A stretch of DNA of 64,000 nt, taken from an uncultured Hyphomicrobiales bacterium. GTDB lineage: Bacteria > Bacteroidota > Ignavibacteria > Kapaibacteriales > UBA2268. Under the pieces are notes generated by a model. It had not been told where the DNA came from. It saw only the letters and a list, made by a program, of their open reading frames with translations, and ran no database searches. How positions within the stretch are numbered: the stretch's first letter is position 1; every line of letters begins with the position of its first letter. Positions 1-64,000 of the stretch are shown piece by piece. The position numbers were made by a program, and so were the translations under genes. Where the stretch lies: NCBI GenBank assembly GCA_964472015.1, contig CAYYIP010000002.1:48977-112976 (forward strand). Reading direction: 5' to 3'.

Positions 1-210
1 AATGTAGCTACACTTGAAGTAGTTGATATATTTGGTAAGGTAGTTCGTACTTTACTAGATAATGAAACTGTAAATTCAGGGAATGCTTCTTATTCTTGGG
101 ATGGAGTAGATGAAGTAGGAAATAAAGTTAGCAATGGTAACTATATGATTAGATTAACTGTTGGTGACAATATTATGACTAAGAAAATGAGTTTAATTAG
201 AAATAATTAA
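1..210 (+). CDS. 3' end of a secreted protein with a FlgD-Ig-like / T9SS C-terminal sorting domain (runs off window start)
   Basis: Frame 1 is open from base 1 to TAA at 208-210: NVATLEVVDIFGKVVRTLLDNETVNSGNASYSWDGVDEVGNKVSNGNYMIRLTVGDNIMTKKMSLIRNN, matching the 'D..G..V.TL...WDG.D..G..V..G.Y...L' CTD pattern. Confidence 0.8.
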   Translation, partial: NVATLEVVDIFGKVVRTLLDNETVNSGNASYSWDGVDEVGNKVSNGNYMIRLTVGDNIMTKKMSLIRNN

Positions 211-243
211 TCTTATTAAATTTTTAAATTTTTTTATATCTAT

Positions 244-272
244 AGGGTTCTTCTTTTGAAGAACCCTTTTTA
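244..272 (+). terminator. Rho-independent terminator
   Basis: AGGGTTCTTC-TTTT-GAAGAACCCT perfect 10-bp stem followed by a T tract, 33 bp after the upstream stop. Confidence 0.85.
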
Positions 273-294
273 TTATTTAATTTAAGGTATGTAA

Positions 295-636
295 GTGCAA
301 GATTCTATTTTTACAAAAATTATAAAAAGAGAAATTCCGTCAGATATTATTTTTGAAGATAAAGATGTAATGGTGATTAAAGATATTAATCCATTAGCAC
401 CTATACATTTATTAATATTTCCTAAAATACAAATTGCTACATTAAATGAGTTAACGGAAAAAGATAGTGATTTAATTAGTAAAATTATATTAGTTGCTAC
501 CAAAATAGCAAAAGATTTTAAGGTAGACCAAACTGGGTATCGTTTAGTTATGAATTGTAATGAATATGCTGGGCAGACTGTATATCATATTCATTGTCAT
601 TTATTAGCAGGCAAAAAATTAAAATTTGAAGCATAA
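295..636 (+). CDS. hinT: HIT-family (histidine triad) nucleotide-binding protein, HinT-like
   Basis: SIFTKII..EIP N-terminus, DINPLAPIHLLIFPK, QTVYHIHCHLLAG triad; GTG start. Confidence 0.92.
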   Translation: MQDSIFTKIIKREIPSDIIFEDKDVMVIKDINPLAPIHLLIFPKIQIATLNELTEKDSDLISKIILVATKIAKDFKVDQTGYRLVMNCNEYAGQTVYHIHCHLLAGKKLKFEA

Positions 637-642
637 ATTAAA

Positions 643-3090
643 GTGGATATATTAGAAATATTAAAGGAAAGATTTGGTTTTAGTTCTTTTAAGAATGGTC
701 AAAGAGAAATAATTCAAACGATTATTAATAGAGAAAATACGCTTGTTGTTATGCCAACAGGTGGTGGTAAATCTTTATGTTATCAATTACCTGCTATTAT
801 AATGCCGGGTACTGCTATTGTTATTTCTCCTTTAATTTCTTTAATGAAAGATCAAAGTGATGCTCTTTCAAAAAATGGTATAGAGTCTACATTTATTAAT
901 AGTTCTTTGGATAGTAAAGAATATAAAGAACGAATGATAAATTTAAAAAATGCTAAATATAAACTTGTTTATATCGCTCCCGAACGTTTAGAGAATGATT
1001 ATTTTTTAAACGTCCTTAATGATATTAAGATTTCATTTTTAGTTGTGGATGAAGCTCATTGTATTTCTCAATGGGGACATGATTTTAGACCTTCATATTT
1101 AAATATATCTAATTTATTAGAAAAAACTAATATTTACCATACTGTTGCCTTAACGGCGACTGCTACGCCTAAGGTTCAAGAAGATATTGTAAAATATTTA
1201 AAATTGCATTCTTATAAGTCATTTATTTGTGGATTTAATAGACATAATTTAACATATTTTACTGAGAATACTAGTGATAAATTTAATAAGATTTATGATA
1301 TAATAGAGCCGTCAATACTTAAAGCAAAAGAAACAAGTGAATCCTGTGGTTCTAATATTATATATTGTGCTACTCGTAATCTTACTGATATTGTATATAA
1401 CAAATTAATTGAAAATAAAATTGATGTAGTTAATTATCATGCCGGATTAAGTGCAGAAGAACGTAAATATAATCAAGATTCTTTTGTTAGAGGTTATAAA
1501 AGTGTTATTGTTGCTACCAATGCTTTTGGAATGGGAATAGATAAACCTGATGTTAGAAACGTTATTCATTATAATTTACCGGGAAGTATAGAAAATTATT
1601 ACCAAGAGGCAGGTCGAGCAGGTCGGGATGGGTATCCATCTAATTGTTATTTATTTTATAATAGTAATGATATAAAATTACAAAAATATTTTATAAACTC
1701 AACTTTTCCGCCTTATGAAGATTTTTTAAAAGTTTTTTCTTATTTAAAATCTCTTAATCAAGAATTATGTATTGAGACACTAAAATCAATATCTAAGAAT
1801 ACAGGGATTTTACAGAATAGTTGTATTGCTAGTATACTAGAACAGTTTGAGAAATATAAAATTATTAGTAGAAATAATATTTCTCAAAAAGCAAAATTAA
1901 AATTTCTTTATACTAAAGAAGAATTAATAAGATATATGCAAACTATTAATGAAGAAAACAAAATAGTATTAGATGCAATTTTGCGTTCTGTTTCTGGTGA
2001 AAGTTTAAAAAAGTTTGTAGATATAGATATTGAATATATATTAAGAAAGTATGAAATAAAACCTGATATTTTTGTAAATTCTATAAGAGCTTTTAAATTA
2101 TATAATATAATAGAATATAAAGATTTCATACCTGAAAATTCTTTTTATTTTAATCTAAATATAAATAATTTTGAGGATTGTAATATAGATTTTGATTCTT
2201 TTTATATTCGTAAAAAAGTTAATGAATATAATTTAGAAAAAATGATTGAATATGCAGTAACAAAAGAATGTAAGCGTAAATTTATTCTTAATTATTTTCA
2301 AGATACAACTTATGATGAAAAAAAAGATAAATGTAAATGTAGTTCTTGTGAAATAAAACATAAGAGTAATAAAATAAATATTACTTTTGAAACTTTAGCA
2401 GTTTTACAATCTGTAAAAGATATTAAATGTAAATATGGACTATATTTGTTAATAGATTATTTATTAGGCGTTAAAAGTTATAAAATTACTAAAAATTTTT
2501 TATATGAATATGAAACTTTTGGTATATTAAAAGATACTTATAAATATAAGGGTGAAATAAAAACCATTATTGATATAGCAATTGAAAATAATTTATTAAA
2601 AGTTTCGGGAGATAAATATCCTATTATTATATTGACAGATATAGGTGAAAAATTATTAAATGATAATAAAATTATTTTATTAAAAACTATTAATAAAAAA
2701 AATAAAACAAATATTAAGAAAAAGATATATAACAAGGTATTTTTGTCAAAAGAAATAGAAAATTGTTATGATAAAACATATGTAGATGAATTTGCAGAAA
2801 AAATAGATAAGTTATTTATTGAAGGTAATGATATAGAATCGATTTCAAATATTTTACATTTGTCAAAAGGAGAAATTGCACAAAGAGTTCAGAAGGCAAT
2901 AGAGAAAGGGTATTCTTTTAAATGGTATAATTATATAAATAAAAATATATATATGCAAGTTAAGAATATAATAAAAGAACAACCATATATTTTATTAAAG
3001 GATATACAATCAAAACTTTTAATACCTATAGATTTTGCATTATTAAGAATAGTTGTTTCTTTTGTCAAGCAAGATATAAATATAAACTGA
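643..3090 (+). CDS. recQ: RecQ-family ATP-dependent DNA helicase
   Basis: MPTGGGKSLCYQ (Walker A), VDEAHCISQWGHDFRPSY, ALTATAT, ATNAFGMGIDKPDVR, YYQEAGRAGRDG, Cys-rich Zn motif, RQC-like and HTH-like C-terminus. Confidence 0.93.
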   Translation: MDILEILKERFGFSSFKNGQREIIQTIINRENTLVVMPTGGGKSLCYQLPAIIMPGTAIVISPLISLMKDQSDALSKNGIESTFINSSLDSKEYKERMINLKNAKYKLVYIAPERLENDYFLNVLNDIKISFLVVDEAHCISQWGHDFRPSYLNISNLLEKTNIYHTVALTATATPKVQEDIVKYLKLHSYKSFICGFNRHNLTYFTENTSDKFNKIYDIIEPSILKAKETSESCGSNIIYCATRNLTDIVYNKLIENKIDVVNYHAGLSAEERKYNQDSFVRGYKSVIVATNAFGMGIDKPDVRNVIHYNLPGSIENYYQEAGRAGRDGYPSNCYLFYNSNDIKLQKYFINSTFPPYEDFLKVFSYLKSLNQELCIETLKSISKNTGILQNSCIASILEQFEKYKIISRNNISQKAKLKFLYTKEELIRYMQTINEENKIVLDAILRSVSGESLKKFVDIDIEYILRKYEIKPDIFVNSIRAFKLYNIIEYKDFIPENSFYFNLNINNFEDCNIDFDSFYIRKKVNEYNLEKMIEYAVTKECKRKFILNYFQDTTYDEKKDKCKCSSCEIKHKSNKINITFETLAVLQSVKDIKCKYGLYLLIDYLLGVKSYKITKNFLYEYETFGILKDTYKYKGEIKTIIDIAIENNLLKVSGDKYPIIILTDIGEKLLNDNKIILLKTINKKNKTNIKKKIYNKVFLSKEIENCYDKTYVDEFAEKIDKLFIEGNDIESISNILHLSKGEIAQRVQKAIEKGYSFKWYNYINKNIYMQVKNIIKEQPYILLKDIQSKLLIPIDFALLRIVVSFVKQDININ

Positions 3091-3123
3091 TAAAGTTATA
3101 AAAAATTAACTATTAACTAAAAA

Positions 3124-3903
3124 ATGAGAAAAAAAATTATTATTATAGCAGGTCCTTGCGTTGTTGAATCTTTTGAAATGTTAGATGAAACTGCTGCAAC
3201 ATTAAAGGATATTTTTAAAAATTATGATAACATAGATTTTTATTTTAAATCTTCTTATAAAAAAGCGAATCGTAGCAGTATAACCTCTTTTACTGGTGTT
3301 GGTAATGAAAAAGCTCTTATATGGTTGAAATTAGTAGGTGAAAAATATAATTTAAAATTACTTACTGATGTTCATGAAACTACTGATGTTGAAATGGTTA
3401 CTAATTATGTAGATGTTTTACAAATTCCTGCTTTTTTGTCTAGACAAACAGATTTATTAATTGCAGCTGCAAAAACGGGTAAACAGATTAATATAAAAAA
3501 AGGACAGTTTATGGCGCCTGATGATATGCAAAAAGTAGTAGAAAAAATAATAAATTTTAACAATAAAAAAATATGGTTAACAGAACGTGGAACTTGTTTT
3601 GGATATCATAATTTAATTGTAGATTTTCGTGGAATTTTAGAAATGCAGAAAATGAAATTTCCAGTTATTTATGATGCTACCCATTCATTACAATTACCAT
3701 CTATTGGAGTCGAAACAGGTGGTAATCCGGAATTTATTTTTGCATTAACTCGTGCTGCTGTTGCTGTTGGAGTTGAAGGAGTATTTTTTGAAACACATCC
3801 AAATCCTAAACTAGCAAAAAGTGATTCAGCAACACAATTACCTTTATCAGAAGCTGAGAGTTTTGTAAAAATGATTATGAAATATATAAATATAAATTTA
3901 TAA
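3124..3903 (+). CDS. kdsA: 3-deoxy-8-phosphooctulonate (KDO8P) synthase
   Basis: IAGPCVVES, KSSYKKANRSS, QIPAFLSRQTDLL, NIKKGQF, ERGTCFGY, DATHSLQ, ETHPNP..SD. Confidence 0.95.
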   Translation: MRKKIIIIAGPCVVESFEMLDETAATLKDIFKNYDNIDFYFKSSYKKANRSSITSFTGVGNEKALIWLKLVGEKYNLKLLTDVHETTDVEMVTNYVDVLQIPAFLSRQTDLLIAAAKTGKQINIKKGQFMAPDDMQKVVEKIINFNNKKIWLTERGTCFGYHNLIVDFRGILEMQKMKFPVIYDATHSLQLPSIGVETGGNPEFIFALTRAAVAVGVEGVFFETHPNPKLAKSDSATQLPLSEAESFVKMIMKYININL

Positions 3904-3988
3904 TATTTATTTATATTAAATAATATATTTTTAATTACTAAGAAACAAAATAAGCATATACATATTTATTTTTATAGAAGAGAGTATG

Positions 3989-5305
3989 TTATTTAGCAGT
4001 TTCTTTTAATTTATATTCCATATATTCTATTTCTTTTTTTACATCTGGTATAAATATTTCTAAATTTGTATCTATTTTTGCAAGTTCAATAAATTTTTTA
4101 TAATCATTAATGGCATCTTCATATTTACCTAATGCTCTATATGCATTTGCTCTATTATGAATAATAGTTGCATCTTTTTGTTGTTTTAATAAAGCTGTAT
4201 AATCATTAATAGCTTCGTTATATTTCTTTATATTATAAAAGCAATTACCTCTATTTTTTAGAACTTCAGGTCGTTCAGATAATTCGCTAATTAATACTTT
4301 GGTATAATCTTGTATAGCATTTTCAAAATTTTTATCAAGATAATTCATATTTCCACGTAATTCATATACATTCATTCCATCTTTATAATTTAGTGCCTTA
4401 TCTAAATTTTTTATTGCTTCTTTATAATTGCCAAGACGATAGTGAGTTAAGGCAATATAATAATAAACTCTATCATGTTTACTATTATTATTACTATTAT
4501 TATTACTATTATTCAATGCTTGATTAAAATCTTTTATAGCATTTTCAAATTCAGAATTTTCCATATAAGCAATCCCACGATAAAATAATAAATCTTCATC
4601 ATTTGGTTTGAGATTAAAGGCAAAAGTATAGTCTTTAATTGATTGTTCATAGTTTTTTAATTCTAAATTTATGGTAGCACGCAATTTATATGCATCTGAA
4701 GCTTCTGGGTTTATTATAATTGCAGTATCTAAATCATTTTTAGCTTGTTTAAAATCTTTTAAATTATATAAAACTTCACCTCGTGTAATGAATGCAGCAT
4801 AATTTTTAGGGTTTAATGTAATTGCTTTTGTAAAATCTGCAATAGCAAGTTGTTTATCATTATTTTCTAAATACAATATTCCTCGATTATAATAAAATCC
4901 GGAATTTTTAGGGTCAATTTCTATAAGTTTATTAAAATCATTTAAGGCAAGATTATACTGTTTTTGCAATCTATAAGATTCTGCACGACTACGGTAAGCA
5001 TCTGAAAATTTTACATCTATTTTTATTGCTTCTGTAAAATCGTTTATAGCTAAGTCATATTTCCCAGTTGAATAATATGCATTTCCTCTTAAATTATATG
5101 CTTCTGCAATTAAAGGATTTTTTTCTAAAAGAATAGTTATAGCTTTTATTACTGCATTATAATTATTAGCATTATAAAATGATACTGCTTGATTAAAGAT
5201 ATTTATTTCTTCTTCCGTTTTTAATACAATATTTTCTTTTGCATAAACATTTATTGTAGTACAATAAGTTATTATAAAAAATATTAAGAAAAATCGTGCT
5301 TTCAT
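3989..5305 (-). CDS. Exported tetratricopeptide-repeat protein
   Basis: Hydrophobic N-terminal signal, then about 11 34-aa repeats of the AY..RG..Y...G.Y..AI.DF..AI...P type. Confidence 0.88.
   Translation of the reverse strand: MKARFFLIFFIITYCTTINVYAKENIVLKTEEEINIFNQAVSFYNANNYNAVIKAITILLEKNPLIAEAYNLRGNAYYSTGKYDLAINDFTEAIKIDVKFSDAYRSRAESYRLQKQYNLALNDFNKLIEIDPKNSGFYYNRGILYLENNDKQLAIADFTKAITLNPKNYAAFITRGEVLYNLKDFKQAKNDLDTAIIINPEASDAYKLRATINLELKNYEQSIKDYTFAFNLKPNDEDLLFYRGIAYMENSEFENAIKDFNQALNNSNNNSNNNSKHDRVYYYIALTHYRLGNYKEAIKNLDKALNYKDGMNVYELRGNMNYLDKNFENAIQDYTKVLISELSERPEVLKNRGNCFYNIKKYNEAINDYTALLKQQKDATIIHNRANAYRALGKYEDAINDYKKFIELAKIDTNLEIFIPDVKKEIEYMEYKLKETAK
4479..4513. repeat. In-frame 12-bp tandem repeat (TTACTATTATTA x ~3) inside the TPR gene
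   Basis: Read directly; encodes NNSNNNSNNNS between two TPR units. Confidence 0.8.
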
Positions 5306-5407
5306 AAATTATTTTTTGAATTATATTTATATATTAATCTGAATTATAATTTTGTATCTAAGTATGATATCAATTATTGTGCCATTTATAATTTTATTCT
5401 AATTTAA

Positions 5408-6094
5408 TTATAAAATATCATTTTTCAATAAATCAGGACGTATTTTTTTTGTTTTTAACAAAGATTGTTGATATTGCCAGTTTTTTATATCTTTATGATT
5501 TCCTGATAGTAAAACTTTAGGAACTTCTAAATTCCTGAAAACAGCGGGGCGTGTGTATTGTGGTGGCTCTAATAATCCATCCATTAGTGAATCTGCGAGT
5601 GCTGATTCTATATTTCCTAATACACCGGGTAATAATCTAACAATAGAATCTATTAATACTAATGCAGGTAGTTCACCACCTGATAAAATATAATCTCCTA
5701 TAGAAATTTCTTTTGTAATATATTTGTCTCTTATACGTTGATCTATTCCTTTATAATGTCCTGCTAGTATAATTATGTTTTTTAATAATGATAGAGCATT
5801 TGATGTCGTTTGTGTTAAAAGCGGAGCATCAGGTGTCATAAATATAATTTCATCGTATATACGTTCTGATGTTAAATTTTCTATGCAATCAAAAACAGGT
5901 TGACATTTTATTAACATACCTGCATCGCCACCAAAAGGGTAATCATCTATATGTTTGAATTTATCTTTTGCATAATTATGTAAATTATGAGTATAAATTT
6001 CCACAATATTTTTTTGTTGTGCATTATATAATATACTTGTAGATAAAAATGATAGCATTGATTCTGGAACAGCAGAAATTATATCAATTCTCAT
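5408..6094 (-). CDS. trmD: tRNA (guanine37-N1)-methyltransferase
   Basis: MRIDIIS, DDYPFGGDAGM, GHYKGIDQR, ISIGDYILSGGELPA, LLEPPQYTRP. Confidence 0.96.
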   Translation of the reverse strand: MRIDIISAVPESMLSFLSTSILYNAQQKNIVEIYTHNLHNYAKDKFKHIDDYPFGGDAGMLIKCQPVFDCIENLTSERIYDEIIFMTPDAPLLTQTTSNALSLLKNIIILAGHYKGIDQRIRDKYITKEISIGDYILSGGELPALVLIDSIVRLLPGVLGNIESALADSLMDGLLEPPQYTRPAVFRNLEVPKVLLSGNHKDIKNWQYQQSLLKTKKIRPDLLKNDIL

Positions 6095-6122
6095 AAAATT
6101 TTTATTATTAAATTTTTGTTTA

Positions 6123-6653
6123 TTATTGTGTAGGTTTATTACTTAATATATCCATTAATCCATCTAATATAACTATTTTTATTATTTTATTTTGTATATC
6201 TATTGCTTTTACTATATCATCAATTAAAGGAATTGGTAAATCGCCTTTTTTTGTTTTTGTTAGTAAAACATCATTTGCAGGCATATTCCAATATTCTATA
6301 ATAGTACCAATATTTTCATTTGTTTTAACATCTAAAACATTAAATCCTATAATTTCATTTGGAAATATAAAATAAGGATTATATTTTAAAATTAAATCTT
6401 TTTCTAAAAATATTCCTTGTTCTTTTAATTTTATTGCTTCTTCTTTTGTTTGTATTTCCAATAAAAATAAAGAAATTGATTTATTTTTAATAGTATAAAT
6501 ATCCTGTGTTAATATATATATATTAAAAAATTCTTTACTATATCCAATTGATATTTTTGTTCCTTTTGGAATAAAAATATTATTAAAAAAACTTGTAAAT
6601 AGTATTTCTCCTTTTATTCCTTTATTTCCTATTATATTTCCAATATGTTTCAT
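6123..6653 (-). CDS. rimM: 16S rRNA processing protein RimM
   Basis: IGNIIGNKGIKGE N-terminus, PRC barrel EIIGFNV...GTIIEYWNMPANDVL...IPLIDDIV; directly upstream of trmD. Confidence 0.85.
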   Translation of the reverse strand: MKHIGNIIGNKGIKGEILFTSFFNNIFIPKGTKISIGYSKEFFNIYILTQDIYTIKNKSISLFLLEIQTKEEAIKLKEQGIFLEKDLILKYNPYFIFPNEIIGFNVLDVKTNENIGTIIEYWNMPANDVLLTKTKKGDLPIPLIDDIVKAIDIQNKIIKIVILDGLMDILSNKPTQ

Positions 6654-8353
6654 AATTGTTTATTATCATTAATAATATCTTCTTTTTTGATTTTTAATCT
6701 TAAAGATATGAGTGTTCCAGGATTATTTTTATTATTTTGTATAATTGCTTTTCCTCCAATGGAATTTGCTTTTTCTTTTATACCTAATAGTCCAAAAGAT
6801 TTTGGATCATTTATTTTTTCTACTGGAATACCTATTCCATTATCTATTATGTCTAATTCTAATATTTCATTTCTATAAATTAATTTTATATCTACTCTTG
6901 AAGCTTTTGCATGTCTTATTATATTTGTTATTGCTTCCTGGAAGATACGAAAAATAGGGACTCTGAACTCTTCTTTTACATTAAAATCAGATGGTTCTAT
7001 TGTTACTTTACATCTTATTGACATTCTTCGCTGGAATTCGCCTGCTTGCCATTCTATTGCTGCTGCTAGACCAAAATGGTCAAGTACAGATGGTCGTAAA
7101 TCTAATGAAATACTTTTTACTTTTTGTATTGCTGTATCTAATAATTTTAACATTCCTGTTATACGAGAAGATATATTTTTATCATTAATATTGACTTTAT
7201 TTTGTAACCAAGTTGTGTCCATTTTTATTGCTGATAATGCGTATCCTAGTTCATCATGTACTGCGAATGCAATTTGTTTTCTTTCTTCTTCACGTACTTT
7301 ATCTATATGTAATGCTAGGTTACGCATTTTTTGTTCATTTTCAACAAGAGCTTTTTGTGCCATAACAAAATCTGTTTTATCTTTTACAATTGTAGATATA
7401 CCTAGTATATTACCTGTTTCATCAAATAATGGATATATAGTAAATGATACAAAATATTTTTTATTTGCTTTATTTAATGGAATAAAATCTATATGTTGTA
7501 TACTTTGTGTATTATCATGTGCATATTTAGTGATTGATACTAGTGTTTCAAAATTAATACAGTGATCAAGTATTGTGAGAGGTTGTCCAATTATTTGATC
7601 TGCTACATATCCAAACATAATTTCTGCTGCAGAATTCCAACTATTTATAACTCCTCGTTTATCTACTACAAATATAGCATCTTCAGAACCATCAATTATT
7701 GCATTAAGTCTACTTTTTGAACCTTCTAATTGTGTTTGTATTGTAATATCACGGCTAATAAGAAATAAATAAACTATGTTATCATCTATATCAAATATAG
7801 GAATACAATTTAATTCTATATATTTTTCATTTTTATACAATGAGTTTTTTTTATAATATTTGTTATATTTTATTGCTTCTTTTGTTTCAATTACTTTATG
7901 TAAAATAGTATCTTGTTTGAAAACTTCTTCTTTAAAGAATATAGTTATTGCATCACTACCAATTATGTCATTATTTATGTTTATTAGTTCTTGATTAGCC
8001 CAAATTATGCGCATTTTAGAATCTATCAAACAAAAATAATCACTATGTTTATCAAGTGAATGTAATAATTCATTGCGTAGTTTACGTTCATTTATTTGAA
8101 TGTTCGTTGCTATTTTTTTTCGTTTAATAGATAAAGAAATATTAATATAATAAGATATTCCTAATATAAAACAAGAAAAAAATATTGATATTACGAAGCT
8201 ATTTAATATTCTATTACTTACAATTTTATTATAAATATTTAAACCATCATCTGAAATTAAAAAATATAATAATAATACTATAAAAACTGAAAAAAGTATT
8301 AATATCTGACTTATATATTTCTCTTCAGGCATATTAAAGTAATTATTTGTCAT
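6650..8353 (-). CDS. Membrane-bound PAS/PAC sensor histidine kinase, HisKA_3 (NarX/UhpB class)
   Basis: Two N-terminal TM helices, two PAS domains (INSWNSAAEIMFGY), H-box EEERKQIAFAVHDELG, FRIFQEAITNIIRHA, DNGIG, FGLLGIKE; ATGA overlap with the rimM start. Confidence 0.9.
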   Translation of the reverse strand: MTNNYFNMPEEKYISQILILFSVFIVLLLYFLISDDGLNIYNKIVSNRILNSFVISIFFSCFILGISYYINISLSIKRKKIATNIQINERKLRNELLHSLDKHSDYFCLIDSKMRIIWANQELININNDIIGSDAITIFFKEEVFKQDTILHKVIETKEAIKYNKYYKKNSLYKNEKYIELNCIPIFDIDDNIVYLFLISRDITIQTQLEGSKSRLNAIIDGSEDAIFVVDKRGVINSWNSAAEIMFGYVADQIIGQPLTILDHCINFETLVSITKYAHDNTQSIQHIDFIPLNKANKKYFVSFTIYPLFDETGNILGISTIVKDKTDFVMAQKALVENEQKMRNLALHIDKVREEERKQIAFAVHDELGYALSAIKMDTTWLQNKVNINDKNISSRITGMLKLLDTAIQKVKSISLDLRPSVLDHFGLAAAIEWQAGEFQRRMSIRCKVTIEPSDFNVKEEFRVPIFRIFQEAITNIIRHAKASRVDIKLIYRNEILELDIIDNGIGIPVEKINDPKSFGLLGIKEKANSIGGKAIIQNNKNNPGTLISLRLKIKKEDIINDNKQL

Positions 8354-8639
8354 AATTTTATAAAACTAATTTATTGAAATAATTATTAAAATACGAAAAA
8401 AAATTATTTTTTAATATATTTTTTTTATTATTTGCTATATTTTTAAATTACTTATATTGTAACAAGATAAGATAAAATTTATTATATTTATTATTTATTT
8501 TTTATAAAAAATTTACATAAATATATAAATTAAATTTTATTTTGATATTGTATTTATCTTATTTATTTATAATATATTATAAAATATGTTTTGTATTTTG
8601 AAAATATAGATAAGTTATTTGAGACGAATTATATGGTAT

Positions 8640-9065
8640 TTAATTATCAATTTTTATTTCCCATTTTTCCCCTTTGCATATTTCTTCATTAATACAAATA
8701 TGTTCATCATATAAAATACATAAATAAGAATCTTCATTAAAATACTTACATTGTCCACATATAGTTTTAGATTTTATTGTTGATATATATTCTTTATAAT
8801 TATAATATTGTTTATATGCAGGGTATAATCCTAAAAACCATAATATAAACATAACAAATGAATTTAATTCATATTGTTTAACTTTAACTATAATTGTTAA
8901 AGTAATAATCATAATTATAATAGAACGTAACAGAATACCAAAAATTATATATCCAATTGGTGTAATTACTGATGATATCTTATTATTATTTGAATTATTA
9001 GTATTATCAAATCCATTTAACAAAAAAATATCTTTAATTGTTTCAATAAATAATTGTATTTTCAA
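8640..9065 (-). CDS. Small membrane protein with C-terminal Cys/His cluster, function unknown
   Basis: Two hydrophobic helices then CGQCKYFNEDSYLCILYDEHICINEEICKGEKWE; TTG start uncertain. Confidence 0.65.
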   Translation of the reverse strand: MKIQLFIETIKDIFLLNGFDNTNNSNNNKISSVITPIGYIIFGILLRSIIIMIITLTIIVKVKQYELNSFVMFILWFLGLYPAYKQYYNYKEYISTIKSKTICGQCKYFNEDSYLCILYDEHICINEEICKGEKWEIKIDN

Positions 9066-9096
9066 AATAGTTTATTAAATATTTTTCAGTAAAAAA

Positions 9097-9522
9097 TTAT
9101 AAATGTTTAATTAAAGTAAGTGTATTAAATTTATTTTGTTCTGTTTTTTTTTCATAAAATATTTCATCCATAAAAGATGTTACTATATGAATACCAAGTC
9201 CACCGGGGATAAGTTTTTTTACATTATCAAGACAATTTTTATTTACATGTTCGCGAATATCAAATGAATTAGAATAATCTTTTATTATAGTTATTAATTT
9301 ATGTTTTAATAATGTTATATGTATATCAATTATATTATCAATTTTATTATTATCTCGATAAGCATATTTAATTAAATTAGTACATACTTCATCAATAGAC
9401 AATACTATAAGTTCTGCAAGTTTAGAACTTATAGTATTATTGACAAGAATAAAATCAATTATTTTTTGTCTCATTATTGATAATTCTTCTAATTTTGTGC
9501 TAATAGTTATATGAGTTTCCAT
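9097..9522 (-). CDS. rsbW: Anti-sigma factor / Ser kinase, RsbW/SpoIIAB family (HATPase_c_2)
   Basis: N-box SIDEVCTNLIKYAY, G2 box GGLGIHIVTSFMDE; adjacent to a STAS gene. Confidence 0.85.
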   Translation of the reverse strand: METHITISTKLEELSIMRQKIIDFILVNNTISSKLAELIVLSIDEVCTNLIKYAYRDNNKIDNIIDIHITLLKHKLITIIKDYSNSFDIREHVNKNCLDNVKKLIPGGLGIHIVTSFMDEIFYEKKTEQNKFNTLTLIKHL

Positions 9523-9543
9523 TTTGCTATATTATTGCTTAAT

Positions 9544-9903
9544 TTAAATATTAAATATTGTTAGTGCTTCTTGTTGTGTTTTAACAATTTTAAAAACACT
9601 ATCAAATCCAAGCGGTTTTATAATATTAGAAAATATGTTAGATGGTATATTTACTAGTATTATATCTCCTTTATTTTTGCGGATTTCTTCAATATGAAGT
9701 ATAAATACGCCTAATCCCGCTGATGATATATAAGTTAAATATTCTAAATCTAATAAGATATTATAACATTTTTCTTTTAAAGTTTCTTCTAATTTTTCTT
9801 CTAATTTTTTAGAAGTATGTGCATCTAAAAACCCATTTAGTTTTATGATACAAGAATTATTATTGAAACTTTTTTCTATAAATAAATATTTTTTTGTTTC
9901 CAT
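9544..9903 (-). CDS. rsbV: STAS-domain anti-sigma-factor antagonist, RsbV/SpoIIAA family
   Basis: IIKLNGFLDAHT, LDLEYLTYISSAGLGVF with the conserved phospho-acceptor Ser. Confidence 0.9.
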   Translation of the reverse strand: METKKYLFIEKSFNNNSCIIKLNGFLDAHTSKKLEEKLEETLKEKCYNILLDLEYLTYISSAGLGVFILHIEEIRKNKGDIILVNIPSNIFSNIIKPLGFDSVFKIVKTQQEALTIFNI

Positions 9904-10070
9904 TTTTTTATATTTTAAAAATTAAAAAACATTATATAAAAGAATTAAAATATAAATAAAAAAATATTATTAAGAATGAATTCTATTATTATTTTAAATA
10001 AATTATTATATTTATGATAATTTTATTATTTTTGATATATTGTAAAATAACAATAAAAAATATTATATAT

Positions 10071-11057
10071 ATGAACAAAATAATTTTAATTCTTACAATT
10101 GTATTTATAATTTCATCTTGTAAGCAGGATGATATTATAATAGATAATGTTTCTGCAAATAACAAGTATTTAATTTTTTCAGGGAATCAACTTATACGTT
10201 GTTATACAAATACTAATAATATTGAAAATATAATAAATGATCTGCCTGATGAAGTAAAGTCAGTAAAATATTTTCGTGGATATTATTATGTTTTATTCAA
10301 GACCTTACAATCTATTTACGTTATAAGTGACAAAAAGTTTGATATTGTATCAAAAATAGATTTTAAAGGTTCAAATATGTTACCTTACGATATATGTTTT
10401 CCGAATGCAACGGATGCATATATTTGTCATTCGGATTGTAATATTGTTACATTACTTGATATAATGAGTTTTCAATTATCGAATTATAAAATTGAAGTTG
10501 CAAAGAAACCTGTATATATTGCAGGTATAGGTAATCAAGTTTATGTATGTTGTCAGGACGATGATGCTATTATTGTTATTGATACACGTTTAAATGAAGT
10601 TGTTGATACTATTAATGTTGCTTCAAAACCTAGATTTATAGATATTGATGTGAATAATGAAAAACTTTTTATTATATCAAAAGGGGATGATAAAAGTTCT
10701 ATAACTTTTCAATCATTTTCTTTACAGAATCGTGAATTATTAAATAAGTTTGATATAAAAAATTCAGAAAATGTTATTCCAGCGAGCATTGCTGTTTCTA
10801 AAAAATATATTTATATTACATCTGATTGTTATTTATGGCGTATTTCTGCAATTAATGAGAAATCGGCAATAGTTGTTAAGAATAAAGCTTTCATTAAAGT
10901 TAAATATAATCCTATTTATGAAAAATTTTATTTATTGAATAATTCTGAGAATCCTTTAAATAATGAAATAACTATTTATAATGCAAATACAAGTAAATAT
11001 ATTTCAAGTTTCAATTTAAATATAGTTGTAGATGATATTATTATGGAATATAATTAG
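10071..11057 (+). CDS. YncE-like (YVTN) beta-propeller lipoprotein
   Basis: Likely start ATG 10071 (ORF track starts 10014); lipobox ISSC; repeats such as VAKKPVYIAGIGNQVYV...IIVIDT...TINVASKPRFI. Confidence 0.7.
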   Translation: MNKIILILTIVFIISSCKQDDIIIDNVSANNKYLIFSGNQLIRCYTNTNNIENIINDLPDEVKSVKYFRGYYYVLFKTLQSIYVISDKKFDIVSKIDFKGSNMLPYDICFPNATDAYICHSDCNIVTLLDIMSFQLSNYKIEVAKKPVYIAGIGNQVYVCCQDDDAIIVIDTRLNEVVDTINVASKPRFIDIDVNNEKLFIISKGDDKSSITFQSFSLQNRELLNKFDIKNSENVIPASIAVSKKYIYITSDCYLWRISAINEKSAIVVKNKAFIKVKYNPIYEKFYLLNNSENPLNNEITIYNANTSKYISSFNLNIVVDDIIMEYN

Positions 11058-11082
11058 TTAATAAGTAATTATAGGTAAGACG

Positions 11083-12300
11083 ATGAAAGATATGGATAAT
11101 ATAACTGAGTCAAAAGATGTAATGATAGATACACTTTTTGAAATTTCAAGTACATTTAATGGATTATTAGAAAAGGATGAAATTTTAAGGCAATTAGCAA
11201 TATATTTAATGGGACAATTTGCTATTAAAAGTTTTGCTATGTATGTTTTAAATAATGATAATACAGAATATAAGTTATTAGTAGAGGAAAATTTGGATAA
11301 TATATGCAAAGTTGTAAAAGTAGAAGATATAGATTTAGAAAACGATATAAATATAATTCAATGTACTAAAAAATATAAAACAATTTTTAATAATAAGGAT
11401 ATAGATTATATTATAAGTATTGCTAAAAATAATGGATTACTTGTTATAGGATATAGAATGTTTGATAAGTTATTAACTGATATAGATTTTAAGTTTATGA
11501 TGTCTATAGGTGAATTAGCCTTACTTGCTATTGAAAATTCTAGATTAATTATTGAGGAAAAAGAAAAATTATTGTTAGAACAAGAACTTAATATGGCTTT
11601 AAATATACAGAAAGGGTTATTACCTAAGGGGAACCCTGATATAAAAAATTATGATATAATAGGATTTTATAAAAGTGCAAAGAGTATAGGTGGTGATTAT
11701 TATGATTTTATAAAGATAGACGATGAACATTATATTATTGTTATTGCAGATGTATGTGGGAAGAATATCTCGGCTGCTCTTATTATGTCCAATTTACAAT
11801 CTGCATTAAAGGCTCAATTATTTTTTATTTCTGATTTAAAAGAAATAATTAAAAATTTGAATTTTTTAATATATATGAATACAGAAGAAGATAAATTTGT
11901 CACTTTTTTCTTTGGTATTTTAGATATAAAGAAAGATGAGTTTGAATATATTAATTGTGGACATGATCCACCTATTTTTTATAAAAGTAAAAATAATGAT
12001 ATAAAACTATTAAAGGCAGATACAACAGTATTAGGAATAGAGGAAGAATTAAAATTTAATCATTCAAATTATAAAATAAAATTTGATAAGGATGACTTTA
12101 TTCTATGTTATACAGATGGTATTACAGAGGCTTTAAATAAAGATGGAGTTATGTTAACAGATAAATGGTTAGAGGACTTTGTAAAAACTAATTCGAATTT
12201 AAGTGCACAAGAATTGATACAAGAAATAAATAATTTTATTAATAATTACCAACTTGAGCAAAGAGATGATATTACTATGGTAGTAATTAAACGAAAATAG
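11083..12300 (+). CDS. GAF-domain PP2C Ser phosphatase, RsbU/SpoIIE family
   Basis: QELNMALNIQKGLLP, IGGDYYD, IADVCGK, YTDGITEA, RDDITMV; N-terminal GAF-like region. Confidence 0.92.
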   Translation: MKDMDNITESKDVMIDTLFEISSTFNGLLEKDEILRQLAIYLMGQFAIKSFAMYVLNNDNTEYKLLVEENLDNICKVVKVEDIDLENDINIIQCTKKYKTIFNNKDIDYIISIAKNNGLLVIGYRMFDKLLTDIDFKFMMSIGELALLAIENSRLIIEEKEKLLLEQELNMALNIQKGLLPKGNPDIKNYDIIGFYKSAKSIGGDYYDFIKIDDEHYIIVIADVCGKNISAALIMSNLQSALKAQLFFISDLKEIIKNLNFLIYMNTEEDKFVTFFFGILDIKKDEFEYINCGHDPPIFYKSKNNDIKLLKADTTVLGIEEELKFNHSNYKIKFDKDDFILCYTDGITEALNKDGVMLTDKWLEDFVKTNSNLSAQELIQEINNFINNYQLEQRDDITMVVIKRK

Positions 12301-12304
12301 AGAA

Positions 12305-12886
12305 ATGGGAACAGAGGTTTTAAGTGTTGAAAATTTAATTAATGCGTATTCTAATGGTTGGTTTCCAATGGCAGATATTAATGGATTGACTAAATGGTAC
12401 GCACCAGAAACGAGAGCAATATTTCCTTTTTATAAATTAAAACCAGTACATTCGATGGTTAAATTTATAGAAAAGAACAATATTAGTTTTTCAATAGACT
12501 ATGATTTTGATTTTGTTATACGGCAATGTGCAAATCGTGAAATGACTTGGATAACACCCAATATTATTGAAGCTTATATTAATTTATATGAATCTGGTTA
12601 TGCTCACTCGATTGAAACGTGGTATAACAATCGTATTGTAGGTGGGCTTTATGGAGTTTCTATTAATTCAGCTTTTTTTGGGGAATCTATGTTTAGTTTA
12701 ATATCTAATGCATCAAAAGCTGCGTTTTATTGTTTAATAACACAATTGAAAAGAAAAGATTTTATTTTATTAGATTCTCAATTTATTAATAATTTTACAG
12801 CACAATTAGGTGCAGTTGAAATTTCAAAAAATTTGTATGAACATTTTTTATATATTGCTTTAAAAAAAGAAAATAAATTTATATAA
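12305..12886 (+). CDS. aat: Leucyl/phenylalanyl-tRNA--protein transferase
   Basis: LINAYSNGWFPMA, TWIT, GYAHSIETW, VGGLYGVSI, FFGESMFS, NASKAAF. Confidence 0.94.
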   Translation: MGTEVLSVENLINAYSNGWFPMADINGLTKWYAPETRAIFPFYKLKPVHSMVKFIEKNNISFSIDYDFDFVIRQCANREMTWITPNIIEAYINLYESGYAHSIETWYNNRIVGGLYGVSINSAFFGESMFSLISNASKAAFYCLITQLKRKDFILLDSQFINNFTAQLGAVEISKNLYEHFLYIALKKENKFI

Positions 12887-12893
12887 ATAGGTT

Positions 12894-14030
12894 TTAATTT
12901 ATATTATAAGTTTGTAATATAATATTTGCAGCATTAAAAGAAGCACCACTGTATCCTAGTATATTTTTTATTTCAGCAAAATATTTTTGTTGCATTAAAC
13001 ATTGATTTTTATTGTTTAATAATTCTAATACATTTTTTTCAAGTATTTTTGGAGTTACTTTATTTTGAATAAATTCGGGAATAACTTCTTTATTTAGTAA
13101 TATATTTGGTAGTGATATAAAATCTAAATTAATAAGACATTTGCCTAATAAATAATGTGTAAATGAAGTTTTATAAGCCATTATCATATTCATTCCTAAT
13201 AAACTTGCTTCTAGTGTTGTTGTACCCGTTTTTACAATTCCTATTTTTGCATAACTCATTAATTTTTTAGAATCTCTATTTAATTTATATTTAAAATTAT
13301 AATATTTTAATAGTTCAAAATCATAATCACTTAGATTATTAGCAACTGCAAATTCATAAGTAAAATTATTTAATTTTTTGTCTAATAGTACAGCAGTTGT
13401 TGCAAATAATTCTAAGTTTTTTCGTATTTCTTGTTTTCTACTACCTGGGAAAAAAGCAATAACATTTTCTCTCTCATCTATTGTTTTTATAGGATTATGG
13501 AAAAGTTCATTATCCAATAATGGATGTCCCACAAATTTTGCAGGTATATTATGTTTATTAAAAAAAACTTCTTCAAAAGGAAAAACAACTAAAAGTTTTG
13601 TAACTGCTTTTTTTAATTTTTTCCATCTATTTTTACCCCAAGCCCAAAGTTGTGGTGCTATATAATAATAAACTGGTATTTCTATTCCTCTTGCATATTT
13701 AGCAACTTTAATATTGAATCCCGGATAATCAATAGGAATAAAGCAATCAACTGCTTCTTTTAATAGCATTTCTTTACATTTTCTTAATAATTTTGTAAAT
13801 AATATCCCACGTTTTAATACTTCAACAAAACCAACAACCGCAATTTCTGAAATATCTATAATGGAAGTCAATCCTGATTCTATCATATTTTTACCTCCTA
13901 TTCCAATAAATTCAACATTGTTATATAGTTTTTTTATTTGTTGCATTAATAAAGCACCGTGTATATCTCCGGATATTTCACCTGCAATTATCATTATTTT
14001 AAGTTTTTTTTGTTTTGTTCTAGTTATCAT
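12894..14030 (-). CDS. lpxB: Lipid-A-disaccharide synthase
   Basis: IIAGEISGDIHG, IDYPGFN, YYIAPQLWAWGKNR, FVGHPL, FFPGSRKQEI, KTGTTTLE, ISLPNILL. Confidence 0.95.
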   Translation of the reverse strand: MITRTKQKKLKIMIIAGEISGDIHGALLMQQIKKLYNNVEFIGIGGKNMIESGLTSIIDISEIAVVGFVEVLKRGILFTKLLRKCKEMLLKEAVDCFIPIDYPGFNIKVAKYARGIEIPVYYYIAPQLWAWGKNRWKKLKKAVTKLLVVFPFEEVFFNKHNIPAKFVGHPLLDNELFHNPIKTIDERENVIAFFPGSRKQEIRKNLELFATTAVLLDKKLNNFTYEFAVANNLSDYDFELLKYYNFKYKLNRDSKKLMSYAKIGIVKTGTTTLEASLLGMNMIMAYKTSFTHYLLGKCLINLDFISLPNILLNKEVIPEFIQNKVTPKILEKNVLELLNNKNQCLMQQKYFAEIKNILGYSGASFNAANIILQTYNIN

Positions 14031-14076
14031 TATTTTGTAATTAAATAGATAAAATTAGGATAATAAATTAGATAAA

Positions 14077-16401
14077 TTATTTTATTATTGCTATCTTACA
14101 GGCTGCAGATGAATTTGTTAAAACAGAGCTTCCTATAATGATATAAACTCCAGGTTGTACTTTATTTCCTTTATCATCTTTCCCATTCCATATAGCACGT
14201 TGACTATCAGTAAATATAGTTTTTATTCGTTTACCATCAGGAGTTATAATTCGTAATTCTGTACCACTAACTAATCCGTCTATAGTTAAATTTATATCTT
14301 TTTCTATATTAAAAGGATTAGGATAAGTTTTTAAGTCATAATTATTATTAGGTATTATTATTGAAGTTTGAGCAATATAAAGTCCATTTTTTGTGCCTAA
14401 ATATATAAGTCCATTTTTTGGATTCATTATCAAAGAGTTAACTTCATTTGTTTGTAATGGCGAATTTTTTGTTGTTATACTTCCTAGTGTATCATCTATT
14501 GCATTAAGAATGAAAACGCCTGAATTTGTTGCTATCCATTTATTACCTATTGCATCAAACAATATATCATTTATAGTTTGTCCTTTAAGAAAAGAAAAAC
14601 TGCTAATTATAAGATTACTGTTTGTAGTAACTGCATATGGATTTAAAATAATAGATATACCGTTTGAAGTACCAAGCCAAATTCTCGAATTTACATTATC
14701 AATTGCAATACAATTTGCATCATTATTTAGTAAATTAGGATAGTTTGAAGTATTTATAACACCCCATATATCATCGTAAGTATCTTTTGTATTTTTGTCA
14801 TTTAAATATATTATTCCAACAGTGTTTAAAGCACCTATTAACCATTTAGTATTATAATTGTCTATTGCTATATTATAATACATTCTATTTTGACTTGATA
14901 TTAAGTTATTAAATACTCTATAATTACTATAATTAGTATCAAAAGACATAAGTATAGAACCAGCAGTTTTTTCACCATATATTACTGTCCATATATTATT
15001 GTATGTATCAAATGCGGTTTGTCCAGCTATTCTATAATTTTTAGCATATGGGGTCATTGGTGAATTATTTTCATTAATTATAGTATATTTTTGTTCTGGA
15101 TTTTGTTTTTTTTCATCGATTATAACTAGACCTAATCCCCAGCCTCCTGCGTAAACTTTATTATCTTTTGATATGGATATTGAATTAAATTGTTCATTAA
15201 TACCAAAAGGTGCATCTGAATGTAGATTATTATAATTAGTCCATTTTGAACCGTCGTATGCCATTATACCGCCGCTAGTTTTATTATTTAATGAATTATC
15301 GGTAACTGCAAAAATTTTACCATCTGAATTTATTGCTAAATCCATAAAATAATTTACACAGGGGGTATTAGTAGTTATAGTTTTATGGGTTAAGTTAGGT
15401 CTTATTAAAGTTGTGCCTAATTTATTATAATTAAAACTTATTATAAAATTTTCTTTATCTTCATTTATATTATTTCTTAATATACTGAAATTATTAGCGT
15501 TAGTAGTCCAATTAGAAAATATCTCTTGTTGATTTACTGTAAATAATTGATAGGCTGTACTATAAATTAATTCATTATTATATACATCTATTTTTAAAAT
15601 ATTGTTATAATTTTGACCATCTGTTTCTAAAAAAGTACTAAATGATTCGTTTTTGAAATTATATATTTTAGTTCCAAAATTTACATATATATTATTATCT
15701 ATTTTTGCAATTTGTGCTTTAATATAAGTTTCATCGTTTGGATATTTATAACAAGTCCATTCTTTTGCTATATTTATTCTTTTACTTAATGGAATAAAAG
15801 CAATTCCTGATGCAGTTGCTGCCCATAATGTATCTTTTTGTAAAATAATATTATTTACTACTGTATTTTTTTGAAAATCACCTATTGTTTCAATAGTATT
15901 AGTAAATATTTTATTGATAATATCAAATTCGGCAATTCCCCATCCACCTGCTATATATGCTTTATTGTTATAAATTACTATATCATTAATAGTAGAGTTT
16001 GAAAAATTATGATCTCTTATACTTGTAATATGAGTAAATTGTAATTCTTCGGTTACTATTTCAATAACGCCATCATTTGTTCCTAATATTAATAATTTAT
16101 TTTGTATATCAGACGATATTTTTGTAATATTTTGTGATAATAATCCATTTAAACGATTAATTAAAATTGTATCATTATTTTTATCATCATAAATTGTTAA
16201 TCCGCCTGTTGTTCCTATCCATACTCTATTTTTTGAATCCATTGCAGTAGTTTGTACATTTAGCATAGAAGTATGTATTTGCCAGTTATCAATTTTTAAC
16301 TGAGTTTCTGCAAAAATAAATTGAATTGTATTAGTGTACAATATAAAGCATAAAATAAATTGTATTAAGTATATTGTTTTTTTTATATATAATGTTTTCA
16401 T
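14077..16401 (-). CDS. porZ: PorZ-like T9SS surface beta-propeller protein with C-terminal sorting domain
   Basis: Signal peptide, WQIHTS start of mature region, many ligand-binding-sensor propeller repeats (IAIDNYNTKW, WLGTSNGI, DAIGNKWIATNSGV), CTD KTYPNPF...WNGKDDKGNKVQPGVYII. Confidence 0.68.
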   Translation of the reverse strand: MKTLYIKKTIYLIQFILCFILYTNTIQFIFAETQLKIDNWQIHTSMLNVQTTAMDSKNRVWIGTTGGLTIYDDKNNDTILINRLNGLLSQNITKISSDIQNKLLILGTNDGVIEIVTEELQFTHITSIRDHNFSNSTINDIVIYNNKAYIAGGWGIAEFDIINKIFTNTIETIGDFQKNTVVNNIILQKDTLWAATASGIAFIPLSKRINIAKEWTCYKYPNDETYIKAQIAKIDNNIYVNFGTKIYNFKNESFSTFLETDGQNYNNILKIDVYNNELIYSTAYQLFTVNQQEIFSNWTTNANNFSILRNNINEDKENFIISFNYNKLGTTLIRPNLTHKTITTNTPCVNYFMDLAINSDGKIFAVTDNSLNNKTSGGIMAYDGSKWTNYNNLHSDAPFGINEQFNSISISKDNKVYAGGWGLGLVIIDEKKQNPEQKYTIINENNSPMTPYAKNYRIAGQTAFDTYNNIWTVIYGEKTAGSILMSFDTNYSNYRVFNNLISSQNRMYYNIAIDNYNTKWLIGALNTVGIIYLNDKNTKDTYDDIWGVINTSNYPNLLNNDANCIAIDNVNSRIWLGTSNGISIILNPYAVTTNSNLIISSFSFLKGQTINDILFDAIGNKWIATNSGVFILNAIDDTLGSITTKNSPLQTNEVNSLIMNPKNGLIYLGTKNGLYIAQTSIIIPNNNYDLKTYPNPFNIEKDINLTIDGLVSGTELRIITPDGKRIKTIFTDSQRAIWNGKDDKGNKVQPGVYIIIGSSVLTNSSAACKIAIIK

Positions 16402-16413
16402 TTTTATTTATTT

Positions 16414-17772
16414 TTATTTTAAAAGTTTATCTAAACGAGCATTTTTATGAATTGCAAAAATAAGTCCTATAAAATTCCATAATGTTGTTGAAATAAATTG
16501 GTTTGCAGAAAAAAAATTTATTCCAAATAAAATCATAACTAAATATATAGTTAATCCTTGTAAACGACTAGATTCATTATTTAATTTATTTTTTTCAATA
16601 TTTTTTTTCAATTTATACGAATCATAAAAAAGGAATACAAACATACCACATAACCCAATAAATCCAATTATACCAGTTTCACCTAATGCTACAAGAACTG
16701 TATAACCACCAAATGTATATTTTGTTTCGCTATGATATTGATGAGTACCTAATCCAACACCTGTTATAGGTGATTTTGTCCAGAGGATAAATCCTTCGGT
16801 TGCTGATTCAATTCTTGTTGTAAAAGATTCACCTACTATTTGTTTATTTACTTTTGTACCACCTTTTAAAATTCCTTCAATTCTTTCTCCAAATAGTTCT
16901 AATAAGCTTACATTAGAATAGTTTTTAACAGCAATATCTGTAATAAATATAACTATGCAACTAATAAAAGTAATTAAGATAAGTTTTTTTATAAATTTTT
17001 TATTTTCTATTATTAGTATTAATAACATTAATAATGCTAAACACATTATTCCTGTTAAAGAGAATGTTAAGAATAATCCGGCTATAGCTAAGATAAATGT
17101 TAATAATGTAATCGATGTACTTTTTAAAAAATGTTTTTGATCTTGTACATATGGTATTATGATAAATGCTATTGTATAACTATTAAAAGCTGCTAAAGCA
17201 GATGGTTCTGAGAAAAAAGAAGTCGCTCTAAAAAAGTTTTTGAATTGTAGAGATAATTGTTGGAAACTATCTAATTGCAAAGTATTTCTTGCCATAAGAG
17301 AAATATTATTATATTCTAACCATGCAAAAGGTAGTCCAAAGGCTCTTGCAACTATTTGATATATTCCAAAAGAGTTAACAAAGATAGATAATATTAGCCA
17401 TATTTTTATAAATTTAGTCCACGTAGAATCTTTTATTGGATATAAAAAGCATATTATTGTAAATATTATAATAAAATAAAAGTGGAATGAACTTTTAAAA
17501 AATTGTATGATTACTTTAGAATTTCCCCAATATATTGGATAAAATGCAGATAATATAACAGCAATACAGACTAATAAAAAAAAACTAAAAACGGGGGGAA
17601 TAGGTTTATATAATATTAATTTATCTTTTCTTATAATAAGTCTAAATATTAATACAAGATATAAAATTCCACTAAAAACAGTATTAGGAATAATGCCATA
17701 ACCTGCTATTGAAAATATTTGATACATATCAATAGCTTGAGTTAATAAAATTAAAATAAATAGAATTTGCAT
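16414..17772 (-). CDS. O-antigen ligase / Wzy polymerase family membrane protein
   Basis: About 11-12 TM helices, RATSFFSEPSALAAF, TFSLTG, periplasmic loop ending TRIESATEGFILWTKSPITGVGLG. Confidence 0.8.
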   Translation of the reverse strand: MQILFILILLTQAIDMYQIFSIAGYGIIPNTVFSGILYLVLIFRLIIRKDKLILYKPIPPVFSFFLLVCIAVILSAFYPIYWGNSKVIIQFFKSSFHFYFIIIFTIICFLYPIKDSTWTKFIKIWLILSIFVNSFGIYQIVARAFGLPFAWLEYNNISLMARNTLQLDSFQQLSLQFKNFFRATSFFSEPSALAAFNSYTIAFIIIPYVQDQKHFLKSTSITLLTFILAIAGLFLTFSLTGIMCLALLMLLILIIENKKFIKKLILITFISCIVIFITDIAVKNYSNVSLLELFGERIEGILKGGTKVNKQIVGESFTTRIESATEGFILWTKSPITGVGLGTHQYHSETKYTFGGYTVLVALGETGIIGFIGLCGMFVFLFYDSYKLKKNIEKNKLNNESSRLQGLTIYLVMILFGINFFSANQFISTTLWNFIGLIFAIHKNARLDKLLK

Positions 17773-17822
17773 GCTGCTGTTATATTTAGTAATAGAATAA
17801 TTTTTAATAAATTCTTGATATA

Positions 17823-18743
17823 TTATTTAACTCTTTCTATCCAACTTTGATTAAAACCAGCTAATTTCGCATTTTTTTTTGCTTCTTCGTAAGAACTATA
17901 GTTCCCAAATCTTACTCTATACCATATTTTATCTTTTATTTTTTGTTTTGTTATTTTACCGTCAATTCCTTTTTTATTCAAAAGAATAAGACGTAAGTTT
18001 GCATCTTCTAAAGAGGTTGACGAATATATTTGTACAACATAATTTTCGATATTATTTTCTGTTATTTTATCAGTTTTATTAATAATATCTTTATTATTAT
18101 TTATATCTGTACTTTTATTTACTATGATATCTTGTTGTTTTTTTTCTTTTTGAAAAACATTTATTTTTTTATTTTTATCTACATTTATATATGAATGTTT
18201 TGATATATTAATATTCTTCTTTATTTCTTTTGCAGTATTTAACTTTTTATTTGTATTATTTTTTAGCAATAATGTATCTATTATATCTTTTGTTTCTTGT
18301 TTATTTTTTTGATTGTGTATTATGGTATATGAGAATTTTTTTTCTACTGCTTTATTTGTATACTTTATATAAAAATAATATGCAATAATACTTAATGCAA
18401 AAATTAATAATAGAATAAAAATAATTTTTGGAAATATTTTTTTTGATTGTTTATTATTATTTTGATAATCTATTTTTTTATATTGATTACTTGTTTTTTT
18501 ATTATTATTGTATTCATCTACATCTTTTTTTAGAATATCTATAAATTCCTTCTCTAATATAATATTATGAAAAGTTTCTTTTTTATTTATATTAGCATCT
18601 GTATCTATATTTTTTGTTTTATTTTCTATTTGGTTACTGCTATTATTTATTGTATTTGCAATAAAAATATCATTATCTTTTTCTGTTGCAGTAAATCCAT
18701 ATTTTTTTTCAGTATCTGTTAATTCTTTTCCAAATATTGACAT
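17823..18743 (-). CDS. Single-pass membrane protein with C-terminal SPOR domain (FtsN/DamX-like topology)
   Basis: TM IFILLLIFALSIIAYYFYI, N/K-rich linker, SPOR motifs YVVQIYS...WYRVRFGNYSSYEEA. Confidence 0.85.
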   Translation of the reverse strand: MSIFGKELTDTEKKYGFTATEKDNDIFIANTINNSSNQIENKTKNIDTDANINKKETFHNIILEKEFIDILKKDVDEYNNNKKTSNQYKKIDYQNNNKQSKKIFPKIIFILLLIFALSIIAYYFYIKYTNKAVEKKFSYTIIHNQKNKQETKDIIDTLLLKNNTNKKLNTAKEIKKNINISKHSYINVDKNKKINVFQKEKKQQDIIVNKSTDINNNKDIINKTDKITENNIENYVVQIYSSTSLEDANLRLILLNKKGIDGKITKQKIKDKIWYRVRFGNYSSYEEAKKNAKLAGFNQSWIERVK

Positions 18744-18786
18744 AGTATTAAATTAAAATTTTTAAAATAAAAAAATAATATGTTTT

Positions 18787-20430
18787 TTAGAATTGCCACA
18801 TAAGACCAATTGAAGCAAATATACCGCGTTCGCGATATTTATTCCATATATATACAGTACTATTTGTTAAATTATTTAATGATAAATTTATTGTAAATTT
18901 ATTTATTGTATAGTCTGTTGATAGATTTAGCGTTATATAACTATTGAGTTGTTCACTTAAATTAGTTGCGTAATATCTTGCACCTATATATTGCAATGAT
19001 AGATTTGTTGTTAATGCTTCTACCCACTTTTTAGAATATGTACCATTTAATTGTAATGCTGGTGTATAAGTAAAATTTTTATTATTGCTTAATGAATTAA
19101 GATTAATACTTATTTTACTTATTATTTGATCATTTTTAGAAAAAGAGAAAAAGCCTTCTCCAAACACTTTAAATATTGTTCCATTATAATAAGTTAATTT
19201 GAATTCTGCAAGTGAATCATTTTCAAAATTCATTAATCTATCTGCAATACATAATTCAGTACCACCCGTTAAAGATATTTTTGTTGTTGGGTGGAACCAT
19301 AAAGCACCTCTAAGTTTAAGTATATTATATGTATAATCTATACTTGTTCTTTTTGACATATAAGGATTTAACATCGCTATATTTTCAAATTCTGTTTTTT
19401 CTAGTCCCGAGTTTAAGTCTACTTTTAGAGTAAATGAGTTATTTATGCGATATTCTGCATTCCCTGCTAGCAATAACCCTGTACGATCTATATTTTCAGA
19501 ATTATTTGCAATTTGGAAACCTATTTTTGCTGTTGCTGAAATATTTTTATTAAAGTAAGAAGCAGCACCTTCAAATTGATAAAAATTAATTGTATTTTCT
19601 GCAAAACTTTCAAAATCTATGAATATACTTCCATTAATTAAGAAATTTTTCCAGTAATTTTTTATATTAGCATGACCTTGTAAATAATTATGAGAAAAGG
19701 CATCCCCTAGTGTATATTGTTGTATTAATTTATCATTTGTAATTTTTGATAAGTTTAAGTTTGCACCAACATTAAAAATTGTACTTTTATATGCTCCTTC
19801 CGATTCAACATTAAATTTAAATTGTGTATAATTTCTATCAAAATAATCTGTCGTTTTATCTATAAAATAATTATCTCCTTTATCAAAGCCATATAAATTA
19901 TAACTTTTTGTATTAAATACTATATTTGTACGAGTACGACTCCCTCCGAATATAAAAAATTTATCATCTGCTATGTAATCAGAATTTATATTTATATAAA
20001 ATTTATTATAATTTGAATATTTTTCATCTCCTTGACTGCTATTGAAGCCTATTTTTGCATATGTATCAAAGTTAAATATATTAAATTGATATCCTGCATC
20101 AATAGTTGGTGTATTAAATACGCCATAGCTTCCTTTTATAAATCCTTTTGAATAATTTTTTGTTGTATAATGTTCAGGAAGTTTATCAGCTTCTAGTAAT
20201 ATTGGTAATTGTTTATCATACGTATTTAAAGAATCTAATTCTTTTATGTCTAATGGTGTAGGTCTTGATGCAATTTGTTTCATGCCTGATTTTACATTTA
20301 ATTGTTCTACACCTTCTATTATAAAAGCTGGTAATTCTAATGGTTTTGTATTTTCTTTATCTTGTGAAAAGATAGGAATAAACGCCGTGTTTACAATAAT
20401 ACACCATAAGATTAAAATATATTTTTTCAT
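18787..20430 (-). CDS. Outer-membrane beta-barrel protein (TonB-dependent-receptor-like), function unknown
   Basis: Signal peptide, alternating amphipathic beta-strands, NNLTNS..YIWNKY, terminal aromatic strand ASIGLMWQF. Confidence 0.75.
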   Translation of the reverse strand: MKKYILILWCIIVNTAFIPIFSQDKENTKPLELPAFIIEGVEQLNVKSGMKQIASRPTPLDIKELDSLNTYDKQLPILLEADKLPEHYTTKNYSKGFIKGSYGVFNTPTIDAGYQFNIFNFDTYAKIGFNSSQGDEKYSNYNKFYININSDYIADDKFFIFGGSRTRTNIVFNTKSYNLYGFDKGDNYFIDKTTDYFDRNYTQFKFNVESEGAYKSTIFNVGANLNLSKITNDKLIQQYTLGDAFSHNYLQGHANIKNYWKNFLINGSIFIDFESFAENTINFYQFEGAASYFNKNISATAKIGFQIANNSENIDRTGLLLAGNAEYRINNSFTLKVDLNSGLEKTEFENIAMLNPYMSKRTSIDYTYNILKLRGALWFHPTTKISLTGGTELCIADRLMNFENDSLAEFKLTYYNGTIFKVFGEGFFSFSKNDQIISKISINLNSLSNNKNFTYTPALQLNGTYSKKWVEALTTNLSLQYIGARYYATNLSEQLNSYITLNLSTDYTINKFTINLSLNNLTNSTVYIWNKYRERGIFASIGLMWQF

Positions 20431-20467
20431 ATTATTATCTGAGATTAAATTTAATATTTATTGAAAT

Positions 20468-23400
20468 TTATTTAATTCGTTTTAAACGCATTTTTGCTGT
20501 TTTTCCGAATTCATCATCTGGTCTAAGTTCTAGTATTGTTAAATATATTTCTCGTGCTTCCTCTAATTTCTTTTCTTTTTCATATATTTCGCCAAGACTT
20601 AACATACCTAAAGAATACCAATCTTCATATCCAGAAAATTTTTCTTTTAATAATTCAAAATTTTCTTTTGCTTTTTCTCTATTTTCATCTCTAAGATATA
20701 GTTCGCCTATTCTATATCTTGCTTCTGCTGAAATATATGGATTATCATAAACTTCAGCTATTTTTTCGAATTCATCAATTGCGGTTTTTATATCATTTTT
20801 CATTCTATAATACATAGCTATACGATATCTGCTTTGATCACCAAAGTCTGTATCCTTATAATTATCTGCAACTTGTTTAAATAAATTAAGTCCTTGTATT
20901 GTATCGCCTTTTCCCCAGGCTAGTAGTGCACGTTCAAAGCCGGCTTGTGGTGCAACTTCATTTTGTGGATATTTTTCTATTATTTTAGTTAATATAGCAT
21001 TAGCAGTATCAATTAAATTATTACTTTTAAGTAGTAAAGCATATTCTAATAATCCTAAAGCTGCATAATCACTATTTGGAAATTCTTTACTTAATTTTAT
21101 GAAATATTTTGTGGAATTATTAAAATCATTGATAGACATATAGCTTTTTCCCATCCAGTAATATGCTTCAGCATTTTTTTCACTATTTGGAAATGATTTT
21201 GAGAAATTATCAAATTCTGCTATTGCATCATTAAATTTATGTCCAGTATAAAACATTTCTGCTTTTTTATATCGAAAATCTTCAACAAAAGGTGATTCTG
21301 GATTATTGCCAATATAAGAATCTGCTATTTTTATAGCTTCATCTTCACGACCTAAGGCCATTAAAGCATATTGTACACTGCGCATTGCTTCAGGTGCTAG
21401 ATTACTACTAGGAAACTGTTCTACTATATTTTTATATCCTGCTATTGCTTCTTCATAATCGCCTTTGTTATAGTAACAATCTGCTATTGCATAATAAGCA
21501 CGAGTTATTAATCTACTTTGGGGATATGTTGATATTAGAAAATTAAAATTATCTATTGCTTCTGCATATTTTCCTTGTTGGAATCTTATCCATCCTATAA
21601 GATATAAAGAATTTGGTGCAAAAGGTGATTTAGAATAATCCTTAACAAAATTTAATAGTGCAGTTATTGACTGTTCATATTTATTTTGCCTATATAAAGC
21701 GTGAGCTAATTGATAAGCCGCATATTGTCCATCTTCTGTTTTTGGGCCAACTTTTGTTGCCATTTGATAACATTCTACTGCTTTTCCATATTGTTTTATT
21801 AGATAGAAACCATCACCTTGTCTAGTTAATACTTCTAGTGCAAATTTAGATTTTGGATATTCTTTTAACATGGCTTCAAAAACTTTAGAAGACTGTGTAA
21901 ATTGTTGTTGTCTAAAAAAACTCCATCCTTTACCGTAATATGCTTCTTCTCTACGTTTTGATATAGGATATTTTTGTAAAACTCTATCATAAGTTTCCGC
22001 TGAATTTTTAAACATATCAGAGTGATAATAAGCTTCAGCAAGCCAAAATTGAGCTTCATCTAATTTAGATGTATCAGGAGTTTCTGATATGTAAGCTAAT
22101 AATGTTGATATTGCTTCTGCACTACGTTGTGTTAAAACTAAGGCTATACTTTGTTTCAATCTTGCTTCGTTCAAGTACCAATTTTTGTTAGGTATAATAA
22201 TTTCTGAAGTATTTTTTGCTAGTTGTTCTGCTTTTTTGTAAGAAGATATTGCATTTGAATATTGTTTTAGTTCTAAATAGCTTGCAGCTAATAATGATAT
22301 TATACGTATTTGAGTTTTTACATTATCTGCTTCACGTTCTGCACGTTCTAATGTTCGTTTTGCTAAGTCATAGTCTTTTTGTTCGTAATAAATTTGTCCT
22401 AATTCTAATAAAACTTGACTTAAATAAGGATAATTTGGTTCAACTGCTAATGTTGATAACATTGATTGAGCAGTATGGACTTGATTCATTTTTTTATAAC
22501 AAGTTGTAATAAATAAATTTGCTAAACTCTTTATTTTTGCATCTGAGCTTTGAGCATTTACAACTAGTTCATAATATTTTTTTGCTTCATTAAATTTCTC
22601 TAAATTAAGGTAGGCAAATCCTAATGCCATATTAACATAATTTATTAACTTAGATTCTTTATAAGTATTTTCAAAATCTGTTAATATATTTATTGTTTGT
22701 TGATAATTTCCTATTTGATTATAGGTTTCACCTTTTAGATAAGCTATATTTTCTTTGATATTTTCATAATAATCTTGAGGTGCATATAATAATCCGATTG
22801 AATCTTTTGTTTCTATATAATTAACTGCTGTTTCAGCACGGGTTATATTTAAGGTTGCTGTTTGTGGATTTCTTAATAATAGAGCATCATTTGCTGTTCT
22901 TATCATAGAAGCTGTTACAACACTTGAATATTTAAATTCGTCTTGTATTTGAGAAAAATATTTTATAGATTTTTCATATTCATGATTAATTTCTTCTATT
23001 GTTCCTAAAGCGTATAAAGATTGTGCTTGATAAATACCATTAGGAAAATTTTTATAACATTTTTCAAAATAAACAGAAGCATCAAAATAGTTGCCTTGTT
23101 GTGCTATTGATATAGCTAGCCAATATGTTGCTGCATGTTCAATTTCATCATAAAAATTAAAATAGTTACGTGTAGTTTTATCTATTGATGCACTATTTAT
23201 GGCTTTTAAAAAATATTGTTCTGCATTAGAATAGTTTGTTTGTTCTAATTCTATATATCCTGCTAATAGGAAAGCAGGAGCAACAAAAGGAGAATTATGA
23301 CGCTCTGTTGTAAAAATATCTAAAGATTTTATTGCTAATTTGTAATTACCACATTGTAAATCAATATTTGCTATATTAAATTTTGATAAATCAGTTACTG

Positions 23401-23614
23401 AAATTGAGGGGTGGTTTTTTAATATGTTTAATAATTTAATTTCTGCATCTTTTATTAATTCTTTATCAAAATCATATATTGCATTATGCAATTCTAAACT
23501 TGCATAATTATTATCATAAGATATTAATTGAGAGTTTAATTTTTCTTGTTGTGTTATTATAGATAATAATATCAATAATAAAATAAATAAGTGTGTTGAC
23601 AGCTTTTTGGGCAT
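20468..23614 (-). CDS. 1048-aa periplasmic tetratricopeptide-repeat protein (BamD/CpoB-like repeats)
   Basis: Signal peptide, repeated A.Y..G..Y...Y..A...F..L...YP.S units along the whole length. Confidence 0.88.
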   Translation of the reverse strand: MPKKLSTHLFILLLILLSIITQQEKLNSQLISYDNNYASLELHNAIYDFDKELIKDAEIKLLNILKNHPSISVTDLSKFNIANIDLQCGNYKLAIKSLDIFTTERHNSPFVAPAFLLAGYIELEQTNYSNAEQYFLKAINSASIDKTTRNYFNFYDEIEHAATYWLAISIAQQGNYFDASVYFEKCYKNFPNGIYQAQSLYALGTIEEINHEYEKSIKYFSQIQDEFKYSSVVTASMIRTANDALLLRNPQTATLNITRAETAVNYIETKDSIGLLYAPQDYYENIKENIAYLKGETYNQIGNYQQTINILTDFENTYKESKLINYVNMALGFAYLNLEKFNEAKKYYELVVNAQSSDAKIKSLANLFITTCYKKMNQVHTAQSMLSTLAVEPNYPYLSQVLLELGQIYYEQKDYDLAKRTLERAEREADNVKTQIRIISLLAASYLELKQYSNAISSYKKAEQLAKNTSEIIIPNKNWYLNEARLKQSIALVLTQRSAEAISTLLAYISETPDTSKLDEAQFWLAEAYYHSDMFKNSAETYDRVLQKYPISKRREEAYYGKGWSFFRQQQFTQSSKVFEAMLKEYPKSKFALEVLTRQGDGFYLIKQYGKAVECYQMATKVGPKTEDGQYAAYQLAHALYRQNKYEQSITALLNFVKDYSKSPFAPNSLYLIGWIRFQQGKYAEAIDNFNFLISTYPQSRLITRAYYAIADCYYNKGDYEEAIAGYKNIVEQFPSSNLAPEAMRSVQYALMALGREDEAIKIADSYIGNNPESPFVEDFRYKKAEMFYTGHKFNDAIAEFDNFSKSFPNSEKNAEAYYWMGKSYMSINDFNNSTKYFIKLSKEFPNSDYAALGLLEYALLLKSNNLIDTANAILTKIIEKYPQNEVAPQAGFERALLAWGKGDTIQGLNLFKQVADNYKDTDFGDQSRYRIAMYYRMKNDIKTAIDEFEKIAEVYDNPYISAEARYRIGELYLRDENREKAKENFELLKEKFSGYEDWYSLGMLSLGEIYEKEKKLEEAREIYLTILELRPDDEFGKTAKMRLKRIK

Positions 23615-23852
23615 TTTTATACTTTTATTTTTAATGACAGTTTACAAAAAGTTAATTTACTATAATTATAATAAATTATTGTTTAAAAATATCAATAATA
23701 TCAATAATATTATAAATTATAAAAATAATGGATTTGTATTTTGTATATTACTCCATATTTAAAAATACAAAAAATATAAAAAAAAACAAAGATATATATG
23801 TTATTTAAAAATAGTTTATTTAAGTTTTATATATATATATTTCTATATTTTT

Positions 23853-24845
23853 TTATTTATATCTAGTTATTTGTTTTGATATTTCTTCGGCAACATACAG
23901 TGCTTTTGTTGCTTCTAATAAATTTATCAAAGGGTTATGCTTGTTTATAATAGAAGTTAGGAAAGCAGTTTGTTCTTTTTGCATTGCATTTGATGGTTTT
24001 ATTTTAGGTTTTTCAAATACAATATGTTTTCCTAAATTTATGTCTTCTATATCTCCTAACATTGTTGCTATTTTTTTATCTTTTTCTATAAAGTTTATGT
24101 CTTTTGTCATTTTAAATATTTCAATACTTGGAGTTATAAAATCTAATGAAAAATATCCATATTTTTGAAAAAATCGCATTTTTCTCATTGGTTTGGCAGA
24201 AATACGTGAACTTGTCAAATTAGCTACCGCGCCGTTTTCAAAATTTATACGTGCATTAGCAATATCTATTGTATTTGTAATAATACTAACACCGTTTGCA
24301 TCAATAGATTTTACTGGAGATTTTATTAACCAAAGAGCTATATCTATATCGTGAATCATTAAATCATGAATTACTGATACATCTATAGCACGTGTTTTAA
24401 AATTAGTTAGTCTATGGGCTTCAATAAAAAGCGGATTTATTGGATTTTGTTGTAAAAATTCTATTGCAGGATTAAATCTTTCAATATGTCCAATTTGTAT
24501 TATTATATCAGGTTTATTTTTTGAAATATTTATTAATTCATTTGCTTGTTGTATATTTGATGTTACTGGTTTTTCTATAAAACAATGTTTATTATTTTCT
24601 ATACATTTTTTTGCTATTTCATAATGTGATATTGTTGGAACAACGATAAATATTGCTTCTGATTCATTTAAAGTTTCTTCTATATTTGAAAATTTTTTTA
24701 TATTTAATTCTTTTGCAAGTTGTGTAGTTTTTTGTTCATCAATATCATAAATTCCTATAAAATCAGCATAAGGATTTTCTTTTAGCAGTTTACAATGTAT
24801 AGTACCTAAGTGTCCTGTTCCTATTAAAGAAGTTTTTATTTTCAT
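23853..24845 (-). CDS. Gfo/Idh/MocA oxidoreductase, GnnA-like (UDP-GlcNAc 3-dehydrogenase candidate)
   Basis: IGTGHLG, HCFIEKPV, QIGHIERFNPA, FIEAHRL, VIHDLMIHDIDI, NLTSSRIS. Confidence 0.85.
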   Translation of the reverse strand: MKIKTSLIGTGHLGTIHCKLLKENPYADFIGIYDIDEQKTTQLAKELNIKKFSNIEETLNESEAIFIVVPTISHYEIAKKCIENNKHCFIEKPVTSNIQQANELINISKNKPDIIIQIGHIERFNPAIEFLQQNPINPLFIEAHRLTNFKTRAIDVSVIHDLMIHDIDIALWLIKSPVKSIDANGVSIITNTIDIANARINFENGAVANLTSSRISAKPMRKMRFFQKYGYFSLDFITPSIEIFKMTKDINFIEKDKKIATMLGDIEDINLGKHIVFEKPKIKPSNAMQKEQTAFLTSIINKHNPLINLLEATKALYVAEEISKQITRYK

Positions 24846-24861
24846 AATAAAAAATATAATT

Positions 24862-25452
24862 TTATTTTAAGTTTTTCAAAAAATTGTTACAAAAATTTAG
24901 TATAGCGTTATGTCTATGACTAATTTTGTTTTTTTCATTTTCTGTTAATTCAGCAAATGTTTTATTATATCCATCAGGAACAAATATTGGATCATATCCG
25001 AAGCCATTATTTCCACGTTCGTTATGTATTATATTTCCTTTACATTCACCTTCAAAAAATAAAGTTTCTTGTCCATTGTAATAAGCAATAAATGTATGAA
25101 ATTTTGCTTTTCTATTAGTTTCATTTTTCAATAATGATAGTAATTTTTCTCTATTTGCTTTATCGTTATTTATATCTGCAAATCTAGCTGAATGTATCCC
25201 TGGTAATCCATTTAATATTTCTACTTCTAGTCCGGAATCATCTGCAATAACAGGTAGTTTTGATGCATTATAGAAAGCTATAGCTTTTATTTTAGCATTT
25301 TCTGCTAATGTACTTCCTGTTTCTTCAGGATTTATATTTATATTTAATTCTTTTGCTGTAATAAAGTTTATTGTATTTCCAACATTTTTATAGACTATTT
25401 CTTTTATTTCTTTTACTTTATGTTTATTGTTACTTGCTATTAAGATATTCAT
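24862..25452 (-). CDS. rdgB: Non-canonical purine NTP pyrophosphatase (RdgB/HAM1)
   Basis: IASNNKHKVKE, EETGSTLAENAKIKA, IADDSGLEV, GFGYDPIF, KNKISHR. Confidence 0.95.
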   Translation of the reverse strand: MNILIASNNKHKVKEIKEIVYKNVGNTINFITAKELNININPEETGSTLAENAKIKAIAFYNASKLPVIADDSGLEVEILNGLPGIHSARFADINNDKANREKLLSLLKNETNRKAKFHTFIAYYNGQETLFFEGECKGNIIHNERGNNGFGYDPIFVPDGYNKTFAELTENEKNKISHRHNAILNFCNNFLKNLK

Positions 25453-25470
25453 TTTAAATTTATATTTTAT

Positions 25471-26916
25471 TTAATATTTTTTTTCTATGTCTTCTATTTT
25501 TTCTAATTTATAATTACCTATAGATATTATATTAAATATATATTTTTTATTTATTCTTTTATAATACCATATTTCGTAACTATTTTTATTTTTCATATCA
25601 GTTTCTATTTTATCGGGTTTCCCATTTAAAATATATACATTCCCACGTGCTGTTTTAGTACCATCTTTTTCTACAATAGTTTGATAGTTAAAGAAAGCAT
25701 AATCGACTCGTTGAAAGTAAGTTGTCATAGTATGATTATATAATATTTTTGACGGATATTTTGTATTCCAATAATTAATTAATTTATTATATTTTTCTTC
25801 TGCACTTCCAGAATTTATTTTATTTTCTTCATCAGCATTCAATATATATTGCATTGATTTTATTGCATAATTTACATCTAATAAAGATAATGGAATATTA
25901 AGCCATATAATTTCAAAAGGAAATACTTCTTTTTCATTTGTAGAAATATTAATTATTTCTAATTCATATAATCCTGGGGAGAAGTTATTATAATTAGGTG
26001 TTATTTTTAGAAGTCCTATTTTATTTTGGTTATTGAAATGAGTTTCTATTATATTTATTTCTGGGGTTGCAAATTTATGTTGGTGAATATCATATTTAAA
26101 TTTAAGAATACTATTATATAATGTTTGTGCTTCTCCAGTTATGGTATTGAATGTGCCCCAAACTTTACGTCTTTCATCATTTTTCTTACTTGATATTGAA
26201 TATTTAAATTGTGGATTTTCCAAATTATTGTATAAAAATGGTATTACAATTGAGAATGTATTTTCAGAAAAAGGTATTTTGTCATTACTAATGAAAGGAG
26301 TGTAAGTATTTGATTGTGTTGTGTTGAAGTTGTTACAAAGGAAATATGGTTCTAACAATATGTTATTATTTTCTTTTAATTTAGAATATTTTTCTATATT
26401 TTTTGTTATGTTACTATTAAGGTATGATGTTTTTCCATTTAATAAAGATATTTTTACATTATAATCATCATTTAGGAGTGTAAAATTTACTAAATTAGTA
26501 AAATTTAATGTTTGAGAAATTGTTTCATTGTAAGTAGCTACATTAATTGTATCTTTTGTTATAATACGTTTACGTGTAATACCGTTTTTGTCTTTAAATA
26601 TTGCTTCTATATTTAATATTGTAAAATATTTATTATTTGAGTTTAATTTAAAAACAAGTTCATTAAAATATATTTTATAAAAGAAATAAAAATTTAGAGA
26701 ATCTAAATTAGCATTTGGAACAACATATATATCTGTATATAAATTACTTCCATAGTTATAATACTTACTTTTATCAGGCATATTAATTTTATTTATATTT
26801 TGTGCAAATGTACAAAAAGATAAAAAAAATAGCACTATTAGAATAAAGTATTTTATATAGTTTCTATTATTAATGCAAATATTTTTTTTAATATTATGAT
26901 TTTTATTAGAATTCAT
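25471..26916 (-). CDS. GWxTD-domain exported protein with degenerate signature
   Basis: Signal peptide; C-terminal YWNTKYP...YFQRVDYA...GTKTARGNVYILNGKPD...EIWYY follows the GWxTD domain layout. Confidence 0.75.
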   Translation of the reverse strand: MNSNKNHNIKKNICINNRNYIKYFILIVLFFLSFCTFAQNINKINMPDKSKYYNYGSNLYTDIYVVPNANLDSLNFYFFYKIYFNELVFKLNSNNKYFTILNIEAIFKDKNGITRKRIITKDTINVATYNETISQTLNFTNLVNFTLLNDDYNVKISLLNGKTSYLNSNITKNIEKYSKLKENNNILLEPYFLCNNFNTTQSNTYTPFISNDKIPFSENTFSIVIPFLYNNLENPQFKYSISSKKNDERRKVWGTFNTITGEAQTLYNSILKFKYDIHQHKFATPEINIIETHFNNQNKIGLLKITPNYNNFSPGLYELEIINISTNEKEVFPFEIIWLNIPLSLLDVNYAIKSMQYILNADEENKINSGSAEEKYNKLINYWNTKYPSKILYNHTMTTYFQRVDYAFFNYQTIVEKDGTKTARGNVYILNGKPDKIETDMKNKNSYEIWYYKRINKKYIFNIISIGNYKLEKIEDIEKKY

Positions 26917-26945
26917 TTATATTTTATATTATTTAATTAAAGACC

Positions 26946-27593
26946 TTATTTTTCTATATCTTCTATGTTACTTACATTAGCATATCCTGCTCCTCTACGA
27001 ATTATTTTGAAATCATCTGTTACCATATCAATAACTGTAGATTCACCTGTAAAATTATAATGTTCTGTGCATACTACAACATCTACAAGATTTATAAATT
27101 TTTCTATTATTTCGTCTGGTGTTAGAAAGTTATAACTTATATCATCGCCTATTCTTGCACTAATAGATATTATAGGTTCATCTAATACATCTAGTAATGT
27201 ATGTGCAATATTACTTTCTGGGACACGGATACCTACTGTTTTTCTATTAGGGTTTATTGCTAGTTGTGGTACTATTTTTGTTGCTGGCAGAATAAATGTA
27301 TATGGTCCGGGTATCAAACTTTTTATAGTTTTATATGCACTATTTGATATTTTTGCATATGTTGATATATTTGATAGGTTCTTACATAAAAATGTTAAAG
27401 ATTTTTTCGTAGATATATTACGAATTCTTCTTAATTTTTCTATAGCATTTTTATTTGCTAGTTGACATCCTAACGTAAAACCTGTATCTGTCGGATATAA
27501 AATTACTGCACTATTTTTAATAGCTTCAACAATTTTATTAATTTTTCTTATTTCTGGTGTTATCCAATGTAATCCAAATACCTCTGCTCTCAT
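26946..27593 (-). CDS. TsaC/Sua5/YrdC family protein, YciO-like
   Basis: ILYPTDTGFTLGC, PGPYTFIL, TVGIRVP, EPIISIS, STVIDM...IIRRGAG. Confidence 0.9.
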   Translation of the reverse strand: MRAEVFGLHWITPEIRKINKIVEAIKNSAVILYPTDTGFTLGCQLANKNAIEKLRRIRNISTKKSLTFLCKNLSNISTYAKISNSAYKTIKSLIPGPYTFILPATKIVPQLAINPNRKTVGIRVPESNIAHTLLDVLDEPIISISARIGDDISYNFLTPDEIIEKFINLVDVVVCTEHYNFTGESTVIDMVTDDFKIIRRGAGYANVSNIEDIEK

Positions 27594-27665
27594 TTTATAT
27601 ATTTATTATTTTACTTGTTTACGTATTTATATATTAATTTCTAAATTAATAAAATATAATAAAAA

Positions 27666-28736
27666 TTATTTATCATTTCTTACTATTCTAATTCCTATAA
27701 AAGTTCCATTATTTTGATTATTTCTTTTATGGATACGAACGAATGTTTTCCCATCTGTACAGCAAGCACCGCGTGCTATACGTGTTGTTTTATTTATAGA
27801 ACCTTTTGGATTTATTTCTGGTGATATACTATAATAATTTTCATCATAATAGTCCCAACACCATTCTGCAACATTTCCCAAACAATCATACAATCCATTT
27901 TTATTAGATTTTAGTTTACCGCAGGGTTGAGGTTTTAAGCCAGAATTAGTTGAATACCAAGCAAATTCAGATAAATTGACATTAGTATCTGTTTGGGCGA
28001 TATATTCCCATTCTGCTTCTGTTGGTAGTCGCCATCCATTAGCAGTAGTATCCCAAGCTACATAATCGTCTTGTGTTATAACATAAGATGGCGTTAAAGA
28101 GTATAATTCTGATATTTTATTACAAAATTTTATTGCATCGAGCCAAGATATATTATATGCAGGTAAATTATCATCTATAATTATAGAATTATTTGTATCC
28201 ATAGTAAGTTTATATATTCTTTGATTAATTTCCGTTGTAGAAACAAATAAATCATGTGAGATGTAAACTTTATGTATTGGTAGTTCATCGCTAAATCCAA
28301 AATTACTGCCCATTAAAAAATTACCAGCATTAACTTTAGCAATATCAAAGGGTGGTAAAGGTGCTATATCTAAATAAATATAATATGTTTGTGGATTTAT
28401 TTCTATCTTGTTATTGTTAATAACAACATACAATGTTGTTTCCCCTGATAGTTTAGGAATTTGTATACTTATTTTACTTTCTGTCCATACTATACAATCA
28501 AAAGAGAGTATTTTTAAAGTATCATTAAATACAACATAATTAGAGGAATCAGGCTTTCCTAAACATTCACCATAAATTGTTATAGTATCATTATAATAAG
28601 TCTTGTTATTTTCTAATGGATAAAGAATAGTTTCGTCTTTTGTATTAATAGGTATACTTTCTTTGCAAGAGAAAAGTAATATACAAATTACAAAAACAAA
28701 AGAAGTTTTTATTAGAAAACTATTAATATATTTCAT
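27666..28736 (-). CDS. Lipoprotein with IPT/TIG domain and FGE-sulfatase (SUMF1/EgtB/PvdO) domain
   Basis: Lipobox LFSC; DTITIYGECLG (IPT); FLMGS, ISWLDAIKFCN, WRLPTEAEWEY, GLYDCLGNVAEWCWD. Confidence 0.88.
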   Translation of the reverse strand: MKYINSFLIKTSFVFVICILLFSCKESIPINTKDETILYPLENNKTYYNDTITIYGECLGKPDSSNYVVFNDTLKILSFDCIVWTESKISIQIPKLSGETTLYVVINNNKIEINPQTYYIYLDIAPLPPFDIAKVNAGNFLMGSNFGFSDELPIHKVYISHDLFVSTTEINQRIYKLTMDTNNSIIIDDNLPAYNISWLDAIKFCNKISELYSLTPSYVITQDDYVAWDTTANGWRLPTEAEWEYIAQTDTNVNLSEFAWYSTNSGLKPQPCGKLKSNKNGLYDCLGNVAEWCWDYYDENYYSISPEINPKGSINKTTRIARGACCTDGKTFVRIHKRNNQNNGTFIGIRIVRNDK

Positions 28737-29001
28737 AATAATTATTTTATATAGAATATTGAATTTTAATTTTACATCATAATATAGAATACGAAATAAT
28801 TTATATTTAAATATCCTATTTTTTATTAATTTTAATTTATCAATATAAAATTAGCCATAATCGTTTATAGTTTTTTTGTTTTATTATATATTTATATTAA
28901 AATATTTTGAATATTGAAATACAATTTACAAATTATTTTGAGCTGTGTTGCTTATGGCTAGTTATTTTTTAAAATTTATACATTTTTATTTATATAATTT
29001 A

Positions 29002-29556
29002 CTAAAGCTTAATAATTCTATCTTGGTTATTTTTAATAAAATCAGACCAAGATTTTGAATGTCTTGTTATTTTGTTATTTTGTTGTTTGTTAGAATGACA
29101 AACTGCTACTGCCAGAGCATCTGTTGTATCAAAATAGGATATATTATTTTGTTTTGAGATATTAAGTAATTTTTTTATCATAAATTGTACTTGTTCTTTA
29201 GAAGCACCGCCATATCCAGATACTGATTTTTTTATTTCACGTGTAGAATATTCACTTATAGGAATATTATTGTTTATTATTGCAAGAATAGCAACCGCAC
29301 GTGCATGAGAAAGTTTTATTAATGTTTGTGGATTTTGTGAATAAAATACTGATTCTATTGCTGCTTGTTCAGGTTTAGTTCGTTCTAACACACTATTTAT
29401 ACGTACATATATTTCTCCAAGTCGCAAGTTGAAGTTTGAAATTTTTTTTTTCACTTCTATTGTTCCGTATTCTATTAAAGTTAAGTTAGAATTTATACTA
29501 TCTATTACGCCATATCCACAGAAAACTGAACCAGGATCTATACCAATAATTCGCAT
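29002..29556 (-). CDS. ruvC: Holliday junction resolvase RuvC
   Basis: IIGIDPGS, AIESVF, KLSHARAV, KEQVQFMI, DTTDALAVAVCH. Confidence 0.95.
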   Translation of the reverse strand: MRIIGIDPGSVFCGYGVIDSINSNLTLIEYGTIEVKKKISNFNLRLGEIYVRINSVLERTKPEQAAIESVFYSQNPQTLIKLSHARAVAILAIINNNIPISEYSTREIKKSVSGYGGASKEQVQFMIKKLLNISKQNNISYFDTTDALAVAVCHSNKQQNNKITRHSKSWSDFIKNNQDRIIKL

Positions 29557-29561
29557 TTTTA

Positions 29562-30317
29562 TTACTCGTTTTCTAAAGCTTCTGCTATACTATCTGATAT
29601 CTCAAAGTTTGAAAATACATTTTGTACATCATCATGTTCTTCTAATACATCTATAAAACGTAATATTTTACGTGCTTCATCTATTGAATTAATTTCAACA
29701 GTTGTTTTTGGAATATATTCTAATTTGGCTTCAGAAATTTCATATTTTTTATCTTCTAAAAATTTATTTACTATTGCAAATTGGTCCATTACACAAATTA
29801 TACGTGTTTTTTCTTCATCATATTCTAAATCGTCTGAGCCAGATTCTAAGACAACTTCAAAAAGTTCTTCTTCGGAAAGTCCTTTTGTTTCTATTGTAAT
29901 AACACCTTTACGTTCAAAATTCCAAGCAACAGAATTTGTTTCACCTAAGTTACCGCCATTCTTGGAGATTAAAGCACGTATTTCTGAAACAGTACGATTT
30001 TTATTGTCTGTAACAGTTTCTATTATTACAGCTATACCATTAGGAGCATAAGCTTCATATACAAATTCTTCATAATTTACACCTTCTATTTCGCCAGTTC
30101 CTTTTTTTATTGCTCTAATAATATTATCATTAGGCATATTTACAGAACGAGCATTTTGCATTGCTAATCTTAAACGTGGATTACCATCGGGTTCACCACC
30201 ACCTTCACGTGCTGCTATTGTAATTTCTTTTGATATACGTGTAAATACTTTACCTCGCTTTGCATCGGCTCTACCTTTCTTATGTTTAATATTAGCCCAT
30301 TTACTATGTCCTGACAT
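29562..30317 (-). CDS. yebC: YebC/PmpR family protein
   Basis: MSGHSKWANIKHKKG, NPRLRLA, AIKKGTG, YEAYAPNGIA, DNKNRT, HDDVQNVFSN. Confidence 0.96.
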   Translation of the reverse strand: MSGHSKWANIKHKKGRADAKRGKVFTRISKEITIAAREGGGEPDGNPRLRLAMQNARSVNMPNDNIIRAIKKGTGEIEGVNYEEFVYEAYAPNGIAVIIETVTDNKNRTVSEIRALISKNGGNLGETNSVAWNFERKGVITIETKGLSEEELFEVVLESGSDDLEYDEEKTRIICVMDQFAIVNKFLEDKKYEISEAKLEYIPKTTVEINSIDEARKILRFIDVLEEHDDVQNVFSNFEISDSIAEALENE

Positions 30318-30725
30318 TTTTTATATTTCCTATAAATAGTTTATAAAAATACAAAAATACAATTTTTTTTTTGATAAGACAATATATTTTTAAATTTTAT
30401 TAATTATATATTAAAAATATAATTATATTAATTTACATTTATTGATTTAATAATTATTAATTTGTTTTTTTATAAAATAATTTAATTATAGTAATAATTT
30501 ACAACTTTTTATGTAAATTTGCATTTATATATAAAATATAAATATAAAAATTATTATTTTTGTTTATTATTATAATTAAAATTAAAACATTAATTAAAAA
30601 AAGATTTAAAAACTAATTTTTTAAATACAAATAAATAGTAATATTTAATTTTAAATTTCATATTTAAAATATAAGTATTTTAAATAGAACATTATTTATA
30701 GTTGTATACCTAAATAGTTAAATAT

Positions 30726-31817
30726 ATGGAATATACTGACAAAGATTTAATAAAAAAGCAGCAAAATAATCGTGATACATTACAAAATAAAGTAACATCA
30801 TTTTTTAGGCATCTTAACAATGACATTGCAATAGATTTAGGAACGGCCAATACTATTATTTCTAAGGGTGGAAAGATAGTATTAAATGAGCCTTCTGTTG
30901 TTGCATATGATAATAATACAAATAGAATTATTGCTACTGGTAGATTTGCTCAAGGTATGATAGGACGAGTTCATAAAGATATAACTATTTGCAAGCCTAT
31001 GGAAGAGGGCGTTATTGCTAATCCTTATGTTGCCGAAGGTATGTTGCGAACATATATAAATGAAGTTTCTGGAACGTGGGCAAGAAGAATAATTGTTTGT
31101 GTTCCATCTGGAATTACAGAAGCAGGTATGCGTATAATGCGAGATAGTTGTGAGCATGCAGGTGCAAAAGAAGTACATCTTATATCTGAGCCGATGGCTG
31201 GCGCAATAGGTATTGGATTAGAGGTATTAGAACCAACAGGAAACTTAATCGTCGATATTGGTGGTGGTACTACAGAAATTGCAGTTATTGCACTTGGAGG
31301 TACTGTTTGCAAGGAATCTATAAAAACAGCAGGAAATGTAATAACCAAATCTATTTTACAATATTTTAGGAATTATCATAATTTAGATATTGGTGAAGCA
31401 ACATCTGAAGGATTAAAAATTGCAGGTGGTAGTGCTTATAAGATGGATAAAGAATTAGAAGTTATTGTAAAAGGTCGTGATATTGTAACAGGAATTCCAA
31501 AGAGTATAAAGATATCTTCTGTTGATTTACGTGAGAATGCTATTAATCAACCTGTGAAAGTTATTATTGATGCAATTATAAATTTATTGATAAAAATTCC
31601 ACCAGAGTTAGCATCTGATATTTATGATAGAGGAATTTGGTTAACGGGGGGGGGAGCCTTGTTAAAAGGACTTAATAAACGTATACAAGAAGTAACTAAA
31701 TTACCAGTTAGTATTCCAGAAAATCCATTACTTGCTGTTGCCACAGGAACGGGAATAGTTCTTAATAATTTAAAGTTATACAGAAATGTTCTGTTGAAAC
31801 AGACCCCTTATTTGTAA
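30726..31817 (+). CDS. mreB: Rod shape-determining actin MreB
   Basis: IAIDLGTANT, EPSVVA, VDIGGGTTEIAVI, LTGGGALL; followed by mreC and mreD. Confidence 0.95.
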   Translation: MEYTDKDLIKKQQNNRDTLQNKVTSFFRHLNNDIAIDLGTANTIISKGGKIVLNEPSVVAYDNNTNRIIATGRFAQGMIGRVHKDITICKPMEEGVIANPYVAEGMLRTYINEVSGTWARRIIVCVPSGITEAGMRIMRDSCEHAGAKEVHLISEPMAGAIGIGLEVLEPTGNLIVDIGGGTTEIAVIALGGTVCKESIKTAGNVITKSILQYFRNYHNLDIGEATSEGLKIAGGSAYKMDKELEVIVKGRDIVTGIPKSIKISSVDLRENAINQPVKVIIDAIINLLIKIPPELASDIYDRGIWLTGGGALLKGLNKRIQEVTKLPVSIPENPLLAVATGTGIVLNNLKLYRNVLLKQTPYL

Positions 31818-31972
31818 GATAATATTTTATATTATTTTATAAAAATATAAAAAATAATTTTTTAAAGCATAAGTAAATTTTAATAAATTACATAAATAAT
31901 TACATATATATATTAAGTATATATAAATATATAATATAATTATAGAGCAATTATAGAGCAGTTTGAAGTTAT

Positions 31973-32830
31973 ATGCATAAATTTTTAAAGATTTTAAATG
32001 ATTTTAGAAATTATTTTGTTTTTGTTGGATTAGTAATTATTTCTTTTTCTTTAATTTCATTTAGTACTTCAGATGATATAGGTGGGTTTAGAACTTTAGT
32101 TATTACTACGATGGGAATGTTGCAAGAAACTTTTGATATAATACCTAATTATAATGCTTTAATAAGTGAAAACAAATCTCTTACTGAATTGAACTTGCAG
32201 CTGTCTACAGAGGTTATGATGATGCATAAAGCACAACAAGATAATGAGGAATTGCGAGCTATGTTAATGTTAATGCATGTTAAAGATACGCCGTTGGAGC
32301 CTGTTGAAGTTGTTCAAAAAAGTACAGTTCAAATGCGTAATTATGTTATTGTAAATAAAGGATTAAAAAATGGAATAAAAGTAGGAATGGCAGTACGTTC
32401 AGCAGCAGGTTTAGTTGGCAGTATTATTGGAATTAGTGATTATTATTCTATTGTGGAATTATTAAATAATCGTAATGTTAAGATATCTGCTAAATTAATA
32501 GATAGCGATTGTGAAGGTATTATAGTTTGGGAAGGTGAAGATTATTTATTATTAAAAAATATATCTAAATCTATTGATGTTAAAGTTGGCGAAAAAGTAG
32601 TTACTTCGTCTTTTAGTATTAGATATCCACATAATATTCCAGTTGGAGTTGTTAGTAAAGTAATTGATGAACCCGGTGCTCATTTTAGCAAGATAGAAAT
32701 AAAGCCTATTGCAAAGTTTTTTAGTTTTGATTATCTGTTTGTTATTAAATCAGAACCTGACCAAAATATACAAAAATTAATTTATGATATGGAAAATAAA
32801 CTCCAAATGCTTAGTCAAAATAGGAAGTAG
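31973..32830 (+). CDS. mreC: Rod shape-determining protein MreC
   Basis: N-terminal TM, coiled coil, VIVNKG..NGIKVGMAV...GLVG, VGEKVVTS...YPHNIPVGVV. Confidence 0.92.
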   Translation: MHKFLKILNDFRNYFVFVGLVIISFSLISFSTSDDIGGFRTLVITTMGMLQETFDIIPNYNALISENKSLTELNLQLSTEVMMMHKAQQDNEELRAMLMLMHVKDTPLEPVEVVQKSTVQMRNYVIVNKGLKNGIKVGMAVRSAAGLVGSIIGISDYYSIVELLNNRNVKISAKLIDSDCEGIIVWEGEDYLLLKNISKSIDVKVGEKVVTSSFSIRYPHNIPVGVVSKVIDEPGAHFSKIEIKPIAKFFSFDYLFVIKSEPDQNIQKLIYDMENKLQMLSQNRK

Positions 32831-32832
32831 CA

Positions 32833-33372
32833 GTGAAAAAGTTAAATTTTCAATCATATAGACAATTATATAGAGATATTATTAAAAAATATATTATATA
32901 TTTTTTTATTTTATTAGTTATTATATTATTGCATACAACAGTAGTTGATATTATTGCAATTGAAGATATAACACCTGATTTATTTTTAATTTTTGTTGTT
33001 TGGCTTACATTAAAAGAAGGTACTTATTTTGGATTATTTGCAGGTTTTTTTATTGGATTACTATTTGATACTATTTCAGCAGATATAATAGGTACTAATG
33101 CGTTATCAAAAACGGTTGTTGCATTTATAACAGGTTTTTTTTATAAAGAAAGGAATGATTATAAAATTATTCAAAATTATAAATTTATACTTATTGTTTT
33201 ATTTACTACTATTATACATAATTTAATATACTTTTTCTTTTATATAAAAACAAGTGAACAAAATTTTATGTTGTTTTATCTAAAATATGGTATTGCGTCT
33301 GCTTTTTATACAACTTTTTTTGCTGCATTGGTATTCTTATTTCAAATCCCGTCTAATCGTATTAAGATATAA
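32833..33372 (+). CDS. mreD: Rod shape-determining protein MreD
   Basis: Hydrophobic, ITPDLFLI, GFFIGLLFD, GTNALSKT; position after mreC; GTG start. Confidence 0.9.
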   Translation: MKKLNFQSYRQLYRDIIKKYIIYFFILLVIILLHTTVVDIIAIEDITPDLFLIFVVWLTLKEGTYFGLFAGFFIGLLFDTISADIIGTNALSKTVVAFITGFFYKERNDYKIIQNYKFILIVLFTTIIHNLIYFFFYIKTSEQNFMLFYLKYGIASAFYTTFFAALVFLFQIPSNRIKI

Positions 33373-33442
33373 ATTTAATATATATAATTAAAATAAATAA
33401 TTATCATTAATTAATATAAAAAGAAAAATAATATAAAAAAGT

Positions 33443-35668
33443 ATGATAATAAAAGCAATTTTTTTAAGTGCTATAAATAATTTATTTAATTCTATAAAGA
33501 ATAATAACAGTATTTCTAGTGGGAATTATTTGTTTTTACTTTATTTATTTATTGTTTTATTTTTTAAAATAGGTGTTGATATAGTTTTTTATACATTAAA
33601 TCTGTTTGATTCTAATTTATATATTGCTTTGGATTATGTTAATAAAATAATATTTATATTATTTCTTTTTATATTTAATGCAAAAAAAACTAAGGTTATT
33701 TATAATCAAACGCGTTCAAAAGATGATGTGCAACAGAAACAAAAGTTTTTTAATGAATATTTAGAAATATCTTTAATTGTTCTAGTAGTTATTGGATTAA
33801 AATATTTAATATTTTCTAATATTTATGAAGGATATAGTATATATATATATAGAGATTGGCGTTTTGTTGCAATATTAAATTTTTTATTTTTCATATCTGC
33901 TATTGTCAGTATGAGAATGATTTTTTTTATATTTAGATGGTTTATTCTTAGAAAAAATAAGTATACTAATAAAGCGATAGGATTTGGAATTAGTATTGTT
34001 GCATTTACTTATACAGTAGCATTATTTAATATTTACCATAATGAATTTATAGAGTTTATAATTTTATGTTTGTATTTTATACTTATTGTTTTTATTTTTA
34101 TTGCTTCAAAAATTTATAATTGGTTATCTACTATATCTACTTTAAAAAAAATAGGTTTATTATGTGCTTCTTTGATTTCTATTGTTTTTACTATAGGAAA
34201 TTTATTATATATATATGATCAGATAGTATTTGAAAGCTCTGTTAACATAAGGTTAATACATTCTTTTAGTTATTTATCTTTTTTAATATTTTCTTATATT
34301 ATATTTTTAGAGTATTCCTTAATTATTCTATTTACTACAATATTATCTTTACCTACTGCTAAAGTAATTGATAAGAAAACAAATGAATTAATGGCTATAA
34401 GTAATATATATAAAAGTATTATTTCGATAGAGACAGATATAGATTTAACTACTGATATAACTTTATTAAATGATCAAAAGTATTTTGAAAAGATATTAAA
34501 AAATGCTAAGTTGGCTACTGATGCACAAACTATATGGTGTGAGTTTTATTTTATTGAAAAAGAAGTTGATGTAAGATTTTGTGAAGGTGAATTAAGTATA
34601 GCGGAAATACAGAAGTTACATAATAAAACTGATTTTAAACAAGAACTTTTGAAAATAAATGTACCTATTATTATTGAGACATTATTATCTTATGAATCTT
34701 TTTCTTTTTTACAAAAAATAACGACAGATATTGCATCTATGGCTATTATTCCTATTATATATAAAAAACAAAGAATAGGAACGGTTGTTCTTGTAGATAA
34801 AGATGAATATAAATTTGATTCTGAAAGTTTAACTTTAATGCAAACTTTTTTTGATATAATAAATGTTATTTATTTTAATATTATAAATACTATAAATTCT
34901 ATTGAATTAAAAAAGGAACTTGAGTTAGGACAAGAAGTACAAAAAAAGTTATTACCTACATATTTGCCCGAAATACAAGGTTATTCTATACAACCTTATT
35001 ATAAAGCAGCAAAAGAAGTAGGAGGTGATTATTATGATTTTGTAAAATTAGCAGATTCAAGGGATTGTATTATTATTGGTGATGTTTCAGGGAAAGGTAT
35101 TTCTGCTGCGTTTATAATGTCTTATTTAAAAGGAATTGTGATAAGTCTAGCTTCTCAGGCTAATTCACCCAAAGAATTATTAGAATTAATTAATACATAT
35201 ATTAAAAAAAATAGAGTTCTTGATAAAAGTATGTTTATTACAATGACTGCTTTTTGTATTAATGATAAAGACGGAAATATTGTTTTTGCTCGTGCAGGAC
35301 ATGTTCCATTACTAGCAAAAATAAATAATAAATGTAGTTACTATATGCCGAATGGAATTGGCATTTTGAGTTGTGTTGATGATGAACAATTTAATAATAC
35401 ATTGGAAGAGCAGACTTTGAAATTAAATAAGGGAGATATATGTATATTATTTACAGATGGAGTAAATGAAGCTATAAATGAAAGGAATGAAGAATTTAGT
35501 TTTAATAATTTAAAATTATTTGTTCAGAATTATATATTAAAAGGTAAAGAATTAAATAATACTGCTTCTGATGTAACTTTAGAAATAGTAAATCAACTAA
35601 ATAAATTTAAAGGTAATATTGAATCTAATGATGATATTACAATTGTGACAATTGTTTATACGGGTTAG
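33443..35668 (+). CDS. Multi-pass membrane GAF + PP2C phosphatase (second RsbU/SpoIIE-family protein)
   Basis: About 9 N-terminal TM helices, GAF-like region, ELELGQEVQKKLLP, VGGDYYD, IGDVSGKG, FTDGVNEA, DDITIV. Confidence 0.9.
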   Translation: MIIKAIFLSAINNLFNSIKNNNSISSGNYLFLLYLFIVLFFKIGVDIVFYTLNLFDSNLYIALDYVNKIIFILFLFIFNAKKTKVIYNQTRSKDDVQQKQKFFNEYLEISLIVLVVIGLKYLIFSNIYEGYSIYIYRDWRFVAILNFLFFISAIVSMRMIFFIFRWFILRKNKYTNKAIGFGISIVAFTYTVALFNIYHNEFIEFIILCLYFILIVFIFIASKIYNWLSTISTLKKIGLLCASLISIVFTIGNLLYIYDQIVFESSVNIRLIHSFSYLSFLIFSYIIFLEYSLIILFTTILSLPTAKVIDKKTNELMAISNIYKSIISIETDIDLTTDITLLNDQKYFEKILKNAKLATDAQTIWCEFYFIEKEVDVRFCEGELSIAEIQKLHNKTDFKQELLKINVPIIIETLLSYESFSFLQKITTDIASMAIIPIIYKKQRIGTVVLVDKDEYKFDSESLTLMQTFFDIINVIYFNIINTINSIELKKELELGQEVQKKLLPTYLPEIQGYSIQPYYKAAKEVGGDYYDFVKLADSRDCIIIGDVSGKGISAAFIMSYLKGIVISLASQANSPKELLELINTYIKKNRVLDKSMFITMTAFCINDKDGNIVFARAGHVPLLAKINNKCSYYMPNGIGILSCVDDEQFNNTLEEQTLKLNKGDICILFTDGVNEAINERNEEFSFNNLKLFVQNYILKGKELNNTASDVTLEIVNQLNKFKGNIESNDDITIVTIVYTG

Positions 35669-35683
35669 GTTGAAAAATAAGAA

Positions 35684-35716
35684 TATAAAGTATAAAGTAT
35701 AAAGTATAAAGTATAA
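35684..35716. repeat. Heptamer tandem repeat (TATAAAG)x4 plus a partial unit
   Basis: Read directly, 15 bp after the phosphatase stop. Confidence 0.75.
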
Positions 35717-35972
35717 GCATTTATTATAATATTTTATTATTATTTTTTATTTTTGATTTTTTAGAAATAAAATTATAAGTTCATTATATCTTATATTTTA
35801 TTTAAATTATTTAGATTAAAAGATATAAACAGGGGCAAATATTTTTATTATTATTTTTTATATAATTATTATTATTTTTGTATTTACTATAATATGAAAA
35901 TAAAATTATTAATACAAAAGATTATTTATATTTTTATTTTAAATAGCATAAAATGTACGATAAGGTACGAAT

Positions 35973-36944
35973 ATGAAAAAAGAAATGAAAAAAATTTTAG
36001 TAATTGGTGCTTTAGGACAAATAGGTTCAGAATTAACTTTAGCATTAAGAAAAAAATATGGAATTGCAAACGTTATTGCTGCTGATCTAAGACCAGATAA
36101 AACAAACAAACTTGGTGCAGGATGTTTTGAAATTGTTGACGTAATGAATAAAGAGAATTTACGTGAAGTTATAAAAACACACAATATTGATTCTATATTT
36201 CATTTAGCTGCTATTTTGTCTGCAGTGGGTGAAAAAAATCCTGCTTTATGTTGGAATGTAAATATTAATGGGTCTTTTAACGTTCTTGATTTAGGTGTTG
36301 AATTTGGACTTAATCGTGTAATTATACCAAGCTCTATGGCAGTTTGGGGTAAAAATGTAGAGAAAGAAAATGTTAAACAAGATAGTGCTTTACAACCGAC
36401 TTCTGTTTATGGTATTACTAAAGTAACAGGTGAGTTAATTTGTGATTATTATGTTGATAAATTTAATCTTGATTGTAGAGGGTTGAGATATCCGGGGATT
36501 ATTTCTCATGGTACTTTGCCGGGCGGGGGAACTACTGATTATGCAGTTGATATTTTCTATGCTGCGGTAAAAGGTGAAAAATATACTTGTTTCTTATCTG
36601 AAGATACAATGTTACCTATGATGTTTATGGATGATTGTATAAAAGCAACAATAGATTTAGCAGAAGCAGATTTTGATAAATTAAAACATCACGCAGGTTT
36701 TAATGTTGCAGCTATGAGCTTTACGCCACGACAAATTGCAGCAGAAATAAAAAAGATTATTCCTGATTTTGAAATTGAATATAAACCAGACTACCGACAA
36801 GCTATTGCTGATAGTTGGGTGTGGTCAATAGATGATTCGGCAGCAAGAGAAGAATGGGGCTGGGAACCTGCTTATGATATTACGACAATGACGAAAGAGA
36901 TGATAAAAGTCTTGAAAGAAAAACATAAAAAAGGATTGATTTAG
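35973..36944 (+). CDS. L-threonine 3-dehydrogenase (extended SDR / epimerase family)
   Basis: IGALGQIG, FHLAAILSA, PTSVYGITK, GLRYPG, PGGGTTDYAV, RQAIADSW; AAGG 7 nt before the ATG. Confidence 0.88.
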   Translation: MKKEMKKILVIGALGQIGSELTLALRKKYGIANVIAADLRPDKTNKLGAGCFEIVDVMNKENLREVIKTHNIDSIFHLAAILSAVGEKNPALCWNVNINGSFNVLDLGVEFGLNRVIIPSSMAVWGKNVEKENVKQDSALQPTSVYGITKVTGELICDYYVDKFNLDCRGLRYPGIISHGTLPGGGTTDYAVDIFYAAVKGEKYTCFLSEDTMLPMMFMDDCIKATIDLAEADFDKLKHHAGFNVAAMSFTPRQIAAEIKKIIPDFEIEYKPDYRQAIADSWVWSIDDSAAREEWGWEPAYDITTMTKEMIKVLKEKHKKGLI

Positions 36945-36970
36945 TTTTTTATGAAAATAATTAAAAATCT

Positions 36971-39900
36971 TTGATTTTAATGAGAAAAATTATTTTTAAA
37001 TTAATAGTTTATATAGTATGGATAGGATTTTATTCTTTTAATTCTTATGCTGCTCTTACAATGTTAAGTAAAGATATTAGTGAATATCCTATTGTTAAAG
37101 CTAAATTTTTACCAATAGATAATTGGAATAGGATTGTTCCTGAACTTTCTAAAAGTGAATTTTTATTTTTAGATAATGGAATAGAAATGCCTATTAATAG
37201 TTTTACAGGATGCATAATACCATCTCAATCTGCATCTGTTGCTATTAGTTTTGATTTATCTATTGGACATCGAGAAGGTAATAATATTGATTTTGATTAT
37301 TCTAAGCAACTTTTAGAGCAATATTTAAGTTTTATTAATATGGATAGTACAGAAGTTGCTTTGTTATCATTTGATAAAATTAGTATTATAGAATCTGATT
37401 TTACTTCAGAGACAAATGAATTAGCAACAATTGTCAATAATTTTAAACAATCAAGTTATGCTAATATATACAGTGGGTTAACGTCTTTGCAGACTGGAGC
37501 TATTGATTTTTTATTGAATTCAACTAAAAATATAAAATCTATTTTATTAGTTACTCAGAATTTAGTTAGTAAAGATGAAGCAGAATTAATTATAGCAAAA
37601 GCTAAATTGAATAATATTAAGATAAACATATTATATATAAGTGATTATATTCCTTATAACATACAATATATTGCTGATATGACTGGTGGTTATGTTGTTT
37701 CAAAAACTGAAATAGAGAAAAAACGTTTAGCTATGTTAGCTTCTATGGCTAAGATATCAGAAGGCGTGATTCCTTACACTATATCAGGAAAAAGTTTTGA
37801 AAATTGTGATGGTATTCATACTTTTACTATTAAAAACTTAACTTATTTAGCTTGTAGTTTTGATGCTAAAATAAATCGTGAAAATTTACAATATATAGAA
37901 GCTAAACCTGAATGGTTAAGTTTTGCATCTATAAAGCCAGGAACTACATTTGAAAAAACAATAATATTTACGGTTAAAAATTCAAGTGTTAGTATAACTG
38001 ATATAAAATTAACACATCCGGATTTTTCAATAAAATCTATAACTCCTAATATTCCGGTTGTATTAGTTCCAGAAGAAACAATTGAAGTAAAAGTGGAATT
38101 TGCTCCTAAAGATTCAAGTATTGTTTTTTCTCAGCTGATAATAGTTTCTAATGCATGTTACGGCGATACTATCAATATAACGGGTGGGTATCCTAACTCA
38201 CCGCCAAAAACTTCTACGGTTGATATTATAAAACCTATTTGTGATGAAGTACTTGTTATTGGGGATACAATGGAAATAAAGTGGACGGGGCTACTACCAA
38301 AAGATGTTATACAATTAGAATATTCTTTTACGGGGAAAAATAATAAATGGGATACACTTGCAAAAAATGTAACTAATTTACATTATAAGTGGCCTGTTCC
38401 TAATGTAGAAACAGATTCTTTTTGTATTAAAGCTATTCAATTGTGGCCTAATAATGTATATAAAACCTATAATTTACATCACAATACTTATGTAAGAACT
38501 GCTTTTTTTAATAATAGTGGTGAAAAGGTTATTACTACCTCGGCTGATTCTGTTTTTATTTGGAACGCAAGCGGAAATGTATTTGACAAACCGTTATATA
38601 CCTTTGGTGGATTAAATGATTCTGCAACTTGGGCCATCTATGTATTTGATCATATGGCTATGGAAGATAAATATGTTGGTGTTACAGCTGGATCTTATGT
38701 TTATTTATATGATATTAATAATAATTATAATTTATTATGGAGTTATAATTTAGATTCTTCTGTTAATTCTATTGAACTTAGTAATGATTCTAAGTATGCA
38801 GTTGTTTCTGCTAATAATGGATATGCAACGATTTTTGAGACAAATACAGGGAAAATAGTTTCCAAGTGTAAATTAAGTAGTCAAACTTGTAGATATGCAC
38901 AATTTCATCCTAATAAATATGAAATAATGACTATTTCATCTAATGATGGAATTATTAGATTTTATGATATAAATGGTAAGAAAATAGATAGTATTGATGC
39001 AAAAGAAGGGGCTATTGTTGCTTATTCGAGGCATGCTACATATAATTATAACGGGACTAAAATTGCATTTGCTAATATTTCTAAGAAAAAAATATCTGTA
39101 TATGATAGAAATACAAAACAATTATTATATTCTATAAAACATCCGCCTGTATTTAGTACTGAAACTGAAATTTTATTTTCAAATTTCTTTTTTGATGGTG
39201 TAAATGAATATTTACTTACTTCTGGTAATCAAGATAATGTAATGAGACGTTGGTATGCTAGTAATGGTGTATCTACTGAAAAAGATGATATGTTTGATTT
39301 ACATACAAATCTTATTAATACGGGAACTTTTAGTTTTGATGGGAAACGTGTTTTAAGTGCTTCTAATGATAAAACGGCAATAATATGGAACTTAGATCAG
39401 AGAATATTACAAGCTGATACTACTTGTCTTTTACGTATCGGCAGAGCGAAAGCAGCTATTACTAATGATACAATTTATTTAGGTGAGACTTTTATAAATG
39501 AATTAAATGTTAGAACTTTTAATAATATTATTTCAAATATTTGTGATTTTAAATATAATATACGTTCTATTCGTATAATAGGAAGAGATGCTGTTGATTT
39601 TGGAATTATTGATGAGTTAAATATGCCTTATATGTTTGCAGCAGACTCTAAATTAAAATTAAATTTATTTTTTAAACCAACTGCTATTGGTGAACGTTTT
39701 TCAACATTAGAAATTATTATTCCAGCAGATACTATTTATGTAGTATTAAAAGGGATTGGAATTCCTAATGGACTTAATATAATAACTAATTTAATAGACT
39801 TTAAAGAAGTATTTATTGATGATATAAAAGATTCATTAGTATCTATTGCTGTAAATGTATCTGATAAAGTTATTAATATTAATAATATATATATTGAAGG

Positions 39901-40786
39901 AATTCATTATATGAATTATCGTGAGTTTTTTAATAAAGATAACTCTTTATTAAATCCAAATGATACTTTAAAAATTCCTTTAAGATTTATACCTTTTGAT
40001 ATAGGAAAGAAAAATGCAATATTAAAAATAGAACATGATTATAACGATTTATTGTTAAAATCTAATTTATTTGGAGAAGGTATTAATATAATTATAGATA
40101 CTATTAGGTGTTATATAAATAACATAGAGGGTGAGGTTGGACAAAAAGTAGAACTTCCTATTTATTATAAAACGGAGACTAATTGGCAGAATTTATCAAT
40201 AAATAAATTATTTGTTACCTTGGTTTTTAATTCTTCTATGTTAGCGCCTATTAATGAATCTAATGAAATAGATATTATTGCTGATATTATAGATAGTAAT
40301 AGAAGACGTAGTTTACTTATTGCATTACCTTATAAGCCGGGCGAACAAGTTTTTAATGGACTACGTTTTATTGTTGCATTAGGAAACAATACTCATACTA
40401 ATTTAGAATTGAAATATTCTTATTGTGAAGGGAATTCAAGAGTTTATATAGAAACAATAGGTGCTAATTTTGAATTAAAGAATATTTGTAATGCTGATGG
40501 CGAAAGGTTATTTGATGAATATGGACGTTTTAATTTAATGCAGAATACGCCTAATCCGGTAATTTCAACAACAAAAATAAATTATGAAATTTTAGAGAAT
40601 GGATATGTTTCGTTAAAATTATTTGATATTAGAGGTGTTTTTGTAAAAAATTTATTTGAAGGAAGAGTTACAAAAGGGAATTATAGTATAGAGTTGAATG
40701 CTAATGAATTAGAACCTGGAACATATTTTTATATATTAGAAACTAAAACTCAAAGAAAAACTAAAGTATTGACTATTAGTAATTAA
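36971..40786 (+). CDS. Large modular T9SS-secreted protein: VWA-like + Ig-like + WD40 propeller + Ig/cohesin-like + CTD
   Basis: Signal peptide; DISEYPIVKAKF/VALLSFD VWA-like region; WD40 units (HTNLINTGTFSFDGKRVLSASNDKTAIIWN); CTD LMQNTPNP...LFDIRGVFVK...LEPGTYFYILET...TKVLTI. Confidence 0.82.
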   Translation: MILMRKIIFKLIVYIVWIGFYSFNSYAALTMLSKDISEYPIVKAKFLPIDNWNRIVPELSKSEFLFLDNGIEMPINSFTGCIIPSQSASVAISFDLSIGHREGNNIDFDYSKQLLEQYLSFINMDSTEVALLSFDKISIIESDFTSETNELATIVNNFKQSSYANIYSGLTSLQTGAIDFLLNSTKNIKSILLVTQNLVSKDEAELIIAKAKLNNIKINILYISDYIPYNIQYIADMTGGYVVSKTEIEKKRLAMLASMAKISEGVIPYTISGKSFENCDGIHTFTIKNLTYLACSFDAKINRENLQYIEAKPEWLSFASIKPGTTFEKTIIFTVKNSSVSITDIKLTHPDFSIKSITPNIPVVLVPEETIEVKVEFAPKDSSIVFSQLIIVSNACYGDTINITGGYPNSPPKTSTVDIIKPICDEVLVIGDTMEIKWTGLLPKDVIQLEYSFTGKNNKWDTLAKNVTNLHYKWPVPNVETDSFCIKAIQLWPNNVYKTYNLHHNTYVRTAFFNNSGEKVITTSADSVFIWNASGNVFDKPLYTFGGLNDSATWAIYVFDHMAMEDKYVGVTAGSYVYLYDINNNYNLLWSYNLDSSVNSIELSNDSKYAVVSANNGYATIFETNTGKIVSKCKLSSQTCRYAQFHPNKYEIMTISSNDGIIRFYDINGKKIDSIDAKEGAIVAYSRHATYNYNGTKIAFANISKKKISVYDRNTKQLLYSIKHPPVFSTETEILFSNFFFDGVNEYLLTSGNQDNVMRRWYASNGVSTEKDDMFDLHTNLINTGTFSFDGKRVLSASNDKTAIIWNLDQRILQADTTCLLRIGRAKAAITNDTIYLGETFINELNVRTFNNIISNICDFKYNIRSIRIIGRDAVDFGIIDELNMPYMFAADSKLKLNLFFKPTAIGERFSTLEIIIPADTIYVVLKGIGIPNGLNIITNLIDFKEVFIDDIKDSLVSIAVNVSDKVININNIYIEGIHYMNYREFFNKDNSLLNPNDTLKIPLRFIPFDIGKKNAILKIEHDYNDLLLKSNLFGEGINIIIDTIRCYINNIEGEVGQKVELPIYYKTETNWQNLSINKLFVTLVFNSSMLAPINESNEIDIIADIIDSNRRRSLLIALPYKPGEQVFNGLRFIVALGNNTHTNLELKYSYCEGNSRVYIETIGANFELKNICNADGERLFDEYGRFNLMQNTPNPVISTTKINYEILENGYVSLKLFDIRGVFVKNLFEGRVTKGNYSIELNANELEPGTYFYILETKTQRKTKVLTISN

Positions 40787-40857
40787 TTTTTGTATAAATG
40801 TATATAATATTAAAAAATAGAATTATATTATATTATTTAGATTATAACTTGTAGATT

Positions 40858-42138
40858 ATGAGAAATATTAAAACTTATTTTATTAGATGTATTTTTTTTA
40901 TATTACTTAGTATTTTTATGATATCTTGTAATGAGGATCCTACTAATATAGCTATGAGATTTTTACAAGATACTGTTACTGTTGTTTATATGTCTGATGA
41001 AGAAGGTAGTATTTTATCTTGTGATTCTAATTATATTATAGAGCGTGCTACTAATAATACAGGTGCTGTTTTAATTGGGTGTACAGATAAAATAAAGGCT
41101 GCTACAGTTTTAAGATTTGATTTTCCCCCTGAACACGGATGGATTAATGAAGATGATATAATTTCTTCTGAGTTATTATTATTTCCTTTACATTATGCAA
41201 TAGGTGATACTAATGGATCTAATTATTTAAGTTTTGATATAAAAAAAGTTATAAATAGATGGACTTTTGAGGATACAAAAGCTGATGATATATTAAATAG
41301 TGATATGTTATATGATAATCATATCTTAGCTTCTTGGTCTGGAAATATTAAATATAAAGATACAGTTAATAAAGATTCACTTGATACTATTGCTATTAAT
41401 ATACCAAAATCTTTATGTGTGGAGTGGTTTAAAAAACGTAATGTTATGCCGACTGATTCTACGCCTGATAGTGAAATTACTTGGGGAATTGCTTTAATTC
41501 CGAAAAATGATTGTTCAGTAATTAATTCTTTTAAAGCAGCAGGGAATGTGTATCCTACGGGTTCTATTATGAGAGTTGTATACAAGAAAATGCTAAATAA
41601 TGGTTTGGATACTAATATAACATTAGAAGTACCGGCAGGAATTTCTACTAAATTTGTAATTTTGGATGAGGTATTAAATAATAAAGATTTAATAATACAA
41701 TCAGGCGTAAAAGTTCATACTAGATTAAATTTTGATATTTCAAGTATACCGAATTTAGCTAGTACTAATTTAGCCGAACTAACTTTAACTATGGATACAA
41801 GTCGTTCTTATTGGGGAAATGAGGGAATTGATACAGTGTTTAGATTAGGGTTATTTACTGATTTATCTTATGAATTTAATAATGCAGAACCTGCATTAGT
41901 TTGTTATGGAAGAAGAATGGAAGGAACAAATCAATATATATTTCGTAGTGCAGAAATAATGTTAATGTACTTATTAAATTCACAAGAAGGGAAGGGAAGT
42001 CTTGTACTGATGCCAAACTCATCTATAAATGATGCTAATACATTAAATAGATATGTATTTTATGGAAATGATGAAAAAGATGAGAGGTTACGACCAAAAT
42101 TGAAATTAATTTATTCTTATTTAGAACAATCTAAATAG
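40858..42138 (+). CDS. Outer-membrane lipoprotein, DUF4270-like
   Basis: Lipobox MISC followed by NEDPT; LIG...ATVLRFD; C-terminal FYGNDEKDERLRPKLKLIYS; family call tentative. Confidence 0.55.
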   Translation: MRNIKTYFIRCIFFILLSIFMISCNEDPTNIAMRFLQDTVTVVYMSDEEGSILSCDSNYIIERATNNTGAVLIGCTDKIKAATVLRFDFPPEHGWINEDDIISSELLLFPLHYAIGDTNGSNYLSFDIKKVINRWTFEDTKADDILNSDMLYDNHILASWSGNIKYKDTVNKDSLDTIAINIPKSLCVEWFKKRNVMPTDSTPDSEITWGIALIPKNDCSVINSFKAAGNVYPTGSIMRVVYKKMLNNGLDTNITLEVPAGISTKFVILDEVLNNKDLIIQSGVKVHTRLNFDISSIPNLASTNLAELTLTMDTSRSYWGNEGIDTVFRLGLFTDLSYEFNNAEPALVCYGRRMEGTNQYIFRSAEIMLMYLLNSQEGKGSLVLMPNSSINDANTLNRYVFYGNDEKDERLRPKLKLIYSYLEQSK

Positions 42139-42202
42139 TTAGAATTAATTATATTAATAAATTATGATATATTTTTAATAATTATTTTATAGAGAATATA
42201 AT

Positions 42203-42796
42203 ATGAAATCAAGAAAAATTATTAATTTATCAGTTTTTATATTTCTATGTTTTTTTATATTTTCCTGCAATAAAAGTCAAATAAATGCAAAAAATTCTTC
42301 TATTGAGGTTAATAAAGTTTATGAAATAGCAGAAATTACTAATTCTGCAGAGGGACAAATTACTGACTTTACGTTTTATAATGCTCAGAACGAGAAAGTT
42401 TCATTATCGTCCATTGTTAAAAACAAGTTTGTATTTCTTAATTTTTGGGCTACGTGGTGTCCGCCATGTCGTGCTGAAATTCCAGCTATAATTGAATTAC
42501 AATCCGAATTTATGGACAAAGATTTTATAGTAATTGGTATTGCTATAGAAAGAGAAAGAACTGTTGACAAGCAAAAAGAAAAAGTTCAAAATTATGTTAC
42601 AAATAATAAAATAAATTATATGAATTTTGTTGCTAATGATGAATTAAAACAAAAGCTTGCAGAAGCTTATGGTGGCATACAATATATTCCTACTACTTTT
42701 TTAATTGATAAAAAAGGGAAAATTATTGAAAAAATTCAAGGTGGTCGTGAAAAGAAAGAATTTAAAACTGCCATCGAAAATATTATGAAAAAATAA
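42203..42796 (+). CDS. TlpA/ResA-family thiol-disulfide oxidoreductase lipoprotein
   Basis: Lipobox IFSC; LNFWATWCPPCRAEIP; YIPTTFLID. Confidence 0.92.
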   Translation: MKSRKIINLSVFIFLCFFIFSCNKSQINAKNSSIEVNKVYEIAEITNSAEGQITDFTFYNAQNEKVSLSSIVKNKFVFLNFWATWCPPCRAEIPAIIELQSEFMDKDFIVIGIAIERERTVDKQKEKVQNYVTNNKINYMNFVANDELKQKLAEAYGGIQYIPTTFLIDKKGKIIEKIQGGREKKEFKTAIENIMKK

Positions 42797-42834
42797 TAAA
42801 TTTATTTAAATTAAAATAATAAGACGAGTGTATA

Positions 42835-43323
42835 TTGTTTAAAAATTCCGTATATGAAATCATAGAGATTGTAGAACTGGAAGAGTGGGATTTTAAGGAT
42901 TTCATATTTTATGATGATAATAATAATGTTCTTTTTTCTTCTTTAGCAGAAAATAAATTTATTATTCTTAATTTTTGGGCGACTTGGTGTATGCCATGTA
43001 GAGATGAGATATATAAGTTTGTTATATTACAGGAAGAATATAAAAAAGATATAATTTTTTGTGGTATTGCTTTTGAAAAAGGTGATATTAAAACAAAGAG
43101 AAAAAAACTAGAGACTTTTGTAAAATTTAATAAATTAAATTATATAAATTTTATAATGTCTGATATTATTAAAAATGATATATCTAAACTTTATGGAGGA
43201 ATAGAATTTATTCCAACAACATTTTTTATAAACAAAGAGAAAAAAATTATTAGTATCATAGATGGAGTTAAATCTTCATTAGAAGAACTTAGAACTATTA
43301 TTAATAATATAATTAATTATTAA
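42835..43323 (+). CDS. Second TlpA-family oxidoreductase, tandem paralogue without a signal peptide
   Basis: LNFWATWCMPCRDEI; FIPTTFFIN; TTG start with an in-frame TAA at 42820-42822 just upstream. Confidence 0.8.
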   Translation: MFKNSVYEIIEIVELEEWDFKDFIFYDDNNNVLFSSLAENKFIILNFWATWCMPCRDEIYKFVILQEEYKKDIIFCGIAFEKGDIKTKRKKLETFVKFNKLNYINFIMSDIIKNDISKLYGGIEFIPTTFFINKEKKIISIIDGVKSSLEELRTIINNIINY

Positions 43324-43372
43324 AATATAAAAATAATTAAAAATAAAGAGTAACTATTAGTAATAATTAGTA

Positions 43373-43410
43373 ATACTGCGAATTATATTTTTTAGTATAG
43401 TTCGCAGTAT
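43373..43410. terminator. Hairpin, possible terminator
   Basis: ATACTGCGAA(TTATA)...(TATAG)TTCGCAGTAT 10-bp perfect stem extendable to 15 bp; no clean U tract. Confidence 0.45.
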
Positions 43411-43484
43411 ATTATATAATTAATAATATAATAATATAATAATATAATGATATAATAAATTTATTTGATAAAATATATAAATAT

Positions 43485-46346
43485 ATGCAAAAATTATTTT
43501 TTATAGTTTGTATTTTTATAAATATTAGTTATTTGTCTTATTCACAAATACTTACACCTTATAACTTAGATTTTGAAGCATCCACTGATAATAATATTAT
43601 AGGTTGGAATTTAAATAAAAAATCTGAGGAGAATGGTTATTATGTTTTTATTAATAATAATAATGTTTATAAAGGGAGTAAGTGTGTTTGTTTAGCACAT
43701 AAGACAAAAAATAATGTAAATAATGCAATATTTTTTCAGAAAATAGATGCCTCTATATATAAAAATAAAAGAGTTAGATTTTCTACAATGGTGCGAGTTG
43801 AAAATAGTAATGATGTACCTTTGCTTTTTATAAATGTAAAAAATTCGGACTTAAAGATAGATGGGATTATGACTGAAAAAAAATATATTTCGTCTGACTG
43901 GTCTAAGTTATCAGTTGAGTTTGATATTGCAAGCAATATTATAGAAATTTCATTTGGAATATTTTATGAATATGCAAATAATCTATTTATAGATAACTGT
44001 GAATTTGATATTGTACGTGGTGATGATAGTTTATATTATGAAAAACCACATAAATTAGAAAGTATAGAAGCGGATTTTCTCAAAAATTTTGCTAATAGTT
44101 ATGGATATATCAAGTATTTTTGTGCGAATAAATCTGTTAGTGAAGCAAATTGGAATGAGATTTTGTTATCGGGTATTAATTTAGCTAAAAATATATCTAA
44201 AACATCTTTAATAGTTGATTCTTTAAATAATTTTTGGCATAAGATTGTAGGACAAGTTAATATTTCAAATGACGGAACAAAAAATGAACTTGTAGAAATA
44301 AATAGTAAACATTTACTTTCTAATATATATAAAGGAATTCCATCTAATATTTGTGAAAATTATTTAACTCAACATAGAATAGTGGATGTAAATGGTACAT
44401 TGAAAGATAAAAGTGGTTATGTTGTTCAATATATTAATAAAATAAAACAATATTGTGGTCAAGAGATAGGAGTTAGTGTTAAATCTAAGGTTAACAGTTT
44501 TTATAATAATCCTTATGCTCATATAGCGCTACGTTTTGAAGATGAATTTGGTAATTTTGTTGATTATAAGAAAAGTGATTCTATATTTTCAAAAGTTTGG
44601 AAGGAATATAATATAATTGCTACTATTCCTGAAAATTCTACAAGAATTGCGATAATTCTTTCGTTTAATGGGTATGGCGAGGCATATTTTGATGATGTAA
44701 ATGTTTTGCTAAAAGATAATAAAGATAATAAAGATGTTCAATATGCAACTATATTAAAAGTTAAGAATAATGGGTTTGAAGAATATATCCCATTCGGACA
44801 AGATAATTGGATGATAGCTAATGAGACTATACAAGGTGAATATAATGTATATTATTCTAACGAGGAGAAATATACGGGTAATAAATCTTTGATAATTTAT
44901 ACTAATAAAGAAGAAGTACCTTATATGCCAAGAAATAATGATTTTATTTGTGAGAAGTTATCTGATAGTATTTATATTAAAATGCCTCTTGTAGTTGCAG
45001 CTGATTTTAAAAAATATATTGAAAATGATACTTTAAAATTTGATTATAATACTTATCCTGAAGTAGAACCATTTAAGTTTACAACAAATAAAAAAGAAGG
45101 ATTTAATTTTTCTTGGTTAGATAGAGCTTCACGAATTGCAATGGTTATTGAAACGTGGAATTATATAAAACATTTTTCTTTAGGAAATATTAAAGAGGAA
45201 CAATTGAATGATATTTTAGAATTTTCGTTAGAACATGCTGCAATATGTAAGTCAAAAATAGAATTCAAAAATATTTTACAAAATATGTTAGATATAACTG
45301 ATGATGTTAGAGCAAGGGCATGGTTTTATGATGATGTATCTGATATGTATAGTTTCCCTTTTTTATTTGAATTTGTAGAAGATAAATTATGTATTATTAA
45401 TAGTGAGTTGTTATATATAGATACCAATGATATAAAGGATATTAAATATGATAATATACAAGTGGGAGATGAAATTATTGCTATTGATGGTATAGAAGTT
45501 AAAGACTTTTTTGAAAAATTAAATTATAATTCAAATAATACTAAGAATATAAATATATATAATAATACGAAAGATGATATAAGTTTTTATAAGGATTGGA
45601 GAACACTACGAGAATTGATGTTATTTAGATTAGGTGAATATAATAGTGAGGTAACATTAAAACTAAAACGTGATTCTTATATTTTTGAGCAAAAAGTGAA
45701 GAGAAATATTCTTGCATCTATGATTACTAATAAAATAATGTATAGAGTTTCTCTTTTTGATACGAATGTTATATATATTAATTTTTCATATGTAGATGAT
45801 AATTTTATTAAAACAAATTTGGATAGTTTGAAAAATTTTGATAAATTTATTTTTGATCTAAGAGGTGATATTTTTGTTTCTGAAGCTTTTTTATCTTTAT
45901 TAATAGAGGATGATAATAGTTATATACAAACGTCTAAGGTTTGTATTCCTGTATTTACTGGACCTGGTAAAAAATATATAAATTATTATAAGCAAGGTGG
46001 AATGTATATGCCAGCTTCTAATAGGTTAAAGGGAAAATTTGTTTTTTTGACTGATTGGCGTACTACAACAAATGGAGAAGCTTTGGTAGCAGCAGTAAAA
46101 GATAATAATATAGGAAAGATAATTGGACAAAGTACGCAAGGTGGAATGTTATATTCAATATCTATACGATTAGATGCTGATTTTTCAATATCTTTAGGGA
46201 CCGCATATGGATATTATCCTAATGGGAAGCTTATTTATAATGCACCTATTCAACCAGATATTGTTATAAATCCAACTATAGAAACTCTAAAAAATAATAG
46301 AGATATTACAATAGAAGAGGCTATTAAGTTTTTAAAAAGTAAATAA
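43485..46346 (+). CDS. S41-family peptidase-like protein with two galactose-binding-like domains and a PDZ-like region
   Basis: Signal peptide; NLDFE..GW and FQKIDASIYKNKRVRF; WNYIKHF; IQVGDEIIAIDG; IFDLRG; IIGQSTQG; IQPDIVINPT. Confidence 0.8.
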   Translation: MQKLFFIVCIFINISYLSYSQILTPYNLDFEASTDNNIIGWNLNKKSEENGYYVFINNNNVYKGSKCVCLAHKTKNNVNNAIFFQKIDASIYKNKRVRFSTMVRVENSNDVPLLFINVKNSDLKIDGIMTEKKYISSDWSKLSVEFDIASNIIEISFGIFYEYANNLFIDNCEFDIVRGDDSLYYEKPHKLESIEADFLKNFANSYGYIKYFCANKSVSEANWNEILLSGINLAKNISKTSLIVDSLNNFWHKIVGQVNISNDGTKNELVEINSKHLLSNIYKGIPSNICENYLTQHRIVDVNGTLKDKSGYVVQYINKIKQYCGQEIGVSVKSKVNSFYNNPYAHIALRFEDEFGNFVDYKKSDSIFSKVWKEYNIIATIPENSTRIAIILSFNGYGEAYFDDVNVLLKDNKDNKDVQYATILKVKNNGFEEYIPFGQDNWMIANETIQGEYNVYYSNEEKYTGNKSLIIYTNKEEVPYMPRNNDFICEKLSDSIYIKMPLVVAADFKKYIENDTLKFDYNTYPEVEPFKFTTNKKEGFNFSWLDRASRIAMVIETWNYIKHFSLGNIKEEQLNDILEFSLEHAAICKSKIEFKNILQNMLDITDDVRARAWFYDDVSDMYSFPFLFEFVEDKLCIINSELLYIDTNDIKDIKYDNIQVGDEIIAIDGIEVKDFFEKLNYNSNNTKNINIYNNTKDDISFYKDWRTLRELMLFRLGEYNSEVTLKLKRDSYIFEQKVKRNILASMITNKIMYRVSLFDTNVIYINFSYVDDNFIKTNLDSLKNFDKFIFDLRGDIFVSEAFLSLLIEDDNSYIQTSKVCIPVFTGPGKKYINYYKQGGMYMPASNRLKGKFVFLTDWRTTTNGEALVAAVKDNNIGKIIGQSTQGGMLYSISIRLDADFSISLGTAYGYYPNGKLIYNAPIQPDIVINPTIETLKNNRDITIEEAIKFLKSK

Positions 46347-46377
46347 TATAAAAAATATAAGAAAATATATTGAGTTT

Positions 46378-47661
46378 ATGAATATTTTATTTAAAAATAT
46401 ACGATTAATTAATCCAATTCAAGATATTAATAATATTGTAAATTTACATATTGTTGATGGAATAATATATAATTGTGATTCTACGGAAGTTGATATAACT
46501 TCTGGTATGCAAGTTTTTGATGCCAAGGAATTAGTTGCAGCGCCTGGATTTATTGATATGCATGTACATTTGCGTGAGCCTGGTTTTACTGATAAAGAAA
46601 CTATTTTGACAGGAGTAGCCGCAGCAGCAAATGGGGGATTTACTGAAGTAGTTTGTATGCCTAATACGTCACCGGCTATTGATGATATAACTATTATTGA
46701 TTATATTAATAATAGAGCAAAAGATTTACCTGTTAAGGTAAGGATTGCAGGTACTATAACTAAAGAAAGAGCAGGACAAAATTTATCACCTATGCTTGAT
46801 TTAAATAGTGCGGGTGCGGTATTTTTTACTGATGATGGGAATTGTGTAAGTAGTGCAGAAGTAATGAAAAGAGCATTTGATTTTGCTGCACCAGATGATT
46901 TATTACTTGCACAACATTGTGAAGAACATTCACTTACAAAAAATTTTTCTGTAAATGAAAGTGAAATTTCTTTAGAATTAGGATTAAAGGGATATCCACG
47001 AATTGCAGAAGAAATTATAATTGAACGTGATATTAAATTAATGGAATATACAGGGAATAGGCGTTATCATATACAACATATTTCTACGGCAGGTGCAGTT
47101 GATATTATTAAAAGAGCTAAAAGTAAAGGACTTCGTGTTTCTTGTGAAGTTACGCCACATCATTTATATTTTGATGATAGTGTTATTAAGAATTATGATA
47201 CTAATTTTAAAATGAATCCGCCATTACGTAAAAAAGAAGATATTGAAATGCTTGTTAAAGGAATAAAGGATGGAACTATTGATTGTATTGCTTCCGATCA
47301 TGCGCCACATTCTTTATACGATTGTGAAGTTGAGTTTGAGAATGCACCTAATGGAATTATTGGATTGGAGACAGAATTAGGTGCTATTCTTACAAAATTA
47401 TATCATTCTGAAAAGATTAATTTGAATAAAATTATAGAATTATTTGCTATTAATCCTCGTAAAATTATGAAATTAGAGCAAATAAAATTTAAAAAAGGAA
47501 ATAATGCTAATATTACTATATTTGCACCAGAAGAGAAATGGACAGTAGATATTAATAATTTCAAATCAAAGTCGATAAATACACCATTCAATAAAGAAGT
47601 TTTTAAAGGACGACCTAAATTTATTATTAATAACAAACAGTTTATAATTTCATCTTTATAA
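46378..47661 (+). CDS. pyrC: Dihydroorotase (long, type I)
   Basis: PGFIDMHVHLREPG, AAANGGFT.V.CMPNT, CEVTPHHL, KMNPPLR, IASDHAPH. Confidence 0.95.
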   Translation: MNILFKNIRLINPIQDINNIVNLHIVDGIIYNCDSTEVDITSGMQVFDAKELVAAPGFIDMHVHLREPGFTDKETILTGVAAAANGGFTEVVCMPNTSPAIDDITIIDYINNRAKDLPVKVRIAGTITKERAGQNLSPMLDLNSAGAVFFTDDGNCVSSAEVMKRAFDFAAPDDLLLAQHCEEHSLTKNFSVNESEISLELGLKGYPRIAEEIIIERDIKLMEYTGNRRYHIQHISTAGAVDIIKRAKSKGLRVSCEVTPHHLYFDDSVIKNYDTNFKMNPPLRKKEDIEMLVKGIKDGTIDCIASDHAPHSLYDCEVEFENAPNGIIGLETELGAILTKLYHSEKINLNKIIELFAINPRKIMKLEQIKFKKGNNANITIFAPEEKWTVDINNFKSKSINTPFNKEVFKGRPKFIINNKQFIISSL

Positions 47662-47747
47662 TTAATAATTAAATTTAAAGACTTTATAAATATTAAATAA
47701 TTGTTTAAATATTTAAATAATTTAGTTAATTATAAAAAAATAATTTT

Positions 47748-48896
47748 ATGACTTTACTTTTTATTTTTTGTTGTTTTGTATATCTTATACGAATTACAGT
47801 TATTTGTGTAGCTTCTTATAAAAGTCGTCAAAAACAAAAAGAGATCGTTGATATAAATAATAATTTGCCATTTGTATCAGTTATTGTGCCTGCAAAGGAC
47901 GAAGAAAATAATATTACTGATTGTTTAGAAGCACTATTAATTTCAAATTATCCTAAGGATAAATTTGAAATTGTTGTTGTAAATGATCGATCTATTGATA
48001 ATACCGGTGAAATAGTTAGTTCTTTTGTTGAAAAGTATAGTAATGTAAAGCAGAAAAATATTTTTGTTCCTAGTGAATTACCTAACTTAAAAGGAAAAGC
48101 AGGTGCAATACAAGCGGGGATTGATGATGCAACTGGGAATATTTTTTTAATGACAGATGCTGATTGTAAGGTTAATAAAAATTGGATATTAGCAATGGTA
48201 TCAAATTTTTTAGATAATAATAATATTATTGATAAAAACATAGGAATGGTTTGTTCGTATACTACTATTAAAAGCAAAGATATATTTGATAAATTTCAAG
48301 ATTCTGAATGGATTTATATGAGTACTTGTGCAAGTGCAGGTATTGGGTTAAATAAAGTTTTAGGATGTTTTGGAAATAATCTTGCGGTTACAAGGGAAGC
48401 ATATGAAAAAATAGGCGGTTATAAAAATATAAATTTTTGTATAACTGAAGATTATATTTTATTAAAAACTATTTTTGATGCTGGATATAAAATAAAATAT
48501 ATTTGTGATAAAAATGCTAATGTAGAGACGCTACCTGTAGAGACTTTAAAAGATTATTTTAGACAACATAAACGATGGGCACTAGGAGGAACTTTATTAG
48601 GATTAAGTGCAGTATTATATGTGTTTTCTACCTGTTGTATTACGGCTTCGTTTATTATTGGTATTTTAGAAATGAATTGGATAATGATTACTATTAATTT
48701 TTTATTAAGACTTGCAGGTGATATTTTTGTATTATTTCCAATTTATAATATATTAAATAAAAGATATTTAAAAAAATGGGTGATTCCTTTTATTGGACTT
48801 TATAGTATAGTAGAAGTATTAGTACCTTTTACACTTATAAATAGAAAAGTTATTTGGAAGAATCAAATTTTTAATATTAAAGTAAAAAATGAATAA
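47748..48896 (+). CDS. Membrane GT2 glycosyltransferase (D,D,D,QxxRW type)
   Basis: VSVIVPAKDEE, VNDRSID, MTDADC, GNNLAV, ITED, QHKRWALG; N- and C-terminal TM helices. Confidence 0.9.
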   Translation: MTLLFIFCCFVYLIRITVICVASYKSRQKQKEIVDINNNLPFVSVIVPAKDEENNITDCLEALLISNYPKDKFEIVVVNDRSIDNTGEIVSSFVEKYSNVKQKNIFVPSELPNLKGKAGAIQAGIDDATGNIFLMTDADCKVNKNWILAMVSNFLDNNNIIDKNIGMVCSYTTIKSKDIFDKFQDSEWIYMSTCASAGIGLNKVLGCFGNNLAVTREAYEKIGGYKNINFCITEDYILLKTIFDAGYKIKYICDKNANVETLPVETLKDYFRQHKRWALGGTLLGLSAVLYVFSTCCITASFIIGILEMNWIMITINFLLRLAGDIFVLFPIYNILNKRYLKKWVIPFIGLYSIVEVLVPFTLINRKVIWKNQIFNIKVKNE

Positions 48897-48973
48897 TCGA
48901 TTATTTAATATTAAACTATAAATCGTATTAAAACTATGAATAAACATATATTATAATTATTAAGAGGTTAAAA

Positions 48974-49333
48974 ATGTTAAAAAAATTATGTATAGTTTTA
49001 TTTATTGCATTATTTGCTGCTAATCTTTTTGCAAGAGATATACAAAAAGTTGAATTAAAAGTTAATTCTATTGATTGTAAAAAATGTAAAAATAAAATTG
49101 AAAAAGTTTTAAAAAAGATTAATGGTGTAAAAAATGTAAAAGTTGAATTAAAAAACAAAACAGTTAATGTTTCTTTCGATAGAGATATTATGGAGATGAA
49201 TGTTATTATTGATAATCTTACATCAATGGGTTATGAAGGTATTGAAATACTAAATTATAATCCGCAACAAAAAGTTGATAAAAATATTAAAGAAGAAAAA
49301 AATAAAAGTTCTGAACGTAAGCATAATAAATAG
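48974..49333 (+). CDS. Exported heavy-metal-associated (HMA) domain protein, MerP/CopZ-like
   Basis: Signal peptide; SIDCKKCKNKIEKVL...GVKNVKVEL; GAGGT 6 nt before the ATG. Confidence 0.85.
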   Translation: MLKKLCIVLFIALFAANLFARDIQKVELKVNSIDCKKCKNKIEKVLKKINGVKNVKVELKNKTVNVSFDRDIMEMNVIIDNLTSMGYEGIEILNYNPQQKVDKNIKEEKNKSSERKHNK

Positions 49334-49378
49334 TTAATTAATAATAATTATTTATTATATATAGTAAATATAGAAAAG

Positions 49379-49416
49379 AAAAAGACGACTTAACTGATAA
49401 TTAAGTCGTCTTTTTT
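49379..49416. terminator. Bidirectional Rho-independent terminator
   Basis: AAAAAGACGACTTAA-CTGATAA-TTAAGTCGTCTTTTT between convergent HMA and Nudix genes. Confidence 0.85.
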
Positions 49417-49574
49417 ATTTTTCTTTTATATTTTTCTTTAAAATTCTTAAACAATAATATAATAATTTATAAAATAATAATTTATAAAAACATTATAATT
49501 AAAATTATATATATTGTATAAAAAGAATTAAATATATTTATTATATTTTGTAATGAGTTAAACAATAATTTAAA

Positions 49575-50249
49575 TTATTTTATTAGTTTTATATTTTCAT
49601 ATATTGTTAAGAATTCTGCTAATATCATTGCTGTCGCGCCCCATAATGGAACAGAAGGATGTATCTGCCAGTATGGCATAATTATATCTTCTGTATCTAT
49701 TTTCCATGATTTAGTTTTTATATTTTTAAAAGAAAAAAAGTCTAAAGGGACAGTAAATGCTTCCTTTACTTCATCAGTGTTTATAATAAAATCTAGATAT
49801 TGTTTAGAGTATCCTACCACAGGAGTTATAAGAAAATTTGAAGGATATATATATATAGGTGTAAGTGTTCCTAAAATTTCTATCGTATACGGTTTTATTC
49901 CTATTTCTTCGAACGTTTCTCTTAAAGCAGTTTCTTTCGCTTGCTCATTTTTTTCTATACTTCCGCCTGGAAAACATAATTGTCCGCTGTGAGATAATAA
50001 TTGTATACTACGTAATGTAAATGTTATATGTAATTTTTCATCTCTTATTGACAGCAATAACAATACAGCACCTTTTTTAGTGTTTTTGTTTGGTTTTTTT
50101 AATGTAGGTTGATTATTACCTTTTATGTAAGGTGCTAAACGTGAAAAAGCATTGTTTCCTGGTAAATTAGAATTTTCTAATGCTTCTTTTATTTTTATTA
50201 ATATATCAATAAATTCTTTTTTTATATTATTTTTACTTATTAAATTCAT
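49575..50249 (-). CDS. CoA pyrophosphatase (Nudix, NudL/PCD1 family)
   Basis: GAVLLLL, LLSHSGQLCFPGG, ETALRETFEEIGI Nudix box, LWGATAMIL. Confidence 0.92.
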   Translation of the reverse strand: MNLISKNNIKKEFIDILIKIKEALENSNLPGNNAFSRLAPYIKGNNQPTLKKPNKNTKKGAVLLLLSIRDEKLHITFTLRSIQLLSHSGQLCFPGGSIEKNEQAKETALRETFEEIGIKPYTIEILGTLTPIYIYPSNFLITPVVGYSKQYLDFIINTDEVKEAFTVPLDFFSFKNIKTKSWKIDTEDIIMPYWQIHPSVPLWGATAMILAEFLTIYENIKLIK

Positions 50250-50587
50250 TTTTATTATAATTTTTAATATTTATATTAATTAGTTTTATTTATATAACTA
50301 TAAAAAATACAATATGGTTTAAAAATACAATATAGTTTTTTTTTATAAAAATACATAAATATTTAATAAATAAATTAAAAAATAATTTAATTTTAGTGTT
50401 TAATTAACATATACAAAATTAATTTTTTAAATACTCTATTTTTTATACAAAAAAATATAAAAAACTATCATAAGCAATATATAAAAAAACAAACTTATAA
50501 AATAAAATATTGTTTGTTATAAATGTTTTTTGTATATTTGTAACCTTAATTTATTTTTATTTAAGTGAAGAAGTTATAAACTTACTT

Positions 50588-51922
50588 ATGTTTGAAAATT
50601 TACAGGAAAAATTAGAATTATCTCTAAAGAAATTTAGGGGTCAAGCTAAAATTACCGAGGAAAATACAGAAGAAGCAATGTTAGATATACGTCGTGCTTT
50701 ATTAGATGCCGATGTTAATTTTCAAGTTGCTAAAGAATTTGTAGAATCGGTGAAGCAAAAGGCTCTTGGTACTGAAGTAAAAGGCAAAATAACACCTGAT
50801 CAACTCATTGTTAAATTAGTTCATGAAGAATTAAAAGAGACAATGGGAAATAAAAATAGTGAAATGCGATTTGCACCACATCCTCCAACAGTCGTTTTAG
50901 TTGCTGGATTGCAAGGTTCAGGTAAGACTACTTTTTGTGCAAAATTATCAAAAAACTTACGCAAAAAAGGTCGTCAACCTTTATTAGTAGCTTGTGATAT
51001 TCATAGACCTGCTGCTATTTTGCAATTAAAACAGTTAGGTGATCAAATAAAAATACCTGTATTTTCAGAAGATAATAAATCTGCAGTTGAAATTGCAGAA
51101 AATTCTATTTCTTATGCAAAAAAGTTTGCGAGAGATGTTGTTATTGTTGATACCGCAGGGCGTTTAACAATAGATGCAGAGATGATGAAGGAAGTTGAAG
51201 ATATTGCAAAAGCCATACAACCAACCGAGACCCTATTTGTTTGTGATGCTATGATAGGTCAAGATGCAGTAAATACAGCAAAATCCTTCAATGATATATT
51301 GTCTTTAACTGGAGTTGTATTAACAAAACTTGATGGTGATACTCGTGGTGGTGCGGCCTTATCTGTTTTAAAAGTAGTTGGTAAACCAATAAAATTTGTA
51401 GGTACAGGTGAGAAAGTCGATGATATAGAACCTTTTCATCCAGAACGTATAGCGTCTAGAATACTTGGAATGGGCGATATTTTGACATTAGTTGAACGTG
51501 CTGAACGTGAAATGGATGAAAAAAAAGCCGCTGAACTCGAAGAAAAAATAAAAAAGAATCAATATACATTTGATGATTTTTTAGATCATATAAATACAAT
51601 AAAAAAGATGGGTTCTATACGCGATTTAGTAGGTATGATACCGGGTATGGATAGAGCAATGCGACATAGTAATACAGAAGTAGATAATTCAGCCTTTGTT
51701 AGTGTTGAAGCTATAATTCATTCTATGACAAAAAAAGAACGAACTAATCCAAAAATAATAAATGGATCTAGAAGACAAAGAATAGCAAAAGGAAGTGGAC
51801 GAACGATTCAGGAAGTAAATAAATTATTAAAACAATTTGATGAAATGCAAAAAATAATGAAGAGTGTTGCACTAGGTAAAAAGTCAAAAGTATTTCAAAG
51901 TTTCCAAAGAATGATGGGCTAA
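50588..51922 (+). CDS. ffh: Signal recognition particle protein Ffh
   Basis: MFENLQEKL (ATG 50588 preferred over TTG 50510), GLQGSGKTT, DTAGRL, TKLDGDTRGG, FHPERIASRILGMGD. Confidence 0.97.
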   Translation: MFENLQEKLELSLKKFRGQAKITEENTEEAMLDIRRALLDADVNFQVAKEFVESVKQKALGTEVKGKITPDQLIVKLVHEELKETMGNKNSEMRFAPHPPTVVLVAGLQGSGKTTFCAKLSKNLRKKGRQPLLVACDIHRPAAILQLKQLGDQIKIPVFSEDNKSAVEIAENSISYAKKFARDVVIVDTAGRLTIDAEMMKEVEDIAKAIQPTETLFVCDAMIGQDAVNTAKSFNDILSLTGVVLTKLDGDTRGGAALSVLKVVGKPIKFVGTGEKVDDIEPFHPERIASRILGMGDILTLVERAEREMDEKKAAELEEKIKKNQYTFDDFLDHINTIKKMGSIRDLVGMIPGMDRAMRHSNTEVDNSAFVSVEAIIHSMTKKERTNPKIINGSRRQRIAKGSGRTIQEVNKLLKQFDEMQKIMKSVALGKKSKVFQSFQRMMG

Positions 51923-52044
51923 GAAATAAAAAAATAATTCAACATTATTTTACATATATTTGTTAATTTTTATAGTTATTATAAATTATTTAGGTAAACT
52001 CCATATTTGGAGTCCCTCACACTTATTATCATTAAGGAATAGAA

Positions 52045-52518
52045 ATGGTAAAACTTAGATTGAGACGTAAAGGGAAAAAAGGTTATCCCGTTTACGATAT
52101 TGTAGCAGTAGATAGCAGAGCACGTCGTGATGGTGCTTATTTAGAAAAAATAGGATATTATAATCCAAACACTGCAATTAGTAGTTTTAAATTTGAACAT
52201 GCACGTGCTATTTATTGGCTAAGTGTTGGTGCACAACCAACAGATATTGTAGAAAAATTACTTAGTTACGATGGTGTTTTATTACATAAAGCATTGTTGT
52301 CACGTGGTATGAATGAAGAAGAAATAATTCCTGAACTTGAAAAACATCGTGAGATTGTTAGAGCACGTTATATAAGAAGGAAACAATTACGTATAAAACG
52401 TAAAGAAAATAAAATTAAAGCAGAGGCAGCAAAGAAAGCAGCAGAAGAGGCAGCAGCTAATGCGGCTGTAGAGGCAGCATCAGCAGTAGAATCAGAAACG
52501 CCTCCAGCTGAAGCTTAA
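52045..52518 (+). CDS. rpsP: 30S ribosomal protein S16 with Ala/Glu-rich C-terminal extension
   Basis: MVKLRLRRKGKK..PVYDIVAVDSRARRDG..LEKIGYYNP, WLSVGAQPT; AAGGA ribosome-binding site. Confidence 0.97.
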   Translation: MVKLRLRRKGKKGYPVYDIVAVDSRARRDGAYLEKIGYYNPNTAISSFKFEHARAIYWLSVGAQPTDIVEKLLSYDGVLLHKALLSRGMNEEEIIPELEKHREIVRARYIRRKQLRIKRKENKIKAEAAKKAAEEAAANAAVEAASAVESETPPAEA

Positions 52519-52530
52519 TTTTTTATATAT

Positions 52531-52584
52531 TTTGACATTACCTAAGTGTTTAAATTATTTTAGTTGCTTAGGTAGTATCAAAAT
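52531..52584 (+). terminator. Long imperfect hairpin after rpsP, probable terminator or processing site
   Basis: TTTTGACATTACCTAAG ... CTTAGGTAGTATCAAAA, 17-bp arms with a 3-nt imperfect patch. Confidence 0.55.
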
Positions 52585-52653
52585 TTTATTTATATATAAG
52601 AAAAAAAAATATATTATTGTAACTTTTTCATAAAAAATAGTATATAGAAGTTT

Positions 52654-53397
52654 ATGAGTAGATTTTTGAATAAAATTGCGATTGTTACTGGCGGTTGCCG
52701 TGGAATAGGAAAAGCAATAGTAATGCGTTTTTTAAGTGAAGGTGCTAAAGTTTATGCTTTGGATTATTCTATTCCGGGCCCAAATGAAGTATTTATAGAA
52801 GATATAAATCTTTCTAATAATGTAGTTGTTATGCAATTAGATGTAACAAATGCCGAACAAGTTGATGAGGTATTTTCTCATATAAATGAAGTAGAAGGTA
52901 GAATAGATTTTCTTATAAATAATGCCGGGATAACTCGTGATTCTTTATTAATGAGAATGACAGAGTCCAATTGGGATTCAGTTCTTTCTACTAATCTAAA
53001 AGGTGCTTTTCTTTGTACTAAAAGCGCAACAAAATTTATGATGCAAAAAAAGTTTGGACGTATAGTCAATATAGGTTCTGTTGTTGGTATTATGGGTAAT
53101 GCTGGGCAAGCAAATTATTCTGCTTCTAAAGCAGGACTTATTGGTCTTACAAAGTCAGTCGCTAAGGAATTAGGAAGTCGTAATATATTAGTAAATTATG
53201 TAGCTCCTGGGTTTGTAAGAACTCCAATGACTGACGTTTTAACTGAAGAACAAAAAAATGAATTTTTAAAAAATATCCCTTTACGCCGTGCAGCAGAACC
53301 AACAGATATTGCTAATGTAGTAACGTTTTTCTGCTCAGATGATGCAAATTATTTGACAGGCCAAATATTACATATAGATGGCGGAATGGTAATGTAA
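52654..53397 (+). CDS. fabG: 3-oxoacyl-ACP reductase
   Basis: VTGGCRGIG, INNAGITRD, GNAGQANYSASKAG, VAPGFV.T.MT, YLTGQILHIDGGM. Confidence 0.96.
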   Translation: MSRFLNKIAIVTGGCRGIGKAIVMRFLSEGAKVYALDYSIPGPNEVFIEDINLSNNVVVMQLDVTNAEQVDEVFSHINEVEGRIDFLINNAGITRDSLLMRMTESNWDSVLSTNLKGAFLCTKSATKFMMQKKFGRIVNIGSVVGIMGNAGQANYSASKAGLIGLTKSVAKELGSRNILVNYVAPGFVRTPMTDVLTEEQKNEFLKNIPLRRAAEPTDIANVVTFFCSDDANYLTGQILHIDGGMVM

Positions 53398-53455
53398 TTT
53401 ATTATTTATTTTGATTTTTAATAATTTTTTAATAATTTTTAATAGGAAATAAAAA

Positions 53456-53701
53456 ATGGACGCAAATGAAGTCGTAACACGTGTAAAAGAAATAGTTGTA
53501 AGAAAACTTGGTGTTGATGAATCGCAAGTTACTCTTGAGGCATCTTTTACAAAAGATCTTGGTGCTGATTCTCTTGATACAGTAGAATTAGTAATGGAAT
53601 TTGAAAAAAGCTTTGATATAACTATTGAGGAGGCAGATCAAGCAAAAGTTCAAACAGTTGGTCAAGTTGTTGAATACGTAAAAAACCAATTAAAAATATA
53701 A
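53456..53701 (+). CDS. acpP: Acyl carrier protein
   Basis: [17 protein letters not shown] phosphopantetheine site. Confidence 0.97.
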
Positions 53702-53723
53702 ATTTTATTTATAGTAATATTAG

Positions 53724-53761
53724 AGTTGGTAAAGTTTTTTATTAATTTTGCCAACTTTAAT
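53724..53761 (+). terminator. Hairpin between acpP and fabF, possible partial terminator
   Basis: AGTTGGTAAA ... TTTGCCAACT stem with one G-U pair, then T-rich tail. Confidence 0.5.
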
Positions 53762-53831
53762 TTTAAAAATTTATTTTAATTGTTAGTATATCGTAAAAAA
53801 TTGTATATTATTTATAAACACAAAGGTAACA

Positions 53832-55094
53832 ATGGGAAATTATAAACTTAATAGAATTGTTGTTACAGGTTTAGGAGCTGTAACAGCTGTTGGCAATAAT
53901 GTAAATGAACTTTGGACAAATATTCTTAACGGAGTGAGTGGTTGTGATTATATAACTTATTTTGATACTACTAACTTTTCTACTAAAATTGCATGTGAGA
54001 TAAAAAATTTTGATATATTGCAATTTATTAATAGAAAAGAAGCGCAACGTATGGATAGGTTTTCTCAAATTGCAATTGCGGCTACTCATATGGCTATAGA
54101 AGATGCTAATATAAATTTAGAGAAAATAGATAAAGAACGAGTAGGTGTTATTATAGGAAGTGGTATAGGTGGGATGGGTACCTATTATAATCAAACATTG
54201 GAACTTATAAAACGCGAAGGTAATCCTGATAGAATTTCACCATTTTTTATCCCAATGTTACTATCTGATATTGCAGCAGGACTTGTTGCTATTCGTTGGG
54301 GGTTAAAAGGTCCTAATTATGCAACAACTTCAGCTTGTGCTACTTCGGCACACTCTATTGCTGATAGTATTATGCTATTAGAACGTGGTGATGCTGATAT
54401 GATGATAGTTGGTGGTTCTGAATCAGTTATCACTCAAATGGGAATTGCTGGTTTTAATGCTATGAAAGCCTTATCGACTCGTAATGATTCTCCTAAAACA
54501 GCAAGTAGACCTTTTGATAAAGATCGTGATGGTTTTGTTATAGGTGAGGGTAGTGGTATTATAGTTCTTGAAACACTTGAGCATGCTATAAAAAGAAATG
54601 CTAAAATATATGCAGAAATTGGCGGGTTTGGATTGACTGATGATGCTTATCATATTACTCAACCAGCCCTAGATGGGGAAGGTGCATCAAGAGCAATGAA
54701 ACTGGCTATAAAAGATGCCGGATTTACTCCTAAAGATGTAGATTATATTAATGCACATGGAACTTCTACTTATTTTAATGATAGAAATGAAACTATTGCA
54801 ATAAAAAATGTTTTTGGCGAAGAATTAGCTTATAAACTTTCAATTAGTTCTTCTAAATCTATGATAGGACATTTGTTGGGAGCAGCTGGTAGTGTTGAAG
54901 CAATTATTACGGTGTTATCTATATATAATCAAATAATACCCCCAACAATAAATATAATTACGCCCGATCCTGAATGCGATTTAGATTATACGCCAAATAA
55001 ACCAAGAAAAAGAGAAGTAAAAGTAGCTCTTAGTAATAGCTTTGGTTTTGGAGGACATAACGCATCAATTTGTTTTAAAAAATTTCAAGAATAA
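53832..55094 (+). CDS. fabF: Beta-ketoacyl-ACP synthase II
   Basis: RIVVTGLG, TTSACATS, YINAHGTST, SKSMIGHLLGAAG, SNSFGFGGHN. Confidence 0.96.
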   Translation: MGNYKLNRIVVTGLGAVTAVGNNVNELWTNILNGVSGCDYITYFDTTNFSTKIACEIKNFDILQFINRKEAQRMDRFSQIAIAATHMAIEDANINLEKIDKERVGVIIGSGIGGMGTYYNQTLELIKREGNPDRISPFFIPMLLSDIAAGLVAIRWGLKGPNYATTSACATSAHSIADSIMLLERGDADMMIVGGSESVITQMGIAGFNAMKALSTRNDSPKTASRPFDKDRDGFVIGEGSGIIVLETLEHAIKRNAKIYAEIGGFGLTDDAYHITQPALDGEGASRAMKLAIKDAGFTPKDVDYINAHGTSTYFNDRNETIAIKNVFGEELAYKLSISSSKSMIGHLLGAAGSVEAIITVLSIYNQIIPPTINIITPDPECDLDYTPNKPRKREVKVALSNSFGFGGHNASICFKKFQE

Positions 55095-55352
55095 AAGTTT
55101 TTGAAACTATAGTAAATAAAATTATTTTTATAATAAAAGGAATGTTAAAATTATATTTTATGATTGATTTTAATATTCTTTTTTTATTTTAAATAAATAT
55201 CTATTTGTAGATAATATATTTATTTTTAGTCAATATATTATGAAAAACTATAATTATTGTTTGATTTTAATTAAAATTAATTTAGCATAATTTTTTTTGG
55301 CACAGTTTATGAAAAGAATATATATATATAATTAAAAAGACATTTTGAATAT

Positions 55353-55391
55353 ATTTATTGACAAAAAGTCAATTTATTGACAAAAAGTCAA
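55353..55391 (+). promoter_or_regulatory. Tandem 19-bp duplication, each copy carrying a TTGAC-N5-GTCAA palindrome; candidate operator of dnaK
   Basis: ATTTATTGACAAAAAGTCA at 55353-55371 and 55372-55390, 60 bp before the dnaK ATG; regulatory role is inference. Confidence 0.65.
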
Positions 55392-55438
55392 AATTTTGTT
55401 AATTTTTTAAAATAAAAAATATATAATTAAAAATATAA

Positions 55439-57367
<1,929 letters not shown>

Positions 57368-57421
57368 TTATTATAAATAATTTATAAGTTGTAATAATAT
57401 AATATATTTATATAAAAATCT

Positions 57422-57456
57422 AAAGAGAGTGAATGAAAATTTTCACTCTCTTTTTT
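57422..57456. terminator. Bidirectional Rho-independent terminator
   Basis: AAAGAGAGTGAA...TTCACTCTCTTT 12-bp stem plus T tract between convergent dnaK and rsmD. Confidence 0.85.
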
Positions 57457-57491
57457 ATTTTTATTAAAATTTTTATAATAATATTTTTTTC

Positions 57492-58058
57492 TTATAATTT
57501 TCTTAATATAATTATTTTTGAAATTCCAAATTGTCGTTCAGTTAATATTTCATAAAAATCATTTATAATTAATTGCGTAAAAATACTGGTTTCTGCAACA
57601 ATAATTCCTTTATTTGCAAGAATGGAATTTTCAATAGTTAATTGTAAAATATCATTTATTATTGAGGTCTTATATGGCGGATCGGTAAATATCAAATTTA
57701 AATAACTTTTAGGTACTATTAAATTATTATAATGATTTAAAAACTGAGTAGCATCTAATTTAAGTGTTTTATACATATTGCTATTTGTTTTTAAAAGAGA
57801 TAAAGTATTTTGTATATATTCTATTGCATTTTTATTCTTATCAACAAAATATACTTTTTTTGCACCACGACTTAAGGCTTCTATTCCTAACATTCCTGCA
57901 CCTGCACAGATATCAGCACATTCTATATCTTCAAAACTAATATAATTATTTAATATGTTAAATATAGTTTCTTTTATAGCATCTTGCGTTGGACGTATTC
58001 CAGACGGTAATTTTGTTTCTATTCGTCTGCCTTTCCATCTTCCGGAAATAATTCTCAT
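57492..58058 (-). CDS. rsmD: 16S rRNA m2G966 methyltransferase
   Basis: MRIISGRWKGRRI, IRPTQDAIKETIFN, DICAGAGMLGIEALSRGA, IFTDPPY. Confidence 0.93.
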   Translation of the reverse strand: MRIISGRWKGRRIETKLPSGIRPTQDAIKETIFNILNNYISFEDIECADICAGAGMLGIEALSRGAKKVYFVDKNKNAIEYIQNTLSLLKTNSNMYKTLKLDATQFLNHYNNLIVPKSYLNLIFTDPPYKTSIINDILQLTIENSILANKGIIVAETSIFTQLIINDFYEILTERQFGISKIIILRKL

Positions 58059-58105
58059 TTTAAATTTAATATTTTTACTTATCTAGATTGTTTTTTAATT
58101 TTTAA

Positions 58106-58813
58106 TTATATATCTAACTTATAACCAATTCCACGTATATTTTTTATAAAAGTAGCAGCTGGTCCTAATTTATCACGTAAATTTTTTATATGTACATCAA
58201 CAGTACGATCATATATATATTTTTCTTGTGTATTACTAATATAATCAATTATTCTTTCTCTAGAACATACTTTATTTGCACGTTTTGCTAATAAATTTAA
58301 TATCTTATATTCAGTAGGTGTAAGTTCAAGCTTTATACCTTTAACTTTTACTTCATAGTTTTCAGTGTCTATTTCTAATATTTTAGCAAATTTGAATGTA
58401 TTTTTATTTGGGATATTATTATAATTATTTTCTATGCGTCTAAATACTACTTTTATTCTTGCAATTAATTCTCTTGGTGAAAAAGGTTTTGTTATATAAT
58501 CATCAGCTCCTATTTCTAATCCAAATACTTTATCTATTTCTGTATCTCTTGCAGTGAGCATTATAATAGGAATGTTATAAGTTTTATTGTTTGTTTTTAA
58601 TTGCTTACAAATTTCAAATCCATCATAGTCCGGTAACATTAAGTCTAGTATGATTAAATCAGGTATTGTATTCTGTAAAAATTCAAATAAACTATTTCCA
58701 TCATTAAAACTTTTAACATTAAATCCTGTTTTTTTTAATTTTAAAGATACTAATTCTCTAATGTCAGGTTCATCATCTACAATAATAATTTTTTTCTTAT
58801 TTTCATTGTTCAT
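58106..58813 (-). CDS. OmpR/PhoB-family response regulator
   Basis: IVDDE, ILDLMLP, MLTAR, GADDYITKPF, LTPTEY, RTVDVHIKNLRDKL, IRGIGYK. Confidence 0.95.
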   Translation of the reverse strand: MNNENKKKIIIVDDEPDIRELVSLKLKKTGFNVKSFNDGNSLFEFLQNTIPDLIILDLMLPDYDGFEICKQLKTNNKTYNIPIIMLTARDTEIDKVFGLEIGADDYITKPFSPRELIARIKVVFRRIENNYNNIPNKNTFKFAKILEIDTENYEVKVKGIKLELTPTEYKILNLLAKRANKVCSRERIIDYISNTQEKYIYDRTVDVHIKNLRDKLGPAATFIKNIRGIGYKLDI

Positions 58814-58928
58814 ACTATTTACGCATTATTTGATTATAAAATAATTTAAATATATTATTTTTTTTTATCTTTTTTATTATATTATATAGTTTTTGTATTT
58901 TTGTTTTTTGTATTCATATTTTTATATT

Positions 58929-60209
58929 ATGCTATTCAGTATACTTATATATAATTTTATATTTGTTCCTATTTTTGTTTTATTAACTAAATTGTTAAAG
59001 CCGTTTATTCCTAAATTAAAAGAACGTGAAGGAAATATAAATAAATCCTTAAAAAATTTAGATAAATTAAACAAAACAGAAAAAATAATTTGGATACATT
59101 CTGCGTCTATGGGCGAATTTGAACAAGCTAAACCTATAATTGAACAGTTAAAATCCATATATTCTAATATACAAATTGTTTGTACTTTTTTTTCGCCGTC
59201 TGGATATAATACACAAAAAACATATAAATATGCAGATGCAATATCTTATCTTCCTTTTGATTCAAAAAGAAAAGTAGTTAAATTTATAAATAAAATTAAT
59301 CCTAATGTCGCTATTTTTGTTCGTTATGAATTGTGGTTAAACTACTTAACCGTATTAAAACAAAGAAATATTCCAACAATTTTAATAAATGCAACTTTTC
59401 CAAAAATAATAAAAAAAATATCTTTTTTAGCATTTTTTTATCGTAATATATTTGAATTATTTCGTGAAATATATATAATGTCAAATAAAGATTATAATGA
59501 TTTTTTAACACTTAAATTAAATACAAAATTATATAAAAGTTCTGATACAAGATTTGAAAGAATTATAGAAAAAGTTGAAGAAGCAAAAACAAAACAAATT
59601 TTATTGAAAGAATATTTCCCAAATAATAATATTATTCTTGTTGCAGGTAGTACTTGGAAAATAGATGAAGAATATATAATTGATGCAGTTATCAAGGTTA
59701 ATATAATATATAATAATATCATTAACTTAATAATTGTTCCCCACGAGCCAAATGAAAATAATATAAATAGATTAAAAAATAAAATAAATAAATTTATTTT
59801 ATTTTCACAAATAATTCGAGCTAATGAAAATTATAAATCAATTAAAATTATAGATGAAGTCGTTATTGTAGATACAATAGGAATATTGCTTAAACTATAT
59901 GGTATTGCTGATATTGCTTATGTTGGTGGTAGTTTTGGAGCAGGAGTACATAGTCTATCAGAACCTGCAGGATATGGAATTCCAATTTGTACGGGGAAAA
60001 ATTGTTTTAATTCGCCCGATGCAATACAATTAAAAGAAAAACAAGCACTTTGTATAATAGAAAATGCATCGGAATTAGAAAAATGGCTTATTAAAATTAT
60101 AGAGGATAAATCATTTAGAATAAATTCAGGTAATGCTGCAAAAAATTATATAATTAATAATGCTGGTGCTACACAACAAATTATAAAAGCTATTGAGCAA
60201 TATATATAA
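58929..60209 (+). CDS. waaA: Kdo transferase
   Basis: ATG 58929 preferred; IWIHSASMGEF, FFSPSG, YLPFD, VAGSTW, IVPHEP, DTIGILLKLY, YVGGSF..GVHSLSEPA. Confidence 0.93.
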   Translation: MLFSILIYNFIFVPIFVLLTKLLKPFIPKLKEREGNINKSLKNLDKLNKTEKIIWIHSASMGEFEQAKPIIEQLKSIYSNIQIVCTFFSPSGYNTQKTYKYADAISYLPFDSKRKVVKFINKINPNVAIFVRYELWLNYLTVLKQRNIPTILINATFPKIIKKISFLAFFYRNIFELFREIYIMSNKDYNDFLTLKLNTKLYKSSDTRFERIIEKVEEAKTKQILLKEYFPNNNIILVAGSTWKIDEEYIIDAVIKVNIIYNNIINLIIVPHEPNENNINRLKNKINKFILFSQIIRANENYKSIKIIDEVVIVDTIGILLKLYGIADIAYVGGSFGAGVHSLSEPAGYGIPICTGKNCFNSPDAIQLKEKQALCIIENASELEKWLIKIIEDKSFRINSGNAAKNYIINNAGATQQIIKAIEQYI

Positions 60210-60264
60210 TATAATATAATATAATATAATAATAATAATTATAATTATAAATTATAATTATAAC

Positions 60265-62466
60265 TTAATATAAAAACTCATTTCTATGAATACTGTATTT
60301 TTCACAATAATTTTCAACTATTTCTAAAACATCATTTCCATATTTTTCTATTTTATTTCTTCCTATACCATTTATTTTTAATAATTGTTCTTTATTATTA
60401 GGTAAGTTTTTTGATATTTCTTTTAATGCTTTATTTGGAAATATAGAATATAAATATCGTTTGTTTTCTTCTTTTGCTTTTTGTATACGCCATTGAATTA
60501 AATTATAATATAACTCATAATTTTCTATACTATTGTAACTTTTATATTTTGATTTATTGAATTTAGATATGAATTTATTTTCGGTATCATTTAATGTACG
60601 TATATATTTTAATATATCAAATCCATCAGACGATATTTGTAATGTATTTATTTTTTGTAATAATAATAGTTCTAAATTTCTTAATAGATTTGAAATTTTT
60701 TCATCAATTTTAGTATTTTCACATATAAAAATAGCATCTTGCAAGTTATCTATAAATATATTTTGAATTTGTTGTACGTAATAATTACAGGCTTTTTTTA
60801 TTCTATCTTGTAAAAAACAATCATTGTATTCTTCTATATTTTTTTGTAATATTCTTGCTAATTTATTCTTAAATATAGTACTTGTATTTGTTATATTTTT
60901 TTTCATAGAAGAATTTATTTTCTCAAGTACTTTTAAGTAATCATAATCAAAATAATTTATATTTTGATTATAAATATTATATATCTTTTTAAATGTATCT
61001 TCAATTTTATAAAAATCAAATAATTCAAATATTAATTCATTTCTATAAAATATTTTACTTTGTTGTAACGATTGTGTATCAGGATGTTTTGTATTTTTTT
61101 CAAAATTTAATATTTCTTTTGGAGTTGGTTTAATTGTTTTTGATTCTATTTTTGAAGTTAATATGAATCCATTTAAATTTCTACAACGACTTAAAGCTAC
61201 ATAAACTTGACCAGCAGTAAAAGAATGCCCAGCATCAATTATTGCTTTTTCAAAAGTTAGTCCTTGACTTTTATGAATTGTTATTGCCCATGCCAATTTT
61301 AGAGGATATTGTTCAAAAGTACCAATTATAATTTCTTCGATTTCATTTGTTTCTTCATTAATAGAATATTTTACATTATTCCAAATAACAGGTCTTACAG
61401 TTATTATTTTTTTGTTTTGTTCTAATTCATTATTACATATAACATCTATTTCATCTTCTCTTATATCAAATATCACACCTATTTTTCCATTATAATAAGA
61501 TTTTTCAAAAGAAGTATCATTTTTTATAAACATTACTTGTGCACCTTTTGCAAGATATAATATATTATTATTAGGATATATGTTTTGAGGGAAAATATCT
61601 TTTATAACTGCTTCAAATTTTTTTATTTCAGAACCTTCTTGTTTTTCGGGCAACTCTTTTAATTTAGTTGTGTTTATGTTGTCAGCAATTTTATTATATA
61701 CTGTTAATGTTATATATTTTTCTTCATTATATTCATTAGGTAAGTTTTCATAATATCTTTCATTAAGAACTTTTAATGATTCTTTTGAAATTACATTATT
61801 TCTTATTTCATTTAATATTTTTATAAATGTTAAATCTGATTGTCGATAAATATGTTTTAATTCAATTACTTTTAGTACTGTTTTTTTTAAAGCAACACTA
61901 TCAAAGAAATAAGGCGATTCATAATATTTTTCTAATATTTTTTTATCTATGTCTTTTATAATGGGAGTAAGTTGATGTAAATCACCAATCATTAATAATT
62001 GGACGCCTCCAAAAGGTTTATCGCTATTTCTATAATGTTTTAGGATAATGTCTATAGCATCCAAAATATCAGAACGAACCATACTTATTTCATCAATAAC
62101 TAAAAGTTCTAATGCACGTATCAACTTAATTTTATTTTTATTAAATTTATAATTATCTATATTTTCATAATTATTTACACTTTCATAATTATTATCTAAT
62201 TGATTAATTTGTTTTTCTTGTTTTGGAATGAAGGGCGTAAATGGTAATTGAAAAAAAGAATGTATAGTTTCACCATTTGCATTTATTGCAGCAACACCTG
62301 TTGGTGCAAGTACTATCATTTTTTTTTTACAAATTAAACGTAAATTATGTAAAAATGTTGTTTTCCCTGTACCTGCATTACCTGTTAAAAATAAATTATC
62401 ATTAGTATACTGTATAAATTGATAAGCTAATTCTAATTCATAGTTATTAAAAGGTGTTTCGTTCAT
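60265..62466 (-). CDS. PIF1/RecD-like SF1 helicase with C-terminal HRDC domain
   Basis: LTGNAGTGKTT, APTGVAA, IDEISM, FGGVQLLMIGDLHQL, AWAITIHKSQG, YVALSR; HRDC LIQWR...SIFPNKALKEI...INGIGRNKIEKYG. Confidence 0.9.
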   Translation of the reverse strand: MNETPFNNYELELAYQFIQYTNDNLFLTGNAGTGKTTFLHNLRLICKKKMIVLAPTGVAAINANGETIHSFFQLPFTPFIPKQEKQINQLDNNYESVNNYENIDNYKFNKNKIKLIRALELLVIDEISMVRSDILDAIDIILKHYRNSDKPFGGVQLLMIGDLHQLTPIIKDIDKKILEKYYESPYFFDSVALKKTVLKVIELKHIYRQSDLTFIKILNEIRNNVISKESLKVLNERYYENLPNEYNEEKYITLTVYNKIADNINTTKLKELPEKQEGSEIKKFEAVIKDIFPQNIYPNNNILYLAKGAQVMFIKNDTSFEKSYYNGKIGVIFDIREDEIDVICNNELEQNKKIITVRPVIWNNVKYSINEETNEIEEIIIGTFEQYPLKLAWAITIHKSQGLTFEKAIIDAGHSFTAGQVYVALSRCRNLNGFILTSKIESKTIKPTPKEILNFEKNTKHPDTQSLQQSKIFYRNELIFELFDFYKIEDTFKKIYNIYNQNINYFDYDYLKVLEKINSSMKKNITNTSTIFKNKLARILQKNIEEYNDCFLQDRIKKACNYYVQQIQNIFIDNLQDAIFICENTKIDEKISNLLRNLELLLLQKINTLQISSDGFDILKYIRTLNDTENKFISKFNKSKYKSYNSIENYELYYNLIQWRIQKAKEENKRYLYSIFPNKALKEISKNLPNNKEQLLKINGIGRNKIEKYGNDVLEIVENYCEKYSIHRNEFLY

Positions 62467-62563
62467 TTAGTTTCTAATTAGAATTTTTATAAAGATATTA
62501 TATTTATAGTAAATAGTACTATATTAAATAGTACAAAAATATTTAATACTTTTTTATTAAAAT

Positions 62564-63241
62564 TTATTTTTTTACAATAATTTTATATGTTTTTATATTG
62601 TTACGTAAGCAGAATTCCTCTTTATTTGTTGGTGGCCTGTTCCATTCTATATCATTTTCTATAACTTTCCATTCTAATTGATTAAATGCTTCTAATTCTT
62701 TCAAATGATAATTATGTACTTCTATTAAATCTGTAGCAAGATATAATGAACCACCAGGGATTAATATTCTATTTATTTCACTTAAAAATTTTTGATTAAA
62801 AGCTCGACGTCGTATATGCTTTGTTTTTATCCACGGGTCAGGAAATAAATAATAAACTTCATTAATAGAATTTTCTTTTAAAAATCGTAATCCATTAGCA
62901 ACACAATATCGTAAGACTCGACAATTATCTATATTTTCACTTTTTGTATAATTATCTAACCAAATACAACACCAATCTCTTACTTCTAGTCCTAATATAT
63001 TTTTATTTGGGAAAATATCTTCTGCAAGTCTTAATAAGAAAAGTCCACGACCACAACCTATATCTAATATATTTGGGGGATTGCCATTTTTAAATATATC
63101 ATTCCAGTTTATATTATCATATAATGGTGGATAAAATTTAGGAACAATTTTTAATTCTTTTAAAGGTAAATAAAAGTTTGGAGATGTATGATGACGTGTT
63201 CGCGGAGGTAAAGGGTATTTATTAAAATCTATTACTTTCAT
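62564..63241 (-). CDS. trmB: tRNA (guanine46-N7)-methyltransferase
   Basis: LDIGCGRGLFL, LGLEVR, YLFPDPWIKTKHIRRR, LYLATD, TNKE. Confidence 0.9.
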   Translation of the reverse strand: MKVIDFNKYPLPPRTRHHTSPNFYLPLKELKIVPKFYPPLYDNINWNDIFKNGNPPNILDIGCGRGLFLLRLAEDIFPNKNILGLEVRDWCCIWLDNYTKSENIDNCRVLRYCVANGLRFLKENSINEVYYLFPDPWIKTKHIRRRAFNQKFLSEINRILIPGGSLYLATDLIEVHNYHLKELEAFNQLEWKVIENDIEWNRPPTNKEEFCLRNNIKTYKIIVKK

Positions 63242-63313
63242 TATTTTTTTATTTTTCTATATTTATTAAAAATATATTTAATAATATCAAATTTAAATAA
63301 TAATTCAAATTCT

Positions 63314-63802
63314 TTATTTATTAATTCCTACATTTACTTTTATTAAATTTGGAAAAGATTCTAATAAATTTTTAGATGACATTTCTAATATAAAACCTTG
63401 CTTACCACCATTTATATATATTTTATCTAACGATAAAATTGTTTCTTCAACATAAATAGGTAATATCTTTCGTGTTCCAAAAGGACTAGTACCTCCAAAA
63501 TTATATCCTGTTGCTTTAGTTGCAACATTTTCATTGCATTGAGAAATAGATTTCGTGTTTAAAAAACGTGATAGTTCTTTTGTTGATACTTCTAAAGTTC
63601 CATGCATTAATACTATTAATTCACCTTTTTCTGATTGAAAAACTAATGTTTTTATTACATTATATTCATCTATGTTTAACTCTTTCGCAGTTTGTTTAGT
63701 ACCTCCCTTTGCCTCATATTCATATATGTGAGGTATATATTCAAGTTTTTTACTTTTCAAAAAACGTATAGCAGATGTTACTGGGAAATTAATTTTTGCC
63801 AT
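63314..63802 (-). CDS. ybaK: Cys-tRNA(Pro) deacylase YbaK/EbsC
   Basis: TSAIRFL, VIKTLV, TGYNFGGTSPFG, INGGKQG. Confidence 0.9.
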   Translation of the reverse strand: MAKINFPVTSAIRFLKSKKLEYIPHIYEYEAKGGTKQTAKELNIDEYNVIKTLVFQSEKGELIVLMHGTLEVSTKELSRFLNTKSISQCNENVATKATGYNFGGTSPFGTRKILPIYVEETILSLDKIYINGGKQGFILEMSSKNLLESFPNLIKVNVGINK

Positions 63803-63872
63803 AATATATTTTAATTTTTTATAATTATATAAATTATAGTTTTATATATAACTTATAGTAATTTATATAAAA

Positions 63873-64000
63873 TTATATATCTGTTTTATTTTCAGTACTA
63901 TTTTCAATTTTCGGTAGCATTTTTTCATCATAAACCGAAGTATCACCATAATTTTCTTTATATGGTGATTTTTGTTTTACTGTTTTTATTAATTTTTGAG
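63873..64000 (-). CDS. 3' end of an unidentified CDS running off the window end
   Basis: Open minus-strand frame QKLIKTVKQKSPYKENYGDTSVYDEKMLPKIENSTENKTDI then TAA at 63875-63873; same strand as the adjacent run. Confidence 0.5.
   Translation of the reverse strand, partial: QKLIKTVKQKSPYKENYGDTSVYDEKMLPKIENSTENKTDI

What the first reader, a model, noticed from the sequence alone, without database searches (positions are those of the whole stretch)
55353..55405. Doubled TTGAC-N5-GTCAA palindrome before dnaK: candidate non-canonical heat-shock operator
Seen: two perfect head-to-tail copies of ATTTATTGACAAAAAGTCA. Each gives TTGAC-AAAAA-GTCAA (55358-55372, 55377-55391) and contains a perfect TTGACA; the second is 17 bp from TAATTT (55400-55405). 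Knowledge: it is not CIRCE (TTAGCACTC-N9-GAGTGCTAA) or HAIR (CTTGAGT-N7-ACTCAAG), and it lacks the 3-nt-spaced direct repeat of the CtsR box although it shares GTCAA. dnaK here is monocistronic with no hrcA. Inference: tandem sites for a dimeric regulator overlapping a -35 element, pointing to an unrecognised chaperone regulon.
Basis: partly seen in the sequence, partly recalled or inferred. Interest (0 to 1): 0.62.

Follow-up and report, generated by a model that had tools for sequence, protein, structure and literature searches.

The report
Sigma-54 heat-shock enhancer boxes before dnaK
The doubled palindrome is real and is the local copy of a control box found next to sigma-54 promoters of heat-shock genes across Bacteroidota and their relatives.

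Summary
Two perfect 19-bp tandem copies lie at 55353-55391, and three independent public assemblies carry them without gaps.

It also missed a third, degenerate box (AGACATTTTGAAT, 55338-55350).

- **Clade conservation.** Seven of eight related dnaK leaders (DnaK 76-89% identical) have the same promoter-like element followed by 2-3 boxes [A/T]GACA-N3-TGTC[A/T]. In five lineages the boxes start at the same distances, +40/41, +61/62 and +80/81. Exact boxes number 13 in 1.46 kb of these leaders and 0 in 122 kb elsewhere.
- **Wider relatives.** In Bacteroidia, Chlorobium and Ignavibacteria the same box lies upstream of sigma-54 promoters of dnaK and hsp20. In metagenomes, tandem boxes sit before sigma-54-driven hsp20 genes and beside sigma-54 activator genes.
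- **Literature.** Sigma-54 promoters at chaperone genes of Bacteroidota are published. I found no published description of the box or the activator.

Best reading (about 0.6): a three-site binding array for a sigma-54 activator, placed 3' of the promoter as in the Caulobacter ftr elements. The TTGACA "-35" is a by-product of the TGACA half-site.

This is a new variant of a known kind, of moderate interest.

The parts
55298..55312 (+). Sigma-54 type -24/-12 promoter element TGGCACAGTTTATGA. GG is at 55299-55300 and the -13 G at 55311. The predicted start is near 55324.
   Evidence: It matches TGGCAC-N5-TTGC at 8 of 10 core positions with exact spacing. A at -12 is the commonest letter at dnaK promoters of Bacteroidia. 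It is conserved as TGGCA[CT]-N5-[ATG]TG[TA] in L081-84, L085-91, L212-215 and L001. The start site was not mapped.
55338..55350 (.). Box 1, degenerate: AGACATTTTGAAT. The left half-site is intact and the right half is TGAAT.
   Evidence: It starts 40 bp from the T of TGGCAC. Exact boxes AGACACTTTGTCT (L087, +41) and GGACATATTGTCA (L212, +40) lie at the same place, and L081 has CGACAAATTGAAT at +41 (direct reading).
55359..55371 (.).
   Evidence: It starts at +61. Aligned boxes lie at +61/62 in L081, L087, L089 and L212. The core GACA-N3-nGTC has one deviation from GACA-N3-TGTC.
55378..55390 (.).
   Evidence: It starts at +80. Aligned boxes lie at +80/81 in L081, L087 and L089.
55353..55391 (.). 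Perfect 19-bp tandem duplication (2.05 copies) that makes boxes 2 and 3 and their spacers identical.
   Evidence: TRF: period 19, 100% matches. Independent contigs agree with no indels. In relatives the two boxes differ from each other, so the identity here is a lineage-specific duplication or conversion.
55377..55405 (+). Status uncertain.
   Evidence: Read directly from the sequence. It is not listed by the sigma-70 scan, which finds only chance-level sites here, and it is not conserved in relatives.
55451..57367 (+). dnaK, 638 aa, monocistronic. A Shine-Dalgarno-like AAAGG lies at 55438-55442.
   Evidence: NF001413 E=0 and TIGR02350 E=2.2e-295. It is transcribed in activated-sludge metatranscriptomes X25-X28.

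Best explanation
The doubled palindrome is boxes 2 and 3 of a three-box array. It is the local form of the box TGACA-N3-TGTCA that accompanies sigma-54 promoters of heat-shock genes in the Bacteroidota/Chlorobi/Ignavibacteria group.

Proposed mechanism:
1. RNA polymerase carrying sigma-54 binds the -24/-12 element at 55298-55312 as a closed complex that cannot open by itself.
2. Dimers of a sigma-54 activator (an AAA+ enhancer-binding protein with a C-terminal helix-turn-helix) bind the three boxes. The boxes start 19-21 bp apart, about two helical turns, so they lie on one face of the DNA. The dimers assemble into a hexamer.
3. ATP hydrolysis by the hexamer opens the promoter, and dnaK is transcribed with a leader of about 127 nt.
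4. Proteotoxic stress raises activator activity. How it does so is unknown. Titration of an inhibitory partner or of chaperones is a guess by analogy with PspF-PspA.

In this clade the array lies 3' of the promoter, with box centres near +22, +42 and +61 from the predicted start. That makes it a downstream enhancer like the Caulobacter ftr elements.

Shown: the sequence elements, their conserved geometry, and their association with sigma-54 promoters, chaperone genes and activator genes in relatives. Inferred: protein binding, activation rather than repression, and the stress signal. The perfect identity of the two copies is a recent local duplication or conversion. The TTGACA is a by-product of the half-site.
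For: 1. **Promoter and boxes in the clade.** A -24/-12 element followed by boxes occurs in the window and in seven of eight related lineages (L214 keeps the promoter but has no box of this form). Box starts are identical (+40/41, +61/62, +80/81) in five lineages. The spacers are largely diverged in sequence, apart from a box-1 remnant shared by the window and L081.
2. **Enrichment.** Exact GACA-N3-TGTC occurs 13 times in 1,456 bp of these leaders and 0 times in 121,669 bp of the same loci and the window.
3. **Sigma-54 promoters before dnaK.** The scan found a sigma-54-type element before dnaK in 61 of the 92 sequences examined, which include several near-identical strain copies. The stricter re-count found 49 among the 80 genome-contig loci. 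Of those 49, 18 carry TGNCA-N3-TNNCA 11-13 bp upstream of TGGCA and 3 carry it 22 bp upstream, one helical turn further. Chlorobium L025 has two tandem boxes 33 bp upstream.
4. **hsp20 in relatives.** hsp20 genes just before dnaK in L003, L004, L010 and L013 have exact boxes upstream. In L010 and L013 a clear sigma-54 promoter lies 125-150 bp downstream of the box. Pfam HSP20 was confirmed for L003, L010 and L013.
5. **Unbiased metagenome scan for tandem boxes.** About 20 of 120 loci have a consensus sigma-54 promoter within 300 bp, against about 3 expected by my estimate. In 19 of 21 promoter-box pairs the boxes lie upstream. Targets include Hsp20 in four loci (three confirmed by Pfam, the fourth read from its sequence), and a ClpB-like gene lies divergently beside the L156 array.
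6. **Activator genes next to the boxes.** Tandem boxes lie within about 260 bp of NtrC-type activator genes in L093, L100, L171 and L179, and apparently L121; in L182 the gene ends about 1 kb away.
7. **Published support.** Mapped sigma-54 promoters drive groESL, dnaK, grpE-dnaJ, htpG, clpB and lon in Flavobacterium psychrophilum (PMC9723704). Chaperone genes are enriched for sigma-54 promoters in Bacteroidota (PMC12316311).
8. **Precedent for 3' enhancers.** See the titles of Gober and Shapiro 1992 and Mullin and Newton 1993 in the reference list of PMC3096577.
9. **Machinery in close relatives.** L085-91 encode a Response_reg/Sigma54_activat/HTH_8 protein 2.7 kb from dnaK.
Against: - No transcription start is available. 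RNA runs cover dnaK but not the leader.
No activator gene (GAFTGA motif) lies in the 64-kb window.
- The -12 region reads ATGA, not TTGC.
- A location downstream of the promoter is rare for enhancers: only 2 of 21 promoter-box pairs in the metagenome scan, and both are doubtful.
- Box centres at +22 to +61 are very close to the polymerase, and such a position is also what a roadblock repressor would use.
- The right half-site here is AGTCA, not TGTCA.
- Many other tandem GACA-N3-TGTC arrays in metagenomes look like iterons or phage repeats, so the box is not specific to one protein family.
- Other chaperone promoters of this genome could not be examined.
Confidence: 0.6

Rival explanations
1. 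Operator for a dimeric repressor acting as a roadblock or open-complex blocker. A heat-labile or chaperone-controlled repressor binds the three boxes just downstream of the start site and blocks transcription from the sigma-54 promoter until stress releases it.
For: The boxes lie at about +16 to +67 from the predicted start, a classic repressor position. Tandem palindromes on one helical face also suit cooperative repressors. FlbD shows that a protein of the activator family can repress from such sites (titles of Benson 1994 and Wingrove and Gober 1994).
Against: In other lineages the same box lies 11-207 bp upstream of sigma-54 promoters, where a repressor could not block. The boxes are adjacent to activator genes, not repressor genes. 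A sigma-54 promoter needs an activator site, and no other candidate site is conserved in this clade.
Confidence: 0.15
2. The true dnaK promoter is sigma-70 type (TTGACA 55377-55382, 17 bp, TAATTT with TGn). The palindromes are an operator overlapping its -35 for an unknown heat-shock repressor. The upstream TGGCAC element is something else or a second promoter.
For: The TTGACA is perfect, the spacing is 17 bp, and a TGn extended -10 is present. A dual arrangement, with a housekeeping promoter repressed and a sigma-54 promoter activated by the same protein, would resemble FlbD.
Against: The -10 matches 3 of 6 positions and the pair is not listed by the scan. Sigma-70-like sites in this spacer are at chance level. 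Relatives have CTGACA, TAGACA or AGACAC at this place, with no consistently spaced -10; L087 has TTGACA and TATAAT 23 bp apart. The TGGCAC element is conserved in eight lineages.
Confidence: 0.12
3. RNA element. The palindromes act as small hairpins in the 5' leader, as a thermometer, a stability element or a protein-binding RNA.
For: If the sigma-54 start is used, the boxes are transcribed. The centroid fold shows two small hairpins.
Against: The fold is no better than shuffles (z = -0.95, 34 of 200 shuffles as good). The stems have 5 pairs with 2 G-C pairs and lie more than 45 nt from the ribosome-binding site. GACA/TGTC is invariant rather than covarying. In most lineages the boxes lie upstream of the promoter and are not transcribed.
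Confidence: 0.03
4. Neutral slippage duplication in AT-rich spacer DNA, with no function.
For: The two copies are perfectly identical, spacers included, which points to a recent event. Other low-complexity repeats lie nearby.
Against: Boxes occur at the same positions in lineages that lack the duplication. The enrichment is 13 against 0.
Confidence: 0.02

Closest known systems
Sigma-54 (motif SM4) promoters of the protein-quality-control genes of Flavobacterium psychrophilum (Guerin et al. 2021, PMC9723704), and the predicted sigma-54 chaperone regulon of Bacteroidota and Planctomycetota (PLoS One 2025, PMC12316311)
   Same: dnaK in a member of the same phylum-level group sits behind a -24/-12 element. 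No CIRCE, HAIR, CtsR box or sigma-32 promoter is present. The regulon content in relatives (dnaK and hsp20, with a ClpB-like gene beside one box array) matches.
   Different: As far as I read them, those papers describe only the promoters. They say the activators are unassigned and describe no enhancer box. Here the box is defined, and it lies downstream of the promoter.
Caulobacter crescentus ftr elements bound by FlbD at flaN/flbG and related flagellar promoters (Mullin and Newton 1993; Gober and Shapiro 1992; Benson et al. 1994; cited through PMC3096577)
   Same: Binding sites for a sigma-54 activator that lie 3' of the promoter, inside the transcribed region. The same protein can also repress when its site overlaps a promoter.
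   Different: The phylum, the regulon (flagella against chaperones) and the site sequence all differ. From my own knowledge, the ftr sites lie further downstream (about +100) and work with IHF. Here the boxes are at about +16 to +67 and no IHF site was examined.
Multi-site enhancers of NtrC-family activators: the three NorR sites at norV, the three GlrR sites TGTC-N10-GACA at glmY, and the LuxO site TTGCA-N3-TGCAA (recalled from my own knowledge, not tested here)
   Same: They have two or three palindromic sites on one helical face that nucleate a hexamer. The 5-N3-5 geometry matches the LuxO site. TGTC/GACA half-sites match GlrR.
   Different: Those sites lie upstream, at about -80 to -240. 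The proteins are not orthologues as far as tested: the activators next to boxes in metagenomes reach no named NCBIfam equivalog cut-off.
HrcA-CIRCE, HspR-HAIR, CtsR and RheA repressor systems
   Same: Palindromic or repeated DNA sites before chaperone genes.
   Different: The window has no CIRCE. It has no HAIR or CtsR box near dnaK; the only weak matches lie elsewhere. There is no sigma-70 promoter logic and no repressor gene next to dnaK. The RheA operator TGTCATC-N5-GATGACA, recalled from my own knowledge, has the half-sites in the opposite order.

Membership tests
Sigma-54 dependent promoter | GG at -24 and G(C) at -12 with exact spacing (TGGCAC-N5-TTGC) | tested here: met
   TGGCAC-AGTTT-ATGA at 55298-55312: TGGCAC is perfect, the spacing is exact, and the T and G of TTGC are kept. 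A at -12 is the commonest variant at dnaK promoters of Bacteroidia.
Sigma-54 dependent promoter | Conservation at the orthologous place in relatives | tested here: met
   Eight related lineages carry TGGCA[CT]-N5-[ATG]TG[TA] 138-215 bp before the dnaK ATG. The broader scan found such an element in 61 of 92 dnaK leaders examined.
Sigma-54 dependent promoter | Transcription start about 12 nt downstream of the -12 element | tested here: inconclusive
   Metatranscriptome contigs cover dnaK but not the leader. Only contigs were available, not raw reads.
Sigma-54 dependent promoter | rpoN and at least one enhancer-binding protein encoded in the genome | not testable with these tools
No GAFTGA protein lies in the window. 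Relatives L085-91 encode a Sigma54_activat protein.
Enhancer (UAS) of a sigma-54 activator | Two or more palindromic sites on one helical face | tested here: met
   Three boxes start at +40, +61 and +80, with spacings of 21 and 19 bp.
Enhancer (UAS) of a sigma-54 activator | Same site associated with sigma-54 promoters of several co-regulated genes | tested here: met
   Seen in relatives and metagenomes at dnaK and hsp20, with a ClpB-like gene beside one array. It could not be tested in this genome itself.
Enhancer (UAS) of a sigma-54 activator | Location about 80-150 bp upstream of the promoter | tested here: not met
   In the window and its clade the boxes are 40-103 bp downstream of the -24 element. 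In other lineages they are upstream by 11-207 bp.
Enhancer (UAS) of a sigma-54 activator | Bound by the activator's DNA-binding domain | not testable with these tools
   This needs EMSA or footprinting. The only indirect support is the adjacency of tandem boxes to activator genes in L093, L100, L171, L179 and L121.
HrcA-CIRCE | TTAGCACTC-N9-GAGTGCTAA before chaperone genes | tested here: not met
   0 matches in the window with up to 3 mismatches.
HspR-HAIR, CtsR box and sigma-32 promoter | CTTGAGT-N7-ACTCAAG; RGTCAAA-NAN-RGTCAAA; CTTGAAA-N13-15-CCCCATNT | tested here: not met
   No match lies in the dnaK leader. The only weak hits, at 2-3 mismatches, are elsewhere in the window.
   TTGACA-17-TAATTT with TGn is present. 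It falls below the scan threshold, sigma-70-like sites here are at chance level, and the pair is not conserved in relatives.
RNA thermometer or leader hairpin | Stable, conserved structure with covariation, usually masking the ribosome-binding site | tested here: not met
   z = -0.95. The core letters are invariant. The boxes lie more than 45 nt from the ribosome-binding site.

The most novel reading that the evidence does not exclude
In this uncultured low-GC clade, the heat-shock activator of the sigma-54 chaperone regulon works from a three-box array placed inside the transcribed leader, right in front of the polymerase it activates. The same bound protein would be both the ATP-driven switch for the sigma-54 promoter and a brake. 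As a brake it would either block the elongating polymerase or repress a housekeeping promoter overlapping box 3 (TTGACA-17-TAATTT), as FlbD does in Caulobacter. This would be a bifunctional, self-limiting heat-shock switch, and the first 3' enhancer described outside flagellar gene control.
Probability: 0.15. Interest if true: 0.7.

Novelty: new variant of a known kind. Interest (0 to 1): 0.5.

Why it matters
How Bacteroidota and their relatives sense heat and protein damage is still open. They mostly lack the sigma-32 and HrcA logic of the model bacteria. Only the promoter type (sigma-54) has been published. I found no published description of the activator or of its DNA site.

This locus contributes three things:
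- A clean three-site version of the candidate enhancer box.
- Evidence that the box travels with sigma-54 promoters of dnaK and hsp20 across several classes, and with activator genes.
- A clade in which the box has moved to the downstream side of the promoter while keeping exact spacing. That constrains how the activator reaches the polymerase.

It also gives a short, well-defined DNA probe (55330-55400) for fishing out the activator.

Tried and rejected
- **Exact-protein look-up.** The window's DnaK found no contig.
- **Known heat-shock signals.** CIRCE, HAIR, CtsR box and sigma-32 promoter are absent from the leader.
- **Sigma-70 promoter scan.**
- **RNA structure of the leader.** Not better than shuffles.
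- **Start-site mapping from public RNA runs.** dnaK is expressed in X25-X28, but no contig covers the leader. X1 is labelled RNA-Seq but behaves like DNA. X30 and X31 are patchy low-depth runs of unknown type.
- **Copy-number variants of the 19-bp unit.** None were seen in X1, X5, X6 or X9.
- **Metagenome scan noise.** Many of the 120 tandem-box hits are chance matches inside high-GC ORFs or iteron-like arrays of mobile elements. Only the subset with sigma-54 promoters was used.
- **Naming the activators next to boxes.** None reaches a curated NCBIfam equivalog cut-off.
- **A second sigma-54 promoter downstream of the boxes.** There is no GG between box 3 and the ribosome-binding site in the window or in L081. 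Only weak TGGCA words occur in L087 and L212.
- **Literature searches for the box or the activator.** Nothing was found.

Full report
**1. Observation**

The window reads ATTTATTGACAAAAAGTCA twice, head to tail, at 55353-55391. TRF gives period 19, 2.1 copies and 100% matches. Each copy holds TTGAC-AAAAA-GTCAA. The second TTGACA is 17 bp from TAATTT, which is preceded by TGT.

dnaK (638 aa, NF001413 E=0) starts at 55451. It lies between fabF upstream and a convergent rsmD downstream.

Contigs of independent public runs span the duplication without any indel: X1, X5 and X6 and X9. The second copy is therefore not an assembly artefact.

The window is 24% G+C. The best DnaK relatives are uncultured Bacteroidota, Ignavibacteria and Kapaibacteria from digesters and wastewater.

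Within the window alone the motif count is not significant. The case rests on comparison with relatives.

**2.

Sixty-one bp upstream of the first palindrome lies TGGCACAGTTTATGA (55298-55312). It is a sigma-54 -24/-12 element with perfect TGGCAC, exact spacing and ATGA where the consensus has TTGC.

A third, degenerate box, AGACATTTTGAAT, lies at 55338-55350.

**3. Close relatives**

I fetched dnaK leaders of eight related lineages:

| Loci | DnaK identity to the window | Note |
|---|---|---|
| L081-84 | 89% | same synteny as the window |
| L085-91 | 84% | different synteny |
| L212 | 83% | |
| L213, L214, L215 | 81% | |
| L001 | 76% | |

All eight carry TGGCA[CT]-N5-[ATG]TG[TA] 138-215 bp before the ATG. 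Seven of them have two or three boxes [A/T]GACA-N3-TGTC[A/T] downstream of it. L214 has no box of this form, only TGTCA and TGACA half-sites in the opposite order.

Box starts, counted from the T of TGGCA:

| Lineage | Box starts |
|---|---|
| Window | 40, 61, 80 |
| L081 | 41, 62, 81 |
| L087 and L089 | 41, 61, 80 |
| L212 | 40, 61 |
| L213 | 50, 89 |
| L215 | 82, 103 |
| L001 | 72, 100 |

The spacers between promoter and boxes are largely diverged in sequence; the window and L081 share a remnant at box 1. The other positions mostly keep the helical phase.

Exact GACA-N3-TGTC occurs 13 times in the 1,456 bp of these leaders. It occurs 0 times in the remaining 121,669 bp of the same loci and the window.

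The core letters G, A, C, A and T, G, T, C are almost invariant, and the outer letters vary. This is the pattern of a protein-binding site, not of a covarying stem.

In relatives the boxes differ from each other. The perfect identity of the two 19-bp units in the window is therefore a recent duplication or conversion in this lineage.

**4. Wider relatives**

- The first scan found a sigma-54-type element before dnaK in 61 of the 92 sequences then in hand (80 genome-contig loci, 11 close-relative loci that include near-identical strain copies, and the window). A stricter re-count of the 80 genome-contig loci found 49.
- Of those 49 promoters, 18 have TGNCA-N3-TNNCA 11-13 bp upstream of TGGCA, and 3 have it 22 bp upstream, one helical turn further. 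The background is 0-3 per position.
- Chlorobium L025 has two tandem TGACA-N4-TGTCA boxes 33 bp upstream.
- In several Ignavibacteria and Chlorobi, dnaK follows an hsp20 gene. L003, L004, L010 and L013 have exact boxes upstream of that gene. In L010 and L013 a clear sigma-54 promoter follows 125-150 bp downstream of the box; the elements in L003 and L004 are weaker. Pfam HSP20 was confirmed for L003, L010 and L013.

**5. Unbiased metagenome scan**

I scanned metagenome contigs for two GACA-N3-TGTC boxes 8-9 bp apart.

Many are chance hits in high-GC ORFs or iteron-like arrays. About 20 have a consensus sigma-54 promoter within 300 bp, against about 3 expected by my own estimate. In 19 of 21 promoter-box pairs the boxes lie 14-207 bp upstream.

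Targets:
- Hsp20 in L111, L121 and L156 (Pfam) and in L193 (read from its sequence).
- A DksA-like protein (Pfam).
- By my reading of the sequences: CBS-domain proteins, an ElaB-like protein and response regulators.
- A ClpB-like gene lies divergently beside the L156 box array; no promoter was found for it.

Tandem boxes lie within about 260 bp of genes for NtrC-type activators (receiver, AAA+ with GAFTGA, HTH) in L093, L100, L171 and L179. In L121 an open frame ending in an HTH-like tail stops 15 nt before the boxes. In L182 the activator gene ends about 1 kb from the boxes. None of these activators reaches a named NCBIfam equivalog cut-off.

**6. Literature**

- Guerin et al. 2021 mapped transcription starts in Flavobacterium psychrophilum. 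They found sigma-54 (SM4) promoters for groES-groEL, lon, dnaK, grpE-dnaJ, htpG and clpB. They noted three unassigned activators (PMC9723704).
- A 2025 survey found chaperone genes enriched for sigma-54 promoters in Bacteroidota and Planctomycetota (PMC12316311).
- Five searches found no description of the box or of the cognate activator.
- Downstream enhancers are known from Caulobacter ftr elements bound by FlbD. FlbD also represses when its site overlaps a promoter (reference list and text of PMC3096577).

**7. Earlier notes of this scan**

I read these after I had reached the reading above. They describe the same (C)TGACA-N3-TGTCA(G) box, phased with the -24 element, at groES and dnaK across Bacteroidota. 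They propose a sensor-less, PspF-like activator.

These are leads, not independent evidence. I re-derived the box and the phasing here. I could not test the activator proposal.

**8. Mechanism**

Most likely (about 0.6):
1. Sigma-54 holoenzyme sits closed at 55298-55312.
2. Three activator dimers on the boxes form a hexamer.
3. ATP hydrolysis by the hexamer opens the promoter.
4. Stress raises activator activity by an unknown route.

The boxes are 3' of the promoter in this clade, with centres at about +22, +42 and +61.

Rivals:
- A repressor roadblock at the same boxes (0.15).
The scan does not support this promoter, and it is not conserved.
- RNA hairpins (0.03). The fold gives z = -0.95.
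- A neutral duplication (0.02).

CIRCE, HAIR, CtsR box and sigma-32 promoter are absent from the leader.

**9. Limits**

- There is no start-site evidence.
- The genome could not be searched. rpoN, the activator and the other chaperone promoters of this organism are therefore untested.

**10. Verdict**

The finding is real and functional. It is not an unknown kind of operator. It is the enhancer half of the sigma-54 chaperone circuit of this phylum group, in an unusual downstream, three-box, recently duplicated form.

Noticed in passing
window 5371-5385 (- strand): A second, better sigma-54 promoter match, TGGCACAATAATTGA, lies about 65 nt upstream of a 438-aa TPR-repeat protein gene (3989-5305, -), just after trmD. 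By my estimate the chance expectation in this AT-rich window is about 0.03. No GACA/TGTC box lies nearby, so a different activator would serve it.
   Followed up: partly
window 55202-55239: A second 19-bp-period tandem repeat (TATTTGTAGACAATATATT consensus, 2 copies, 84% matches) lies 60-95 bp upstream of the -24 element. Its units (TAGATAATATATT and TAGTCAATATATT) look like decayed boxes. They could be relics of an ancestral upstream enhancer, or chance. The repeat is not seen in L081 or L085.
   Followed up: partly
window 55377-55378 (runs X30, X31): Contigs of two runs of one study both begin at 55377/55378, the first base of the second TTGACA, and the AT-rich spacer upstream is uncovered. 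The library type is unknown and depth is about 3x. This may be a coverage drop in AT-rich DNA or a real RNA 5' end.
   Followed up: partly
L121, L171, L179 (metagenome loci): There is a recurrent layout: an NtrC-type activator gene, then tandem GACA-N3-TGTC boxes within about 25 bp of its stop codon. In L121 a sigma-54 promoter and an Hsp20-domain gene follow. This suggests the boxes serve the gene downstream of the activator gene.
   Followed up: partly
L127 233-263: One tandem box pair sits between two divergent consensus sigma-54 promoters. One of them drives what looks like a CBS-domain protein gene. L185 shows a similar CBS-like target.
   Followed up: no
L092, L105, L120, L136, L141, L160 and others: Many tandem GACA-N3-TGTC arrays in metagenomes are iteron-like repeats (up to 11 overlapping matches in L137) with no sigma-54 promoter. 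They probably belong to plasmids or phages. The same half-site geometry is used by unrelated DNA-binding proteins.
   Followed up: no
L002, L006, L010, L011, L014, L015, L022, L023, L027, L029: In many Ignavibacteria and Chlorobi the sequence just upstream of dnaK encodes an Hsp20-like C-terminus, so dnaK appears to follow an hsp20 gene and probably shares its sigma-54 promoter. In the window's clade dnaK is monocistronic, with its own promoter and downstream boxes.
   Followed up: partly
L087 7587-7599: A one-mismatch box, TGACACTTTATCA, lies 44 nt before the start of the Response_reg/Sigma54_activat/HTH_8 gene, which sits 2.7 kb downstream of dnaK in the 84%-identity relatives. It is absent from L089. 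This could be an autoregulation site or chance.
   Followed up: no
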